Positions 1 to 64,000 of a DNA stretch of 64,000 nt are shown here, in pieces. The notes under the pieces were generated by a model. That model made no database searches and was not told where the DNA came from. It saw only the letters and a list, made by a program, of their open reading frames with translations. The stretch is from Candidatus Bathyarchaeia archaeon. GTDB lineage: Archaea > Thermoproteota > Bathyarchaeia > Bathyarchaeales > Bathycorpusculaceae. How positions within the stretch are numbered: position 1 is the first letter of the stretch; each line of letters starts with the position of its first letter. Position numbers and translations under genes: made by a program. The DNA lies in the NCBI GenBank assembly GCA_038882955.1, contig JAVZNC010000006.1:16442-80441 (forward strand), written 5' to 3'.

Positions 1-840
1 TTCCACGCGTACTATTCCAGCACGCCTAAATGCGGCGTCATAAACAGCGTCGTCTCCGCACAACTCTCCAGTGTGAGAGAGAGTTGCTTCTGCGCTTTCG
101 CTGAAGCGTCCAGCCTTTACAACGACTATTGGTTTTGCTCTTGCAAAGCCTCTCGCTGCGCTCATGAATTTCCGCGCATCTTTTATGCATTCTAGGTAAA
201 GTACTATGCTTCTTGTTTGGGCGTCTGCTCCAAAATAGTCTATCAAGTCTCCAAGGTCAACATCGAGCATGGAACCCGTGGATACAACAGCGCTGAAGCC
301 TATGTGCGCGTCGGAAGCCCAGTCCAGAGCAGATGCGCATAAGGCTGCGCTCTGCGAGATGAACGCTATTTTTCCTGGAAGCGCTGCTTTGTTCGCGAAA
401 GTTGCGTTTAATCCTATTTTTGGTCGCATAACCCCAAAACTGTTTGGTCCAATCACGCGCATTCCATACTCGCTCTTACATTTTATAATCTGCTTTTCAA
501 TAGCATCTCCGTTCTTCCCAGTCTCTTTATATATGGCTGAGATTATGACAACTCCTGAAACTCCGGCTTTTCCGCATTCCTCCATGATTTGTGGAATTGT
601 GTGTGCTGGAGTTGCTATTATTGCAAGGTCTACATGCCATGGAATCTTTAAAATGCTTGGGTAGGCTTTTATTCCCTGCACTGTGGATTTGAATGGGTTA
701 ACGGGGTAGACGACGCCTTGATAGCCAACACCAACAAGGTTTCGCAGAAGCCTAGCGCCTACAGAGCCTTCTTTGCTGCTTGCGCCTATAACTGCAACAC
801 TTTTTGGATTAAAAATTTTGTCGAAGTTTTCTGTGCCCAC
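1..840 (-). CDS. Acetate-CoA ligase (ADP-forming) family / Pat-type acetyltransferase N-terminal region; runs off the window start
   Basis: Not in ORF track. Manual translation from GTG at 840 after GGAGGGAGG: MGTENFDKIFNPKSVAVIGAS...DARKFMSAARGFARAKPIVVVKAGR...SHTGELCGDDAVYDAAFRRAGIVRVE (CoA-binding domain, SHTG phospho-His motif). Confidence 0.85.
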   Translation of the reverse strand, partial: MGTENFDKIFNPKSVAVIGASSKEGSVGARLLRNLVGVGYQGVVYPVNPFKSTVQGIKAYPSILKIPWHVDLAIIATPAHTIPQIMEECGKAGVSGVVIISAIYKETGKNGDAIEKQIIKCKSEYGMRVIGPNSFGVMRPKIGLNATFANKAALPGKIAFISQSAALCASALDWASDAHIGFSAVVSTGSMLDVDLGDLIDYFGADAQTRSIVLYLECIKDARKFMSAARGFARAKPIVVVKAGRFSESAEATLSHTGELCGDDAVYDAAFRRAGIVRVE

Positions 841-947
841 TCTTTAGTGCTCCTCCCTCCAAAGAAGACACTTTCAGTATGTAGTATATACATTACATAC
901 TTTTTAATGTTCTGAAAATGTTACGCCTTGCCTACCACTCTGTGGCT

Positions 948-2237
948 TTAAGGATAAAATCTTCTTATCGTCCTCGGGAATGGTATGGCGTCTATTATGT
1001 TTTCGAGGTCAAGCATCCATGTTAGGAGTCTCTCCAACCCCATTCCAAAACCAACATGTGGAACAGTTCCATAACGTCGTAGGTCAATGTACCAGTCATA
1101 ATCTTCCTCTTTTAATCCCATTTCTCTTATCCTTGCGATTAAAACGTCCTTGTCGTCTTCTCTTGCGCCGCCAGTTGAGATTTCTCCTATGCGCGGGACA
1201 AGTATGTCCGTGGACAATGCTATTTCGGGCTTGTCCCTACGCGTTTTGCAGTAGAAAGCCTTTATTTGCTTTGGATAGTCGTATATGAAGAACGGTTGTC
1301 CAATTTGTTCGGCTATTGTCTTTTCCTCATCATAGCCCATGTCCTCACCCCACTTTATCGAGAAGCCTTTCGCGTTCAATCTTTCAATAGCCTCTGTGTA
1401 CGTTATTCTTGGAAGTGGCGTTTTGATGGAGGTCAGTTTGGAAATGTCTGCACCCAACTCTTCGATTTCTTTTCTGCATCTTTCGGCTGCGCCGTGGCAG
1501 ATGTGGGCTAAAAGTTCTTCTTCTAGATGCATGAGGTCATCCATGTCCGTGAATGCTTGTTCAGCCTCTATATGCCAGTATTCTGTCAAGTGTCTTATGG
1601 TTCGGCTTTTTTCAGCCCTAAAAGAGGGGGCGATGCAATACACCTTTTCAAGGGAATAAATCAAAACTTCGAGGTAGAGCTGAGCACTTTGTGTTAGGTA
1701 TAGGTTTCTGTCGAAATATTTTAAGCCGAAAAGCGTTGAGCCGCCTTCACACGCGCTTGTTATAAACATTGGTGGTGAAACTTCAATGAAGCCAGATTGT
1801 TTGAAGAATTCGTGTGTAAGCCTCAAAACTTCGCTTCGCACCCTCATTATCAAGTTCATGCGTCGGCTGCGAAGCCAAAGGTGGCGAACATCTCGTAAGA
1901 ATTCTTCACTTTTGTCCTTTGTTATTGGGAAGACTTCAGCCAACCCAATTATTGAGAGGTTTTCAACAGAAATCTCGTAGCCTCCTGGTGCGCGTTTGTC
2001 ATGTTTGACTGTGCCTTCAAGTGTGAGCGATGATTCTATTGTTATTTTTTTGGCGTTTTCCCACGCTGACGCTTCCTTTTTAACTGTGCATTGTATTATG
2101 CCACTTGCGTCGCGTACGACAAGGAATATTGTCTGTTTTTCTTCGCGTTTGCGGTAAACCCATCCTCTTATTACAATTTTCTCGCCTACATGTTTTCCTT
2201 CCAAGATTTGCTGTATTGGAACAAACTCCATGTGCAT
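948..2237 (-). CDS. asnS: Asparagine--tRNA ligase
   Basis: OB-fold N-terminus (IRGWVYRKR), LTQSAQLYLE, FRAEKSRTIRHLTEYWHIEAE, GTVPHVGFGMGLERL class IIb motifs. Confidence 0.92.
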   Translation of the reverse strand: MHMEFVPIQQILEGKHVGEKIVIRGWVYRKREEKQTIFLVVRDASGIIQCTVKKEASAWENAKKITIESSLTLEGTVKHDKRAPGGYEISVENLSIIGLAEVFPITKDKSEEFLRDVRHLWLRSRRMNLIMRVRSEVLRLTHEFFKQSGFIEVSPPMFITSACEGGSTLFGLKYFDRNLYLTQSAQLYLEVLIYSLEKVYCIAPSFRAEKSRTIRHLTEYWHIEAEQAFTDMDDLMHLEEELLAHICHGAAERCRKEIEELGADISKLTSIKTPLPRITYTEAIERLNAKGFSIKWGEDMGYDEEKTIAEQIGQPFFIYDYPKQIKAFYCKTRRDKPEIALSTDILVPRIGEISTGGAREDDKDVLIARIREMGLKEEDYDWYIDLRRYGTVPHVGFGMGLERLLTWMLDLENIIDAIPFPRTIRRFYP

Positions 2238-2343
2238 CAGTCTCTTTTTGGTTTTAGACAGCCTGAAGCCTATTTGTAGGTTAAAGATTTAAGCATAAAT
2301 AAATGTGTAGCGCCAACGCGCAACTCTTAAATCTTGCGGGTTT

Positions 2344-3738
2344 ATGCGATATAAACGAAGAATAATGCAAAACCCCTTAGAAAAAAGCCATAAATTGAGG
2401 GTTCTTAAACTTTCAACAATCGCCATATCGAGCGTTGTTCTTGTTGAAATTGTCCTAGGCTTAATAGTTTCTAGCTTAGCCATCCTAAGCGATGGATTCC
2501 ATGCGCTACTTGACGCGTTAGCCACTTTCGGGCTTTTCTTTGCAACACGTGAAGCCTTAAAGCCGCCAGACGCCGAACACACCTACGGGCATGAAAAATT
2601 TGAGTCCCTAGGCGGACTTGCCGGCGGCATGGTTCTTGTTGGAATAGCGTTATGGATAATGTACGAGGCTGTAGAGCGCATAATTGGAAATCAGCCATAC
2701 TTAAACTTGGAATTCAAGCTTGCGGGTTTCTTTGCGATAGGATACACCTTCTGCATAGACATCGTCAGAGTTAGCCTGTTCTCAAAGTTCATTCACGCGG
2801 AGAGCTCCACGGTGAAAGTTGGATTTTACCATGCCATCGCAGATTTAGCATCGACCATAATAGCACTGATTGGATTTGGACTTGCAACACAAGGAATTTA
2901 CAATGGAGACGCTCTAGCTTCGATGTTCCTAAGTGCGATGCTGGTTTATCTAAGCGTGAAGACGATTTGGAGTAGCGGAATGGAACTAAGCGACGCCATC
3001 TCAAAAGACATTGTTGAAAAGGTGCGAAAAGAAGTTTTGGGGACAAGCGGTGTGTGCGGATGTGAAGGACTAAGGGTTAGAAGAGCTGGCGCAAAAACTT
3101 TCATCGAAGCCACGGTGAAGGTTCCAGAGGACATGAGTCTCGAAGAGGCACATGCATTGGCATCAAAAATTGAAGAGAACATTAAAACTTCCATCGGCGA
3201 AGCGGAAACGACAATCCATGTTGAACCTTTAAGGGAGAAAATCAAAACCGAAAGCCTTGTGGAAAAGTTGGCATCGGAAGTAGAAGGTGTTAAAGAAGCA
3301 CATAGGGTAAATGCAGTGCACATGGATGGAAGACTTTACATAACTCTACATGCAAGGGTCGACCCGAAACTTTCAGTTAAAGAGGCTCATGAGATAGCTG
3401 AAAAAATTGAGGATAAAATAGATGGGGAAATAAGCGATGTTGAAAACGTAACAGTCCATATAGAACCCTACAGCATGAAAAAGGGCAGGGCATCAGAGGT
3501 CAGCGAGAAGGAAATTAGAAAAATAATCGATGATGCTGTGGAGGAGTTTCCACAGGCTTTACGCTGTAGAAGAATAGTGACGTATGTTGCTGACAATAGG
3601 CGTTACATAAGCATAGACTGTAGCTTCGCAAGTCAAATCTCGATAGAAGAGGCGCATAAAATTGCTTCAAAAATAGAAAGGAACGTGAAAAAACGCTTTA
3701 GGAAAGCGACAGTAACGGTTCACACAGAACCAGATTAA
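2344..3738 (+). CDS. Cation diffusion facilitator (CDF) transporter with three C-terminal dimerisation domains
   Basis: SLAILSDGFHALLD, PPDAEHTYGHEKFE, HAIAD motifs; three repeats of EAH.IA.KIE...TVH.EP. Confidence 0.9.
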   Translation: MRYKRRIMQNPLEKSHKLRVLKLSTIAISSVVLVEIVLGLIVSSLAILSDGFHALLDALATFGLFFATREALKPPDAEHTYGHEKFESLGGLAGGMVLVGIALWIMYEAVERIIGNQPYLNLEFKLAGFFAIGYTFCIDIVRVSLFSKFIHAESSTVKVGFYHAIADLASTIIALIGFGLATQGIYNGDALASMFLSAMLVYLSVKTIWSSGMELSDAISKDIVEKVRKEVLGTSGVCGCEGLRVRRAGAKTFIEATVKVPEDMSLEEAHALASKIEENIKTSIGEAETTIHVEPLREKIKTESLVEKLASEVEGVKEAHRVNAVHMDGRLYITLHARVDPKLSVKEAHEIAEKIEDKIDGEISDVENVTVHIEPYSMKKGRASEVSEKEIRKIIDDAVEEFPQALRCRRIVTYVADNRRYISIDCSFASQISIEEAHKIASKIERNVKKRFRKATVTVHTEPD

Positions 3739-3756
3739 GAATGCTTAAATGCAGGT

Positions 3757-4332
3757 TTAACTCTTAAGCACTTTCAAAATTTCTTCATGTAAATACTCAA
3801 TTGGCTTGTCCGCATCCAATATTTTCCAATTGTCTGCAAAGGCTAGCGTGAGCGCTTTACGCCTAATCTTTTCAAGTTCTTCCAAACTTTCGAACATTTC
3901 GCGCCTCTTGCGCGACTGTAATATTCGTTTGTGTGCTTCCTGTGGGCTTACGTCTAAGAAGAACATGAAGTTTGATTTTGGTACCCACAAGGCGAAAAAG
4001 TGGTAGGCTATTTTATGCATTGGCGATGGTAAATAGGCAGTTCCCATAAGGTATCTGACGAAGATTATGTAATCGTATTTTTGCCATGAGTAAAGCATTA
4101 TTGAACGTAACACGTCGAGCATGTAAAAAATTGCGGAGGCAAAGTGAGCGCTCTTTCCATGTTGATAAAGGAACTGCCTAGTTTTCACACCGAAAAAATT
4201 GTCGTTTGATGGGTGAATGCGAAGGAAAACAGACTTTTCAGATGCTTTCAAAAAATTGTAGAGCATGACCGCTTGTGTGCTTTTGCCGGACGCGTCAAGT
4301 CCATCGATAACTATGAAAACCAATCTAGGCAT
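3757..4332 (-). CDS. Thymidylate kinase-like P-loop kinase (divergent)
   Basis: FIVIDGLDASGKST P-loop, FFLDVSPQEAHKRI; ATG at 4332 overlaps upstream stop; VRY instead of DRY. Confidence 0.75.
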   Translation of the reverse strand: MPRLVFIVIDGLDASGKSTQAVMLYNFLKASEKSVFLRIHPSNDNFFGVKTRQFLYQHGKSAHFASAIFYMLDVLRSIMLYSWQKYDYIIFVRYLMGTAYLPSPMHKIAYHFFALWVPKSNFMFFLDVSPQEAHKRILQSRKRREMFESLEELEKIRRKALTLAFADNWKILDADKPIEYLHEEILKVLKS

Positions 4333-5032
4333 TCCACCCCAAAAGCACAAGTGTTAAAACACTAAAGGCTGGAACTGTCAAGTTGTCAAAACCCAGCGGT
4401 GAAACGCCTTCAACAACAGTCGCAACCAAAGCTACAACACCAGCGCTAAAAAGTTTATCAAAGAAGTAAAAATTATAAAGCGTTGAAAAAAAGGCTAGGC
4501 TTAGAGCGTAACTGGAAAAACTGAAAATGAACATTGCAGCCGAACCCTCAACGCTTTTATTCGCAAAAAGCCTAAACTTCTTCTTGCCATACTTTTCGCC
4601 GATAATTGAGGCGAAGGCGTCGCCGTAAGCCATTGGCAAGATGCCAGCAGCCATGACGTAGGGCTTTGAAGCGAAGAAAAAAGCTAGGACAGTGTAGGAG
4701 ATTGCGTAAAAAACAAGTCCTAGACTGTGTCCCTCTTCTGTTATGCCCACAAGTCCCCTCATTTTTTCGCCTGCAGACTTGAGTGGAGAATATGGCGAAG
4801 CCAAAAACGTCACGAGTATAAAGGGCGCTGCAACAAGTGTCGGATAAATGTTTGATGTGAAAAGCGGAATTATGAAGGGCAAGTTTCCAATCATTATGTG
4901 TAGAAACTTTCGGGAAGCCTTACGTGATACATGCAAGAAATCATTCAGTTTGCTGGAGATTGCGATTACAAGCACAATGTAAGCGTAGCAAACTGCCATC
5001 AGAAGGATGTTCCACAAAACTTCATCAAACAT
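4325..5032 (-). CDS. SEC59/DGK1/VTE5-family CTP-dependent lipid (dolichol/phytol) kinase
   Basis: SRKFLHI, MAYGDAFASIIG, KSVEGS, GFDNLTVP motifs; multi-pass membrane; likely start ATG 5032. Confidence 0.85.
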   Translation of the reverse strand: MFDEVLWNILLMAVCYAYIVLVIAISSKLNDFLHVSRKASRKFLHIMIGNLPFIIPLFTSNIYPTLVAAPFILVTFLASPYSPLKSAGEKMRGLVGITEEGHSLGLVFYAISYTVLAFFFASKPYVMAAGILPMAYGDAFASIIGEKYGKKKFRLFANKSVEGSAAMFIFSFSSYALSLAFFSTLYNFYFFDKLFSAGVVALVATVVEGVSPLGFDNLTVPAFSVLTLVLLGWNA

Positions 5033-5036
5033 CAGC

Positions 5037-5912
5037 TCACCCCAAAGCGCCAACAAGAAAAGCCAAAAGTCCAACAATAAACCACAGAAGAACGGCGTTC
5101 TTGATTTTCCTCGCGTTTTCTCGAGAGTAATCCCGCAGAAGCATGGCTGAAGATGCCAAAAGCCCAAGGTCAGTAACAGCCACAAGAGGGATAAACCAGA
5201 AAGAAACTTTCATCAAAAGCGGAGGCAACGGGCTTAAAGCAACAGCAGAAACATAGAATAGGGAAGCAGCCAACGCCGCCTTTCTCGCGCCATGACGCAC
5301 AGCCAAAGTTTTAACGCCCCTAGCTTCGTCTCCTTGAACATCAACAATTCCCTTTGTTATTTCTCTGCCAGTATTTGACAAGAAAACCATGAAAACGAAG
5401 ATCAAGACATTCGGCATAATCTCGCCGACAAAAGCCAAACTTCCATAAATGAACGGGATCACCACACAAGCACTGACAAGGAAGTTGCCTGGCAATCCGC
5501 TTCGTTTGCCAATTGTAGTGTATACTGTAAAAATTGTCCACGCCAACAAGGCTGTGAAAAGGCAAGCGTAATTTGTCAAGTAAGCAGACGCAAAACCAAT
5601 AATTGTTAAAACAGATGCGAAGATTAACGCCTCTTTTGGTTTTACTGTACCGCTTGGAATTGGTCGGTTCGGCTCGTTTACTGCGTCAATCTCCCTATCA
5701 TAATAGTCATTTATAGCCATTGAAGCTGCAGTCAACATGAAACCAGTAACAAAGCCATAGATGAGGACTTGCCATTTCACGCCTAAAACATTCGGGTTTG
5801 CAAGGGCAGCGCCAACAATCACAGCGAAGCCCATCATTAGGCAGTTGACTGGACGCATCAAACGCAAATAGCCGCCAATTTTCTTCATTGCACCAAGCCT
5901 TTGCATAACCAT
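5037..5912 (-). CDS. UbiA-family prenyltransferase, probable digeranylgeranylglyceryl phosphate synthase
   Basis: RLMRPVNC, NDYYDREIDAVNEPNRPIPSG, GREITKGIVDVQGD motifs. Confidence 0.88.
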   Translation of the reverse strand: MVMQRLGAMKKIGGYLRLMRPVNCLMMGFAVIVGAALANPNVLGVKWQVLIYGFVTGFMLTAASMAINDYYDREIDAVNEPNRPIPSGTVKPKEALIFASVLTIIGFASAYLTNYACLFTALLAWTIFTVYTTIGKRSGLPGNFLVSACVVIPFIYGSLAFVGEIMPNVLIFVFMVFLSNTGREITKGIVDVQGDEARGVKTLAVRHGARKAALAASLFYVSAVALSPLPPLLMKVSFWFIPLVAVTDLGLLASSAMLLRDYSRENARKIKNAVLLWFIVGLLAFLVGALG

Positions 5913-6010
5913 AAACCAGCATCAAAGTTATAAAATTCACTTTTCGACTAGAAAGTTTAATTACGTTTAATGGTTTATCCATTAGTAAAAAGTTTGTAGG
6001 GTGCAAACTT

Positions 6011-7282
6011 TTGAATGACAATTACGCTTCAGAAAGGCTCCGAGTGATAATTCCAGTCGGCGGAAAAGCGAAGCGCTTGTTACCGTTAACCGCAGAAACA
6101 AGCAAGGCGTGTTTGCGCATCCTGAACAGACCGTTAATAGAATTTTCGCTGTTGTCTCTTGCGCGTCAAGGCATAAGAAACTTCATTTTCGGAGTGAAAG
6201 GCTACACAAACTATAGGGACTTACACGACTATTTCGAGTCTGGTTACGGGTTTTCCGCAAAATACGGAATAAAGCCACGCGTCCACATAAAATATCAGCC
6301 AAACGTGGAAGACTATGGCAGCGCAGACTCCGCTAGGATAAACATGGAATACTACAACGTTAGAGACCCAGTTTTTGCGGTTCAAGGTGACAACATTTTT
6401 GATGTAGACCTAAAAGAACTTGTGGAGTTCCACGAGAAAAAAGAAGCCATGATGACGATAGCACTGAGAGAAGTTGAAGATGTTGAAGGCTACGGAATAG
6501 CAGACATAAACAAGGACATGCGCATTTCACGTTTCGTGGAAAAGCCAACGCCGAAGGAGGCGCCTTCGAACTTGGCGAACACGGGCTTGTACATGGTTTC
6601 GCCGGAAATAAGGAAAATATTCAAGGAGAAAGGCGTCAAACAAATAATCAAGGAGAAGAAGCGTCTAGACTTTGGCTACGATTTCATTCCATACATAATA
6701 AAGACGGGTAGACCAGTTTACGGTTACACGCTCAAAGGATGCTGGTACGACGTTGGTACGCCAAAACGCTATTTGGAAGCAATGCAAGACATGCTTAATG
6801 GACGCTTTTCCTCACTTAGGGATTTTGGCGGAAGAATAGATGAAGAAGCAAAAGTTTGGGTTCAAGGCGAAAGCGTGGAATCGCAAAGGCGACGTAAAGA
6901 AATCATAAGGAAGATTAAGCAAGGAAAAATTGAAGTTGAAGGTGCTGTTCTAATTGGGAGACACTGCCAAATAAGCGATGGCACAAGAATAGTGAACTCG
7001 TGCATCGATAATTACACGAAAGTTGGAAGGAACGTTGTAATCGAGAATTCTGCTGTTATGGACCGAGCCATAATCGGAGAAAAGGCGGAAATAAGAGAAA
7101 GCATAATCGGCAGACACGTAACCGTGCGCTCAAGCTCAAGAAAACAAACGAAGATAGACGCTGTGTCGGTTGTTGCCGATGATGTTGTAATAGCTGAAGG
7201 ATGCATACTTTCATCAACTAAAATTTATCCACACCAGTATGTTAGGGGAGAGTTCTTCAACCAAACTCTTATGCCGGGATGA
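6011..7282 (+). CDS. NDP-sugar pyrophosphorylase (sugar-1-phosphate nucleotidyltransferase) with C-terminal hexapeptide beta-helix
   Basis: GGKAKRLLPLT, QGDN, FVEKP, WYDVGTP motifs; left-handed beta-helix repeats. Confidence 0.88.
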   Translation: MNDNYASERLRVIIPVGGKAKRLLPLTAETSKACLRILNRPLIEFSLLSLARQGIRNFIFGVKGYTNYRDLHDYFESGYGFSAKYGIKPRVHIKYQPNVEDYGSADSARINMEYYNVRDPVFAVQGDNIFDVDLKELVEFHEKKEAMMTIALREVEDVEGYGIADINKDMRISRFVEKPTPKEAPSNLANTGLYMVSPEIRKIFKEKGVKQIIKEKKRLDFGYDFIPYIIKTGRPVYGYTLKGCWYDVGTPKRYLEAMQDMLNGRFSSLRDFGGRIDEEAKVWVQGESVESQRRRKEIIRKIKQGKIEVEGAVLIGRHCQISDGTRIVNSCIDNYTKVGRNVVIENSAVMDRAIIGEKAEIRESIIGRHVTVRSSSRKQTKIDAVSVVADDVVIAEGCILSSTKIYPHQYVRGEFFNQTLMPG

Positions 7283-7758
7283 AAATGAAGGCGAATTTAG
7301 CGGAGATTAGAGGGAAAACTGTCACAGTAAGCGATTACATAGAAAAGCTTGAAGGCGATTTTCGGGAGAGATTCCTAACAAGAAAGACGAATTATCAACT
7401 CAAACAAGGAGTTGTGGATAAGCTTAGACAGTTTGCGAAGAAGTATTTTGTGGTTGCATTTTCGGCAGAGTGGTGTAAGGACTGTGCAGCAAACATTCCA
7501 GTGTTAGCCCTGATATCTGAAGCAACAGGCTTGGAAGTTAGAATTTTCGGTGGTTTGAAGAAAGACCCGCTGAGCGGAACCAAGAAGTGGCGTGTTCCAC
7601 CTTCACCGCCAGAAGTTGAAACATTCGGCGTCGACAAAATCCCCTTAATAATAGTGTTCAACACGGAAGGAAATGAGGTTGGAAGAGTTGTTGAAAACCC
7701 GAAAGAGCCAACGTTGGAGGAAGAACTGCTCAAGGTGATTTTAGGCAGTACATGGTAG
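7279..7758 (+). CDS. Thioredoxin-family protein
   Basis: WCKDC CxxC motif, KIPLII cis-Pro region; ATGA overlap with upstream gene. Confidence 0.8.
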   Translation: MKMKANLAEIRGKTVTVSDYIEKLEGDFRERFLTRKTNYQLKQGVVDKLRQFAKKYFVVAFSAEWCKDCAANIPVLALISEATGLEVRIFGGLKKDPLSGTKKWRVPPSPPEVETFGVDKIPLIIVFNTEGNEVGRVVENPKEPTLEEELLKVILGSTW

Positions 7759-7760
7759 GT

Positions 7761-8318
7761 TTACGCCTTAAACCACTTGAAAATTAGATAGCGCACTTTT
7801 CCCCTTTCAAGGTCTGGCACGGCAATTATAAACCTCTTGCGGACTGTTGTTGCGAGTCTTCCAGCCTTGACTATTTCTGTGGCGGTTATTTCGGATTTGG
7901 CGCTTTTAACAGAAACCATGTAGGGCGCGTGTTCAATGCCTGGTCCATGCTTATAAACTGCGAAGTCGCATCCAAACTTTATTCCAGGAGTAACGACAAG
8001 CCCGCTGTCGCGAAGGTCGCGGTAAACAATGTACTTTTCATCAAACTCCCCATATAGGCGTCGGGCTCTTTGCCTCAAAGTTTTGAGGTTAACTTTTCGC
8101 TTTTCTTCGCCCTCATAAATTTTTATAATCTTTTTCTCGGCTAAGTATACGCCTTCCATTAGGTCTAAGATTAGCGGCACCTTGAATTCTGGAACCTTTG
8201 GCTTTGGTATGCCAACTGGTTTCCCGTAAAACCCCATTTTGTAGAGTTCAGACCCTTCCGTGGGATTCCATACAACAAGGAAGTTTTCGATGAACTCCAC
8301 TTCTATCTTTTTTGGCAT
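7761..8318 (-). CDS. endA: tRNA-intron endonuclease, catalytic subunit
   Basis: VYRDLRDSGLVVTPGIKFGCDFAVYKHGPGIEHAPY...GRLATTVRK (Tyr/His/Lys triad); GFYGKPVGIPKPK loop; start ATG 8318. Confidence 0.93.
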   Translation of the reverse strand: MPKKIEVEFIENFLVVWNPTEGSELYKMGFYGKPVGIPKPKVPEFKVPLILDLMEGVYLAEKKIIKIYEGEEKRKVNLKTLRQRARRLYGEFDEKYIVYRDLRDSGLVVTPGIKFGCDFAVYKHGPGIEHAPYMVSVKSAKSEITATEIVKAGRLATTVRKRFIIAVPDLERGKVRYLIFKWFKA

Positions 8319-8337
8319 TTCGGTTTGTCGCCTTTTC

Positions 8338-8997
8338 TCACATGATAAAGGATAGAATTCGCGCTGCGTCAGCGGCATCCTCAGCTTTGTCAGCGGCATC
8401 CTCCAGAAGCTGCAAAATATCCCTAAGCAATATTAACGCTGGAAACTCGAGTTTACTGTTTAAGAGTTTAATTTCAAGTTCCCGATAAAGTTCGTCAACA
8501 GTTCGTTCTGCAATTTCAACGTCCTTGGCTTTTTCCATAGCCTTGGAAGACCCGTACGTTAAGACCATGGTTGTTTCCCTAAGCTTAATCACAGCGTCCA
8601 AAACAGCTTCTGAAAGCTTTAACAAGTCTTTCTTGATTTCCGATGGAACGTTCCACCCGTGCTCCATTATTTCGACAAGGCGGAAGGCAATTCCCTCAGA
8701 GAAGTCGGCAATTTCGCTTGTCAAATTTGTAAACCTTAGGAAGTCCTCTCGGCTTATGAGAATTGCTCCTATTTCGGCAAGCTCTTGCGAAACGAGACGC
8801 CTTGCATCGTCAACTTCATCCTCATTTTTCCTGATTTCTATGAAAAGCTTTTTTGCCCTTTCCCTATCATTTTTTATGAAGCAGTCCATTATCTGCGGGA
8901 CTTTTCTGGCAACTTCTAAGACCTTTCTGAGGTGTTCTTGGCAAGTGTTTAGAGCCCTTCGTTTTACACGCTCTTCGGTTTCCGCTGGTAGCATCAA
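8338..8997 (-). CDS. DUF47/PhoU-like phosphate transport regulator family protein
   Basis: Helical repeats E.EVDD.RR, SREDFLR, ER.VDELYR, LEDAADKAEDAAD. Confidence 0.8.
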   Translation of the reverse strand: MMLPAETEERVKRRALNTCQEHLRKVLEVARKVPQIMDCFIKNDRERAKKLFIEIRKNEDEVDDARRLVSQELAEIGAILISREDFLRFTNLTSEIADFSEGIAFRLVEIMEHGWNVPSEIKKDLLKLSEAVLDAVIKLRETTMVLTYGSSKAMEKAKDVEIAERTVDELYRELEIKLLNSKLEFPALILLRDILQLLEDAADKAEDAADAARILSFIM

Positions 8998-9072
8998 GCT
9001 TTCCCGCCCAACAATTTATAGGAGTTTCCTCAACATATGATGTGCTTAAGTGTTAAAAAAGCTAGCGTCGAC

Positions 9073-10836
9073 TTACGATTCTAGAGGCTTGCCTAAATCC
9101 TCAAAATTTATTTTCCACCTAAAATATTCATGCAAAAGTTTGGGCAAATTCCTGATTGCTGTTCTGACTTGTTTCCAAGTGTCTCTGTCGCGAATTGTAA
9201 CAGTGTCTTCTTTTAGCGTTTCATAATCAACAGTTATGCCCAATGGTATGCCAACTTCGTCGGCGCGTGCATACCGTCTACCAATAGAACCTGCATCATC
9301 ATATTCCGCGGTGAAGCCCTCGTCCACCAAAAATTTATGCAGCTCCAACGCCTTTTCGGGTATTCCATCCTTGTTGACTAGTGGATAAACGCCAAGCTGT
9401 ATTGGCGTTATGTCTCTTGGAAAACTTAAAATTGTTCTATCATCCTTCACGCAATAAGCGTATTCAAGTGTCACGTAAAAAAGCCTATCCGAGCCGAAAC
9501 TTGGTTCAACAACGTGCGGAATAAAGCGTTTCCCACGTTCAACAACTTTTTGGCGAACTATTTCCACATGTTCAGGCAGAATCTTGTATTTTCCGATGTC
9601 GTAGTAGCCGTTTTTGCTTAATGCTGCCTCAACCTCTCTTGGGTCGGCTTTTGAAAGCATTTCCAAAACCTTTGCAGTTTCATCTTTGTAGATTGGTCCA
9701 AGCTTCGCCACCAACGGTTTTATTATAAGCTGCTCTTTCTCTACTGGTTTTTCATATTCCTTGTAGATGCGCATGTCTTCGCCACTGAATTCCATGTGCC
9801 TCTTCAAATCATAATCCGTTCTATAAGCGTGCCCAGAAACTTCAACCCATCCCCAACGTTCAACGTAGACTTGCTGGTCGAAACTTTGAAGCGAGTAGTG
9901 GGCTCTTTCCCATGGAAGCTTCTCTATGAAACGTTGCTTTTCTTCTGGAACACCCAAATCGCATAGAAGCCTCTTCGCGTAAGCCATGAAAACTGCTTGC
10001 CACTCCGCTTTAATGTAGCTTTTAGCCAACGCATCCTTTACGGCTAATTCTGTTATTTGCTCCGAGCCCTTCAGTTTGTGTTCGGCCAAGACCAGTCTTA
10101 ACTTTTCATTTTCTACTTCCTTTAGCAAGTGGCAGTTTGGCTCTTCTGGATCGAAGAAGAACTCCAAATCGGCTATTGTGAACTCTCTCAGCCTTATTAG
10201 GCTCTGTCTTGGTGATATCTCGTTCCGCAACGCATGACCAATCTGCAAAACGCCGAATGGAATTTTCTCCCTAGCCATCTCGTAGAGGCGTTTAAATTCT
10301 ACGAATATTCCCTGTGCTGCTTCTGGTCTGCCATAACCCACGGTTTCAGAGTACGGACCTATAGTGGTTTGGAACATCGTTAGAAAATGTTTTGGCTCGC
10401 CCAGTTCTCCATTACATTCTGGACATCGAACGTTATTCTTTTCAATAGCCGCTTGTATCTCCTTTAAGCTCATTTTCTCCGTTTCAGTTTCACCCATCCC
10501 AGCGAACTCTTGAAGCAAATGGTCGGCGCGAAATTTTTTCTTGCATTTTAAACATTCAACCATCGGCTCTTTGAAGTGCTCAACATGTCCAGAAGCCTCG
10601 AAAACCTCGCTTGGAGCAATTATTGGAGACTCGATTTCCAAAACTCCAAGCTTATTCACAAAGAGTTCCCGAAGTTTCTTCTCAATGTTCTGTTTGAGCT
10701 TTGCCCCAATCGGCCCGTAGGTTGCGAAACCTCCAACTCCACCATATATTTCATAAGATTGCCAGAAAAAGCCTCTTCTACGTGCTAGCTCGCTGATCAA
10801 AGTGAATTTGTCTTGCCGTTTTATCTCATTTGCCAA
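9073..10836 (-). CDS. glyS: Glycine--tRNA ligase (alpha2 type)
   Basis: RRRGFFW...YGG, RPEAAQGIF, RNEISPRQ..IRLREF, HVVEPSFG, GSIGRRYARADEVG. Confidence 0.95.
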   Translation of the reverse strand: MANEIKRQDKFTLISELARRRGFFWQSYEIYGGVGGFATYGPIGAKLKQNIEKKLRELFVNKLGVLEIESPIIAPSEVFEASGHVEHFKEPMVECLKCKKKFRADHLLQEFAGMGETETEKMSLKEIQAAIEKNNVRCPECNGELGEPKHFLTMFQTTIGPYSETVGYGRPEAAQGIFVEFKRLYEMAREKIPFGVLQIGHALRNEISPRQSLIRLREFTIADLEFFFDPEEPNCHLLKEVENEKLRLVLAEHKLKGSEQITELAVKDALAKSYIKAEWQAVFMAYAKRLLCDLGVPEEKQRFIEKLPWERAHYSLQSFDQQVYVERWGWVEVSGHAYRTDYDLKRHMEFSGEDMRIYKEYEKPVEKEQLIIKPLVAKLGPIYKDETAKVLEMLSKADPREVEAALSKNGYYDIGKYKILPEHVEIVRQKVVERGKRFIPHVVEPSFGSDRLFYVTLEYAYCVKDDRTILSFPRDITPIQLGVYPLVNKDGIPEKALELHKFLVDEGFTAEYDDAGSIGRRYARADEVGIPLGITVDYETLKEDTVTIRDRDTWKQVRTAIRNLPKLLHEYFRWKINFEDLGKPLES

Positions 10837-10891
10837 TTCAGTTCAGCCTCTCTAAGCTCTTTAAGCCTAAGCCTTACCCACAGCATAAGTG

Positions 10892-11143
10892 TTATTCTAG
10901 CTTTAAATGTTCAGCTATTTTCGCTTTCCTCATTTTGCCATTTTCGTCGACTTGAAACTCAAGCATAACTCTATCCGTTGCATTCTTTTTGCTGTTAAAT
11001 TCTGCTCCGCAGCATCCACACTCAATGTCAGACTCCATTTCAACAATGTACCATGAAGCATCAACATAAAAGCGTCCACAATTTGGACAACGCAAAACAG
11101 CCACGTCCAAGTAGGCTTTCATTTCTAACATCCCCTTATGCAT
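10892..11143 (-). CDS. Small zinc-ribbon protein
   Basis: CPNCG and CGCCG knuckles; co-oriented upstream of glyS. Confidence 0.65.
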   Translation of the reverse strand: MHKGMLEMKAYLDVAVLRCPNCGRFYVDASWYIVEMESDIECGCCGAEFNSKKNATDRVMLEFQVDENGKMRKAKIAEHLKLE

Positions 11144-11336
11144 TAAAGAGCAAAATTAATAGTAAAGTTTTAGTTTGAACCGAATTACGCTGCTATTTTT
11201 AGCTAAACGTGATGGGCGCCAAGTTATAATACATGTGCCTATTGAAAAACTAGCACTCCAGCCATTTCAATCTTAACCTTGAGCCGTGTTGAAGCATAGT
11301 GTTTTATAAAGCGGTCGTGAAATATGAAATGCAAGT

Positions 11337-12413
11337 TTGGAGGCGTCAAAATTGTCGAAGATAAAAGTGGCCATAGTGGGTGTTGGAAACTGTGCATCCG
11401 CTTTAATTCAGGGCTTAAGATATTATTGCAACTGTGAAAGAGCGGAAGAAAGCCTGGGATTGCGCCACCTTTTTTTGGGAGGCTTTCATCCTAGAGACAT
11501 ACAAGTTGTTGCGGCATTCGACATAGACAGCCGAAAAGTTGGAACAGACTTGGCTCAGGCAATATTTGCGCATCCAAATAACGCTCCAAAAATACTTGAT
11601 GTTCCACTGACGGGCATAATGGTGCAAAAGGGTCCAGTTTTGGATGGAGTTGGCGAATACACAAAGAAAGTGATTCAAATAAGCAGTCAGCCAGAAGCAA
11701 ATGTTAAAAGGGCTCTTGAAGAAAGCGGTGCCGAGGTTCTGTTAAACTTGCTTCCGAGCGGAGCCTTTAAAGCCTCGCAGTGGTATGCTGAGCAAGCATT
11801 AAGCGCCGGATGCGCCTTCATCAACGCAACACCAGTCTTTATAGCAAGCGACAAAGCGTGGGCTGGAAAGTTTGAGAATGCTGGACTTCCAGTTGTGGGT
11901 GACGATTTAGTCGACCAAGTTGGAGCGACAACTTTGCATAAGACTCTGTTGAGGCTCTTATCAATGCATGGTGTTCGCATAACTGAAACTTATCAACTTG
12001 ATGTTGGCGGAGGAACAGAATCATTGGATACTTTGGAGCGTACAAGAGAGGTTAAGCGCACTGTTAAAACGCGTTCTGTTGAGGCTGCCTTGCCATATAA
12101 GGCAGAGGTTGTTGCCGGTTCAATGGACTATGTTGATTTTCTAGACAACAGAAGGGACAGTTACTTCTGGATTAGGGGTGTGTACTTCTGCGGCACGCCC
12201 ATGCAAATAGACTTAAAACTTTCAACGATTGACGCGCCCAACGCTGGTTCGGTTCTCTTCGACGTAATAAGAGCTGTGAAAATCTCCCTAGAGAGGGGAG
12301 TAAAAGGGGCTGTGCTGCCGGTTTGCGCCTATGCCTTCAAAAATCCGCCTAAACTCCTGCCAATCGAAGAAGCTGAAAAAATGTTTTACGATTTTGTCTC
12401 TGGAAACATTTAG
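11337..12413 (+). CDS. Myo-inositol-1-phosphate synthase family protein (divergent)
   Basis: VAIVGVGNCASAL, VAAFDID.RKVG.DL, GDD...QVGAT..H, FKNPP. Confidence 0.85.
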   Translation: MEASKLSKIKVAIVGVGNCASALIQGLRYYCNCERAEESLGLRHLFLGGFHPRDIQVVAAFDIDSRKVGTDLAQAIFAHPNNAPKILDVPLTGIMVQKGPVLDGVGEYTKKVIQISSQPEANVKRALEESGAEVLLNLLPSGAFKASQWYAEQALSAGCAFINATPVFIASDKAWAGKFENAGLPVVGDDLVDQVGATTLHKTLLRLLSMHGVRITETYQLDVGGGTESLDTLERTREVKRTVKTRSVEAALPYKAEVVAGSMDYVDFLDNRRDSYFWIRGVYFCGTPMQIDLKLSTIDAPNAGSVLFDVIRAVKISLERGVKGAVLPVCAYAFKNPPKLLPIEEAEKMFYDFVSGNI

Positions 12414-13528
12414 CTATTAGTATTTACAAGTTTCTGCAGTTCACTTATCACTTTTTCTTTAACGCCAACGCTCTTCATTTTTTCCTTCAAAAATGCTATA
12501 GTTTTGACTGGCGTTGGGTCTAAACCGCGAAGTATGGCTAAGTAAACTGACACGAAGTCGCCTACGCAGATGGCGGATAGCATCCTAGCCAAAACGCTTT
12601 TGCCGACGCCGTGCATCTCAAAAGTTTTGACAGATGCCCTGCTCATCAGTTCTTGTGTGGTTATAATTCTTTCGCGTATGGCTTCTGGTTCATAGGCGTC
12701 TCTGAGGAAAATAACTGAGAAAAGCTTTGCAAGTTCAAGTGCGGATTCCCAGCCGACAATTTCGTTATGGTTAAGTTCTGGGAAAGTTTCCCATTTTGAC
12801 GGAATCTTGCTGTTTTCGTTAAATTGTTGTTTAAGGCGTTGGGCAACTGCACGGTAGATGCCAAAGCCGTAAATTACTGGAACTGTTCCGCAAATGTCTA
12901 AGGCGAGTTTCTTGGAAAAGTTCTCTTTTAAAGGCTTGTCTGGAGCATTTGCAGCGCCTATGTCCTTCAACAAACTCAGGGTTTCCGAAATTTCAGAGTA
13001 GACTCCAGAAACCAAGTCAATCTTCTCCATAAGTATCGGTAAGGGTATGAACAAGTAGGGAAGCGCTGCCCTCGGGGCGATGCCAGAAGGAACAGTTAAA
13101 TGTGGCACTTCCATTTTTTCCGCGAATTTTTGCAGAGTGCCGCCAGAGCTTATGCATACAGTCATACACTTCTTTTTGATGGCGTCCAAGTAGGCGCTTA
13201 GCGACTCTTCTGTTTCTCCAGAATAGCTAATGACAAAGACAAGTGTTTTGCGGCTTGCATATGCTGGTAGGAAATATTCGCGGCAAACTTCGATTGGAAC
13301 AGCGATTTTCTCCCTAGCCCAGTCCTTCAGCAGTTCGCCGCCTATGGCGGAGCCACCCATACCAGCAACAATTATCGTTTCAGGTTTTGGATAGCTTAAC
13401 TTCATGTTCTTCGCTAGTTTTGCTGCTTCTGTACAGTGCTTTGCGAAGTTAACGCAGAAGGAAAGCATATCTTTTTTGTCAATTTTCCTAATCTCGTTTG
13501 GGTCGTCAAGAACGGTGGTTCTTGTCAA
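12410..13528 (-). CDS. Bifunctional phosphoglucose/phosphomannose isomerase
   Basis: GMGGSAIGG, SYSGETEE, PRAA, QFNENSK, PELNHNEIVG, DPTPV. Confidence 0.92.
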   Translation of the reverse strand: MTRTTVLDDPNEIRKIDKKDMLSFCVNFAKHCTEAAKLAKNMKLSYPKPETIIVAGMGGSAIGGELLKDWAREKIAVPIEVCREYFLPAYASRKTLVFVISYSGETEESLSAYLDAIKKKCMTVCISSGGTLQKFAEKMEVPHLTVPSGIAPRAALPYLFIPLPILMEKIDLVSGVYSEISETLSLLKDIGAANAPDKPLKENFSKKLALDICGTVPVIYGFGIYRAVAQRLKQQFNENSKIPSKWETFPELNHNEIVGWESALELAKLFSVIFLRDAYEPEAIRERIITTQELMSRASVKTFEMHGVGKSVLARMLSAICVGDFVSVYLAILRGLDPTPVKTIAFLKEKMKSVGVKEKVISELQKLVNTNS

Positions 13529-13637
13529 TTTGTTTCACCCTTTAAACTTCGCTGCATAACCTATTATGTTTTAGGCTATTTATCAAATCTTTTAAGCAAA
13601 ATCAACCAATTATCATATTTCATTAGGAGAGCAAGCT

Positions 13638-14495
13638 TTGAAGAAAAAATTTTCCATAGCTATACCAGCATCCGTTGTTTCCGACACTCCGCATTTACGC
13701 GAAAAAACAGCAAAGGTGGGATTAATTGGAAGGGCAGCAGCAATCTTTAGGGTTGACGAAATCATAATTTACATGGACAATCCGAATGTTAGACAAGCGG
13801 CAGACATGGACTTGGTTGCCACTCTGCTCGCTTATATGGAAACTCCGCAGTACTTGAGAAAACGGCTTTTCAAGCTGAAGCCGCAATTGAAGTATGCTGG
13901 AGTGTTGCCGCCGCTTAGAACGCCACATCATCCGTTGAACCGCAGAATAAGGGACTTGAGGGTTGGCGAATACCGTGAAGGCGTAACAGTGTCAAGCGAC
14001 AAGGACGGTACAAGAGTTGACATCGGCGTGGAGAAGACAGCGCTAATTCCTAATAGGCAAATAGCCAAAAACCAACGCCTAACAGTCAAAGTTACGAGGA
14101 TTGATGGGCAAGTTGAAGTAGCCGTTGCAAGTCGCGAAGAGATACCCTGTTATTGGGGTTACGATGTTGTTGCTGAAAGGAAAACTCTTGGAAAACTGTT
14201 GAAAGAAAAAGATTTCGACTTGATAATTGCAACCTCAAAATATGGTGTCCCATTTTCAGACACCGCTGAGGATATGGGCAGACGATGGGAAAAAGCCGAA
14301 AGCATGCTGTTGATTTTTGGAGCCCCAACGCAAGGACTGTACGAAATAGCGAGGTTGGAGGGACTCGCCCTAGACGACATTGTGGATTTTGTTGTTAATA
14401 CAATTCCTATGCAAGGAACGGAAACCGTCAGAACAGAGGAGGCGATAATGGCTACTTTGGCGATTTTTAACATCACATTCGCTTCTAAGGTTTAA
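13638..14495 (+). CDS. SPOUT-class RNA methyltransferase (DUF171/SPOUT1 family)
   Basis: SIAIPAS, RAAAIFRVDEI, ETPQYLRK, LPPLRTPHH, QGTETVRTEEA. Confidence 0.9.
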   Translation: MKKKFSIAIPASVVSDTPHLREKTAKVGLIGRAAAIFRVDEIIIYMDNPNVRQAADMDLVATLLAYMETPQYLRKRLFKLKPQLKYAGVLPPLRTPHHPLNRRIRDLRVGEYREGVTVSSDKDGTRVDIGVEKTALIPNRQIAKNQRLTVKVTRIDGQVEVAVASREEIPCYWGYDVVAERKTLGKLLKEKDFDLIIATSKYGVPFSDTAEDMGRRWEKAESMLLIFGAPTQGLYEIARLEGLALDDIVDFVVNTIPMQGTETVRTEEAIMATLAIFNITFASKV

Positions 14496-14499
14496 ATGT

Positions 14500-15552
14500 T
14501 TGTTTTCATATTTTGCATCTATGCGATTCGACATCGCCATGCCCCTAACGTTATTCGCGGTTACACTGATAGCAGTGATGCTTAACGAGAGAAGCGAGGG
14601 AAAACTGAAAAAGTCTTTGGAAGAGAGAAAATTCGGCACTAAAGATGCTGTCCTGTTAGTAGCAGCAATAAGCATAACAGTTTCCCTAATCGTTTTTGTT
14701 CCACAAACCGCCGTTATGACAGTGTTCCTATTCTCTTATTCCATGCTCCTTTTCCTATTCACCTACATCTTCTCAGACATTTCAAAGCCAAAAGCAAAAG
14801 CATTCTTCCTAACATTTTTCGTCGTTTCCCTAGTAGCCGCCATAACAAGCCTTTTCAAATTCGGCGCAAACATCATGGTGGCTTACGGCGGATTAGCCCT
14901 AATATGTCTATCAAGTTTCGCCTTCGTTGCTTTCTTGTACGAAAATGTGCGGGAAAGCACGAAAGAAAGGTTTTATATGGCGGTATTGCCGCCAGCACTT
15001 TTCCTCTGCCTATACTTGTTTTTCAGCGGAACTCCCGCATGGTTTCCCTACCTTATAAACGCTTATGGAGTGATATTCGCAGTACTCGTAATAATCTACA
15101 TTGGAAGCGTGTTTACGTGGAAAACGACACTAATCTTTGTTGGATTGTTAACACTTATGGACGTAATCCTAGTCCTATTCACTGGCACAATGGTTTCCGC
15201 GGCAAGACACGTTTCAAGTTTAAGGCTACCCATACTAGTAACAATACCAATAGTCCCAACAATCATGGTTAACGGCAGCACACTTTACATGTCTTTAGGC
15301 TTAGGAGACTTCTTCTTCGCCGGAATAATCGGAATACAAACAGCGAAGAAATTCGGCAAAAAAACAATGCTATGGTCAATAGCCGCCATGTGCTTATCCT
15401 TCTTTGCATTTGAAACATTCATACTTAACACTGAACTGAGAGCCTTTCCAGGCACATTAATGATTGTGTGCGGTTGGATACCAATCGCAGTTTGGAAAAG
15501 CATCAAAAGTGAAGAGAAACACACCAAAGGTTTAACCGAACAATGCTCCTAA
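14500..15552 (+). CDS. Presenilin/signal-peptide-peptidase-like GxGD intramembrane aspartyl protease
   Basis: Multi-TM protein; LMDVILV and LGLGDFF aspartate motifs; AFPG at PAL-motif position. Confidence 0.75.
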
Positions 15553-15855
15553 TCCTTCTAGGGCTTCTTCCTCTTTGGCTTTTTCTTCCTCGGTCTTTTT
15601 CTTCTTCTCTTCCTCTTTCGGTTTAGCCTCCGCCGGCTGCGCCGCTGCAGCAGTTGGCGCCGTCACTGGAGCCATCATTGTTGGAGCTGATTTTATTGCT
15701 TCTTCAATGTTGACTTCTGCTAGGGAGGCGACAAGCGCTTTAACGCGAACTGCATCAACATTTATTCCCGCGGCTGACAAAACCTGTGTTAGGTTTTCTT
15801 CATTTATGGGTTTTCCAGCCTTGTGGAGGAGCATTGCAGCGTAAATGTACTCCAT
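15532..15855 (-). CDS. rpl12: 50S ribosomal protein P1 (L12)
   Basis: [11 protein letters not shown] start, Ala hinge, [13 protein letters not shown] end. Confidence 0.97.
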
Positions 15856-15893
15856 ATCTTTTCACCTCTTCATTCCAAATACTTTCAACCTTT

Positions 15894-16787
15894 TTAAGGC
15901 TTTTCACTCGAAACGGCTTTTTCCTCTAAATTTGGCAGTCTACTACTTAAACTTAACATCTGCATGTTCGCCTTTCTAATCAAATCCCCTATCGTTTCCT
16001 TTGTCGGTATAGCAGCGTTCATTGCAAGAGCGTATGCCTTTTGATGGGCAATTTGCAAAAGGACTATGACGTTTTCTCGGGTTGGATAAGCCACGCTTAA
16101 GGACAATGCAAAAGCGTCGCAATGCGCCCTTTCAATGTCTTGTTTTACGCCATTAATGTCTAGTTGGAGATGCTCCTGAGTTATTATTAAGCCATCGTCG
16201 TATACCACTTTCATTGAAAGTCCAGCTTCAACAGGCTTTATTCCAAGCTTCGACAATACGCTTGCCAACCGCTCATCAATAACCTCGCCTTTCCTTACAA
16301 CTAACGTGTCCTTGCTAATCCAGACACTTCCAGATTCGATTCGCGTAGGCAAACCAACAGCGTTCAACTGGCTTATGATTGGACCTGGAGGCTGTCCAGT
16401 GTTTCCAGCTGGCACTATAACGTCGAAGGCTGCTATGTCGCCTGCTTTGGCTGTTGTTTTAACTTTGCTCTTTTCGAGGATGAGCGCTAACGTGAATGGA
16501 TTTAAGTCGGTGAACAAGTACACGTTTGAGTTTGTTAAATGTTCGCAGAGTTTCTTTAGTTCCGGCTTTTCCTTGCAGTTTTCAATTGCAATCTTTATCA
16601 ACGTGTTCTTTATAACTTTCATGTAAACTTTGTCTGCCAAGCTTTTCTTGAGTTCTTGAAGTTGTGAAGCCCTAACCTTCTGCAGTCCAGCAACGCCGAT
16701 AACCCTATATCGCGTTAGAAGTTGCTTTATCCTCTCAACTTCGTCGACCTTTTCTTGTAGTACTTGTTGAGACGGCATTGCTTTCAT
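15894..16787 (-). CDS. rpl10: 50S ribosomal protein uL10 (P0)
   Basis: KVIKNTL, AKAGDIA..D..VPAGNTGQPPGP, KLGIKP; operon position. Confidence 0.95.
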   Translation of the reverse strand: MKAMPSQQVLQEKVDEVERIKQLLTRYRVIGVAGLQKVRASQLQELKKSLADKVYMKVIKNTLIKIAIENCKEKPELKKLCEHLTNSNVYLFTDLNPFTLALILEKSKVKTTAKAGDIAAFDVIVPAGNTGQPPGPIISQLNAVGLPTRIESGSVWISKDTLVVRKGEVIDERLASVLSKLGIKPVEAGLSMKVVYDDGLIITQEHLQLDINGVKQDIERAHCDAFALSLSVAYPTRENVIVLLQIAHQKAYALAMNAAIPTKETIGDLIRKANMQMLSLSSRLPNLEEKAVSSEKP

Positions 16788-16791
16788 CTCT

Positions 16792-17442
16792 TTATGGCTT
16801 AATTTTAACGGGGGAGCCCATTGTCGTTTTTATGTAGGCGAACTTGATGTTCTTAATTCCCTTTTTAAGTTTTCCCTCAACAGCCCTCAAAATAGCCAGA
16901 ATGTTTTCGGCTATTTCTTCTTCCTTCATATTTTCCGTGCCAACGCAACATTGCAAAACCGGCTGGTTGCGCATCCTAACAACAACAGTTTTACGATGTT
17001 TCGCCAGCAAACTTTCAATATCCGCTGTAGGCGGAACGGGAATCGGCATTTTGCCGCGCGGACCCAAAACTGGACCCAAAACCTTGCCCACGAGAGGCAT
17101 TAATGGGGCCTCGGCAATGAAGAAGTCATAATCGTTTGCAATTTTCCGCAGTTCCTTTTTCTTACCAGCCAGTCCCTCAAGTTCTGGCTTTTCAATAACA
17201 AGGTCGGCATTCGCCCTTTTCGCTTTAAGTGCAAGCTCACCAGAAGCTATGACGCATATTTTATTCTGCTTTTCTGACGAGTGGGGCAGTTCAATTATTT
17301 CTTGAAGTTTTCCTTCAGAGGATTTCATGTCAATGTCTTTTAGGCTTAGAACAAGCTCTATTGATTGGGAGAAATTCCTTTTCTTCGACTTCTCCTTTGC
17401 TTCTTTAACTGCACTTAAAATTGTTTTCTGGTCTAGAGGCAT
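16792..17442 (-). CDS. rpl1: 50S ribosomal protein uL1
   Basis: KRNFSQSIEL, LGPVLGPRGKMP, KTTMG. Confidence 0.96.
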   Translation of the reverse strand: MPLDQKTILSAVKEAKEKSKKRNFSQSIELVLSLKDIDMKSSEGKLQEIIELPHSSEKQNKICVIASGELALKAKRANADLVIEKPELEGLAGKKKELRKIANDYDFFIAEAPLMPLVGKVLGPVLGPRGKMPIPVPPTADIESLLAKHRKTVVVRMRNQPVLQCCVGTENMKEEEIAENILAILRAVEGKLKKGIKNIKFAYIKTTMGSPVKIKP

Positions 17443-17493
17443 TTCAGCGACCCCGCGCCAAAAAGGAAATGTAAAGCGCTTATAAAAGTGTTC

Positions 17494-17988
17494 TTATCCC
17501 TCACTTTTGCTAAGTACTTGGTCATACTTGCCCTCATCGATTTCCGCCTGAACCTCTTTGGGGTCTTTGCCCTCGACGGTTACACCCATGCTGACGCAAC
17601 TGCCCAAAACTTCTTTAACAGCACCCTTCAAAGTTTTTGCCAGCAGCTCATGGCGCTTAATCTTAGCTATACGTATAACTTGCTCCATAGTCAAATTCCC
17701 AACCTTCTGCGTCTTGGGAGCACCAGAACCCTTCTCAATCTTAAGCTCGCTCACAATCAAAGCCGAAGTCGTCGGCGTTCCAACACTCACTTCAAAGGCT
17801 TTGGTTTCAGGGTCAACTGCAACCTTCACTGGAACCTTCATTCCAGCATAATCCTTCGTAAGCTCGTTTATCTTGTTCACAATAGCCATAACGTTAACGC
17901 CCAAAGGTCCCAAAGCTGGACCGAGTGGCGGTCCGGCGGTGGCTTGTCCTCCGCTGACGAGCAGCTCAACAACCTTTTTCTCGCCCAT
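17494..17988 (-). CDS. rpl11: 50S ribosomal protein uL11
   Basis: [28 protein letters not shown]. Confidence 0.97.
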
Positions 17989-17991
17989 TTC

Positions 17992-18483
17992 CTATTCCTC
18001 ACCTTTTGTTTCTGCTTCTGCTTTTGCAACAAGCTTCACATAGTCAGAATGCACGGTTATAGGCAAGGTGAATGTGGCTTCAAGCAGTTCTAATGTAACT
18101 TCCTCCTTTGCCTTGTCTACGCGGGTTATTTTTGCACGCATGCCCTTGAATGGCCCGCCTGTGATTTCTACAATTTGGTTTTCGCTTAATTCCTCAATAA
18201 TTGGCTTTCTGACAATGTATTTTTCGATTTCAGCGAAGTTCACAAACTCTGTTCGCATTCCACGTACGTGCCTTACGCCTTCTATTGCCCTCTGCACAAT
18301 ATGTGGGCCTTCAGCCTCTATGAAGATGAATCCCCGCAAAGTTTCTGGTACAAGGATTGCTTTTACTGGAATTTTGTTCATTTCGACCTTTGCAGCCACA
18401 AGTTTGGCTACGTTTCTCTCTTGTCCAGTTGTTGTCTTTACAGCGAAAATTTTTGTTGGTGTTTCTTCGACTTTCTTCTCCAT
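17992..18483 (-). CDS. spt5: Transcription elongation factor Spt5 (NusG)
   Basis: FAVKTTTGQE NGN domain; VEITGGPFKG KOW motif. Confidence 0.95.
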   Translation of the reverse strand: MEKKVEETPTKIFAVKTTTGQERNVAKLVAAKVEMNKIPVKAILVPETLRGFIFIEAEGPHIVQRAIEGVRHVRGMRTEFVNFAEIEKYIVRKPIIEELSENQIVEITGGPFKGMRAKITRVDKAKEEVTLELLEATFTLPITVHSDYVKLVAKAEAETKGEE

Positions 18484-18496
18484 TGTTTTCTCCTTC

Positions 18497-18670
18497 TTAC
18501 GCTCCGCCCATTAGGGCTGAAGCCAACATTTTAATTATAAATCCTAGTACGCCTATTACGCCTAAACCTAGAAAGCATATTTTTATTGATAGCCAAAGCT
18601 CGCTTTTATCTGGTTTTATTGCGAGTTTTAATGTTCTCGCGCATTGGGATAGGAATGACCTTAAGCCCAT
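18497..18670 (-). CDS. secE: Protein translocase SecE / Sec61-gamma
   Basis: RTLKLAIKPDKSEL followed by GLGVIGVLGFII TM helix; upstream of spt5. Confidence 0.9.
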   Translation of the reverse strand: MGLRSFLSQCARTLKLAIKPDKSELWLSIKICFLGLGVIGVLGFIIKMLASALMGGA

Positions 18671-18769
18671 GGTTCTTCCCAAACTCAACACTTTAAATCT
18701 GATATAAAGGTTACTGTAAATCCAAGCATTAATAATTATTTAAGCCCATTTCTATTAAATTTTCCCGTT

Positions 18770-19594
18770 CTAAACTTTCTCATACCTAAGCCCAACCTCA
18801 TCAAGCAGTTGAACTACTTTCGGCTTATCCTCGCCCTTTATCCCCTTCCAGTCCAAAACAGCATATTCAGCCTTCTCAAAGGTTTTCTCTACGCATTGCT
18901 TAAGAATTTCAGAGTCCACCTGTGGAATGGCGTACTTTGGAATTATGTGGCCGAAGGCTATTTCGCTTTCGATGGCTATCCTCGTAAACTTCGCATTATA
19001 GTGCGGTCCGCCTATTCCAAGAACTGCCTTAGCCTTAGACACGCCAAAATTTGCTATTGCATTCATTACTGCGTTGGCAACTGCTTCTGCTGCCCTCAAA
19101 TCAGACCATTGTTTTGGAGAGCTGCCCAGTTCAGCAAACATTGTTGGCACATTTAATGATGGTCCATGATGGGTGCATTCATAGCAAACATCGTACTGCA
19201 GCTGCATTTTCTCTTTAAGTTGCGCCATACTCAGCAGAGTATCTCTCATGGTGTTGGCTGGCGAAACAGAAACGTTTCTTGGAAGTCCGCCAAATTCCGC
19301 TTTGCCCAAATTTCCTGGAGTGTGCACAGAAAGCGTTGGGGTTCCGCTTTCGCTGCTGTGCCTCGAAATAAAAATCGCAAGTTCTGGATTCGCGAAAAAA
19401 TCTGTGAGGTTTTGGGCGTAAATAGACTCTTGGTTTAAAGTTACAAGTTTAACAGCAAAACTGTTAATTTTGGTTTCGTAAACTGGATTTTCGTCGAAGA
19501 TTTCGCTTTTCCTTTTAAAAGGATAGCGTTTTAGGATTTGTTTTGCTATGTTCAAGCTCGCAATGTCCTTGTTTGACGCAATAATTAAGATTAT
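18770..19594 (-). CDS. dtdA: D-aminoacyl-tRNA deacylase (archaeal DTD2); probable ATA start at 19594
   Basis: FISRHSS, LSVHTPGN, ECTHHGP, ELGS, GGPHY, GHIIPKY; frame extends 13 codons upstream of the track TTG to give (M)ILIIASNKDIASLNIAKQ after AGGAGGGGG. Confidence 0.9.
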   Translation of the reverse strand: MILIIASNKDIASLNIAKQILKRYPFKRKSEIFDENPVYETKINSFAVKLVTLNQESIYAQNLTDFFANPELAIFISRHSSESGTPTLSVHTPGNLGKAEFGGLPRNVSVSPANTMRDTLLSMAQLKEKMQLQYDVCYECTHHGPSLNVPTMFAELGSSPKQWSDLRAAEAVANAVMNAIANFGVSKAKAVLGIGGPHYNAKFTRIAIESEIAFGHIIPKYAIPQVDSEILKQCVEKTFEKAEYAVLDWKGIKGEDKPKVVQLLDEVGLRYEKV

Positions 19595-19701
19595 TTTTCT
19601 GCCCCCTCCTACAATTATATGATTGTTATTGGTCGATTATGAAGTTACCGCCCAAAACTTAAATTGAATTGTCAAAAGATTTGTAAAAGGGCGCTCTAGT
19701 A

Positions 19702-20469
19702 ATGAAGGATGAATTTGCTTTTGAGGCGAAGTTTTACGACAAGATTTGGGGAAGGTATGACTATGATACCGACGTGAAATTTCTGGACGCTTTATTTCGC
19801 AGATATAAATGCCAAAGTGTTCTTGATGTAGGTTGCGGAACCGGGAATCATGCGATGAGGCTAAGCCGAATTGGATATGAAGTAACAGGTGTTGATATAA
19901 GTACGTCGATGCTTAAAATAGCCAAAGGAAAGGATGAAGAAGGGAAAATTAGATTTCTGCAAGGTGACATGAGAAAACTTGAGAAAATCATCCCAAAGGG
20001 ACAGAGATTCGACGCAGCAATATGTTTAGGACAAGTTTTTTCTAACCTAACCACCGAAGAAGATGTACGCACATTTCTAAAGCAGCTACATAACGTATTA
20101 AAGGAAAATGGAATATTCGTTTTTAACGTCAAAAACGCAAAGACGATTAGGACTGAATATCTGGATAAGCTTTGCTTGGACCATATGATAAATGAGGAAG
20201 GATTGCAGCTTTTGATACTGACGTATAATACTCTTGATTCAGAAGATCCGGACATAATCGTTTGGAGGCCTATCTACCTAATCAACGAGAATGGTAAAGT
20301 GAATTTCCAGATAAGGGAACATAAACTTAAGCGGTTTAGATTTTCGAGGCTTAAGGAAATAATGTCTGGAAGTGGTTTTAACATACTGGCGATTTATTCT
20401 GGTCCACGGAAAGAGGAATTTAGGGAAAATGAAGATGATACGATGTGGTTTGTGACGGAAAAACGATAA
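19702..20469 (+). CDS. Class I SAM-dependent methyltransferase
   Basis: VLDVGCGTG, VTGVDIS, QGDMR, LKENGIFVF. Confidence 0.88.
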   Translation: MKDEFAFEAKFYDKIWGRYDYDTDVKFLDALFRRYKCQSVLDVGCGTGNHAMRLSRIGYEVTGVDISTSMLKIAKGKDEEGKIRFLQGDMRKLEKIIPKGQRFDAAICLGQVFSNLTTEEDVRTFLKQLHNVLKENGIFVFNVKNAKTIRTEYLDKLCLDHMINEEGLQLLILTYNTLDSEDPDIIVWRPIYLINENGKVNFQIREHKLKRFRFSRLKEIMSGSGFNILAIYSGPRKEEFRENEDDTMWFVTEKR

Positions 20470-20549
20470 AGCAATGTTCAAACTTTCTCCATATAATCGG
20501 AAAATTTTATAATCTGAACATAATGGTGTTGTCTGGAAGTGGTGAAATC

Positions 20550-21461
20550 ATGCATTTAATCAACTTTAAAGAGTTGTCTGGTAAACAGTTAATGAAAATC
20601 ATTAATAAGGGAATCGAAGTTAAGCGTAATCCAGAAAAGTTTAAGGATGCTTTGGCTGGAAAGTCTTTAGCCATGATTTTCCAGAAAACTTCCACGAGGA
20701 CGCGTGTTTCATTTGAGGTTGCTATGACGCAGCTTGGTGGTCACGCGCTTTACATTGATTGGAGAACGACAAACTTCGCTCTGGCGGATGTTTATGATGA
20801 GACGCAATATTTGTCGCGTAATGTGGATTATATAATGGCTAGGCTGCTTCGAAACGCCGATTTGCAAGTCATGGCTAAAGCCTCACGTGTCCCGGTGATT
20901 AATGGATGCGATGAGAAATATCATCCAAGCCAAGCCATTGCAGACCTAATTACAATGAAAGAGAAGGAGGGAAAGCTTAAGGGACTAAAGCTCGTATACA
21001 TTGGCATTCACAACAACGTTTGCAACTCACTTATAGAAGGATGCACAAAAACAGGAGTTAAAATAACAACCGTAACGCCAATATTCAACGAGCCATCACA
21101 GGATGACGAGCTTCTGGAAAACGCGAGGAAAACTGGACTTTGGGAAACAACATTAAACGTTAAAGAGGCAGTTAAAGACGCAGATTTTGTTTACACAGAC
21201 ACTTGGGTTGACATGGAATTTTTCTTAGACCCGAAGTACGCGGCAGAAAAGGAGAAGCGCATCAAAACCATGATGCCGTACCAAATAAACAAGGAACTGC
21301 TAAAGGGTAGCAACGCCTACATAATGCATGACATGCCGATACACCGCGGCTACGAAATAAGCGAGGACATGATCGAAAGCCCAAGATCGATAATATATGA
21401 ACAAAGCGAAAACAGATTATACTCTGCAGAAGCAATATTGCTGGGACTGCTGGAAAAATAG
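20550..21461 (+). CDS. argF: Ornithine carbamoyltransferase
   Basis: FQKTSTRTRVSF, HPSQAIAD, YTDTWVDM, MHDMP; likely start ATG 20550 after GGTGA. Confidence 0.9.
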   Translation: MHLINFKELSGKQLMKIINKGIEVKRNPEKFKDALAGKSLAMIFQKTSTRTRVSFEVAMTQLGGHALYIDWRTTNFALADVYDETQYLSRNVDYIMARLLRNADLQVMAKASRVPVINGCDEKYHPSQAIADLITMKEKEGKLKGLKLVYIGIHNNVCNSLIEGCTKTGVKITTVTPIFNEPSQDDELLENARKTGLWETTLNVKEAVKDADFVYTDTWVDMEFFLDPKYAAEKEKRIKTMMPYQINKELLKGSNAYIMHDMPIHRGYEISEDMIESPRSIIYEQSENRLYSAEAILLGLLEK

Positions 21462-21519
21462 GAAACAGCAACAATAAGCTACATGAAAAGAAAAAGTTGA
21501 TAATAAGGGGCTCTGTGCA

Positions 21520-22032
21520 TTAAGCGGTTGGTGGAGGCGGCGTAGCAACTTTACCTTCTTTTAGTAACGTGGCAATTATCATTATTATCGCAGAAATCAA
21601 GGCTAGCCAAAAGCCAAATGAAAGATAGGCTGAATAATTCCATGAGATTTCCAAACCTCCAAAGGAGCCACTTGAAAACAGCCCCAGTTCGGTTATTCCC
21701 AACTCGTAGGATAACTGTGGAAGGTCCATTTGCAAGCCAACAGCAAAGACTATTATCGAAAGTAATGCAAGTGCTCCGGCAATAATTAGCATATATTTCC
21801 CTTTGATAATTATGCTTGCTAGAATCCCCAATACGCCCGCTATAATAATTAGGGCTAGTGCTGCCCAACCGTACCAGAAACTCGTATCAAATGTAATGCC
21901 AGAAACTTGATATGGATACACTGAAATGTCCATTGATAGTCCATTGTACGATAATATCAACGTCCACCATGGCAGAACTAGACTGATAAAAGCCAGTATT
22001 GCCCCAACAAGGCCGATTATGTTTACTTTCAA
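21520..22032 (-). CDS. Hypothetical 4-TM membrane protein
   Basis: LPWW after TM1, GFWLAL in TM4, Pro-rich tail. Confidence 0.7.
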   Translation of the reverse strand: MKVNIIGLVGAILAFISLVLPWWTLILSYNGLSMDISVYPYQVSGITFDTSFWYGWAALALIIIAGVLGILASIIIKGKYMLIIAGALALLSIIVFAVGLQMDLPQLSYELGITELGLFSSGSFGGLEISWNYSAYLSFGFWLALISAIIMIIATLLKEGKVATPPPPTA

Positions 22033-22121
22033 ACCATTTTTCTCCTAATGCCTACCCTTTCAAGGCAGATAATATATAATGTTTGCCATATTCAACATCT
22101 AAAAAACACTGTTTTGATTCA

Positions 22122-23027
22122 TTACTTCAATATTAGTTGTACGAATTTTTCTGGGTCAAAGTCTTCTAGGTCGTCGTATGTCTGTCCTGTTCCAATGAAG
22201 AGTATTGGCTTTTTTGTTACGTATGTTACGCTTATGGCTGAGCCACCCTTTATGTCCGCGTCCACTTTGGTCAGTATCGTCGCGTCTATGCCCACGCTTT
22301 TGTGGAATTCTTCTGCTTGCATGACTGCGTCATTTCCCGTAAGTGAATCAACTGTTAAGACTGTTAGGTCTGGGTTTACTACACGTTTTATTTTTGCAAG
22401 TTCGTTCATCAAGTTTCTGTTCGTCTGGATTCTTCCAGCAGTGTCTATTAAAACAACGTTTATTCCATGTGCTTTCGCGTGGCTTATTGTGTCGTAGGCT
22501 ACTGCGGCTGGGTCCGCGCCGTACTTGTGCTTAACCATCTTTATTCCCAAGCGCTTTGAATGCTCTTCCAGTTGTTCTATTGAGCCCGCCCTGTAAGTGT
22601 CGCTGCACGCAAGCACGACTGAATAGCCCTTTTTTGTTAGGAGGTTAGCCACCTTAGCAATTGTTGTTGTTTTTCCAGTGCCATTTATCCCAACAAAAAT
22701 TATGACGAAGGGCTCACCCTTTTTGCGCTTTTCCTCTATAGCTTTGAAAAGGTCTATTTTGTTGTTTATAAGCATGACTTCGAGAAGAATTTCCCGAAGG
22801 TTTTTTTCAACAATTTTCTTGCGGTCTTCAAGCCTTTTAACTTGCACGCCATCCAATCGCTTTTCCATTTCGTCACAGATTCTCTCCGCCACTGGGAAAG
22901 CCACATCGTTTTCCACAAGGCTTATTTTAAATTCGGAAAGTATTGGGCGAAGATTTTCAGCTTTAAGCTCTGTTGTCGTGACCTTGTTTACTAGCCCCTT
23001 TAAGCCAGACTTAAGCTTCTCAAACAT
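22122..23027 (-). CDS. ftsY: Signal recognition particle receptor FtsY
   Basis: GINGTGKTTTIAK, DTYRAGSIEQL, DTAGR, TKVDADIKGG. Confidence 0.96.
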   Translation of the reverse strand: MFEKLKSGLKGLVNKVTTTELKAENLRPILSEFKISLVENDVAFPVAERICDEMEKRLDGVQVKRLEDRKKIVEKNLREILLEVMLINNKIDLFKAIEEKRKKGEPFVIIFVGINGTGKTTTIAKVANLLTKKGYSVVLACSDTYRAGSIEQLEEHSKRLGIKMVKHKYGADPAAVAYDTISHAKAHGINVVLIDTAGRIQTNRNLMNELAKIKRVVNPDLTVLTVDSLTGNDAVMQAEEFHKSVGIDATILTKVDADIKGGSAISVTYVTKKPILFIGTGQTYDDLEDFDPEKFVQLILK

Positions 23028-23486
23028 TTATGGAGTTTTCTCCTCTCGGAGCTGGGCAACTAAACTCTCAAATTTTTCGCGGTCTTCATTGATTTTTTGC
23101 ATAACTTGGACAAGTTGGTTTTGAAGCGAACCCCGCGTTTTCTCCAGGTTTTCAAGCCTACTCTTTATTATCTCTTTAGCCTCTTGTAAGGTCTTTTCAA
23201 TTGAGACTCCAGCGCCCATGCCCACTATAACCTTGTCTGAGTTGCCAAGCTTCACCTTTATGTAGGAGCTACCGCCGATTGGAACAAGCAGTTCAGCGTT
23301 TTCCTTTTCCTTCTCTAATCCTTCCAAAGACATGTTTGCGTATGTTAGGTCTGTTATTACGGCGTTCACCATGTTAATTCTGGATTGAATGGTTTCAGCT
23401 GTCTGTTCCAAAAACCGCATTTCCAAGTTCAGCTTACGAAGTTCATCTTCAATTTTACTCTCCAACGTGACCTTCTCCAACAACAA
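23028..23486 (-). CDS. pfdA: Prefoldin alpha subunit
   Basis: ELLVPIGGSSY, VIVGMGAGVSIEK; conserved position upstream of ftsY. Confidence 0.93.
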   Translation of the reverse strand: MLLEKVTLESKIEDELRKLNLEMRFLEQTAETIQSRINMVNAVITDLTYANMSLEGLEKEKENAELLVPIGGSSYIKVKLGNSDKVIVGMGAGVSIEKTLQEAKEIIKSRLENLEKTRGSLQNQLVQVMQKINEDREKFESLVAQLREEKTP

Positions 23487-23706
23487 GTTTTTTGAGGATA
23501 GGATTTTCTATCTCTTCGGGCTTTATCTCCTCGACACTTAATATTTTTATCTGGAAACGTTTAGCCCTATGCCTACTCCCCAACTCCGCATAAACCTTTT
23601 CAATGGCATGTTCTGGCTTTACGGCTACAACCTCCTTCGCGAATGACGTTTCCAAGTTTGGCTTTCGAATTTCACCCTTTATTCTGAAGACTTTCAACGT
23701 GTTCAT
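23455..23706 (-). CDS. rpl18a: 50S ribosomal protein eL20 (L18a/LX)
   Basis: KVFRIKG, AIEKVYAELGSRH. Confidence 0.92.
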   Translation of the reverse strand: MNTLKVFRIKGEIRKPNLETSFAKEVVAVKPEHAIEKVYAELGSRHRAKRFQIKILSVEEIKPEEIENPILKKLVVGEGHVGE

Positions 23707-24379
23707 CTTCCCTCACCACATCCAATGCATTCCCAATTATAAACATCTCGGGTCCAGTTGTCAAGGCTCCAGCAACAGCCGCATGGCTGTTGCAGATTAA
23801 CCCAGTCCCAACGTAGGGTATTCCACAGTTAATCGTGCCAACATCAACTGGAACTTTCAACACTTCTTCTAAAAGTTTTCTCTCTGAATCCTTCAGAAGC
23901 GGGTGGGCTAATACGCCCTTGTTTGTGGCAACAGCCAAGGCTCCGACATATGGCAAACCAGCAATCTCTCCCTGAACAGCTTCCACGCCCAAAGTTTCAG
24001 ATATTAGTTTTACTTCAGGCGCTTTTAACCTTGGGTCAACAAGTGCTCCATGGTCATTTGCTAAAACCATGTTGCCGTAGGCTGTTTTCCGCGTTTCCAT
24101 AACGGTTATTTTTCCATCGAAGTTGGCGCTTATTGCTTCAAGTTCCTCATCGCGGATTATGTGTGGAAGAATGATGCCGTTCGAGTTTGCAGATGCCAAA
24201 GCGCCAACCAAAATGGAGCCGCCGATTGTTGTGTGTATTAGCTTAACTTTTAGCCATTCTTCAAACCGATTTGCCTTCTTAAGCGGAACAAGACTCGGGA
24301 CAACAGCGATTTTGTCTGTTGCTAATGCGTAAACTCCTATGCTTGCGCTTCCAAAAAGACTGGCGAAGTAAACTGGCAA
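23672..24379 (-). CDS. eif6: Translation initiation factor 6
   Basis: IGVY, SANSNG, GNMVLAND.GALV.P, ATNKGVLAHP, GTINCG, TTGPE. Confidence 0.95.
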   Translation of the reverse strand: MPVYFASLFGSASIGVYALATDKIAVVPSLVPLKKANRFEEWLKVKLIHTTIGGSILVGALASANSNGIILPHIIRDEELEAISANFDGKITVMETRKTAYGNMVLANDHGALVDPRLKAPEVKLISETLGVEAVQGEIAGLPYVGALAVATNKGVLAHPLLKDSERKLLEEVLKVPVDVGTINCGIPYVGTGLICNSHAAVAGALTTGPEMFIIGNALDVVREDEHVESLQNKG

Positions 24380-24382
24380 GCA

Positions 24383-24925
24383 CTAATCTCCTTCAGCCAA
24401 ATAGACAGTTACGTTGCCATCCTTATCCTTTGCGGCTCTCACTCGAATCTTTCTAGGAGGCTTCTCGATGCCTCTACTCCAAATTCTCTCATTAACCTCA
24501 TTAGTGATAATAAGTCTCTTGGGTTCCCCCTCTTCCTCGCCTTCCTCGCGAGCCTCAAGCTTCATGTGCTTTTTCAAAAAGTCTCTCAATATCCTAATGG
24601 CTCTTGCTGCTCGCTTGTTAGGCGGCATAATCCAAGCCTTGCCAAGAGGAACAGTGTAAATCCGCTCTTCAACAATATCTTCTTCTTTAACCTTCTCCCC
24701 ACGCTTCGGCTTGGCTTCCTCCTCCAAAACCTCTTCCTCAACTGGTTTTTCCTCAGCTTCAACAGTCTCTTCAGAAATTTCTTCCCCTTCTTTTTCCTCA
24801 GCCTCGACTTCGGCTTCGGCTTTCATTTCAGCTTCTTCTGCTTCCTTCTCAACTTCCTTGGTCAGCTCTTCAGTCTCCTCTCCGCTTTCTGACTCCTCTT
24901 TCTTGACATCTTTCTCTTCTTCCAT
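24383..24925 (-). CDS. rpl31e: 50S ribosomal protein eL31 with long acidic N-terminal extension
   Basis: ERIYTVPL, RAARAI, VNERIWSRGIEKPPRKIRV; about 80 aa Glu-rich N-terminus. Confidence 0.93.
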   Translation of the reverse strand: MEEEKDVKKEESESGEETEELTKEVEKEAEEAEMKAEAEVEAEEKEGEEISEETVEAEEKPVEEEVLEEEAKPKRGEKVKEEDIVEERIYTVPLGKAWIMPPNKRAARAIRILRDFLKKHMKLEAREEGEEEGEPKRLIITNEVNERIWSRGIEKPPRKIRVRAAKDKDGNVTVYLAEGD

Positions 24926-24937
24926 ATGTAGGCACCC

Positions 24938-25093
24938 TTAAGCCTTTATCTTTCTGATGCGCCATTGCCTCCTCTTTGGATGAGTCCTAAATTTTCCTCC
25001 CGTTTTAGCAATGACCCATGTTGGAACAGCCTTCTTTTGTTTTCCAGCCTTTGCAAGTCTCCTTTTTTTGGCTGTGGGTTTATTTCTCGCCAA
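24938..25093 (-). CDS. rpl39e: 50S ribosomal protein eL39
   Basis: Not in ORF track. Manual translation: [51 protein letters not shown] (alternative ATG at 25099). Confidence 0.95.
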
Positions 25094-25095
25094 TT

Positions 25096-25428
25096 TCATA
25101 TTCTCCTTATTCTTGTTTCGCGTCTCTGAGACTGAAGTTGTATAAGTATCTGTTTAAGCTGCTCATCACTTAACGGTATTGGAAGCTTTCCTTGCTGCGC
25201 CAACTGGATTAACTGCAATTCTAAGGCTTCTGTGAACTCTGGCTTAACCATTTTTAGGTTCGCGAGTCTCTGCCTAGCATCAGGCGTTAGAATCTTTCTC
25301 AGAATTGCCTGTTTCTGCAGCTCCATCTGCTGCTGAATTTGGGCTTGCTTCTGCTCTTCGGCTAGTTTCTGCTGTAAAGCCAAGAGCTTTCTCTTACGAA
25401 TTTCTTCAAGCTCCTCCTCAGACATCAC
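25096..25428 (-). CDS. PDCD5-like DNA-binding protein
   Basis: [30 protein letters not shown]; between rps19e and rpl39e. Confidence 0.9.
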
Positions 25429-25892
25429 TCGCCCTTCCCATACTTGGCCAATTGCGGGAACTCCTTCGCAAGTCCATTATGCACTTCTTCAGCTATTTCA
25501 CACATGAGCTTTCTGCCCTCTCGCGTCACAACTCTTCCATTGGGCTTGACGGTTTCAATTAAACCAGCAGCCTCCAACTGTTGTAGGGCTTTCCTAATAA
25601 TGGCTCCGCCAGCCTTGACTGCGTGTTCTGGTCTAACACCGAAATCCTTTCGTCCGCCATACTCAGCTCTTAGTTTTTCTGTGCCTATTGGTCCGTGAAC
25701 ATAAATTTTCCTTAAAAGCGAGGCACAGCGCGTGTACCACCAGTCGGGGTCTTGTGGTTGCTTCTGAACATGCGAGCCCGTCTTCGACATGCTAGCCCAT
25801 TGGGGCGGATTCACTTCGTCCACGTTCTCCTTTAGATATTTAGCTAATTTTTCGATGAATGCTTGTGCTGGAACATCATGCGGGGTTATCAA
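25425..25892 (-). CDS. rps19e: 30S ribosomal protein eS19
   Basis: PQW...KTG, DWWYTRCASLLRKIY, YGGRK, IIRKALQQLE. Confidence 0.96.
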   Translation of the reverse strand: MITPHDVPAQAFIEKLAKYLKENVDEVNPPQWASMSKTGSHVQKQPQDPDWWYTRCASLLRKIYVHGPIGTEKLRAEYGGRKDFGVRPEHAVKAGGAIIRKALQQLEAAGLIETVKPNGRVVTREGRKLMCEIAEEVHNGLAKEFPQLAKYGKGE

Positions 25893-26005
25893 GACTATTT
25901 ATTCCTCTCAGCTTTCCTTCAGTAAAACATGAAGCCAAATATAAAGGCTTTCACTTTTACCCTACATTTTGTCATTAAGCAAACATGCTGAAAATGTTTA
26001 CATTT

Positions 26006-26302
26006 CTACTTTTTCGGAGCAACCTTGCTCTTGCGCTTGTAAAGGATGAATGTGTGTCCCCTAACCTCTATTAGCGACGCTTCTGCCATACCAGCAATTT
26101 TGGACGCAATCTGCTTTGCGGTTCCTTTTTCTAGAGCGCTTTTCAAGATTTTAACCTTGACCATCTCATTCTTATCTAGCTGTTTCCCAATCTCCATAAT
26201 AATTTCAGACGAAGCACCACCCTTGCCAATCCATATGGTCGGTTTCTCCATGCTCAATTCCCGCTTGATTCGTCGCTTCATTCCAACAGTAAGCTTACTC
26301 AA
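26006..26302 (-). CDS. YhbY/CRM-family RNA-binding protein
   Basis: KPTIWIGKGG, EMVKVKIL, EVRGHTFILY. Confidence 0.9.
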   Translation of the reverse strand: MSKLTVGMKRRIKRELSMEKPTIWIGKGGASSEIIMEIGKQLDKNEMVKVKILKSALEKGTAKQIASKIAGMAEASLIEVRGHTFILYKRKSKVAPKK

Positions 26303-26621
26303 GAAATGTCTCCCTTCTTCTACTTCTTAATGGAATTCGCATATGCTTACCACATTCGAGGCATGTTATGACCACGTGTGGTTCTCTCCACTGCCTTATC
26401 CGCACACGACAATTTACGCCTGGCAAGATAAAGCTTTTACAGTGGCGACAAACTTGGCGCCTATACTCTTTTGGCAAACGCACCTTTGCAGCCATGGCTA
26501 TCCTTCGTGCAATGTCCACGTAACGCTGTGCTAGGGCATGATCTTCGCGGTAAGTTTCCTTTGCCAAACGAAATAGTGTGTGGATTCTCTGCATGGCGAT
26601 GCGTTTGGTTTCGGCGTCCAC
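26295..26621 (-). CDS. rnp4: Ribonuclease P protein component 4 (Rpp21)
   Basis: IA.QRI..LF, LAQRYV, CRHC..FILPG, ITCLECG. Confidence 0.93.
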   Translation of the reverse strand: MDAETKRIAMQRIHTLFRLAKETYREDHALAQRYVDIARRIAMAAKVRLPKEYRRQVCRHCKSFILPGVNCRVRIRQWREPHVVITCLECGKHMRIPLRSRRRETFLE

Positions 26622-26643
26622 CTTATTTACACGTCACCCTTTT

Positions 26644-27447
26644 TTAGTTCGCAATGAGCTTCTCTCGAATCTCATTACATTTTTTAGTTGCCTCTTCGAC
26701 AGCCTTCATTAAGCCTTGGCGAATTTGGCTGCCCTCAAGCTCAAAAATTGCCTCGATGGTTGTGCCGCCTGGAGTGGTCACCATATCCTTTATTTTCGCT
26801 GGGTGTTCCCGCGTTTCAAGGATGAGCTTTCCAGTTCCTAGGACTGTTTGTGCAGAACTGTAGAGGGCAAGGTCCCTTGGCAAGCCTACCTTTAATCCTG
26901 CATACATTAGGGCTTCAATGATTATTGAGATGTATCCTGGTCCGCTTCCGCTTAGGGCTGTTATGGCATCCATGTATTTTTCTTCAACCTCCTCGGATAT
27001 GCCCATCATGTCCAAAATTTCCTTGACTTTTCGCTTTTCTTTTGCGTTTAAGCTGTCATCACAGCAGTATGCAGTAAAGGACTCTTGGACCAATACGGCG
27101 ATGTTCGGCATAGTCCTGACAAACTTGGCTTTCGGCGCAATTTTCTTATAAAATCCCAAAGGAATGGTTGCAGCCGTGGAAATTACAAGTTTACCATCGA
27201 TTTCTTTGCTTATTTCCTTCAAAACCTTTTCAACATCATTAGGCTTAACGCATAAGAAAATTATGTTAGCTTCCCGTGCCGCTCGCCTATTGTCCGCATA
27301 AACAGAAGCGCCCAGCTTCTCGATTTCCCTTAGCTTTTCTACATCACGCCTCGTAGCAACAACCCTACCCTTATAACCCCTCTTCAAAAGACTCTTAACT
27401 ATGGCTCCACCAATTACCCCAGCGCCGATAACTGAAATGCACTCCAT
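26644..27447 (-). CDS. proC: Pyrroline-5-carboxylate reductase
   Basis: IGAGVIG, LCVKP, RTMPN, TALSGSGPGY, VTTPGGTT. Confidence 0.94.
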   Translation of the reverse strand: MECISVIGAGVIGGAIVKSLLKRGYKGRVVATRRDVEKLREIEKLGASVYADNRRAAREANIIFLCVKPNDVEKVLKEISKEIDGKLVISTAATIPLGFYKKIAPKAKFVRTMPNIAVLVQESFTAYCCDDSLNAKEKRKVKEILDMMGISEEVEEKYMDAITALSGSGPGYISIIIEALMYAGLKVGLPRDLALYSSAQTVLGTGKLILETREHPAKIKDMVTTPGGTTIEAIFELEGSQIRQGLMKAVEEATKKCNEIREKLIAN

Positions 27448-27548
27448 AAACCCAGCCTCAATCCACAATATTATATTTAACTAACAGAATAACAAGCTGA
27501 TGCGCTATAAAAATAGATTACCTTTCAAAATTTCATGAGTGATGTTGG

Positions 27549-27660
27549 TGGCGCCGGGGGTGGGATTTGAACCCACGCGGCCCGTTATGGGCCACAGGCT
27601 TAATGGCGTTTATGCGTTTTGTCTCCAGGCCTGCTCCCTACCTGACTAGGAGACCCCGGC
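27549..27660 (-). tRNA. tRNA-Ser(GGA) with 22-nt intron at position 37/38 (intron 27601-27622)
   Basis: GCCGGGG acceptor, CAGGC-CT-GGA-G[intron]A-GCCTG anticodon arm, long variable arm, GTGGG-TTCAAAT-CCCAC T arm, G73, encoded CCA. Confidence 0.93.
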
Positions 27661-27800
27661 TTTAATTTGGTGCTTAAGTTTAATTTGATTTTTTGTTTAT
27701 TATGGCTTTTGTGTTTATTGCGTGTTCAATGTTTTGTTGGTTTGTGTCTGAAAAGGTTTATATTTAGGGTTCTTGATGTGTGTGGGAAACCGGGCTGCAT

Positions 27801-28751
27801 ATGGAGCCTTTGATTTTAGGCGCCGTTGCATTTGCAGCGAGTTTATTGCTCCTATATGTTGGCGCCAAGAAAACGTTGCAGGGAGCCGTTTGCTTAGCTA
27901 ACAGCATGTGCATTAACAAGGTTGTTGCGGGCACTGTCGTTGTGGCGTCTATTACCGCTTTGCCGGAGTTGATGAGTTCGCTCATGGCTGTTTTTTGGGG
28001 GTCATCCCATTTGGCGCTTGGGAATCTTATAGGCTCAAACATTTACAATATACCCTTGATTATTGGATTGTGCGGTTTAATTAGGGAGTTTAAAATGAAA
28101 AATTCGTCTGTTGTGACTGAAAGCGCTTTTATGATTGTTTTAAGTTCGATTTTCGCCGTAATCATAATCCTAACTGGTCAAGTGACTTGGTGGCTTGGTC
28201 TAATTTTTCTTTTCGCGTATCTGCTGTTCATTTATTATTCAATTCGAAAGTCAAACAACAATCATGAGGGTGATGGGAATGGAAGTTCAAGAAAAGCTTT
28301 GGCGTATGTTATTCTTGGTGGTGCTGCGCTTTTGGGCGGCACGGCGTTGCTTGTGCGTAGTGCTTTGCTTATTAGCGAAGTTTTTGGTTTAAGGGAGTTT
28401 TATGTTGGACTTACGATTACTGCTTTGGGCTGTATTATTCCAGAGGCTGCGGTCTCCATATTTGCCGCTTTAGAAGGGGAGGAGGAAATATCAATTGGCA
28501 ACGTTATAGGCGACAACATTATCACAATCTCTCTTGTTTTCGGGCTTGTTGCAATAATAGTTCCATTTAGGGGGCGTTCTTTTGAAGTGGCGCCTCAAGA
28601 AATCCTTACAACCGTGCCCTTCATGGTTCTTGTCACGGTTATGCTACTTGTTATGAGTAAGAAGCATCAAAGAATTACTAGACCATTAAGCGTTTTAATG
28701 TTAATTGTTGCCGCAGTAAGTTTTATAGTTCAAACGCTATTTCTAGCTTAA
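27801..28751 (+). CDS. Sodium:calcium antiporter (CaCA/YrbG family)
   Basis: Two alpha-repeats: TALPELMSS...ALGNLIGSNIYN and IPEAAVS...IGNVIGDNI. Confidence 0.88.
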   Translation: MEPLILGAVAFAASLLLLYVGAKKTLQGAVCLANSMCINKVVAGTVVVASITALPELMSSLMAVFWGSSHLALGNLIGSNIYNIPLIIGLCGLIREFKMKNSSVVTESAFMIVLSSIFAVIIILTGQVTWWLGLIFLFAYLLFIYYSIRKSNNNHEGDGNGSSRKALAYVILGGAALLGGTALLVRSALLISEVFGLREFYVGLTITALGCIIPEAAVSIFAALEGEEEISIGNVIGDNIITISLVFGLVAIIVPFRGRSFEVAPQEILTTVPFMVLVTVMLLVMSKKHQRITRPLSVLMLIVAAVSFIVQTLFLA

Positions 28752-28780
28752 ACGTGCATAAAGCGGTGCGAGTGAACATT

Positions 28781-28994
28781 TTGAGGATTGATAAAGGGTA
28801 TTTAACGGTTTTGTTTAGTGTTCTTATGTAGCTGTGTATGTCGTTCTCGCACTCTCTGGTCATTAGCATAATAAATTTGAGGGCTTTTATCTTGAAAGAT
28901 GGCTTTTTGCGTTTGCGGTAGGATTTGCGGTGAGTATTTAACGTCTTTGGCTGTAATCCCGGTTGTAAGAAGAATTGTTAGGTTAACTGGCTAA
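28781..28994 (+). pseudogene. Decayed small membrane protein gene resembling DUF2798
   Basis: Manual reading across frames: MRIDKGYLTVLFSVLM*LCMSFSHSLVISIINL / FYLERWLFAFAVGFAVSI* / SLAVIPVVRRIVRLTG*. Confidence 0.5.
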
Positions 28995-29013
28995 ATGCCT
29001 TCTACTGAATTCT

Positions 29014-29634
29014 TTATTCTTTTTCTGCGATTAAAACTCGGTATCCGCTTTTTCTTGCGTGCACCTTAACGTTTCCAAAAGCTTCTTTGAAAATGTTTTG
29101 CATTCTTTCTCCACAGATTTTTGATTTTAGAACCATTTGGAAAGTAGCTCCATGCGTTATGTGTTCTGGTGCTTTGGAAACTATTGCCTTGACGGTTTTT
29201 ATTCCAGCACTTACTGGTGGGTTTGAGAGAATACAATTGAATTTTAAGTTTTTAACTGGCTCGTATAGGATGCCGCGTTTAACCGTGGCATTGTAGACTT
29301 TGTTTACTTGTATATTTTGTCTTGCAAGCCAAACAGCCCTCTCATTTACGTCGACCATTACCACGTGTAATTTTGGATTGAGTTTGGCTGCTGCTATTCC
29401 AACGGCGCCGTAACCGCATCCGACATCCAACACGTGTCCTTCTTCTGGAAGAGACATAGACTCGATTAGTAATCTAGTGCCCAAATCCACGCGTTTCTTT
29501 GAAAAAACGCCAGACGCTGTTAAAAATTCGAATTGTTTTCCTCGAAGATATGTGCGTACAAGTCCAAGCTTTATCTTTGACCTTTGTTCAGCAGTGAAAT
29601 AGTGGCTGAAGGCATTTGCTTTATTATGCGTCAT
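29014..29634 (-). CDS. RsmC-like class I SAM methyltransferase
   Basis: SHYF, SGVFSKKRVDLGTRLL, LDVGCGYG, SNPP; ATGA overlap with cbf5 stop. Confidence 0.88.
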   Translation of the reverse strand: MTHNKANAFSHYFTAEQRSKIKLGLVRTYLRGKQFEFLTASGVFSKKRVDLGTRLLIESMSLPEEGHVLDVGCGYGAVGIAAAKLNPKLHVVMVDVNERAVWLARQNIQVNKVYNATVKRGILYEPVKNLKFNCILSNPPVSAGIKTVKAIVSKAPEHITHGATFQMVLKSKICGERMQNIFKEAFGNVKVHARKSGYRVLIAEKE

Positions 29635-30657
29635 ATTTCTCCGCTTTTCCAACATTTGGGGTAAGTGCCCCTTGGCATGAGCACCCTTTCAGTTTTAGCT
29701 ACAATACCATGATTCATGTTCAAGATTTCCTCTGCGGATGCAACGGCTTTAGCTAAGGCTACGGCTTCGCCCTTCAATGTGAATATAGCCACAACTGAGC
29801 CTAGGTCTATTCCAGTTTCAAGCGATAACACGCCTGGTGCTGTTAGGCTTGCACCGTGGCAGATTGCCTCAACGGCTGAATCTCTAACGTAAATTTTTGG
29901 GATAAGCGCCAAAGCCTTTTCCATTGGCTGTATGAATTTTCTCAAGATTTCGTCGTCTTTTCTTTCTTGCCATTCCCTAAACCAGTATGCAACCTCGTGC
30001 AGTGTGGCTATTCCCTCGTTTTCGATGAAAGGTCCCGCCCTTGTTCTGCGTAGTTCTTGCATGTGCGCCCCGCATCCGAGAACTTCTCCGATGTCGTAGC
30101 ATAGTTTACGTATGTATGTTCCGCCTTCACAACCAACCTTGAAAAGAACGTTTCGCCCACTCATTTCCAAAAACTCGTTGTAATAGATTTTCCTTGTCCT
30201 AAGCCTCCGCTTCACAGAAGCTCTTACAGGCGGTTTCTGATAAATCGTGTCCTCAAATTCACTCAAGACTTCTCTAACACGGTCTTCAGATACATCGGCG
30301 TGCAGCTTCATTAGGCAAACGTATTCTTTTCCACTGTAGAGCAGAGCCTGAACAACCCTTCTTGATTCCTCAAGTGTTATTGGCAGTACACCGGTCACGT
30401 TGGGGTTTCTCTGGCGTTTATCGCGCCCCTAGAGTCCCGCCGTGACCGACTTGCTTTAGGTTTAGGATGCGTTTGACCCAAGCAGCAATTTCGTGGCTTG
30501 TTGGGCCGGCTGGTTTGTCAAGGTTTATTACGCCGTAGCGTATGTATTCTTCGGCTGGTCTTTCTTCTGGTTTGTGTCCGTACTTCGGATCTGTTTTGTC
30601 TTCGGCTTTAACTATTGTTTTGCGTTCAATTTCCCATGGCGGAATGCTTCTTGGCAT
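29631..30657 (-). CDS. cbf5: H/ACA RNA-guided pseudouridine synthase Cbf5 in two exons (30657-30429 and 30406-29631)
   Basis: Exon 1 [15 protein letters not shown]...GHGGTL; exon 2 [33 protein letters not shown] domain; removing 30407-30428 restores GHGGTLDPNVTG. Confidence 0.93.
30407..30428 (-). other. Bulge-helix-bulge intron in cbf5 mRNA (22 nt)
   Basis: Coding strand CTCT-AG|G-GGCG-CGATAAA-CGCC-AGAG-AA|A: 4-bp CTCT/AGAG helix, two 3-nt bulges, GGCG/CGCC hairpin; contains in-frame TAA. Confidence 0.92.
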
Positions 30658-30710
30658 GAGTTGATGCATCACTCCCTTATTTTATACTGAGAAGTAAGAG
30701 GTATAATAGT

Positions 30711-31007
30711 TTAAACTGGAGTTATTTTTGGCTTAATAACTTGCGTCATCTCCTCGATTTTGCCAACTTCCTTAAGTGCCTCCATAACTTCCTCGTCTGT
30801 TGCGCCTCTCTTAATGTTTATCTTTTCTTGTAATGGCTCAACGTGGTTTACGTTTGCCCTTCGCCTTTTCACGCCAGTCAAATTTTTGGGTCCTGTGATT
30901 AAAACGAAGCTTTTGTCTATAACGTCAACTATTACACATTTTCTTCCAGCCTCTCGCCCAGTAAGTTTAAGGCATATTCTACCAACTTCTATTGCTGGCA
31001 TTTCCAA
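30711..31007 (-). CDS. rpl14e: 50S ribosomal protein eL14
   Basis: [37 protein letters not shown]. Confidence 0.96.
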
Positions 31008-31087
31008 ATCACCTCTAGAATTGTATAGAAACCGTTTAAAGACATATATTTAATGATTGCTCAATTATAGGTTAGGCTTGGATTAGA

Positions 31088-31558
31088 ATGGCAAAAAGCA
31101 AAACATGGTTTGAAAAACTTGTGAGTAGCAAGGATTTGCCGAAGGTGCAGAAGATTAGTGGAAAAATGAGTAAACGTTGGGGCGAGGGCACAATGGTTAT
31201 TCCAGCGCCAATTGAAGTTGACGAGATTATGAGAAAAGTGCCCAAGGGAAAGTTGATGACCATAAACGAAATTCGCATAGCCCTAGCTAAAAAACACAAA
31301 GCAACAATTGCTTGTCTCATGACTACTGGTATGTTCGCATGGATTGCTGCAAACGCTGCAGAAGAGCAGAGGCAAAAAGGCGAGAGGAATTTTACTCCTT
31401 ACTGGCGCACATTAAAGGTTGGCGGAGTAATAAACGAGAAATATCCTGGCGGGGTTGAAGAGCAGAAGCGGCTTTTAGAGAATGAGGGACACAAGGTGAT
31501 AAAGAAGGGAAAGAACTTCATCGTTGCTGATTATGAAAATTTTCTGGTTAAGCCATGA
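31088..31558 (+). CDS. MGMT/alkyltransferase-like DNA-binding protein
   Basis: VPKGKL.T, PYWRTL in place of PCHRV, QKRLLENEG. Confidence 0.75.
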   Translation: MAKSKTWFEKLVSSKDLPKVQKISGKMSKRWGEGTMVIPAPIEVDEIMRKVPKGKLMTINEIRIALAKKHKATIACLMTTGMFAWIAANAAEEQRQKGERNFTPYWRTLKVGGVINEKYPGGVEEQKRLLENEGHKVIKKGKNFIVADYENFLVKP

Positions 31559-32903
31559 ACTTTTCAACAACGTTGTAGAGGACGCTTGTTCCGAAAATTA
31601 AATTTTGTATTGATATGTGCTCATCTATTCCGTGAACCATTTTCAATATTTCCCCGTAGGGTAAGTCTGCTTGCATTGGTTGAAAACCATAGCACACGCT
31701 GCCCAATGCTCTGAAAAATCTGGAATCCGTTCCGCCAGTTAACATGAGCGGTGCCGCCAAGCAGTTTGGCTCAAACTCTCTTAGGGTTTCCACAATGCTC
31801 TTGTACAACGGGGTGTTCATGGGTGATTCTGAAGGTTCGTTGGCTTGGATTTTTTCAAATTCAAGTTTTTCCAAGTTAACGTCTTTCAGCAACTCTTTGA
31901 TTTCTTCCATAGCTTGTGCTGTTGTTTTTCCTGGCAAAATTCTGCAGTCAAATACTGCCTCGCATTCCGATGGTATTATGTTTTCTTTTACGCCACCGTG
32001 AATCATTGTTGGCGCTATTGTCATCCTCAACATTGCACGGATGTCCTCGGCTACTGCCCTATCCATTTTGGAAAGCTCATCAAGCACCTTGTCGGCTTCA
32101 GCTGGTTTTTTGAGGATGGATGAAAGGTACGGTTTTAATTGCTTGTTTCCTTCCGCAATTGCCTCCAAATAATATTTAGTTGTTGATGTAAGCGATATCG
32201 CTGAGCGATAATTGCCAAGCTTATCCACAACTTTGTTAATGCGTATTATAGCGTTGTCCGCCAAACCAGGTTTTGAGCCGTGTCCTGGTCTACCCTTCGC
32301 CTTGATTTTCAGCCACAAAATTCCCTTTTCAGACGTTTGAATCGTGTAGATGTTTCTGCCGTCATCGGCTGGTATTGCAAAACCGCCGCCCTCGTTTATA
32401 ACGTAGCCTGCCCGAACCTTTTCTGGGTAATTGCGCACAAGCCATCCAGCTCCAGCTTCTCCGCCCTTTTCTTCGTCTGCTGTCGCTGCCAATATTACGT
32501 CTCCCTTGAGTTTCACACGGTTCCTTTTCAGAAGTTTCATAACCATAATTTCGATGGCGGTCATGGACTTCATGTCTAGTGCACCTCTTCCCCAAACGAA
32601 ACCGTCATTAACCATCCCAGAGAATGGGTCAACGCTCCATTCCTTTGGGTTTGCTGCTACAACGTCTAGATGCGAAAGTAGCAATAAGCTTGGTTTTTCG
32701 CCGCTTCCTTTTAGGCGTGTGATCACGCTGCCTCTTCCAGGGGCCGACTCAAAGAGCTCACATTTGAATCCGTCTTTCTCCAAAGTTTTTGCCACGTATT
32801 TTGCGGCTTCAGTCTCGTTTCCAGGAGGGTTTGTCGTGTTTATACGAATTAAGCCGCTGAGAAGGCTTGTAACTTCCTTCTCAACCTCTTTAATTAGTCG
32901 CAT
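31548..32903 (-). CDS. M20/M25/M40 metallo-hydrolase (ArgE/DapE-like)
   Basis: SHLDVV, WGRGALDMK, ADEE, NEGG, GHGS, GGTDSRFF, HGIDEH. Confidence 0.9.
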   Translation of the reverse strand: MRLIKEVEKEVTSLLSGLIRINTTNPPGNETEAAKYVAKTLEKDGFKCELFESAPGRGSVITRLKGSGEKPSLLLLSHLDVVAANPKEWSVDPFSGMVNDGFVWGRGALDMKSMTAIEIMVMKLLKRNRVKLKGDVILAATADEEKGGEAGAGWLVRNYPEKVRAGYVINEGGGFAIPADDGRNIYTIQTSEKGILWLKIKAKGRPGHGSKPGLADNAIIRINKVVDKLGNYRSAISLTSTTKYYLEAIAEGNKQLKPYLSSILKKPAEADKVLDELSKMDRAVAEDIRAMLRMTIAPTMIHGGVKENIIPSECEAVFDCRILPGKTTAQAMEEIKELLKDVNLEKLEFEKIQANEPSESPMNTPLYKSIVETLREFEPNCLAAPLMLTGGTDSRFFRALGSVCYGFQPMQADLPYGEILKMVHGIDEHISIQNLIFGTSVLYNVVEKFMA

Positions 32904-32971
32904 TTGTAGGCATCTCGCTTTTCTTTATCTGTCCTAACGTTTAAGCTGGTCTAACCGTTTAAGCTTTACAT

Positions 32972-33318
32972 TTAGCATGTCAAATGGAAGGCGCCGACCA
33001 CGCACTTTTTTGATTTTAGAAGTTTGTTGAATGTTTGGCAAGCTTCCTTTGTCGGCTGAGTTATTAACGTGATTCCTTGAGATTTTAAGGCGTTTTCGAC
33101 TTCTGGCAAAATTTTCACTATACCATAATAGCCAGTTCCGATTACAAGGGTTTCTGGTTTTGACTCGCTGTTAAGAACTTCCTTTAAATCTTCTAGACAA
33201 ACTTTGTGTCCTTCCCTTCTCCACCAACCGTCAAAACTCTCTCTGGAAAAATTATAACATCGCTTGTGTACCTTTTGCCGTTGACAACTATAACGCCGAA
33301 ATCGTAGGAATCTATCAA
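32972..33318 (-). pseudogene. Mth938-like (DUF498) protein with a single-base frameshift
   Basis: Manual translation MIDSYDFGVIVVNGKRYTSDVIIFPERV / DGWWRREGHKVCLEDL...LVIGTGYYG...PTKEACQTFN...VGAFHLTC*; 347 nt, one base missing near 33233-33236. Confidence 0.8.
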
Positions 33319-33400
33319 CGTGTTTCCTCCAGCAAAGATTTTAGGATAACAGAAGCTTAAATTTCTTAACCGCCACCATCATTCCTTATCAAAAGGGAAA

Positions 33401-33988
33401 ATGGCAATGCGCGTGCTAAAGCGAAGTTTTTACGAAAGAGATCCCGCATGCGTCGCAAAAGAACTTTTGGGAAAAAGGTTAATTAGAAGGCTGAATTCGG
33501 AGACTCTTTCTGGAAGAATTGTTGAAACAGAAGCCTACTACGGCGAAAAAGACCCAGCCTCAAAGGCGTATAAAGGTAGGAAAAATTTTAATGAACCCAT
33601 GTTTCTCGATGTCGGCAAAGCGTTTATTTACATGGTTCATGGGAATTGGCTTCTAAACATAGTTGCGCATCCGAAAGGCGATGTTGGAGCAGTTTTAATA
33701 AGAGCTTTAGAGCCATTAGACGGTATAGAAATCATGCAAACCAACCGAAACATAAAGATCTTGTATAAGCTAACAAGTGGTCCTGGGATGCTAACCAGGT
33801 CTTTGGCAATAACCAAGGCGCTCAATGGTATTGATGTAACCGAAGCGGACAGCCCTTTGCTTATAGTTGCGGATGACAAGGGGATTTTTGAGATTGGTTC
33901 TTCTCGCAGAGTAGGCGTCAAGGCTGATTTGCCTCGAAACTTAAGATTTTTCATTAAAGAGAACAAGTTTGTTTCGAGAGTTCCGTAA
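33401..33988 (+). CDS. DNA-3-methyladenine glycosylase (MPG/AAG family)
   Basis: VAKELLGK, GRIVETEAY, AVLIRALEP, TSGPG.L, RVGV. Confidence 0.92.
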   Translation: MAMRVLKRSFYERDPACVAKELLGKRLIRRLNSETLSGRIVETEAYYGEKDPASKAYKGRKNFNEPMFLDVGKAFIYMVHGNWLLNIVAHPKGDVGAVLIRALEPLDGIEIMQTNRNIKILYKLTSGPGMLTRSLAITKALNGIDVTEADSPLLIVADDKGIFEIGSSRRVGVKADLPRNLRFFIKENKFVSRVP

Positions 33989-34044
33989 AATGGTTTAGAA
34001 GCACTTTTATTTTCAGTATTATACAAGATTCTTGAGGACTCTGG

Positions 34045-34587
34045 ATGGCTGTCCAGCAACCCCAACATTTTCAGCTCCGCGAATCCACACCAGCAAAAAT
34101 TGTTGGGTTAATTTCTGACACGCATATACCAGTTAGAGCCAGAAGCATTCCAAAAAAGGTTTTTGAGGTTTTTGAAAAAGCAGATTTCATAGTTCATGCT
34201 GGAGACTTGGTTGACATGTCCGTCTTGGACGAGTTGGAGCAACTTGCGCCAGTTTTGGCTGTTTACGGAAACATGGATGGACCAGAAGTTCGAGGAAAAC
34301 TGCCAAAAATGAACTCCTTCAAAATTTTTGAGTGGAAAATTGGGGTTATGCATGACCCTGGAGCGCTTTTTGGGATGAGTAAGATGCGTGAGATTGTTAA
34401 GCAGAACGGCTTTAACGTTTTGGTTTATGGGCATACGCATAATCCCAGCATAAAGTGGGAAGCCGAACTCTTATTCATAAATCCTGGAAGTCCAACGAAC
34501 CCTATTCCGCCATTTATAATAAAGCCTAGTGTGGGTTTGTTGAGGGTGACGAAGGAGAAGATTATGCCAGAAATAATCCAAATATAA
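34045..34587 (+). CDS. Metallophosphoesterase (YfcE/MJ0936 family)
   Basis: ISDTH, HAGD, GNMD, GHTH, NPGS. Confidence 0.92.
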   Translation: MAVQQPQHFQLRESTPAKIVGLISDTHIPVRARSIPKKVFEVFEKADFIVHAGDLVDMSVLDELEQLAPVLAVYGNMDGPEVRGKLPKMNSFKIFEWKIGVMHDPGALFGMSKMREIVKQNGFNVLVYGHTHNPSIKWEAELLFINPGSPTNPIPPFIIKPSVGLLRVTKEKIMPEIIQI

Positions 34588-34600
34588 AGGTATATGTGAA

Positions 34601-35044
34601 TCAGGTCTTTGCGAATAAGCGCCTATATTCTTGCATCATGCACTTATCCATGATAACAATCAAGCCTGCTTCTTCTGCGGTTTTGGCTGCCTTCTCGTTT
34701 ATGATTCCAAGCTGCATCCAAATCACGTTCGGCTTCCCAAACTTCTCCTTTAACCGAACTGCCTCATGAACTATTGGCAAAACTTCCTCCGCTGGTCGGA
34801 AAATGTCAACAATTTCAATTGTTTTTTGAACTTCCTCTGGCATTTCTAATAGGCTCTTATAGCATTTCTCGCCCAAAATCTCTTCAGCAAACGGATTTAC
34901 TGGTATAATCTTAAAGCCTTCCCTTTTCAAGCGTTCAGCCACCAAATAACTGTCCTTCGATGGATCACGGGACAACCCCACAACAGCAACAGTTCTATAA
35001 AGTGAAAGAATTTTTTGCATTTCAGCGTCTTGAGGCATTTTCAC
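34601..35044 (-). CDS. CoA-binding protein (YccU family)
   Basis: VAVVGLS, IPVNP, IVDIFR, WMQLGI, IMDKC. Confidence 0.9.
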   Translation of the reverse strand: MKMPQDAEMQKILSLYRTVAVVGLSRDPSKDSYLVAERLKREGFKIIPVNPFAEEILGEKCYKSLLEMPEEVQKTIEIVDIFRPAEEVLPIVHEAVRLKEKFGKPNVIWMQLGIINEKAAKTAEEAGLIVIMDKCMMQEYRRLFAKT

Positions 35045-35150
35045 TTTAACTCAACTCTCTCCACTGCCAATGAATGTCGTATCACGAACAGCCTTAAAAG
35101 CAAACTATGCGCAAACCACAAATTAAGGCTTGTTAGAGGAGGTTCGCTTA

Positions 35151-35288
35151 ATGGAACGTTGCAGAAACCCTTGGAATAGGGAATGCAAGAGCGACGACAT
35201 AGAAGTTTACATAATGTTTAGAGGCGAAAAACTTCCCATATGTCGGCGCTGTTGGAGTAAAATTGCAGTTAAAGACTTGGAGTGGTAG
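35151..35288 (+). CDS. 45-aa Cys-rich microprotein (putative zinc finger)
   Basis: Not in ORF track: MERCRNPWNRECKSDDIEVYIMFRGEKLPICRRCWSKIAVKDLEW, preceded by GAGGAGG; 3 nt from next ORF. Confidence 0.7.
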   Translation: MERCRNPWNRECKSDDIEVYIMFRGEKLPICRRCWSKIAVKDLEW

Positions 35289-35291
35289 TGG

Positions 35292-35537
35292 ATGGAACGA
35301 TTCAACCTTAACATAGCGAAAACGTTCTTAGGCAAAAACGTTAACCTTCACCTGAAAGACGGTTCGGTCATAGTTAACGTACAATTTTTAGAGTTTATGA
35401 AGGACAAGTTTGGGAAAGAAACTTTTGTTAGGTGTGTTCCTTATGGGAAGAGGAACGAGCTTAAAGTGCCGCTTAGGAGTATAGCGTGGGCTGAGCAGTT
35501 AAACCTAAACTTGATACTGCCAAAAAGCGAGGATTAA
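35292..35537 (+). CDS. Hypothetical protein, possible Sm/LSm-like fold
   Basis: LGKNVNLHLKDGSVIVNV resembles Sm1; VPLRSIAWAE resembles Sm2. Confidence 0.6.
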   Translation: MERFNLNIAKTFLGKNVNLHLKDGSVIVNVQFLEFMKDKFGKETFVRCVPYGKRNELKVPLRSIAWAEQLNLNLILPKSED

Positions 35538-35624
35538 AACGACTTTTGTTCAAGAAGCCTTTTTACACGAACGTGGCAAACAACCTTAAATAAATCTGCA
35601 ATAATTTTCACAACGGTGATATGC

Positions 35625-36623
35625 GTGCCGTGCATGGTTATTGCTGGAGCTTTCTGGGGAGACGAGGGTAAGGGCAAAATAATCTCCTATTTGGCTTTGA
35701 AGGATAAACTGGATGTTTGTGTTAGAACTGGTTCTGTCAATGCTGCGCACACGGTTTGGTTTGAGGGGAAACGTTACGCCTTGCACATGGTTCCAGCAGC
35801 GTTTGTATATGAGAAATGCCGCCTACTGATAGGTGCAGGCTCAAATGTTCACGTTGCACAATTTCTCAAGGAAGTTGAGGAGACAAACGTCAAAAACAGG
35901 ATAGGCGTGGATGCGCAAGCCTCCATAATTGAGGAGAAACATTCGACGCAGGACAAGACAAGCGCGCACCTAAAGGGAATCGGGACAACTGGTTGGGGTG
36001 TAGGTCCAGCAATAGAAGAACGTGTACGCAGAACAGCAAAGCTCGCAAAGGACATACCCGAACTAAAGCCATACATAACAGACGCCGCAGAAGAAGCAAA
36101 CAACGCAATAGACGCAAACAAAAAGGTTTTGCTTGAAGGGACACAGGGCTTGATGCTTTCACTTTTCCATGGAACATACCCCTACGTTACTGGAAGAGAC
36201 ACAAGCGCTGCAGCAATATGCTCCGAAGCGGGCGTCGGACCAACAAGAGTCAACGAAGTCCTAATAGTTTTCAAGTCTTTCATGACCCGTGTTGGAGCTG
36301 GTCCGCTTCCAGGAGAACTTACGAAAGAGGAAGCCATAAAACGGGGATGGTTTGAAACTGCCGCTGGAACTGGACGCGACAGGCGTTCAGCCCCCTTTAA
36401 TTTTGAGATTGCCAAGAAAGCCGTAAAAATTAACGGCGCAACGCAAGCAGCACTGACAAAGCTTGACAGTGTATACCCGCAATGTAAGGGCGCAAGAAGC
36501 TTTGATGAACTTCCAAGCAATGCGAAGGAGTTTTTGAGGGAAATCGAGCGTCAAGTTGGCATTCCAGTTGTGCTTATCGGCACTGGACCAGAAGCCCTAG
36601 ACATAATTGACCGAAGAAAATGA
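35625..36623 (+). CDS. purA: Adenylosuccinate synthetase (short archaeal type)
   Basis: WGDEGKGKI, NAAHTV, IGTTGWGVGP, EGTQG, YPYVT, TRVGAGP, TKLD. Confidence 0.95.
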   Translation: MPCMVIAGAFWGDEGKGKIISYLALKDKLDVCVRTGSVNAAHTVWFEGKRYALHMVPAAFVYEKCRLLIGAGSNVHVAQFLKEVEETNVKNRIGVDAQASIIEEKHSTQDKTSAHLKGIGTTGWGVGPAIEERVRRTAKLAKDIPELKPYITDAAEEANNAIDANKKVLLEGTQGLMLSLFHGTYPYVTGRDTSAAAICSEAGVGPTRVNEVLIVFKSFMTRVGAGPLPGELTKEEAIKRGWFETAAGTGRDRRSAPFNFEIAKKAVKINGATQAALTKLDSVYPQCKGARSFDELPSNAKEFLREIERQVGIPVVLIGTGPEALDIIDRRK

Positions 36624-36697
36624 TGGTGAAACTCTAACTTAAAGGTTAAAAGTATTTAACGGCATCTTCTGGAAATTGTGAGAGAGGAGTTTTTACC

Positions 36698-38623
36698 TTG
36701 GCATCCAACATTTGGGCAAAGCCGCAAACACATAGAATAGAGTATTCGCCGAAGCTGAAGTCTATGCTTAAGAGGGCTTTAGAGAACACTGAAGATTTTT
36801 GGGGAGAAATCGCCGCGGAACTGCACTGGTTTAGGCGTTGGGACAAGGTTTTCGAGTGGAACTATCCAAACTTCTCATGGTTTAAGGGCGGAATAACAAA
36901 CATAGCCTACAACTGCCTAGAAAACAACATCGCAAAAGGCAGAGGCAATAACGCAGCAATAATATACGAGAATGGCGAAGGCTTACCAACACGCGTCATA
37001 ACATACAGCCAACTTTTACACGAGGCTAAACGTTTCGCCTCAGCCCTCAAGGCTTTAGAGGTTAACAAGGGCGACAGAATAACAATTTACATGCCAATGG
37101 TTCCAGAAGCCGCCATTGCAATGCTCGCATCAGCCCGTATCGGCGCTATTCACTCTGTTGTCTTTGGAGGATTTGGTTATGGCGCCCTGGCAGATAGGAT
37201 TGAAGATGCTGCGCCAAAAGTTGTTGTAACTGCAGATGTTGGTTATAGACGTGGCGGAACAGTCAACCTCAAAGAAGTTGTTGACGAAGCCTTAAAGGCG
37301 GCGGGAAAAAGCGTGGAAAAAGTTGTCGTTTTAAAGCGAAGCCAAAAAGACTTGCCTCTAATTTCTGGTAGAGATTTACTTTGGGAAGACGCGGTCGAAA
37401 AGGGCAGCAACGTTAGCGCTGAAGTTGAAAAAATGGGTGCTGATGAACCGCTTTTCATTCTGTACACTTCTGGCACCATGGCTAAACCAAAAGGAACGGT
37501 TCAAACGCACGGAGGCTATCAAGTTTACATTTACGCCATGGGCAAGTGGGTTTACGACATGCGCGAAAACGACGTTTGGTGGTCAACATCAGACATAGGA
37601 TGGATAGTTGGACACAGCTATGTTGTTTATGCGCCATTACTTTTCGGCTGCACAACAATAATGTATGAAGGTACGCCAGACCACCCAGCGCCAGACGTTT
37701 GGTGGCAAATAGTCGAGAGAAACCGCGTTACAAAACTTTGGCTTTCACCGACAAGCGCGAGAGCCCTAATGAAATACGGCGAAGAATGGCCCAAAAAACA
37801 CGATTTAAGCTCAGTTAAAGCTGTATTCTGCGCTGGAGAAGTTTTAAATCCGCCAGCTTGGGAGTGGCTCCAAAAGAAAGTCTTCGGGGATAAGGTTCCA
37901 GTAATAGACCATATGTGGCAAACAGAAAGCAGCGGACCCATGGTGGGCAACCCCTACGGCATAGAGCTACTGCCAATAAAACCAAGCTCAGCTGGGATTT
38001 CGCTTCCTGGTATAGACGCGGAGATAGTTGATGATGACGGTAAACCCGTTTCGGTTGGTGTTGAAGGAGCATTTGTGTGTAAAAGGCCGTTTCCGGGCTT
38101 GGCGCCTACGCTTTGGAGGGACCATGAACGTTACGTGCAGGATTATTGGAATAGGATTCCGGGTTTTTATTATACTGGTGATGCAGCCTTCAGGGATGAG
38201 GATGGCTACATCTGGTTTTTGGGGAGAAGAGACGAGGTTATCAAGATTTCAGCCCACAGAATCGGCACTATAGAAATTGAAAGTGCGTTGCTTCAGCATT
38301 CTGCTGTTGCAGAGGCGGCTGTTGTTGGGCGTCCAGACCAAGTAAAGGGCGAAACGGCATGTGCCCTAATTGTTTTGAAGGGCGGGTATAAGCCAACTGA
38401 CGCGCTTAAGCGTGAATTGGCAGATTCGGTTAAGAAAACCCTTGGTCCAATAGTTGTTATAAGCGAAATATTCTTTGTGGATAAGCTTCCAAAAACCAGA
38501 AGCGGCAAGATAATGCGCAGACTGATAAAGGCGCTGATAACTGGCTCGCCCCTTGGCGATTATTCGACAATAGATGATGAAACGGCGATTGAAGAAGTGA
38601 AGAAAGCCTTAAAAAAAGCATAA
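36698..38623 (+). CDS. acs: Acetyl-CoA synthetase (AMP-forming)
   Basis: LFILYTSGTMAKPKG, SDIGWIVGHSY, WQTES, YYTGD, LPKTRSGKIMRR. Confidence 0.92.
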   Translation: MASNIWAKPQTHRIEYSPKLKSMLKRALENTEDFWGEIAAELHWFRRWDKVFEWNYPNFSWFKGGITNIAYNCLENNIAKGRGNNAAIIYENGEGLPTRVITYSQLLHEAKRFASALKALEVNKGDRITIYMPMVPEAAIAMLASARIGAIHSVVFGGFGYGALADRIEDAAPKVVVTADVGYRRGGTVNLKEVVDEALKAAGKSVEKVVVLKRSQKDLPLISGRDLLWEDAVEKGSNVSAEVEKMGADEPLFILYTSGTMAKPKGTVQTHGGYQVYIYAMGKWVYDMRENDVWWSTSDIGWIVGHSYVVYAPLLFGCTTIMYEGTPDHPAPDVWWQIVERNRVTKLWLSPTSARALMKYGEEWPKKHDLSSVKAVFCAGEVLNPPAWEWLQKKVFGDKVPVIDHMWQTESSGPMVGNPYGIELLPIKPSSAGISLPGIDAEIVDDDGKPVSVGVEGAFVCKRPFPGLAPTLWRDHERYVQDYWNRIPGFYYTGDAAFRDEDGYIWFLGRRDEVIKISAHRIGTIEIESALLQHSAVAEAAVVGRPDQVKGETACALIVLKGGYKPTDALKRELADSVKKTLGPIVVISEIFFVDKLPKTRSGKIMRRLIKALITGSPLGDYSTIDDETAIEEVKKALKKA

Positions 38624-38682
38624 GCGCCAAAAGCCATAATAATTTTATCTTAACTGTTTATCGGAGCCTCGAGGCTTCAAGC

Positions 38683-39876
38683 TTGACCAAAAACAGCAGC
38701 ACAAAGATCTCTGGAATATTCGCCCCATTTAAATTCTTAAACAGGGATTTAAGGCTAATTTTCGCATGCAACCTGGTTGGCTCTTTTGGAGATGGCCTTT
38801 ACGCGTACACATTGCCAAAGTATTTAACGGGGAGGCTTGGTGCAAATTCCGTTGAGCTTGGGATACTTTACGCCATAATGAGCCTTGTCGCAGCGATAAC
38901 ACTTTTCGCGGCTGGAATGCTGGCTGACAGATATGACCGAAAAAAGATTATGGTTGCAGGTTGGATTGCGTGGATTCCAGCGCCAATAATTTTTTCCATA
39001 GCCACAAACTGGGTTCACGCTTTGCCAGGGATGCTTCTGTGGGGCTTCTGGCTTGGAGGTCCAACAACCACAGCTTATGTTGTAACATCCGCAGACAAGA
39101 GTAGGCTATCTTCAAGTTTTATGGTGCTTTCAGCAGCATGGTCCATTGGATACATTTTTTCTCCAGGTATTGGCGGGTATCTATCCGAAGTTGTCAGTTA
39201 TGAAATTGTCTTCTATTCAGCTGCAATTCTCTACGCTTTGGCAGCTTTAATTCTAGCCTTCACAAGCAGCCAGAAGGCACAACGGTACAAGGTGGAAAAT
39301 TCTCGTGAAGATGTCCTACCCCTACGCAGGCTCATTCGATTTAGAAGGCTCCTTGTTTTTTCAGCTTTTTTCGCTTCAGTAATGTTCACCTTAATGCTCT
39401 TTAGACCCTTCGTCCCAAGCTTCCTTTCAGACATCTACAACTATCAAGAGTTTGAAATAGGCGTTTTTGGTTCAATTTCCTTTTTCGGCTCAGCCGTTCT
39501 GGGCATACTTTTGGGCAAGGTTGGCGATAGATGGAAGAAAGCCTACGCGCTTGCCATTTCACTGGTTCTTTGCAGCGTTTCGCTTGTTCTGCTTTTGCTG
39601 TTTGGCAACTTCCACATATTAACACTTGTTTTCTTCTTAACCGGCGGCTCCTACATGACATGGTCATTGATGAGCGCAATCATTGGACCATCAGCTCCTG
39701 AATCAAGCAGAGCCAGATGGGTGGCAATCCCGCAAACAGTAAGCATGTTTGTCTCTGTTTTGGCGCCGTACATTGGCGGTTTTCTGTACTCAATTTCGCC
39801 ATATCATCCATTCATCATAGCCATAACAGCCTCGCTTTTACTAGCCGCATTAGCATTATGGCTGTTGAAAGAATAG
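38683..39876 (+). CDS. MFS transporter
   Basis: About 12 TM segments; GMLADRYDRKK and GKVGDRWKK motif A. Confidence 0.9.
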   Translation: MTKNSSTKISGIFAPFKFLNRDLRLIFACNLVGSFGDGLYAYTLPKYLTGRLGANSVELGILYAIMSLVAAITLFAAGMLADRYDRKKIMVAGWIAWIPAPIIFSIATNWVHALPGMLLWGFWLGGPTTTAYVVTSADKSRLSSSFMVLSAAWSIGYIFSPGIGGYLSEVVSYEIVFYSAAILYALAALILAFTSSQKAQRYKVENSREDVLPLRRLIRFRRLLVFSAFFASVMFTLMLFRPFVPSFLSDIYNYQEFEIGVFGSISFFGSAVLGILLGKVGDRWKKAYALAISLVLCSVSLVLLLLFGNFHILTLVFFLTGGSYMTWSLMSAIIGPSAPESSRARWVAIPQTVSMFVSVLAPYIGGFLYSISPYHPFIIAITASLLLAALALWLLKE

Positions 39877-39958
39877 CAGTTTTGGGTGCTTACTGTCTTT
39901 CTGCAGAACTTTTATTTTTGGGATTATCTTCTCTCTTCACGAATGTGAGGTGAATTAG

Positions 39959-41110
39959 TTGGGCGATGAATTTGCAAGGCATTATGTTCGGTCTTCCACA
40001 TCTTTTATCATGGCGGTTTTTCTGCTTGGGCTTATCGTTGGAAGCGTGGCAACCTATTACCTCGTTTCCACGCAGATTAACAGTTTGAAAAACGATGTTG
40101 CAAATCTTCGAAGCCAAATTTCAGCGATACTTGGAAACCAGACAGTCATTTACGAGTACATTAATATAACGCAGGATGGCGTAGACCTTTCAGAACTATA
40201 CGCGAGAGTGAAAGATTCCGTCGTTATGATTCGCGGAACATTCGCAAACGGCACAACCGTCCAAGGTTCAGGTTTTGTTTATAACTTCTCTGGTTTAATG
40301 GTTGTCATAACGAATTACCATGTTGTGCATGACACAGTGAGTAGAAGCGTAACCTTTTCTAGTGGAAATGGATACGCCGCAATAATAAATGGAACAGACC
40401 CCTACGCGGATTTAGCAGTGCTAATATTGCCCGATGCTCCAGAAAGCGAATTCAAACCGCTGGAAATCGTAAGTTCATCAACATTAAAGGTTGGCGAATC
40501 AGTCATAGCAATAGGCAACCCATACGGCCTCGTAGGTTCGATGACGACTGGCGTTGTAAGCGCCCTAAACAGGACAATACAGGAAACTTACACTGGAGGG
40601 TTCAGCATAGCGGGCATAATACAGACAAGCGCACCCATAAACCCTGGAAACTCTGGTGGTCCGCTTCTGAACTTTAACGGCAAGGTCGTTGGAATAACAA
40701 CAGCCATAATTCAGGACTCGCAGGGTCTAGGCTTCGCCATACCCTCCAACACCATACTTAGGGAAATAGCCTCCCTGGTATGGAACGGCTCATATGAGGG
40801 GCACTCCTACTTGGGCTTGCAGTTGAGGGATATGAGTTATGAACTGGCACAGCAAATAGGCGCAAGCGTCACATACGGTGTCCGAGTAGAAGGTTTCTTG
40901 GACCCAAGTCCAGCGAGGGATGCTGACATCCAGATGGGCGATATAATAATCGCCCTAAACGGCACGCGAATTATAAGCGTGGACGATTTGGCATCCTACC
41001 TTGAGGAAAACACCTTGCCTGGAGAAACACTGTCGGTAACAGTTGTCAGGGGAAGCGAACAGAAGAATTTGCCGGTGGTTTTGGGAAGAAGAGCGCCACC
41101 ACAGCCATAA
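39959..41110 (+). CDS. HtrA/DegP-like membrane-anchored serine protease with PDZ domain
   Basis: N-terminal TM, GSGF, TNYHVV, DLAVL, INPGNSGGPL, C-terminal PDZ. Confidence 0.93.
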   Translation: MGDEFARHYVRSSTSFIMAVFLLGLIVGSVATYYLVSTQINSLKNDVANLRSQISAILGNQTVIYEYINITQDGVDLSELYARVKDSVVMIRGTFANGTTVQGSGFVYNFSGLMVVITNYHVVHDTVSRSVTFSSGNGYAAIINGTDPYADLAVLILPDAPESEFKPLEIVSSSTLKVGESVIAIGNPYGLVGSMTTGVVSALNRTIQETYTGGFSIAGIIQTSAPINPGNSGGPLLNFNGKVVGITTAIIQDSQGLGFAIPSNTILREIASLVWNGSYEGHSYLGLQLRDMSYELAQQIGASVTYGVRVEGFLDPSPARDADIQMGDIIIALNGTRIISVDDLASYLEENTLPGETLSVTVVRGSEQKNLPVVLGRRAPPQP

Positions 41111-41198
41111 TAGTGTTGTATGTTGCTAATGAGCAGCTACAATTCAAGTAACTGCAAATATTAGCATACCATCCATTGTCAATTTTCTAACATTGTGA

Positions 41199-41273
41199 TG
41201 GGGCTGCCCGGATTTGAACCGGGGTCTAGAGCGCCCGAGGCTCCAAGCCTAGACCAAGCTAGCCGACAGCCCC
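41199..41273 (-). tRNA. tRNA-Pro(CGG), no intron
   Basis: GGGGCTG acceptor, GGAGC-CT-CGG-GC-GCTCT anticodon arm, CCCGG-TTCAAAT-CCGGG T arm, A73; CCA not encoded. Confidence 0.93.
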
Positions 41274-41348
41274 TCTTTTTGGAAAGCATTTTAAATAGAG
41301 GGAGTCTTAACCTTTAAACCCTTACTCTGCAACTTTGCGTTTGAGGGG

Positions 41349-43562
41349 TTGATTGGAGTGTCTGTTGGTCAGCGTGTGCGTGGAGTTAAGGTGCTCAAGG
41401 CTGTTTCTTCGCCTGTCCGACTGCAGATTTTAAACTTACTTTTTGATAAGGGTTCGCTTTCTTATACTGAGCTTATGAGCGCGCTTAAGATGAGCCCAAG
41501 CAGAGACGCGGGCAGATTTGCTTATCACTTGAAGTTTTTGCTTAAGGCGGATTTGGTTGAGGCTGATGTTGAATCAAAGAAATATTGCCTAACAGATTTG
41601 GGGAAAATGGTTCTTGACGTCGCGGAAAGAATTGAGAAGAGGGCAATAAAACCAAGAGGATTAGTTGTCCGCACTTCACGTTTAGCCCTAGAAGAGTTTG
41701 ACGCAAACAAAATTGCAAACTCGCTTGTGAAGGAGGCGAAGATGCCAGACGACTTAGCTCAAAAGATTGCAAAAGAAGCTGAAAAACGTTTGCTAAAGTC
41801 AAAAACGAAGTATCTAACGGCGCCGTTGGTTAGGGAATTTGTCAACGCAATCCTAATAGAAAAGGGTCTAGAAGAGTATCGCCATAGGCTTACACGGTTG
41901 GGATTGCCAGTCTACGACGTAACAAACCTAATAGAGTCAAAAAGCAAGGGTTCACAGAAAACGGCTTCAATACATGAAAGTGCAGGCGCGGTGGTTTTTG
42001 AGGAGTATATGCTTTTACATGTTTTTCCAAGGGACATTGCAGATGCGCACTTGTCTGGGGCGCTGCACATTAAAAGTTTAAGCTCATGGACTTTAAAGCC
42101 AAGCGAAGTCATGCATGATTTAAGATTCTTCTTTCAAAACGGCGTAAACCTTGAAAAAATAGACGCGCATAGATTTTCTTATTCACCACCAAAAAATCTG
42201 AATGAAGCCTTATCCCTAACGCTTAACGTAATTCAAAATTCAGCCAAGGAAACAGCCGAAAGCCAAACAATCGATTACTTCAACGTTTTCCTAGCACCAT
42301 TTGCGACGGGCATGAACCCGCAAGATGTTAAGGAAGCGCTTAGACTTTTCGTTTTAAATGCAAGTCAGGTGGAAAATTTTTCTTTAGGCTTGGAACTTAC
42401 GATTCCAGAATTTGTGAAGGAGAAGCCAGCGGTTAGCCCAAATGGAAAACAAGCGGGTAAGTATGGCGACTTTGCAGTAGAAAGTCAACTTTTGGCTTCG
42501 CTTTTAATGGAAGTATTCGCCGAAGAGAGCGCCCAAAAACCACTGCTTAACCCAAAATTGATAGTGAAGCTGCGTTCAGAAACATTTGCAAACGAGAAAG
42601 CACGCGAATTGCTATTTAAGGCTCACAAGCTCGCATTGGAGCGCAGCCTACCCTACTTCGCAAACAACTTCGCAAAAAACCTAGAAGCCTCCGTGTTCTC
42701 GCATTCTGGTTTTAGATTGAACGTGGACATGAAGGGCGACTGGGAAATTGACACGTTGCGCACTGGATGCCTAGGATATGTCAACGTGAACATGCCGCGC
42801 ATAGTAAACGAGTCTGAAGGAGACAAGCGAAAATTCTTGGAAATTCTTAAAGAAAGGCTTGAGATGGCAGCAAGAGCTCTTGAAATTAAGGATAAGGCTT
42901 TAAGACAGAGGTGCAGCGGCTTGCTGCCTTTCCTAATGCAGAACATTGATGGAGACCATTATTTTAGGCTGGAAGGATGCTCGCGCATAATAAACATGGT
43001 TGGACTGAAAGAGGCAGCGGAAGCATTCTGTAAAAGCCCGTTCACAGACGAAAAGACTTTAGGATTCGCCGCAGAAGTTTTACAAGCTGCAGCAGATTAC
43101 ATGGCTAAAATTGGAAGACGCAAAAGACGCCTTTTTACTGCGCTGCTTCCAGATTTTGAGGCTTCAGAGCGCCTCGTGCAGTTGGACATTGAAAGATATG
43201 GCATCGCGAGGGTGCGATTTTCTGGAGCTAGGGAAAATCCATTCTATTCCACAGTAAGTCGAATGAGCCTTGATGGCGAAAAGTTCGTTGAAGCGTCTAT
43301 GAGGTTCAAAAGTGTTTCTGGCAAACTTAATGGTGGAAACATAATCGTAATAGAAATTGAAGATTTCAAGGGAGGCGCCGAAGAGTTAATGGCATTAACC
43401 AGAGATATAGTAGAAAAGAAAATCCATGAATTCTTTACGTACAACCGCAAACTAACCTATTGTGCGCGCTGTAAGAAAAGCTGGTATGGAATTAGGCACA
43501 AATGCCCATCATGTGAAACCACAGGCACATTAACGGTCTTTGACAGATTCGTACAAGTCTAG
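41349..43562 (+). CDS. ArsR-type winged-HTH + ATP-cone + degenerate class III ribonucleotide reductase (NrdD-like) fusion, probably catalytically inactive
   Basis: N-terminal SPVRLQIL...FAYHLKFL...YCLTDLG; ATP-cone VRTS...FDANKI...LTAPLVRE; NrdD-like IADAHLSGALHI, HDLRFF, LRTG.L..VNVNMPRI; Zn ribbon CARC/CPSC; no R.xGY motif. Confidence 0.85.
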   Translation: MIGVSVGQRVRGVKVLKAVSSPVRLQILNLLFDKGSLSYTELMSALKMSPSRDAGRFAYHLKFLLKADLVEADVESKKYCLTDLGKMVLDVAERIEKRAIKPRGLVVRTSRLALEEFDANKIANSLVKEAKMPDDLAQKIAKEAEKRLLKSKTKYLTAPLVREFVNAILIEKGLEEYRHRLTRLGLPVYDVTNLIESKSKGSQKTASIHESAGAVVFEEYMLLHVFPRDIADAHLSGALHIKSLSSWTLKPSEVMHDLRFFFQNGVNLEKIDAHRFSYSPPKNLNEALSLTLNVIQNSAKETAESQTIDYFNVFLAPFATGMNPQDVKEALRLFVLNASQVENFSLGLELTIPEFVKEKPAVSPNGKQAGKYGDFAVESQLLASLLMEVFAEESAQKPLLNPKLIVKLRSETFANEKARELLFKAHKLALERSLPYFANNFAKNLEASVFSHSGFRLNVDMKGDWEIDTLRTGCLGYVNVNMPRIVNESEGDKRKFLEILKERLEMAARALEIKDKALRQRCSGLLPFLMQNIDGDHYFRLEGCSRIINMVGLKEAAEAFCKSPFTDEKTLGFAAEVLQAAADYMAKIGRRKRRLFTALLPDFEASERLVQLDIERYGIARVRFSGARENPFYSTVSRMSLDGEKFVEASMRFKSVSGKLNGGNIIVIEIEDFKGGAEELMALTRDIVEKKIHEFFTYNRKLTYCARCKKSWYGIRHKCPSCETTGTLTVFDRFVQV

Positions 43563-43565
43563 AGA

Positions 43566-44516
<951 letters not shown>

Positions 44517-44531
44517 CTAAATAACCTTTTT

Positions 44532-44546
44532 ATTTTGATGCAAAAT
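44532..44546. promoter_or_regulatory. Inverted repeat ATTTTG-N3-CAAAAT in the divergent pyrB/pyrI spacer
   Basis: Perfect 6-bp arms read directly; function inferred only. Confidence 0.35.
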
Positions 44547-44615
44547 GGCGTTTACATTAAATTAAAATCTTTTATCCTTGTTCTGATATAGCGTTTCCCG
44601 AGAAGAGGAATCTGC

Positions 44616-45080
44616 ATGAGTGAAACTGTGTTGCATGTTTCAAAAATTAAGGATGGAACAGTCATAGACCATATTACTGGCGGACATGCGTTGGATGTTG
44701 TCAAGATTTTGGGTATAACTGGGCGTGAAAAGCGTGTAATAACCATAGCGATTAATGTTCCTAGTAAGCGTTTCAAGGTTAAGGACATTGTGAAGGTTGA
44801 GGGCAGAGCGTTAAATCCGCAGGAAGTGCATAAGATTGCTTTGGTTGCTCCGCACGCGACGATAAACATAATACGTGATTATAATGTTGTTGAGAAGCAG
44901 CGTGTTCAGCTTCCAAAAGTAATCGAAAACATTATTAAATGTGCGAACCCCGCGTGTATAAGCAACAGCAACGAGCCTGTTCAAGCGAAGTTTTATGTTG
45001 AGAGTGAGGAGCCTTTGCTTTTGAAGTGTCATTATTGTGGTTATATTATGGAGAAGAAGGATGTTTTGGCGCAGTTTTAG
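44616..45080 (+). CDS. pyrI: Aspartate carbamoyltransferase regulatory subunit
   Basis: IKDGTVIDHI, KDIVKVEG, CANPACISN, CHYCG. Confidence 0.97.
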   Translation: MSETVLHVSKIKDGTVIDHITGGHALDVVKILGITGREKRVITIAINVPSKRFKVKDIVKVEGRALNPQEVHKIALVAPHATINIIRDYNVVEKQRVQLPKVIENIIKCANPACISNSNEPVQAKFYVESEEPLLLKCHYCGYIMEKKDVLAQF

Positions 45081-45214
45081 GCTTTTAGGCGTTGTTGACT
45101 ATTCGGTTTTTTAGATAATGCTTATATCGTAAGAAAGAATATTCCAAGAATAGATATGTCCCACCGTGGACATAATGTACACGTGTAGAACACAAATACG
45201 CAAGGCGAAAACAC

Positions 45215-45541
45215 ATGTGGGAAATAATCACGTCCACAATATGGGCATGCTTCGCAGCCTACGCAACATGGTACTTTACATACGCAAAACACTTCGCCCC
45301 AATAACCTACAATGAAGCAAGAATCCTATGGAAAATCCACAAACAAAACACAAACTGTAATGGACGAAGGTGGAGAGAAATCAAACGCAAAGAAGCAATA
45401 GTAGGCTTTGAATGCGAATGCGGATACAAACACATACAAAGACGCCCAATAGTAAGCGAACTACCAAACACTAAAACCACGCTGGGAGACACAAGAAACA
45501 TGGCAATCAAAAAACTCCACACAACATACGAATCAACATAA
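45215..45541 (+). CDS. Hypothetical membrane-anchored protein with zinc-ribbon-like motif
   Basis: N-terminal hydrophobic helix, H....C and CECG. Confidence 0.7.
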   Translation: MWEIITSTIWACFAAYATWYFTYAKHFAPITYNEARILWKIHKQNTNCNGRRWREIKRKEAIVGFECECGYKHIQRRPIVSELPNTKTTLGDTRNMAIKKLHTTYEST

Positions 45542-45619
45542 AATCCTAAACAAAAACAAGATGAAGCACCATCCCCTACTTATATCAAATAAAGAACTAT
45601 AATTAAAAAGGGGAGAGAG

Positions 45620-46440
45620 TCAAGCAGCTTTCGGCTGCTTGTTCTTTGTCTTATAGATCTTGGCTAGCATTAGCGTCGCGACATGAACAATGGCAGAATT
45701 GTCATGTTGCAAATTCTGGTATAGCCTCGGTGGCGATAATTTCTATTATGTGTGCGCTATGTGTGTAGTTAACGAGGAGTGTGTTGTGGGTTCCGTTGTA
45801 AAACCGCGTGTAATTCACGTCTTCTACTACGACAGAACCGTCGGTGCAGAGTGAAAAGATGTCCCATAACAGTGTTTCAGGTATTGTAATGTTACATGCG
45901 CCATATGTTCTAATGGGACCGGAAATGTTTAGGCTTATTTTCTTGCTTTTTCGCTAAAAAGAACGTCTGTCACAGTTGAATTGCTTAGTGTACTGACACG
46001 GTGATAAGTTCCACATGCATTAATGTAGAAGTTTGCTGGTATATACGCTTCCAGTATCTCAGTTGCATAGAAGCCGAAAGGTATGTTGTTCCTGCCATGG
46101 CTTGTTTAGTCTGTGTGAACAAGTATTCTTCGAATTTTTGGTCATCACCAGTTTGAGGAGTGTCTGGAAAGTCATGTAGAATATTCTATTTTGTGGTCAG
46201 GGCCCCAGCTTTCAAGCAATGGGTACTCCCAATTTTTTACGTATCCGAGCACATTGTGGCGTTGACCATTTGGTGAAGTATACGTGCCAATTAGGTTTGG
46301 AGCTGCTTCTACATAATTGTCTATTGATGCTTTGAGAGTGAGTGTGCCCTCCCAACAGTCATGAACCATTTATACGTGCCTACCAAAATCTTGTTTCTGT
46401 ATGCTGGGCACTCCTTTGATTCTGAGTGAGGGTCTCCGAA
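45620..46440 (-). pseudogene. Decayed cell-surface protein gene with a PEF-type C-terminal sorting signal
   Basis: Fragments across frames: SNSTVTDVLF / KISLNISGPIRTYGACNITIPETLL...NYTHSAHIIEIIATEAIPEF / broken TM / KIYKTKNKQPKAA*; several frameshifts. Confidence 0.6.
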
Positions 46441-46540
46441 AAGGTGAAACTTCGGTTGTTATGGTTTAAAGAACGCTGTCACAAAAATTTATTTTACTTG
46501 ACTGCTATTCATATATTAGGAGGATACGAAGGGTTCAACT

Positions 46541-47227
46541 GTGATTATTGAGGTGCTTATTGCAAGCGAGTTCGTTTCAACTGTGCTGACTTTAATTCTT
46601 GTCTATTTTTTCTTCAGGGTTTATAGGTTTACGCGCCATCTTTATTTGCTTGGGCTTATAGTTGGCTTCTTACTTTTAGCATCTTCTTATATCCTCCTTG
46701 GGGTTTTCCTCTTTTATAAAACCGATGTGGCGATTTCTGAAACGGTTCTCTGGGCACGATTAATTGTTCAAGGCTATGGATATGCCTTTATCGCTTTTGC
46801 CTATTATTTTTCCGGAAAAAGCGAGAAAGCAACAATGTTTTATTTTGTGCTAATTTCTATATTCTGTCTCCTTTCTATCAGTTTGTTCTTTGCAATTTTA
46901 ATTGTTGTTCCGCCTTTTTTGGAACTTCCGTCAGTAATGGTTGCTGACGAATGCTTTAGGGTAGCAAATCTCATCTTTCTGGGATATGTTATTTATTATG
47001 TTGTTAAACATTTTGAATCTTCTCTTAAGGTAATTTCTGGCTTGAGGTGGACCGTTTTAGCGTTTTCCCTGCTTTGGTTGGCTCAATATTCTATGCTGAT
47101 TTGGGGGGTTGATGGCAGTCAAACGGCGTTCGCCTTAGCACATTTGGCTAGATTGGTTTCTCTGACTCTTTTTATTTTTATTTATCGCTCTTCTAGGAGA
47201 GTTAAAAATGAAAGTGGAGAAGCGTAG
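46541..47227 (+). CDS. Hypothetical membrane protein with about 7 TM helices
   Basis: About seven hydrophobic segments, no soluble domain; overlaps next gene. Confidence 0.75.
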   Translation: MIIEVLIASEFVSTVLTLILVYFFFRVYRFTRHLYLLGLIVGFLLLASSYILLGVFLFYKTDVAISETVLWARLIVQGYGYAFIAFAYYFSGKSEKATMFYFVLISIFCLLSISLFFAILIVVPPFLELPSVMVADECFRVANLIFLGYVIYYVVKHFESSLKVISGLRWTVLAFSLLWLAQYSMLIWGVDGSQTAFALAHLARLVSLTLFIFIYRSSRRVKNESGEA

Positions 47228-47486
47228 CAAAGTTCAAATTTACTTTGACATTCTTCAAATCTTATGTGATGAGGCGAAGAACGAAAAGCCGAGTCTTACA
47301 AAGGTTGCGCACTTAGCTAATCTGCCATATGACAGATTCCAAAAATGCTTGCATCAACTTGTTCAACTTGGCATGGTTAGCTGTGCTGAGGGTGGGAAAA
47401 TTTTTGTGACCGAAAAAGGTTTAGAGTATATTGATGAGTGTATGAAATTCAACAATTTTCTTAAGAAAATGGGCCTTTTGCCTTGA
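47208..47486 (+). CDS. Small winged-helix transcriptional regulator
   Basis: KRSKVQIYFDIL, TKVAHLANL.Y, L.QLV.LGM, VTEKGLEY archaeal wHTH pattern. Confidence 0.85.
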   Translation: MKVEKRSKVQIYFDILQILCDEAKNEKPSLTKVAHLANLPYDRFQKCLHQLVQLGMVSCAEGGKIFVTEKGLEYIDECMKFNNFLKKMGLLP

Positions 47487-47760
47487 ATTCAGTTTTCATT
47501 AATACGAGCTAATTCTTCTAATATGGTTTGTTTACTACTTTAGGCTTTTTGTCCGGACGAAGTTCATAATCGGGGAGAAAGGAGAGTTTCCAAGAAATGT
47601 GATTTGCTTCGCCCGGAAAGTTTTGTTGTCTGTACTGAAGTATCTTACTCACTGCACGTTCATTTTCTTATGTTCTTTATTCAAACACTAGTGATATAAT
47701 GCCCATTGCACTTGAGTTTAACTTAAATTTTTTGTGTGCTAGGATAGCTCAACCAAGTGT

Positions 47761-47837
47761 AACATGGGCTGATGCAGCTGAACAAGTCGCCTGCATGGAA
47801 ACTAATCACTCACTGGATGTTCATTAACTTTAATAGC
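47761..47837 (+). promoter_or_regulatory. Upstream promoter module, copy 1 (similar to 51966-52043)
   Basis: AACATGGG.TGA...AAACT.AT...CACT.G.TGT.CATTAA ending in TATA-like TTTAATA. Confidence 0.5.
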
Positions 47838-47888
47838 TAGTTATAAATCAAAATATAATTGCGGCGCTGCGCGGAGAGGGGAGTGGCA

Positions 47889-49934
47889 TTGAAAAAACTG
47901 TTTCTTATAGTCGTTGTTCTATTAATGACCACTTTCGTGTTTACCCCTTTTGCAAGGGCAGATGAAGCGAGAATCTGGACGGATAAAGATGATTATAGCC
48001 CAAGTGAAACTGTGACAATTTTTGGTGAAGGTTTCCTGCCGAATGAGCAGGTTACGATTATGATTAAGGCTCCAGATTTGAGTGTTGACATAATTTATGC
48101 TTGGACTAATAGGTCTGGCGCTTTCTCTGCGCAATATGTCTTGGATGGAAAGCAAGGAACATACATGGTGACAGCTTCAGACGGAACTAACATTGCAACA
48201 ACGACATTTACTGATAGGGTGTGGTCCGTCAGCGTTTCGCCTACCTCAGCTGCTGTACCACTAGGAGGTTCAGCTACGGCAACTGTGAGTGTTACCGCAA
48301 ATCCAGCGGGAGGTCCAGAAGTGGATTTGTGGGCTGCTGGCCAGCCGGACGGCGTCACTGTTAGCTTCTCCCCATCTAAGGGTGTACCTCCCTTCACTTC
48401 CATAATGAGTGTTAATGTTAGTCCATCGGCTAATCTTGGCACACACTTGATTAACATCGTCGTTTTCACAGGCGTTCCTGGGAATCCAAGTTATTCTGAG
48501 AAAGCACGAACCAGCTTCACACTTACTATAACTGGCATTCCGCCTTCAACTGTTTCAATTACAGTAACTTCAAGCCCTGTTACAGGCGAAGGTTTTGTCA
48601 AGGTTGACAGTGTGCTGGTTACAACTCCAGCAACCTTCAGCTGGACTGTGGGCTCTACTCACACTCTTGAGGCGCTTTCTCCGGTTCCGAGTTCAACAGG
48701 CATGAGATATGTTTGGACAAGTTGGAGTGATGGTGGCGCTCAAACTCATACCTATGTGGTTCAAGACTTTGACCAGACGATAACAGCCTACTATAAAACG
48801 CAATACTATTTGACGGTGTCTTCTGCTTACGGTACAACAGGCGGAGAGGGATGGTATGATTCTGGCCAAACTGCATATGCTGAAGTAAACGCCTTAATAG
48901 TTTCTGGTTCGGCAGGTACACGTTACGTCTTCATTAATTGGAGTGGCGATGCATCGGGTAACACCTCGCCTTCCAACCCGATAGTCATGGATGCTCCTAA
49001 AACGGCAGTGGCCAACTGGAAGACTCAATACGAGATTACAGTTACTGCCAGCCCGAGCGGTGCTTTAGGAGGAACATTTAAAGTTACATATACTCAATGC
49101 GGGACTACGTATGCAAATGTTCAGAAAACTACTCCATGGACAGAGTGGACTGACGCGGACACGGTGGTAGCTGTATCTGAACCTCAAAACATTGTTAATG
49201 GGTATCAATTTAACCAATATAGTCCTTCATCTAGTGCTACAATGACCCAGCCTAAAACGATCATACTTGTATATGTTCAAGTTGGAGCCTTATCTGTTTC
49301 TATTAGTCCCTCTACAGCTAAAATTAAGGTTGGGGAGTCCATGGCTTTCACGTCTTCTGTTTCTGGCGGCTTGCCTTCATACTCTTATCAATGGTATCTT
49401 AATGGAAGCGCTGTTTCGGGTGCAACATCTCAGTCTTGGACTTTTACGCCGACCACAACCGGATACTTCATTGTTTATTTGAAAGTTACAGATAGCGCTT
49501 CTCAAACCGTGAATTCAAATGAGGCCTCTGTGACCGTGGCGCCGCAACTAGTGGTTTCGATTTCCCCGATGTCAGCCTCAATTCTGGTGGGTCAGTCTGT
49601 GGATTTCAGCTCAACTGTTTCAGGGGGATATTTGCCATACAGTTATCAATGGTATTTGAATGATGCACCAGTTTCAGGCGCAACCTCAAGCAGTTGGAAT
49701 TTCACTCCAGCGACAAGTGGCATATACTATGTATACTTGAAAGTGACAGACGCCAACAATAATGTTGTCCAATCAGCGACAGCCAGAATATCAGTGGCAT
49801 CTGTTTCAGTGGGAGGATACTCAATATCACTTGCTAAAACAACACCAGTGTCTCAAATGGCTGCGTATGCTATGCTAATTGTCTTTTTTGCTGCTTTGTT
49901 AAGCGTGGTAAAGCGCGGGAGAAAACTGTTCTAA
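47889..49934 (+). CDS. Membrane-anchored cell-surface protein with Ig/PKD-like and InlB-B-like repeats and VGG-TM tail
   Basis: Signal peptide; TDKDDYSP.ETV domain; TQYYLTV..GEGWY repeats; two YSYQWYLN repeats; VGGYS...TM...KRGRK. Confidence 0.8.
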   Translation: MKKLFLIVVVLLMTTFVFTPFARADEARIWTDKDDYSPSETVTIFGEGFLPNEQVTIMIKAPDLSVDIIYAWTNRSGAFSAQYVLDGKQGTYMVTASDGTNIATTTFTDRVWSVSVSPTSAAVPLGGSATATVSVTANPAGGPEVDLWAAGQPDGVTVSFSPSKGVPPFTSIMSVNVSPSANLGTHLINIVVFTGVPGNPSYSEKARTSFTLTITGIPPSTVSITVTSSPVTGEGFVKVDSVLVTTPATFSWTVGSTHTLEALSPVPSSTGMRYVWTSWSDGGAQTHTYVVQDFDQTITAYYKTQYYLTVSSAYGTTGGEGWYDSGQTAYAEVNALIVSGSAGTRYVFINWSGDASGNTSPSNPIVMDAPKTAVANWKTQYEITVTASPSGALGGTFKVTYTQCGTTYANVQKTTPWTEWTDADTVVAVSEPQNIVNGYQFNQYSPSSSATMTQPKTIILVYVQVGALSVSISPSTAKIKVGESMAFTSSVSGGLPSYSYQWYLNGSAVSGATSQSWTFTPTTTGYFIVYLKVTDSASQTVNSNEASVTVAPQLVVSISPMSASILVGQSVDFSSTVSGGYLPYSYQWYLNDAPVSGATSSSWNFTPATSGIYYVYLKVTDANNNVVQSATARISVASVSVGGYSISLAKTTPVSQMAAYAMLIVFFAALLSVVKRGRKLF

Positions 49935-50055
49935 GCGTTGGATTTTAGATGCAGCCTTCACGATTGCTTAGGTTACTGTTGGTTTGAGTTAAGACTTTTA
50001 GAAAGCCTTTTAGGACAATAGATAAATGTGCTGGAGCTTTGTGTGGAGTGTTAGT

Positions 50056-51834
50056 TTATTTTTTGTTTGAGACGTAGACGTTTATGCTTGTTTGGGCGGT
50101 GTTGCCTGCGTTGTCGTAGGCTTTCGCTGTGATTGTGTGCCATCCATCTTTGACTGATCTTGTGTTCCAGCGGTATGTGTAGGGTTCCGTGTTGTCTGTG
50201 GCTACTAGTCTGTCATCTATGTAGAATTCTACTTTGCTTATTCCTGATTCGTCGGTTGCTTCGGCTTTTATGTCAATTATTTTTGAGACTGTTGAGCCGC
50301 TTTGGGGTTGAATGATTTTTAGCATTGGTGGATTTGTGTCTATAGTTCTTGTTACAGTGTTGTTGATGGTGACGGAGACTGTGTTTGACTCGCCGATGTT
50401 GCCTGCTTTGTCGTAAGCCTTCGCTTGAAGCATGTATATTCCGTTTGTTTCGCTAGTTGTGTCCCAATAGAATTCGTATGGAGCTTCTGTGTCTGTGGCG
50501 AATAGTGTTCCGTTTTTGTATAGTTCAACTTTTGAGACGGCTGTGTTGTCGTTTGCTTGGACTGTGACTGTTATGTTTCCTGATATTGTTGTTCCGTTTT
50601 CTGGATACGTTATTGTGACGTTTGGCGGTGTTGTGTCTGGGGGTGGTGGAGAAACGCCTATGGCTTGTTGTAGGGCTTTTGAGGCGTTTATTCTTCCCCA
50701 TCCGTAGTGTATGTCGTAGCCTTGTTCGCCTAGGTCTACGGCTGTTGTTTTGAGTATTTGTTCCACTTGCTGCGGTGTTAGTGATGGGTTGGCTGAGAAA
50801 ATTAGGGCTATTAGGCCTGCGGTTAGGGGTGTGGAGAAAGATGTCCCAGATACACTTCCATAACCTCCTCCTCGCAATGTTGTGTATATGCCTGAGCCTG
50901 GTGCGGCTAAGTCTATGAATGGACCATAAGTGGACCAAGAGGCTATGGTGTCACTGCCAGTAGTTGCACTTACCGAGATGATGTATGGATTGTCTGGATC
51001 ATCACAGTATGTACCGGAGTTTCCTCCAGCTCCTACAGCTAAACCACCTTTCTCCATAAAGTATTTAGCGGCACTGGAGAGGGCAGAGCCTCCATATATT
51101 GCGAAACTCATCGTTGCGGTCTTTGCCCCTTTGTCTGCAGCATACACTAAGCCCTTAGACAACAGCGAATAGGAAGTGTACCCGCTCGGGTCGGTTGCTC
51201 TTATTGGAAGGATTAGGCATTGCCATGCCATTCCAGCCACGCCTAAAGCATTGCTCGTTATGGCTGCTGCTACGCCTGCAACTGCTGTTCCGTGACCGTA
51301 AACGTCGCTTGTGTTGTAGCTGTTGTCATAGAAGTTGTATCCGGATAGTAGTTTGGCGGCTAGGTCTGGGTGGTTGGGGTCTACGCCGCTGTCGAGAACA
51401 GCCACTATAATGTTGCTGTTTCCTGTTGAGATGTCCCATGCTGCTGGCGCCTCAATTTTTGTTAGGTGCCACTGTTTTGTGTAGTAGGGGTCATTTGGTA
51501 TTGCTTCTGGCGGTATTTGGCGGTTTTCCTCTACAAAGTCTATCATTGGGTTATGTGACAACGCGTTTATAACTTGTGTTAGGGCTTTTTCGGGAACTCT
51601 TATAATTAGGGTTTGGATTTGCGGGATTTCGTCGACGACTTCGAGCTCTAGTGCTGTTAGGAGTTTTCTTTTGGAGTTTTCATTTACTCCTGATTTGAAT
51701 CTTAATAGTAGTTCGCTTTTTTCTGTATTTTCTGATGCAGGGTTTGTGGCATAAACTGTTATGGTTGCTGTGAGGGCTAATGTTAGTATAAGGATTAGGG
51801 TGGTCATATTTTTAATTTGGTTTTGTTTTGTCAT
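50056..51834 (-). CDS. Secreted S8 (subtilisin-like) serine protease with two C-terminal Ig-like domains
   Basis: VAVLDSG, HGTAVAG, SGTSFSTP triad; two DT.PP...AKAYD.AGN Ig-like domains. Confidence 0.93.
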   Translation of the reverse strand: MTKQNQIKNMTTLILILTLALTATITVYATNPASENTEKSELLLRFKSGVNENSKRKLLTALELEVVDEIPQIQTLIIRVPEKALTQVINALSHNPMIDFVEENRQIPPEAIPNDPYYTKQWHLTKIEAPAAWDISTGNSNIIVAVLDSGVDPNHPDLAAKLLSGYNFYDNSYNTSDVYGHGTAVAGVAAAITSNALGVAGMAWQCLILPIRATDPSGYTSYSLLSKGLVYAADKGAKTATMSFAIYGGSALSSAAKYFMEKGGLAVGAGGNSGTYCDDPDNPYIISVSATTGSDTIASWSTYGPFIDLAAPGSGIYTTLRGGGYGSVSGTSFSTPLTAGLIALIFSANPSLTPQQVEQILKTTAVDLGEQGYDIHYGWGRINASKALQQAIGVSPPPPDTTPPNVTITYPENGTTISGNITVTVQANDNTAVSKVELYKNGTLFATDTEAPYEFYWDTTSETNGIYMLQAKAYDKAGNIGESNTVSVTINNTVTRTIDTNPPMLKIIQPQSGSTVSKIIDIKAEATDESGISKVEFYIDDRLVATDNTEPYTYRWNTRSVKDGWHTITAKAYDNAGNTAQTSINVYVSNKK

Positions 51835-51965
51835 CTTACAACCTCTTTATATTGTTTATTAATATTTAATATTCTAACTCATAATTACAAGCGATTATTA
51901 CAACTTAATAAAACTTACCGTTTACTTGTCAAACACAGATACACCAGAATATAATTAACAAATTC

Positions 51966-52043
51966 AACATGGGTTGAGAATGGTTTAGACAATTACTGAT
52001 AGAAAACTCATACACACTTGTTGTGCATTAAGTTTTAATAACC
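51966..52043 (+). promoter_or_regulatory. Upstream promoter module, copy 2 (similar to 47761-47837)
   Basis: Same ordered motif blocks ending in TTTTAATA about 55 nt before ATG 52096. Confidence 0.5.
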
Positions 52044-52095
52044 GTTCTCCTCACAATAATACTGTTGCTCAGTATACTGAGTAGGAGAAAGGAAA

Positions 52096-53586
52096 ATGAA
52101 AAAGTTGGCAATAGCGCTATTGTTGGTTGCAATGCTGATGATTTCAACAACGCTCATAGCGATTCCAATTACAAGATGCGAAGAAGAAGACCCAATACAC
52201 ATATACTACCAAGGAAACAAGATTTCAGATGGGCCAGGTCCAATTGTTTGGACGGGACCATGCACAACAGAATCGTTTACATTTACCGTTGTGATCCAGT
52301 GGGATTCTTTGCCTGACCCGGATAAAGTTAATTGGTGTACGGTTCAAATGGTTGAGAAATCAGGCTTCGGAATAACCTTTGTTCCATCAAGCACTAAATT
52401 GTATAACCCGTCGCCAAACTCCATATCGGTAGAGGTGACAGTTCCTGTTGCGGGCCTTCCATCAGGAACTTATTATGCACAGATATATGCAGACGTTACC
52501 GGCCAAGGCCCTAAATCACAGCCCGCGGTTGCTGGAACAAATGGATACTTCAGATTCGTGAAAGAAGTTTGTGTTCCTCCAGCACAATACTTTAACTTGG
52601 TTGTTCAAACAGACCCGCTTGGCATTGTGGAGATTCCAGGCTCAGGCACCTATGAGAAGTGTACCTATGTTGAGTTAACAGCGCCCGAGTTTGTTGAGGT
52701 AAGCGATTGTTTCCGCTACAGGTTTGACTACTGGGATGTTGACGGAACACCCGTGGAGGGCAACCCAATAACCGTTCATATGGACGCCGATCACACTGTC
52801 ACAGCCCACTACGTCGAACAATACTACTTGACAGTGAAGACAGACCCAGAAGGCTTGGTAACGATTCCTGGCGAAGGCTGGTACGACAAAGGCACTGATG
52901 TAGGGTTAACTGCGCCCGAAGTCGCTGGCTACATATTTGTCTATTGGGATGTTGACGGAACACCCGTGGAGGGCAACCCAATAACGGTTACGATGGACAC
53001 TTGTCACGCTGCCACAGCCCACTACTGGCCAGAACTCGAATACAAACAGTTTGTAACAGACAGCAGCTTCAACGTAATTGAAAGATTCGACACCGTTTGG
53101 ACGCCAAAAGACATGAAGAAGACCACGTTTAAGTTGGCTTCAACTAACCCAGGACAATTCATGCTCAACATAGTAATCCACAACACATGGCCAGAGGCAA
53201 TCAGCCCAGTAACAATAACCTTCACCATCGACCCAGACTTCATACTCAAAGGCGCAGACCCAATACAAGTGCATGATGGCTACGGAAAAACAGGAAACAG
53301 GATACCTGCAACAGTAAACTTCGACCCAGTAACCAGAGTTGGCACAGTGACAATTGAAAATATAGACCCGTGCACAACATACTACATAACAGTCCACATG
53401 GAATACGGACCAGCACGAGAATACTTCACAAAAACAGAAATGCTAGAGTGGAAACTATATCACGCATCTAACACCTTCTACTGCGGCTATAGGGTGATAG
53501 TTCCAGGACCATTCCCATTCATAATCACAAGCACAACGTCAACAACAATCCACGACCCAGTAGTAGTCCTAGGCTTAGAAGACTAA
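52096..53586 (+). CDS. Secreted hypothetical protein with two internal InlB-B-like repeats
   Basis: Signal peptide; duplicated YWDVDGTPVEGNPITV.MD; STNPGQF C-terminal domain. Confidence 0.8.
   Translation: MKKLAIALLLVAMLMISTTLIAIPITRCEEEDPIHIYYQGNKISDGPGPIVWTGPCTTESFTFTVVIQWDSLPDPDKVNWCTVQMVEKSGFGITFVPSSTKLYNPSPNSISVEVTVPVAGLPSGTYYAQIYADVTGQGPKSQPAVAGTNGYFRFVKEVCVPPAQYFNLVVQTDPLGIVEIPGSGTYEKCTYVELTAPEFVEVSDCFRYRFDYWDVDGTPVEGNPITVHMDADHTVTAHYVEQYYLTVKTDPEGLVTIPGEGWYDKGTDVGLTAPEVAGYIFVYWDVDGTPVEGNPITVTMDTCHAATAHYWPELEYKQFVTDSSFNVIERFDTVWTPKDMKKTTFKLASTNPGQFMLNIVIHNTWPEAISPVTITFTIDPDFILKGADPIQVHDGYGKTGNRIPATVNFDPVTRVGTVTIENIDPCTTYYITVHMEYGPAREYFTKTEMLEWKLYHASNTFYCGYRVIVPGPFPFIITSTTSTTIHDPVVVLGLED
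52732..52985 (+). repeat. 41-nt exact direct repeat (52732-52772 and 52945-52985)
   Basis: TGGGATGTTGACGGAACACCCGTGGAGGGCAACCCAATAAC occurs twice. Confidence 0.85.
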
Positions 53587-53749
53587 ACAAAACCTAATCT
53601 CCCACCTTTTTTATCTTTAAAACACCATTGTCAGAGGCATAAATATGCCCCATAACCCAAAACACATAGATGATTCTTCGATAATCCATAAATCACAGCC
53701 CAAAAATATATTATATATGAAAACGGAGAGGGGAGAGACTTATAAAAAC

Positions 53750-55093
53750 ATGAAGAATAAAATGCTGCCCCACATAATGTTAACAATTCTTCTAATCAGT
53801 CTAATCACCTTAACTTTTAACCTAAAAACAGTCCAAGCGGAAGATACAATTTACATTCGCCCAGACGGCTCAGTCGACCCCCCAACAGCTCCAATCAGCC
53901 GCTCTGGAAACATTTACACATTCACAGCAAACATTAACGAATCAATAGTAATAGAAAAAGACAACATAATAATAAATGGAAACGGCTACACGCTTCAAGG
54001 CGCACCTCCAAGCTACGGGTTCACACTAAATAACCGAAACAATGTAACCATAAGAAACGTTTTCATAATAGGATTCCGCTACGGCATATTCCTAAATTTC
54101 ACAACAAGCAACATCATAGAACTTAACGCCATGACAAACTGCGACAGAGGAGGCATATGGCTACAAAACTCAACAGGAAACACGATAGCCAAAAACGCCA
54201 TAACAAACAGCTACTGCGGAATCCTACTAACATGGTCCAACACCACAAACACCATCACAAACAACACTGTGAGAAACAACCCCTTCGGCATCATGCTAAT
54301 AGGCTCAACCAACAACATAATCACAGAAAACACAATCGCCAACAACACCGTAGCAGGCATATACCTAGACCGATCCGACAACAACCAAATCTACCACAAC
54401 AACATAATCGCCAATACGCCACAAGCAACAATATCAGAATCAACATGCACATGGGACAACGGCTACCCATCAGGCGGGAACTACTGGAGCGACTACACGG
54501 GAACAGACAACAACCACGACGGTATAGGCGACACGCCATACACTATAGACGAAAACAACACAGACAGATACCCACTAATGAACACACGAGGAACACATGA
54601 TCTAGCAGTCACCAACACAACTATTTCAAAAACAGTCATAGGCCAAGGATACACGGCAGAAATAAGCATCACCATCCAAAACCAAGGCACCCAAACCCAA
54701 ATCTTCGACCTAACAATCTACGCCAACACAAGCGTCATCCAAACACTCACGCTCTATTTACTAAGCGGAAACACAACCACCCACACAATCACATGGAACA
54801 CAACAGGCTGGACAAAAGGCTCCTACACACTAAGAACTTCAGTCACCATAATTCCAGCTGAAACAGACACAGCCGACAACACCTTCACCTACGGAACCGT
54901 AAAAATTACAGTTCCAGGCGACATAGACGGAGACCGCGACATAGACATATACGACATAGTAAAAATAGCCTCGGCATACGGCGCCAAAATAGGCGAACAA
55001 CGATACCTCCCAAACGCAGACATAGATAGCAACGGCGAAATAAACATTTACGACGTTGTAATCGCCACATCACGCTACGGATACATAGAATAA
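53750..55093 (+). CDS. Secreted NosD/CASH beta-helix protein with CARDB-like domain and C-terminal dockerin
   Basis: Signal peptide, GI.L..S..N.I..N repeats, WDNGYPSGGNYWSDY, GDIDGDRDIDIYD...ADIDSNGEINIYD. Confidence 0.88.
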   Translation: MKNKMLPHIMLTILLISLITLTFNLKTVQAEDTIYIRPDGSVDPPTAPISRSGNIYTFTANINESIVIEKDNIIINGNGYTLQGAPPSYGFTLNNRNNVTIRNVFIIGFRYGIFLNFTTSNIIELNAMTNCDRGGIWLQNSTGNTIAKNAITNSYCGILLTWSNTTNTITNNTVRNNPFGIMLIGSTNNIITENTIANNTVAGIYLDRSDNNQIYHNNIIANTPQATISESTCTWDNGYPSGGNYWSDYTGTDNNHDGIGDTPYTIDENNTDRYPLMNTRGTHDLAVTNTTISKTVIGQGYTAEISITIQNQGTQTQIFDLTIYANTSVIQTLTLYLLSGNTTTHTITWNTTGWTKGSYTLRTSVTIIPAETDTADNTFTYGTVKITVPGDIDGDRDIDIYDIVKIASAYGAKIGEQRYLPNADIDSNGEINIYDVVIATSRYGYIE

Positions 55094-56825
55094 GAGGAGG
55101 ATAACCACTCAAAATAGGAGATATGAAGGATGAAGAGAAACACAATGACAACAATGTTACTTTCTCTCCTCTTATTCAGCTTGTTATCTTTAACATTTAA
55201 CATACACCTAGCCAAAACAGAACCTGTAACAATAATAGTCCCAGACAATTACCCGACCATACAAGAAGCCATAAACGCAGCAAACCCAGGAGACACCATA
55301 CTAGTATTAGAAGGCACTTATATCGAAAACATAATCGTAAACAAGACAATAACACTTGTTGGAGAAAATCTTCAAAACACAATCATCGACGGCAACGCGA
55401 CCGGAACCGTAGTCCAAGTGACAGCAGACAACGTTTCCATCAGCGGATTTACAATAAAAAACAGCAACTTCACCTACCTTTATTGCGGCGTTTACTTGGA
55501 AGCAGTTGCAAATTGCAATGTTTCAGATAATATTATAATGAACAACTGGTTTGGTATGCGACTAAATAATTCTTCAAACAATATATTGTCAAATAACACG
55601 GTAATTTACAACAAATATGGCATAGAAATATTTTATTCTTGCAACAACACTTTACTAGCCAATAACATGACCAACAACCAGTACAGCTTCGGCATCTGGG
55701 GATCAAATATCGACCATTACATTCAAACCATAGACACATCAAACATTATTAATAGTAAGCCAGTCTATTACTTGGTTAACATACAAAAGGCTGAGGTTCC
55801 AATAGATATAGGTTGCATCATACTTGTAAACTGCACAGAAATTACAATCAAAAACCTCAGCATAACAAATAACGGCGCAGGAATACAACTAGCCTACACA
55901 CGAAACTCTTCTGTAATCAATTGCAATTTTGCAAACAATTTACATGGCATATGGCTCTTCAACAGTTCAGATAACCTAATTTTAAGCAACACCGTAACAG
56001 AAAACCAATACGGCATCTGGCTTTTTTACTCGTTAAACAACACTTTAGCAAACAATACATTAACAAATAACCACTACGGTATTGGGCTAGAAGATTCATT
56101 TAACAATCTAGTCTACCACAATAAATTCGTCAATGAACGCCAAAGATCAGTCTTGAGGTCAGCCAATGTTTGGGATAACGGCTATCCCTCCGGCGGAAAC
56201 TATTGGAGCGATTACACTGGCATCGACCAAAAAAGCGGACCTAACCAAGACCAGCCTGGCAGCGATGGTATAGGCGACACGCCATACACTATAGACGAAA
56301 ACAACACAGACAGATACCCACTAATGGAACCCGCGGCAGTTCATGATGTTGCCATCACAAACATAATCCCTTCTAGAACAGTCGTAGGTCAAGGCTTCAA
56401 CTTCAACATAAACATTCAAGCGACAAACAATGGCAACCGCCTAGAAACCGTCAATATCACCATATACATCAACGCCACACCCATCACACAAACAATCAAC
56501 CTAACACTCGGAACAACAAACATAACCTTCACAATAAACACAACAGGTTGGAATAAAGGCAACTACACCATAAACGCTTATGCCTCGCCAGTCCCAGAAG
56601 AAAACAACGAAGACAACGCCCTCACATACAACGGCACAATCATAATCACAGTTCCAGGAGACACAGACGGCGACGCAGACATAGACATATACGACATCGT
56701 AAAACTAGCCTCAGCTTACGGCTCAAAAATAGGCGAACCCCGCTTCAAACCCAACTGCGACATAGACGGCAACGGCGAAATAAACATTTACGACGTTGTA
56801 ATCGCCACATCACGCTACGGATACA
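54521..56825 (+). repeat. Two exact DNA blocks shared by adjacent paralogues: 60 nt (54521-54580 = 56267-56326) and 57 nt (55029-55085 = 56769-56825)
   Basis: Compared base by base; flanking sequence is diverged. Confidence 0.85.
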
Positions 56826-56836
56826 AAGAACAGTAG
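55130..56836 (+). CDS. Secreted NosD/CASH beta-helix protein with CARDB-like domain and C-terminal dockerin
   Basis: VPDNYPTIQEAINAANPGDTI, beta-helix repeats, WDNGYPSGGNYWSDY, GDTDGDADIDIYD...CDIDGNGEINIYD. Confidence 0.88.
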   Translation: MKRNTMTTMLLSLLLFSLLSLTFNIHLAKTEPVTIIVPDNYPTIQEAINAANPGDTILVLEGTYIENIIVNKTITLVGENLQNTIIDGNATGTVVQVTADNVSISGFTIKNSNFTYLYCGVYLEAVANCNVSDNIIMNNWFGMRLNNSSNNILSNNTVIYNKYGIEIFYSCNNTLLANNMTNNQYSFGIWGSNIDHYIQTIDTSNIINSKPVYYLVNIQKAEVPIDIGCIILVNCTEITIKNLSITNNGAGIQLAYTRNSSVINCNFANNLHGIWLFNSSDNLILSNTVTENQYGIWLFYSLNNTLANNTLTNNHYGIGLEDSFNNLVYHNKFVNERQRSVLRSANVWDNGYPSGGNYWSDYTGIDQKSGPNQDQPGSDGIGDTPYTIDENNTDRYPLMEPAAVHDVAITNIIPSRTVVGQGFNFNINIQATNNGNRLETVNITIYINATPITQTINLTLGTTNITFTINTTGWNKGNYTINAYASPVPEENNEDNALTYNGTIIITVPGDTDGDADIDIYDIVKLASAYGSKIGEPRFKPNCDIDGNGEINIYDVVIATSRYGYKEQ

Positions 56837-56955
56837 ACGCCAAAACAAATCAGCAAATAAACTCTAGAAAAAACTTACTCACTTTAAGTTCATACAACTT
56901 ATATTAATGAGTCCCACTTATTATTATCAAAGAGTAGAAAGGAGAACCTAACAAA

Positions 56956-58452
56956 ATGGAAAAAACCAAATTAGCAGTAGCATTAAGCATCTTAATTCTA
57001 ATTTCAAGCCTAACCATCTTCATAAAACCAGCAACAAGCCAACAAACAACAGTAAAAGTGGACCCATCCCTAACTGAATACTACACAAAAGCAACAGGAC
57101 AGCAATTTACAATCGCAGTGGAAATAGTCGACGTAGAAAACCTTTACGGCTTCGACATAAAACTAAGGTGGAACACAACATGCCTAGAATACGTCAGCCA
57201 CTCCATACGCATACCAAAAAACACTTACCTCGACGGCGTTCTCTGGAACCCGATACTTCCGTTAGAAGATGTGGTTGACACAGACGCCGGAACCTACTGG
57301 ATAGCCTACAGCTCCCTTGCTCCCGCACCATCCTTCAGCGGTTCAGGCACAGTTTTCACAATAACATTTGAAGTAAAATATCAACCGGTGCAGCCTGAAC
57401 CAGACGCAAACATAATGCTGGAACTGTACTCCGCTGATCTCGCAGCCGAAGGCGGTGCACCAATAGATCACACAACTGAAAACGGCACAGTAATACTGCA
57501 CGCTCTTCCACCAGTATCAACATACTTATTTGTACAGCCAACAGTATTCCGAAAATCACAAGGCGTCACATTCACAGCTAACGTATCAATAGAAAACGTC
57601 ACAGACTTATACGCATTTGACATAAGCCTTTACTACAACACAACCCTGCTTGACGCCCTAAGCGTGGCTGAAGGACCATTCCTCAAGTCAGTCGGAGACA
57701 CCATAACAGTAATAAGCGAAGTAAACGATACAGAAGGACGAGTGCGCATGGCAATTGCGCTTTTAGGCGCACCAGCCGGAGCAGACGGAAGTGGAACACT
57801 ATTCACAATAACATTCAAATCCTCCACGGAAACAGTGGGGCCATCATCCCTCAGTTTACAAAACACTGAGCTTTCAAACTATAATGCCGAACTAATTGAC
57901 CACGCTGTCATAGACGGCCAGGTCACTATACTGTTGGTTGAAATACTCACTCACATTGTTGAGGTGGAAGGAGTAGAATACATGTTTGTCACAGCCAGCA
58001 GTTCAGCAATAACAGACTTCAAATACAACCACACCCAGAAAATCATAAACTTTAACGCAACAGGACCAGAAGACATTCTCGGCTTCACCAACATCACAAT
58101 ACCAAAAGCTTTGCTAATTCTACCAGCAAACGACACCTTCATTGTCATATACGACGAAAAAGCAATATACCACACTAGAACAGAGAATGAAACCCACTAC
58201 TTCCTATACTTCACATACGCTCACACTGCTCGCCCAATTGAAACTGAAATTAAGCGTACGCTCATCGGCGACCTCAACGGGGACAGAATCGTAAACATAT
58301 ATGACGTCGTAATCGTAGCCATAGCCTACGACGCGACTCCCGCTGACGCCCGCTGGAATCCCTTAGCCGACCTCGCAGCGCCATGGAACAAAATAACCAT
58401 AACCGACGTGGTCATGGTAACTAGAGTCTACAACAAAGCATGGACACCATAA
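56956..58452 (+). CDS. Secreted protein with two cohesin-like domains and a C-terminal dockerin (adaptor-scaffoldin-like)
   Basis: F...V.I..V.(N/D)LY(G/A)FDI.L..NTT.L and GSGT.FTITF repeated twice; GDLNGDRIVNIYD dockerin. Confidence 0.82.
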   Translation: MEKTKLAVALSILILISSLTIFIKPATSQQTTVKVDPSLTEYYTKATGQQFTIAVEIVDVENLYGFDIKLRWNTTCLEYVSHSIRIPKNTYLDGVLWNPILPLEDVVDTDAGTYWIAYSSLAPAPSFSGSGTVFTITFEVKYQPVQPEPDANIMLELYSADLAAEGGAPIDHTTENGTVILHALPPVSTYLFVQPTVFRKSQGVTFTANVSIENVTDLYAFDISLYYNTTLLDALSVAEGPFLKSVGDTITVISEVNDTEGRVRMAIALLGAPAGADGSGTLFTITFKSSTETVGPSSLSLQNTELSNYNAELIDHAVIDGQVTILLVEILTHIVEVEGVEYMFVTASSSAITDFKYNHTQKIINFNATGPEDILGFTNITIPKALLILPANDTFIVIYDEKAIYHTRTENETHYFLYFTYAHTARPIETEIKRTLIGDLNGDRIVNIYDVVIVAIAYDATPADARWNPLADLAAPWNKITITDVVMVTRVYNKAWTP

Positions 58453-58518
58453 ACTCTGACAATAATTACCTAAAAACCGACGAAAACAAGAAGTAGCTAA
58501 AGTGCCAAATAATAGCTA

Positions 58519-60783
58519 GTGTTAACTATGGCTGAAGCTAACGGAGGATTTTATGTTTGCGGCCAACTAGCAAGAAAATTTTTAGCTGTGACACTAACGC
58601 TAACTCTTGCATCTATGATAATGAGCATATTGTCTTTACCAAGCTCTTCCACATCGACGAACACTATTATTAAGGTAGAGCCTTTACTAACCGAATTCGG
58701 CAACTCTGTCGGTGACCCAATTCCGATACCAGGAACCCAATTTAATGTAACTGTAAAAATTTACAACGTAACCGATCTTTATGGTTTTGACCTAAAGTTC
58801 AGATGGAACACAACGTTTCTGCGTTATGTGAACCACTTTGTTTACGTTCCAAGGAACACTTATCCCGATGGCGTTCTCTGGAATCCAATATTCAGCCTAG
58901 CAGACGAAGTTAACACATCCGCCGGAACCTACTGGATTGCCTACGCTTCAATGGCTCCTGCACCGTCTTTCAACGGCACTGGCACAGTATTCACTATGAT
59001 ATTTGAAATTTTGAACCAGCCTTATGATTATGAAACAGGCGGACACGGCGTAGACCCTATTAACATTACTTTAGACTTTTTGTCAACAGACTTGGCAGCC
59101 TTGGGCGGTGAACCAATACCACACATGACTGAAGGCGCCATCATTATATTATGGGAAAAGCTTTCCCAGTTGCCTTCCTACCCAATCTTGAAAGTTATGC
59201 CCACAAAAGTTGGAAACCTACCCGTAGGTAACACTTTTTACATTGACGTTTGGATACTAGGCATAAATCAATCCTACGATATAGCAAACTTTAGCATCAC
59301 CTTAAACTTTAACTCAACACTCATAGAGGGCATCGAAATCGCTGAAGGTTCATGGCCAAAAAGTTACGCTGAAGACTCCATACCCATCCTGAAGCAAATT
59401 AATAACACTAGAGGAACAGCAATTTACGCTGTTGAACTTGTTCCTCCTAGAAAACCCGAACCGCCAACAACTGGCATATTATTTACAGTCACTTTCCATG
59501 TCATTTACGAGTCATCAACTTATCCACCACCATCTTGCGAACTCACGCTAAGTCCAACAGAAATATTTGACAGAAATTCCGGATTCATCCTGCACACAAC
59601 CGATAATGGCACATTCACAGCTTATATACCCCCACCCGTTGCTAAGTTCACATGGACTCCAAGCGGCAACATTCTGCCACGAGGTCAAATCATAACATTC
59701 AATGCTTCAGAAAGCTATCTTCCGCTAGGCATAAAGCGTTACATATGGGACTTCGGGGACGGAAACATAACAGCTGTTGAAACCGTGATCATAACCCACA
59801 TCTACCAAGCGACTGGTACAGTAATAGTGGTTCTGAATGTAACAGACGATGAAAATTTCTGGGCTGTCGCAAACGCAACGCTCTATATAATTGATGAACC
59901 ACAAACTCCTCCAACAGTATCCGTTGTTAACCCACTAACTGGAGACGGAAACTTCGAGTTCTTCACAAACATCACCTTCGCTGGCTCACGTTTCAACGTT
60001 ACCATACACGCCTACAATGTGGCAGACCTCCAAGCCTATCAAATCCACCTTGAATACAATTCGACATTTCTAAACTCTACTAGGGCATGGCTACCCACAT
60101 GGAACACAACATGGGTCTTCTACGGCAAAGCAACAACTGCCCCTCAACCGACATTTGGGCATGGCTACTTACGAATAGCCGACTTCATTAAAGGCAATTA
60201 TCCATCCTTCAGCGGAACAGGAATATTATATATAATCGAATTCGAAATCATCTACGCTCCTACAGCAGGAGAAATATCCTGCAGTTTAAACATCAACAAT
60301 ACGGATACGCTTCTATTGGACTCGAATTGGAATGAAATTTCATCAGTAATTAAAAAGAATGGCGATTATATTTACATATATAAGAAACTCAGTAGCGCAA
60401 TATCGATTACAATATCCCCTTCAATTATAAATTTTGGCGAAAGTGTAACAATAAGCGGTGTCATCGATCCTCCTCGCTCAACAAACATAACACTTCTCTA
60501 TAGGCTCCAAGGAGAAACCGAATGGACTCAGCTTGCAACAGTCCAAACCGACACTCTCGGACACTACTCTTACGTTTGGACACCAGACAAGGAAGGCATA
60601 TACGAACTCAAAGCCATATGGTTAGGCGACGAAAATACGAACCCAGCAGAAAGTGAACCTAAAACGGTCAAAGTTGTGGCTCAGCCAATAGAGACACTTC
60701 CATATATATTAGGTGGAATAACAGCAGTAGCAATTATAGTCGCATTAGGAATATACTTCGCGAAAATAAGAAAACGCAAATAA
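58519..60783 (+). CDS. Membrane-anchored protein with three cohesin-like domains, PKD and Ig-like domains (anchoring-scaffoldin-like)
   Basis: Cohesin-like units (DLYGFDLKFRWNTT; IANFSITLNFNST; DLQAYQIHLEYNST), PKD YIWDFGDG, C-terminal TM + KIRKRK; start uncertain. Confidence 0.82.
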   Translation: MLTMAEANGGFYVCGQLARKFLAVTLTLTLASMIMSILSLPSSSTSTNTIIKVEPLLTEFGNSVGDPIPIPGTQFNVTVKIYNVTDLYGFDLKFRWNTTFLRYVNHFVYVPRNTYPDGVLWNPIFSLADEVNTSAGTYWIAYASMAPAPSFNGTGTVFTMIFEILNQPYDYETGGHGVDPINITLDFLSTDLAALGGEPIPHMTEGAIIILWEKLSQLPSYPILKVMPTKVGNLPVGNTFYIDVWILGINQSYDIANFSITLNFNSTLIEGIEIAEGSWPKSYAEDSIPILKQINNTRGTAIYAVELVPPRKPEPPTTGILFTVTFHVIYESSTYPPPSCELTLSPTEIFDRNSGFILHTTDNGTFTAYIPPPVAKFTWTPSGNILPRGQIITFNASESYLPLGIKRYIWDFGDGNITAVETVIITHIYQATGTVIVVLNVTDDENFWAVANATLYIIDEPQTPPTVSVVNPLTGDGNFEFFTNITFAGSRFNVTIHAYNVADLQAYQIHLEYNSTFLNSTRAWLPTWNTTWVFYGKATTAPQPTFGHGYLRIADFIKGNYPSFSGTGILYIIEFEIIYAPTAGEISCSLNINNTDTLLLDSNWNEISSVIKKNGDYIYIYKKLSSAISITISPSIINFGESVTISGVIDPPRSTNITLLYRLQGETEWTQLATVQTDTLGHYSYVWTPDKEGIYELKAIWLGDENTNPAESEPKTVKVVAQPIETLPYILGGITAVAIIVALGIYFAKIRKRK

Positions 60784-60958
60784 ATGGGCTAGAGCACAAA
60801 ATATGCGCTAACATGTAAACAACTGGCAGAAGCTTTCCAAATATTCCCACCTAAAAGGTTTTTATGTAGATGAATATTACTCACTTGTTGTTCATTGAGT
60901 TTATATTTTTGCTCGAACATAATAAACAATAGAGTATCTCTACAAAAAGAGGGGCGAA

Positions 60959-61630
60959 ATGAACAAAAACCTGGTTGTACTTTCGGTTTTCATATTACTC
61001 TCAAGTTTAAACGTTGCAACACGCGCGGTAGCCAATGGTCCAACGGTTGTTAAAGTAGATCCCTCCCTAATTGAATATCACACAAATGCTACAGGCCAAC
61101 AGTTTACCATCGCAGTGAAAATAGTCGATGTAACGAACCTCTATGGCTTCGACATAAAATTCGGATGGAACACAACATACCTCGAATACGTAAACCATTC
61201 CATCCGCATCCCCAAAGACACCTACCCCGACGGCGTTCTCTGGAACCCAATTATTCCAATAATAGACCAAGTCAACATTACATCTGGAACTTACTGGATC
61301 GCCTATACGTCAAGGTGGCCTGCTCCCTCCTTCAACGGTTCAGGAACGGTGTTCACAATAACATTCAAAATAAAAAGCCATCCAGTCGTGTCGACCGCAC
61401 AAATAATATTGGAACTCTATTCAACAGACCTAAGCGATAATGGAGCTAACCCAATACCTCACATCATACAAAACGGAAAAGTAATATTGTACGCGTTAGC
61501 CCCACCTGTGGGTGGTGTTCAGATTCCGATTGACAAGATTGCTTTGCTTGCACCATACGTCGCATATGCATCCGTGGTTTTAATTGGAGTCGTTGCCATG
61601 ATCTTTAAGCGCAGAAAGATGGCACGTTGA
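60959..61630 (+). CDS. Membrane-anchored single cohesin-like protein with PVGG-TM tail
   Basis: Signal peptide, NLYGFDIKFGWNTT...YPDGVLWNPI, PPVGGVQIPIDKIALLAPY + TM + KRRK. Confidence 0.82.
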   Translation: MNKNLVVLSVFILLSSLNVATRAVANGPTVVKVDPSLIEYHTNATGQQFTIAVKIVDVTNLYGFDIKFGWNTTYLEYVNHSIRIPKDTYPDGVLWNPIIPIIDQVNITSGTYWIAYTSRWPAPSFNGSGTVFTITFKIKSHPVVSTAQIILELYSTDLSDNGANPIPHIIQNGKVILYALAPPVGGVQIPIDKIALLAPYVAYASVVLIGVVAMIFKRRKMAR

Positions 61631-61658
61631 TAATTCCACGTCCTCTCTTGAGAAAGAA

Positions 61659-62516
61659 GTGACTCGAATGGCGCATAATAGGAAACATCGAGGAACAAAA
61701 AGCATAATACGTGCAGAAAAAGAAAGAGAGAGACGCATCGTAACAGTCGTAATGGCGTTGGCATTAATCGTTATAATGGTTGCCTCCAGTTTCGGTGTTT
61801 ATCAATCTATAAAATCAACATCAAATCAAAATATTGAATCAAAAGTTCTCAAAGCAGCTATAGTGGATCAGTTGAGTCTTTCAATTCCAAACCAAACTTT
61901 CATAGAAACAGCCACAAAAATCCTAAAACAAGCAAACTACACAATAGACTATTATCCAGGCGAAAAAGTAACGGTGGAATTCTACAGAAATCTACCAACA
62001 CACGAATATAAAATAATAATCCTAAGAGTGCATTCCTCCGCTGCTGAACTGCAAGGTGAAGAATTCATTGAAACACCAGTCAGCTTTTTCACCTCAGAAC
62101 CCTACAGCCAAACGAAATACATCTATGAACAACTCACAGATCAATTGGTTATAGCCTCTTATACAATGCCTCAACCCCCATACTACTTTGCAATAGTCCC
62201 AAAATTTGTCACATCAACCATGAAAGGCATATTCCAAGACACAGTAACAATAATGATGGGCTGCGAAGGACTGAACAACACAAAAATGGCAGAAGTCTTC
62301 ATCCAAAAAGGAGCCAAAGCATACATAGGCTGGAAAGGCTCAGTATCCGCCTCTCACACAGACGCTGCAACCACAATCTTGCTCCAACACTTAATCACTC
62401 ATAAACAAACAATAAAACAGGCAGTGGAAAACACAAATAAAGAGGCGGGACCTGACCCAGCGTGCAATAGCGTGTTAGCCTACTACCCACCAACAACAGC
62501 AGACCAAACCATATAA
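61659..62516 (+). CDS. Hypothetical membrane-anchored extracellular protein
   Basis: Basic N-terminus, single TM, AAIVDQL, IILRVHS, MMGCEG, GAKAYIGW. Confidence 0.75.
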   Translation: MTRMAHNRKHRGTKSIIRAEKERERRIVTVVMALALIVIMVASSFGVYQSIKSTSNQNIESKVLKAAIVDQLSLSIPNQTFIETATKILKQANYTIDYYPGEKVTVEFYRNLPTHEYKIIILRVHSSAAELQGEEFIETPVSFFTSEPYSQTKYIYEQLTDQLVIASYTMPQPPYYFAIVPKFVTSTMKGIFQDTVTIMMGCEGLNNTKMAEVFIQKGAKAYIGWKGSVSASHTDAATTILLQHLITHKQTIKQAVENTNKEAGPDPACNSVLAYYPPTTADQTI

Positions 62517-62602
62517 ACCATCAAAAAAGCCCCACCGAAGTGTTTTTCACAAAAAGAAGCCTTTCTTGACGCTTGGTTTTATCAATGTTCTGTTAGTAAC
62601 GT

Positions 62603-63121
62603 TTAACGGAATACATTTTCAGTGTTGTTTGTTTGCTGAGTGGTTGTGGCGGTTTGTAGTCTTGTTTCTTCCAGTTTCTTTTCTATGGCCTTTTTCTTTT
62701 TGCCCGTTTCAAGCAAAGTTATGAACAGGTGTGCGCTTGTTTTGCGCCCTTCCCAGTTTTTGAGCAGTTGGGCTCCGACTTCCTCGACGTTAGATAGAGT
62801 GTCGAAGTCTAAGCCTAAGTCTTTAGCCATATTCCTTAACTCTTCGTATACTCCCATGTTTCTGAGAGTTTTGGTTAGGCGCATTGTCTCTTCTGAAAGC
62901 TTTATGTGCTGACGCTTAAGGGCTTCGTAATCCGCAGCCACTTGCAAGGGCTGTCCTTCAGAGCCTTCCAACTCAGCTAGGCGTTTTCGCAGAAGCTCGT
63001 TAACTTCTTCGCTTATAGACTTGCCTTGAACAGCTAAATCAGCCTTAAGACGCGTGTAAACTTCTCTTTCTATGCTGAAGGATTTGACAACCATGTCCGC
63101 ATACTTTCTTGGCCTAGGCAT
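62603..63121 (-). CDS. Ribbon-helix-helix-type DNA-binding protein with coiled-coil tail
   Basis: MPRPRKY..VVKSFSIEREVYTRLK.....GKSISEEVNELL RHH-like pattern. Confidence 0.65.
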   Translation of the reverse strand: MPRPRKYADMVVKSFSIEREVYTRLKADLAVQGKSISEEVNELLRKRLAELEGSEGQPLQVAADYEALKRQHIKLSEETMRLTKTLRNMGVYEELRNMAKDLGLDFDTLSNVEEVGAQLLKNWEGRKTSAHLFITLLETGKKKKAIEKKLEETRLQTATTTQQTNNTENVFR

Positions 63122-63376
63122 ATGACTTTCACATAGGAAAAATAATAACTAACTAAACTATTCTGATACCCTCCCCCTTCCGCTCCTCTATAATAATGGA
63201 AATATACTTATACTCTCTCTTTTTTCGCATTTTTAATTAATTAGCAAAATATTCTAACAGAAAACCCTCGGCTTAGGTTTTTGGTTTATGGAGAATTATG
63301 TTCTTTTAATAAATGTTAACAGAAACCCGCAAACCGTAAACTAATAACAAAAATTTTGAAAAAGCTTGAAAATGGC

Positions 63377-64000
63377 TTATACAGCGTCTTTTTTGCTTAT
63401 ACTTTTTAGTTTGAATTTTTGTATGGTTTCTTCAAACCATCCTACAAATTGCAGTTCTTCATTTTTATAGTTTAGAGTTTCTGCTTCATTTGGAACTTTA
63501 ATCTGGAGCTTTTCTAAAGCATGTTTAACAATTGTATCTGCCAGTCTTGTTGAGACTTTAATCTGAGCTATTAAGGAGAATGCTACAATTTTTCTTGCCA
63601 AGTTTCCTGTGTAGTCGGCTATTTCATGGTTGCCACGCATCCCAAACCTATCTAATAATATGGATATGCGTGTTAGTATGCGCCTAAGTTGTGGCGGGTC
63701 CTCCATTTGCGTTAAAAACTTGATGTGTTGGGCTCTAACGCCCAAATCTTCGCCTCTTGCTGGGGCTAAGGCTAAAATCCGCATTAAGCCTCTTCCCCCG
63801 CCATTTTGGACTGCTGGGTCGCCGATGCCCTTTAGGAAGCATAGGCTGCTTCCAGGCTGCCAGTGCCCCTCAAAATATGCGTCTGCCTGTCCATCTTCTG
63901 GAAAGGGGATATTTTCGTCAACGTTTTCTTCGCCCCAAACGCGCCCACATTTTCTACATACAACCTCGCCCTCAACAATCATTAGTGAGCCGCCGCATTC
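63377..64000 (-). CDS. TFIIB-type zinc-ribbon protein; start lies beyond the window end
   Basis: Frame is open to the window edge: ECGGSLMIVEGEVVCRKCGRVW; remainder is not a recognisable TFB core. Confidence 0.6.
   Translation of the reverse strand, partial: ECGGSLMIVEGEVVCRKCGRVWGEENVDENIPFPEDGQADAYFEGHWQPGSSLCFLKGIGDPAVQNGGGRGLMRILALAPARGEDLGVRAQHIKFLTQMEDPPQLRRILTRISILLDRFGMRGNHEIADYTGNLARKIVAFSLIAQIKVSTRLADTIVKHALEKLQIKVPNEAETLNYKNEELQFVGWFEETIQKFKLKSISKKDAV

Follow-up and report, generated by a model that had tools for sequence, protein, structure and literature searches.

Domain architecture and predicted structure

The window analyzed here, a 64,000-nt stretch of the genome of a Candidatus Bathyarchaeia archaeon, contains on its forward strand (41349..43562) an open reading frame of 737 aa when read from a TTG codon. 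Translation probably begins at the GTG at 41358, which yields a protein of 734 aa, the same form as on record (P0002) and in the Atlas. The following features were all assigned to the + strand. A winged helix-turn-helix (wHTH; 41391..41633, residues 15–95) was recognized in the structure model and by Pfam as HTH_5 (residues 21–71, 32.6 bits with a cut-off of 22) and DUF7347 (PF24038; residues 15–90, 31.2 bits with a cut-off of 27.6). It is followed by an ATP-cone of the “VRTS” type (41661..41888, residues 105–180; PF03477 over residues 107–177, 32.4 bits with a cut-off of 25.8), by the post-cone linker LTRLGLPVYDV (41889..41921, residues 181–191), and by a ten-stranded barrel without catalytic residues (41967..43448, residues 207–700) that resembles NrdD, the catalytic subunit of class III ribonucleotide reductase (RNR), in both Pfam and structure matches. 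The Pfam NRDD match (PF13597, 210.7 bits) covered residues 207–733, corresponding to profile positions 11–538 of 562, and the last 24 positions (539–562), which hold the glycyl-radical loop, found no match in the protein. A Zn ribbon, C705-x2-C708 ... C719-x2-C722 (43461..43514), was recognized from four Cys in the alignment of relatives, and the reading frame closes with a vestige of the glycyl-radical loop, FDRFVQV and the stop codon (43539..43562), as aligned to intact NrdD. The score against the NCBIfam equivalog TIGR02487 was below its cut-off (230.6 bits vs 326.35), as was that against the ArsR-type metalloregulator model NF033788 (34.8 bits vs 55), and the NrdR model TIGR00244 was not among the NCBIfam matches of the protein.

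A full-length AlphaFold2 model was obtained with a mean pLDDT of 91.8 and a pTM of 0.82. Foldseek placed class III RNRs at all of ranks 1–36, and the 21 best VIA entries were likewise class III RNRs (Z 29.6–34.0, the next tier being at ~20–21), as illustrated by 8p2s_B with an rmsd of 2.7 Å over 510 residues. In the VIA comparison, model residue 737 paired with residue 581 of the T4 NrdD chain. A first-pass annotation made from the DNA letters had described an ArsR-like wHTH, an ATP-cone, a full NrdD-like barrel and a Zn ribbon, and had proposed structure prediction and comparison as a check; all four parts were confirmed by Pfam, the structure model and the four Cys, and the model returned a complete NrdD fold with class III RNRs top-ranked (Z 29.6–34.0).

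In the model, the wHTH consists of helices at residues 22–34, 39–45 and 50–66, strands at 70–73 and 78–81 and a helix at 83–99, which fits this type of domain. The recognition helix is probably located around DAGRFAYHL (F57–L61), and G55, F57, Y59 and H60 were invariant or nearly so among relatives. The nearest sequences of solved structure were a putative ArsR protein (1y0u, E 0.0028) and HlyU, with weak matches to 1y0u and 4k2e. In the ATP-cone, Tyr177, Arg178, Arg183, Glu115, Phe117 and Ile122 are conserved, and Thr109-Ser110, flanked by Arg108 and Arg111, stand at the positions of the Lys-Arg pair of studied cones. The nucleotide contacts reported for the PcNrdD cone include K7 and R8 of the beta-hairpin together with the C-terminal Y83, R87 and R91 (PMC11226230). 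The phosphate-holding Lys-Arg pair of studied cones is thus absent, which counts against ATP/dATP sensing as it was first written. The same Thr-Ser cone type also occurs in intact archaeal NrdDs, and in two-cone enzymes it is the inner cone; the inner cone of another RNR is described, in the available part of that study, as not binding ligands (PMC9669993). When searched alone against solved sequences, the cone gave no significant match. The Zn-ribbon residues C705, C708, C719 and C722 were invariant in 57 relatives. The barrel retains Asn481-x-Pro483-Arg484, an ADAHLSG motif and a GG(H/N) motif, and no new invariant polar cluster was evident in the barrel alignment of relatives.

Loss of the catalytic residues

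Residues were mapped by BLASTP against the intact NrdD of the same genome (P0122), with 24% identity over 675 aa (E 4e-37). The PYCVGW segment of P0122 paired with KPSEVMH, putting Glu253 (codon 42105–42107) in place of the second active-site Cys (betaA), and SMCCRL paired with SHSGFRL, putting Phe455 in place of the thiyl Cys within a finger loop that reads SGFR (S453–R456, encoded at 42705–42716). The catalytic thiyl Cys is given as the third residue of the finger-loop MGCR/MCCR in a preprint on these enzymes (10.1101/2022.04.23.489257). At the C-terminus, YSRVVGYL paired with FDRFVQV and the stop, so that the radical Gly is replaced by Gln736 and translation ends soon after. The three departures read earlier from the sequence, namely a FDRFVQV terminus without a glycyl-radical loop, SGFR in the finger loop and KPSEVMHD at the N-terminal Cys position, therefore all held in the alignment. 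The NxN flap, the TPAE substrate motif and the beta6 Asn are also absent from the protein; the linker is common to intact NrdDs, where the flap comes next. Deeper relatives have a longer C-terminal tail that is also Gly-less, such as YSRSLAKYLPL. On the evidence of these alignments the protein is catalytically dead, all radical-chemistry residues being gone.

Conservation and distribution of the family

The family comprised 1747 representatives at E ≤1e-3, and 104 of the best 150 were analyzed. In this set, DUF7347/HTH was detected by Pfam in 79 of the 104 representatives (best 150 of 1747). None of the 79 HTH-bearing representatives carried an xCR finger motif or the bottom Cys; a RxxGY string was present in four, NxN in three and [ST]PAE in one, and two CxxC motifs lay within the last 120 aa in 64 of them. 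The first-pass annotation had asked for the HTH fusion and the loss of Gly and Cys to be followed across orthologues, and both hold, the finger-loop Cys being found in 0/79. In a phylogenetic tree, a branch with 99% support separated all HTH-bearing rows from all 13 intact NrdDs (HTH labels in the tree were set by regular expression, which missed seven Pfam-HTH proteins; the counts stated here are those of Pfam). The mean frequency of the top residue was highest in the linker segment 181–195 (0.77), followed by the ATP-cone (0.70), the HTH (0.55) and the barrel (0.42), and members shared 28–88% identity across their full length. The gene was matched in 108 of 151 Bathyarchaeia genomes and also in Nitrososphaeria, Asgard and other archaea, these and the other locus and family counts being drawn from related genomes and hence not independent. 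In four Nitrososphaeria genomes, the family member was the only NRDD match. As far as the aligned sequences go, the architecture is shown to be conserved across a deep archaeal family. An intein suspected in one relative (L083) was rejected, the extra length being the next gene.

Genomic context

Downstream of the gene and separated from it by a 3-nt gap, pyrB (43566–44513, - strand) is convergent with it and is followed by pyrI (44616–45080, + strand); purA lies at 35616–36623. These Pfam assignments agree with the adjacency of pyrB and proximity of purA noted earlier. Since pyrB is convergent, it shares no promoter with the dead nrdD gene. A convergent pyrB was found 3′ of the gene in 50 of the 63 Bathyarchaeia loci with enough downstream DNA and in 23/55 loci of a diverse archaeal set including Asgard, and in 19/80 Nitrososphaeria loci pyrB came after an intervening RNR gene.

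RNR genes are frequent neighbors. In 13 of 80 Bathyarchaeia loci, the gene was immediately followed by an intact nrdD in the same orientation, seven of these loci having a glutaredoxin gene between the two, and all tandem cases that were fetched (15/15) had the dead copy followed by the intact one; at some of these loci the two reading frames overlap or are 4 nt apart. In Nitrososphaeria, a class II-type RNR, so assigned by Pfam run on one representative, adjoined the gene in 72 of 80 loci and was co-directional in 66. Many tandem-partner RNRs carry a cone of their own, and the partner in L075 and the class II RNR are without one. In the lineage of the window, the adjacent RNR gene that is usual downstream of the dead copy is missing.

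An intact RNR is nevertheless present elsewhere in the genome, as the first-pass annotation had wished to see established: another contig (C1) carries a bacterial-type nrdR-nrdD-nrdG operon preceded by NrdR boxes. Searching the genome with Fer4_12 yielded 10 places, all of them off the contig of the window, so that the reported absence of nrdG near the gene is correct, nrdG adjoining the intact nrdD on C1. The separate nrdR on C1 was the only TIGR00244 match in the genome. NrdR was found in 20 of 151 Bathyarchaeia genomes, and NrdR-box-like pairs lay upstream of nrdR in those regions that could be anchored (9/16). NrdR boxes were also looked for near the dead nrdD gene and none was found. The dead protein had been called an archaeal functional analogue of NrdR; with a true NrdR and NrdR boxes coexisting in this genome, it cannot be taken as a plain substitute for NrdR here.

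Putative promoter and candidate operator sequences

A conserved block, GTCTTAACCTTTAAACCCTTAC (41304..41325, + strand), was found by comparison of the regions upstream of orthologues and may act as promoter or operator. It is kept upstream of orthologues and includes a TATA-like TTTAAAC at 41313–41319, ~40 nt before the GTG start. A matrix built from 44 orthologous blocks scored the gene's own site at 28 bits and the next best place in the 1.54-Mb genome at 19.2, and neither matrix nor word scans of the genome gave a second site besides the gene's own. The search for an operator in Bathyarchaeia found none, TTGAC being not enriched. Inverted repeats in 41100–41370 were discarded as short and not conserved, and a 13-mer repeat lies within a long ORF and is probably due to chance. 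TAGGTA/TACCTA was 9-fold enriched near the start site in some lineages and is absent in the window.

In Nitrososphaeria, TTGAC/GTCAA occurred at 9.7/kb upstream of the gene and 10.2/kb upstream of the RNR gene, compared with 2.2/kb in whole loci. It was the top non-TATA 5-mer in both upstream sets, with spacings phased at 32 and 64–68 nt, and is a candidate operator in this group. TTGAC was present in one of nine pyrB-pyrI spacers of Nitrososphaeria and so lends no support to control of pyrBI through this motif.

A putative regulator of nucleotide supply derived from NrdD

Taken together, these data probably describe a paralogue of the catalytic subunit of class III RNR that is dead as an enzyme and has been rebuilt to sense nucleotides, bind DNA and regulate nucleotide supply. 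The first-pass annotation had proposed a pseudoenzyme transcription factor reading (d)NTP pools through RNR allosteric sites. Catalytic death and the HTH fusion stand; DNA binding, ligand and targets are inferred. Of the allosteric sites, only the ATP-cone, the best-conserved domain, lends support to a reading of nucleotide pools; the part of the proposal concerning the barrel fares less well, in that its substrate-site motifs are lost and it may be a scaffold only. Under the preferred reading, the protein would dimerize via the NrdD-type interface, the ATP-cone and the invariant linker would bind adenine nucleotides (ATP or dATP), and this binding would alter either the oligomeric state or the geometry of the HTH. 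The HTH would then bind promoters near the TATA box and so set transcription of RNR genes, possibly also of pyrBI and of its own gene. In the window lineage, where the adjacent RNR has been lost and the RNR operon elsewhere is under NrdR, the protein probably acts on its own gene, on pyrBI or other nucleotide genes, or on both.

The proposed function can be set beside known systems. [quoted passage not shown] It likewise joins an ATP-cone to a DNA-binding module and its gene, as that of the dead NrdD, is often found beside RNR genes. However, NrdR is a protein of ~150 aa that lacks an RNR barrel and reads DNA through an N-terminal Zn ribbon, whereas the dead NrdD has a wHTH, a 530-aa dead body and a C-terminal Zn ribbon of the NrdD type. 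The nucleotide-dependent oligomerization that is described as controlling promoter binding by NrdR (PMC9110341, PMC12176259) offers a likely working analogy. With solved NrdDs (T4 1h78, T. maritima 4coi, P. copri 8p23 and S. thermophilus 9d3x) the protein has the fold from ATP-cone to Zn ribbon in common, and its cone-linker type is that of intact archaeal NrdDs; the family clearly descends from a NrdD enzyme. It differs from them in lacking the radical Gly, thiyl Cys, second Cys, beta6 Asn/Cys, NxN flap and TPAE, in ending at the Gly loop, in having no adjacent activase and in carrying the extra HTH. The “HL..L” motif of the recognition helix aligns with the ArsR/SmtB-type proteins (PF01022) 1y0u and 4k2e, but ArsR/SmtB proteins are stand-alone dimers of ~100–120 aa, many of them metal sensors, while here the domain heads a 737-aa protein. 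In BirA, PutA and NadR, an enzyme scaffold gives ligand sensing to a DNA-binding domain with catalysis kept; the principle is the same, but the dead NrdD derives from a radical enzyme and is itself a pseudoenzyme.

The signal and the partner could each be different from those proposed. A transcription factor whose cone senses another ligand or none, the signal arriving for example through the Zn ribbon or a pocket in the barrel, is an unlikely reading, although it would account for the Thr-Ser alongside Arg108/Arg111 in place of the Lys-Arg pair, for the failure of the cone alone to match solved structures and for the invariant Zn-ribbon cysteines. Against it, the cone scores above the Pfam cut-off in the query and most relatives, the six residues from Glu115 to Arg183 listed above are conserved, and the same cone type is present in intact enzymes, in which it would usually serve regulation. 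We hold it to be more doubtful again that the protein acts on proteins, as a non-catalytic partner that forms hetero-oligomers with a working RNR or ATCase, makes protein contacts through its winged helix and confers nucleotide control. Such a role would suit a dead copy that keeps the whole fold of a dimeric enzyme, that is often co-transcribed with a working nrdD (as in the loci with overlapping or 4-nt-spaced ORFs) and that in some cases adjoins an RNR without its own ATP-cone (L075, class II RNR). It is harder to reconcile with a family found next to both class II and class III RNRs, whose quaternary types are unrelated, with the cone present in many tandem partners and with the persistence of the gene in the window lineage without an adjacent RNR; the recognition-helix motif is moreover invariant over phyla, as reading of DNA would predict.

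It appears very improbable that the protein has remained an enzyme and performs some new, non-radical chemistry on a substrate resembling a nucleotide. The full-length barrel is under purifying selection and conserves Asn481-x-Pro483-Arg484, ADAHLSG and GG(H/N), but nothing is left of the Gly, the two Cys, the beta6 Asn, the NxN flap or TPAE, conservation is lowest in the barrel, which shows no evident new invariant polar cluster, and the HTH fusion is family-wide. The loss of the catalytic residues and C-terminal domain might also suggest a decaying, functionless remnant of a duplicated nrdD. We give this next to no credence and it is already contradicted by the conservation data, with an ORF intact here and in relatives, presence in 108/151 genomes of the class, 28–88% full-length identity among members and a cone more strongly conserved than in many enzymes.

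A wider reading of the family is more tentative than the regulator function itself and, taken as a whole, we regard it as possible rather than probable. The gene would be an ancient nrdD duplicate predating the split of TACK and Asgard archaea, whose cone and dimer body read the adenine-nucleotide/dNTP state and which acts as a master switch of RNR (class II or III) and pyrB-pyrI; in the window lineage, the RNR operon would have passed to a horizontally acquired bacterial NrdR, leaving the dead NrdD free to control pyrBI or something else. If so, this lineage is a natural experiment in regulator replacement. The presence of NrdR and dead NrdD in one lineage makes their division of labor directly testable.

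Searches of the literature for the HTH-ATP-cone-NrdD fusion or DUF7347 found nothing, though supplements of papers might list such sequences; in the available portions of the texts, “DNA-binding” was absent from PMC9669993 and 10.1101/2022.04.23.489257, and “HTH” and “transcription” from PMC9669993. The literature searched also held no RNR-derived transcription regulator. We know of none, and the protein would be the first example of a catalytic subunit of RNR reused, as a pseudoenzyme, for transcriptional control. The family provides a concrete candidate RNR regulator spread over Thermoproteota and Asgard archaea. In databases, these genes are named “anaerobic ribonucleoside-triphosphate reductase”, and by this name aerobic ammonia oxidizers and other archaea are wrongly credited with a class III RNR.

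Domain organization and loss of catalytic residues

The dead-NrdD gene is an uninterrupted ORF at 41349-43562 (+) encoding 737 aa; the recorded form of the protein, also present in the Atlas, starts at a GTG codon at 41358. Pfam matches above cut-off were obtained for HTH_5 (residues 21-71), DUF7347 (residues 15-90), an ATP-cone (residues 107-177) and NRDD (residues 207-733, profile positions 11-538 of 562), the glycyl-radical-loop part of the NRDD profile being left unmatched, and the protein scored 230.6 bits against the NCBI NrdD equivalog model, below the cut-off of 326.35. An intact RNR is found elsewhere in the window's genome (a 1.54 Mb assembly in 31 contigs), as an nrdD gene flanked by nrdR and nrdG on contig C1. 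In BLASTP the two paralogues share 24% identity over 675 aa (E 4e-37), and the intact one aligns through the catalytic motifs to the NrdDs of T. maritima and P. copri.

In the alignment to the intact paralogue, the betaA Cys position is occupied by Glu253, the thiyl Cys position by Phe455 (SGFR versus MCCR) and the radical Gly position by Gln736, with the stop codon two residues on. According to 10.1101/2022.04.23.489257, the catalytic Cys of MGCR/MCCR is residue three. An alignment profile of 57 family members placed "G-l-r" opposite GCR and "s-a-k-y" opposite ivGY of the solved enzymes. The substrate site was mapped using the residues named for P. copri NrdD in PMC11226230; by this mapping the NxN flap, described there as among the most conserved NrdD motifs, and the TPAE motif are absent, and the beta6 Asn is replaced by Thr469. 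All four Zn-ribbon cysteines are retained and invariant. With these residues replaced, the protein is a catalytically dead NrdD.

Predicted structure

An AlphaFold2 model computed from a 57-row alignment (mean pLDDT 91.8, pTM 0.82) retrieved class III RNRs at all of ranks 1-36 in Foldseek. In VIA-align the 21 top entries were, without exception, class III RNRs (Z 29.6-34.0; rmsd 2.7 A over 510 residues with 8p2s_B and 2.5 A over 462 residues with T4 1h78), the next tier, at about Z 20-21, consisting of class I RNRs and pyruvate formate-lyase-type enzymes. Model residue 737 lies opposite T4 residue 581. Alignments to cone-bearing structures begin at model residue 103-107, so that the cone is included in the structural match, and the model presents the NrdD fold as complete. 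Its first 100 residues form helix-helix-helix, then a beta-hairpin, then a helix, as should be seen in a modelled winged HTH; the nearest solved sequences to this part are ArsR-like (1y0u, E 0.0028; HlyU), with the "YHLK" recognition helix aligned. Domains, residue losses and fold thus confirm the wHTH - ATP-cone - dead NrdD architecture described in the first-pass annotation, and structure prediction together with alignment to solved enzymes gave a class III RNR fold from which the catalytic residues are absent.

ATP-cone and linker

T109-S110 stands in place of the phosphate-holding Lys-Arg pair of studied cones. The same cone and linker, "VRTS ... LTAPLIRE ... TRLGxPVYDV", also occur in catalytically intact archaeal NrdDs, in which the NxN flap follows the linker immediately, indicating that the dead family inherited its cone type from parent enzymes. 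The presence of the Lys-Arg-less type in these intact enzymes corrects the idea of a degenerate cone. The dead family has lost the NxN flap, the element by which the cone influences the active site in P. copri NrdD, and not the parental cone type. The first-pass annotation had proposed a DNA-binding regulator reading (d)NTP pools through RNR allosteric sites; this holds in outline, except that the sensor would be the cone and linker, with putative ATP/dATP binding, and not the substrate site, whose motifs are lost.

Family and distribution

A search of cluster representatives returned 1747 proteins at E<=1e-3, of which 347 reached E<=1e-30. Residues and domains were analyzed in 104 of the best 150 representatives (560-820 aa), 46 fragments or far longer forms being excluded. 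DUF7347 or another HTH was detected by Pfam in 79 of the 104, and none of these 79 carried the xCR finger motif or the betaA Cys, so that HTH and residue loss hold across orthologues. An RxxGY string was present in 4/79, never together with the finger motif, and two CxxC motifs close to the C-terminus in 64/79. The 25 representatives lacking an HTH comprised six intact enzymes, some entries cut N-terminally and a second dead-NrdD kind with two ATP-cones. A FastTree of 112 rows grouped the 13 intact NrdDs, without exception, and 15 dead forms lacking an HTH into one clade (99% support); outside it every row carried an HTH save five, two of which are N-terminally cut. This tree, built on whole-length columns and unrooted, fits a single origin without proving it. 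Deeper members keep a radical-domain copy that lacks the Gly (e.g. YSRSLAKYLPLRWW), and the window's clade ends directly after the Zn ribbon. Conservation was highest in the linker LTRLGLPVYDV (0.77), followed by the cone (0.70), the HTH (0.55) and, lowest, the barrel (0.42). A literature search for an HTH - ATP-cone - NrdD family found no description in searchable papers.

The second, HTH-less kind (P0191, P0192, P0195, P0220, P0241, P0245, P0248, P0250 and other proteins) gave NRDD matches of 280-340 bits, has neither finger-loop Cys nor Gly motif, and in the tree falls among intact NrdDs. One HTH-bearing Bathyarchaeia sub-clade (loci L091, L092 and L094; protein P0148) retains a C-terminal R-x-x-G-Y-like string (e.g. 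RRPEGYV) despite having lost the finger-loop cysteines.

The N-terminal 204 aa were matched in 108 of 151 Bathyarchaeia genomes (70/94 of the high-quality ones), including 15/15 genomes of the window's family, Bathycorpusculaceae, besides the window's own, and 0/27 of one other family. With alignments of remoter members as queries, the gene was also located in 80/80 kept Nitrososphaeria loci, in Asgard archaea (Promethearchaeota, Odin-, Baldr-, Jord- and Freyarchaeota, Atabeyarchaeum) and in Methanomethylicota, Culexmicrobium and Brockarchaeota. Atlas clusters, taken as leads only, agree with this wide archaeal distribution. One genome of the class, G085, has two full-length HTH-bearing copies, on contigs C11 and C13. 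One locus, L068, bears a Krumholzibacteriaceae (bacterial) name, yet its genes match Bathyarchaeia, and the label is probably a binning error.

Gene neighbourhood

In 13 of 80 Bathyarchaeia loci the dead gene is followed by a co-directional intact nrdD, either directly or, in 7 of the 13, with a glutaredoxin-like gene (Pfam for Ca. Bathyarchaeum tardum) in between. Among tandem cases picked by a second cone match, all 15 examined had a downstream gene with SQCCR-type finger loops and SRITGYY. In Nitrososphaeria, a class I/II-type RNR adjoins the gene in 72/80 loci and is downstream and co-directional in 66; these RNRs, grouped by BLASTP with Pfam run on one member, contain Ribonuc_red_lgN, lgC and TSCPD domains. 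The dead gene is the sole NRDD match in four Nitrososphaeria genomes with an adjoining RNR, showing that the family persists without any class III enzyme.

A convergent pyrB, from which pyrI diverges, follows the dead gene, or the RNR gene where one intervenes, in 50 of the 63 Bathyarchaeia loci with sufficient downstream DNA, in 19/80 Nitrososphaeria loci (behind the RNR gene) and in 23/55 loci of a diverse set including Baldr-, Odin- and Atabeyarchaeal records. This cross-phylum gene order points to a functional link with pyrimidine synthesis; being convergent, pyrB and the dead gene have no promoter in common. The divergent pyrB/pyrI arrangement itself is retained in Bathyarchaeia, Nitrososphaeria and Asgard records, and in the window (43566-45080) the short spacer between the two genes contains two conserved TATA-like boxes, TAAATAAC adjoining pyrB and TTAAAATCTTTTAT ahead of pyrI. 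On the other side, the dead-NrdD gene is separated from an HtrA-like protease gene by a tRNA-Pro(CGG) gene at 41199-41273 (minus), which diverges from the dead-NrdD gene and is seen upstream in many orthologous loci; an AT-rich box at about 41286-41300 probably serves as the tRNA promoter.

Candidate operators

TTGAC/GTCAA occurs in Nitrososphaeria at 9.7 per kb over the 120 nt ahead of the dead gene and 10.2 per kb in the spacer ahead of the RNR gene, against 2.2 per kb in whole loci, counts that are not independent because the loci are interrelated. It ranks first among non-TATA 5-mers in both upstream sets, TTTGAC being the top 6-mer (11-fold), and TTGAC lies two bases past the TATA box in 26/78 promoters. 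Around TATA boxes (L106-L185, the Nitrososphaeria loci) it forms phased arrays, with 32-nt spacing upstream of the dead gene and spacings of 64-68 and 133-135 nt upstream of the class II RNR gene. TTGAC/GTCAA is therefore put forward as a candidate operator in Nitrososphaeria. No TTGAC enrichment was detected in Bathyarchaeia, where the promoter has a strongly conserved block around TTTAAAC; a matrix of this block run over the window's genome returned the gene's own site only. No motif common to the dead gene and the pyrB-pyrI spacer was found on comparison by eye.

NrdR in the window's lineage

NrdR (TIGR00244, above cut-off) was found in 20 of 151 genomes, comprising 16/16 of the window's family and 4/27 of one other, so that bacterial-type NrdR seems to have been acquired in a lineage-specific manner. 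A single cluster in the window's genome holds nrdR, nrdD and nrdG (contig C1, positions 701-3961 of locus L001). Upstream of nrdR, just past the TATA box, two palindromic boxes (aCaCTAnnnnTAGtGt) about 31 nt apart were read by eye in the 9 regions that could be anchored among 16 nrdR upstream regions (L261-L275 and the window's genome); these pairs are placed like NrdR boxes. No NrdR-type box was found near the dead-NrdD gene, and in this lineage no RNR gene separates the dead gene from pyrB. Candidate targets of the proposed regulator here may be its own gene, pyrBI or other nucleotide genes. The suggestion of an archaeal functional analogue of NrdR holds in outline, with the change that a true NrdR coexists here. 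The N-terminal 204 aa of the dead-NrdD protein are kept at 70-80% identity across the family; persistence in a family having NrdR implies that the protein must have some role that NrdR lacks. By eye, the gene after nrdG (L001 3987-4580) ends in a stretch resembling RNA polymerase subunit H (Rpo5), ahead of which its product has about 120 additional N-terminal aa.
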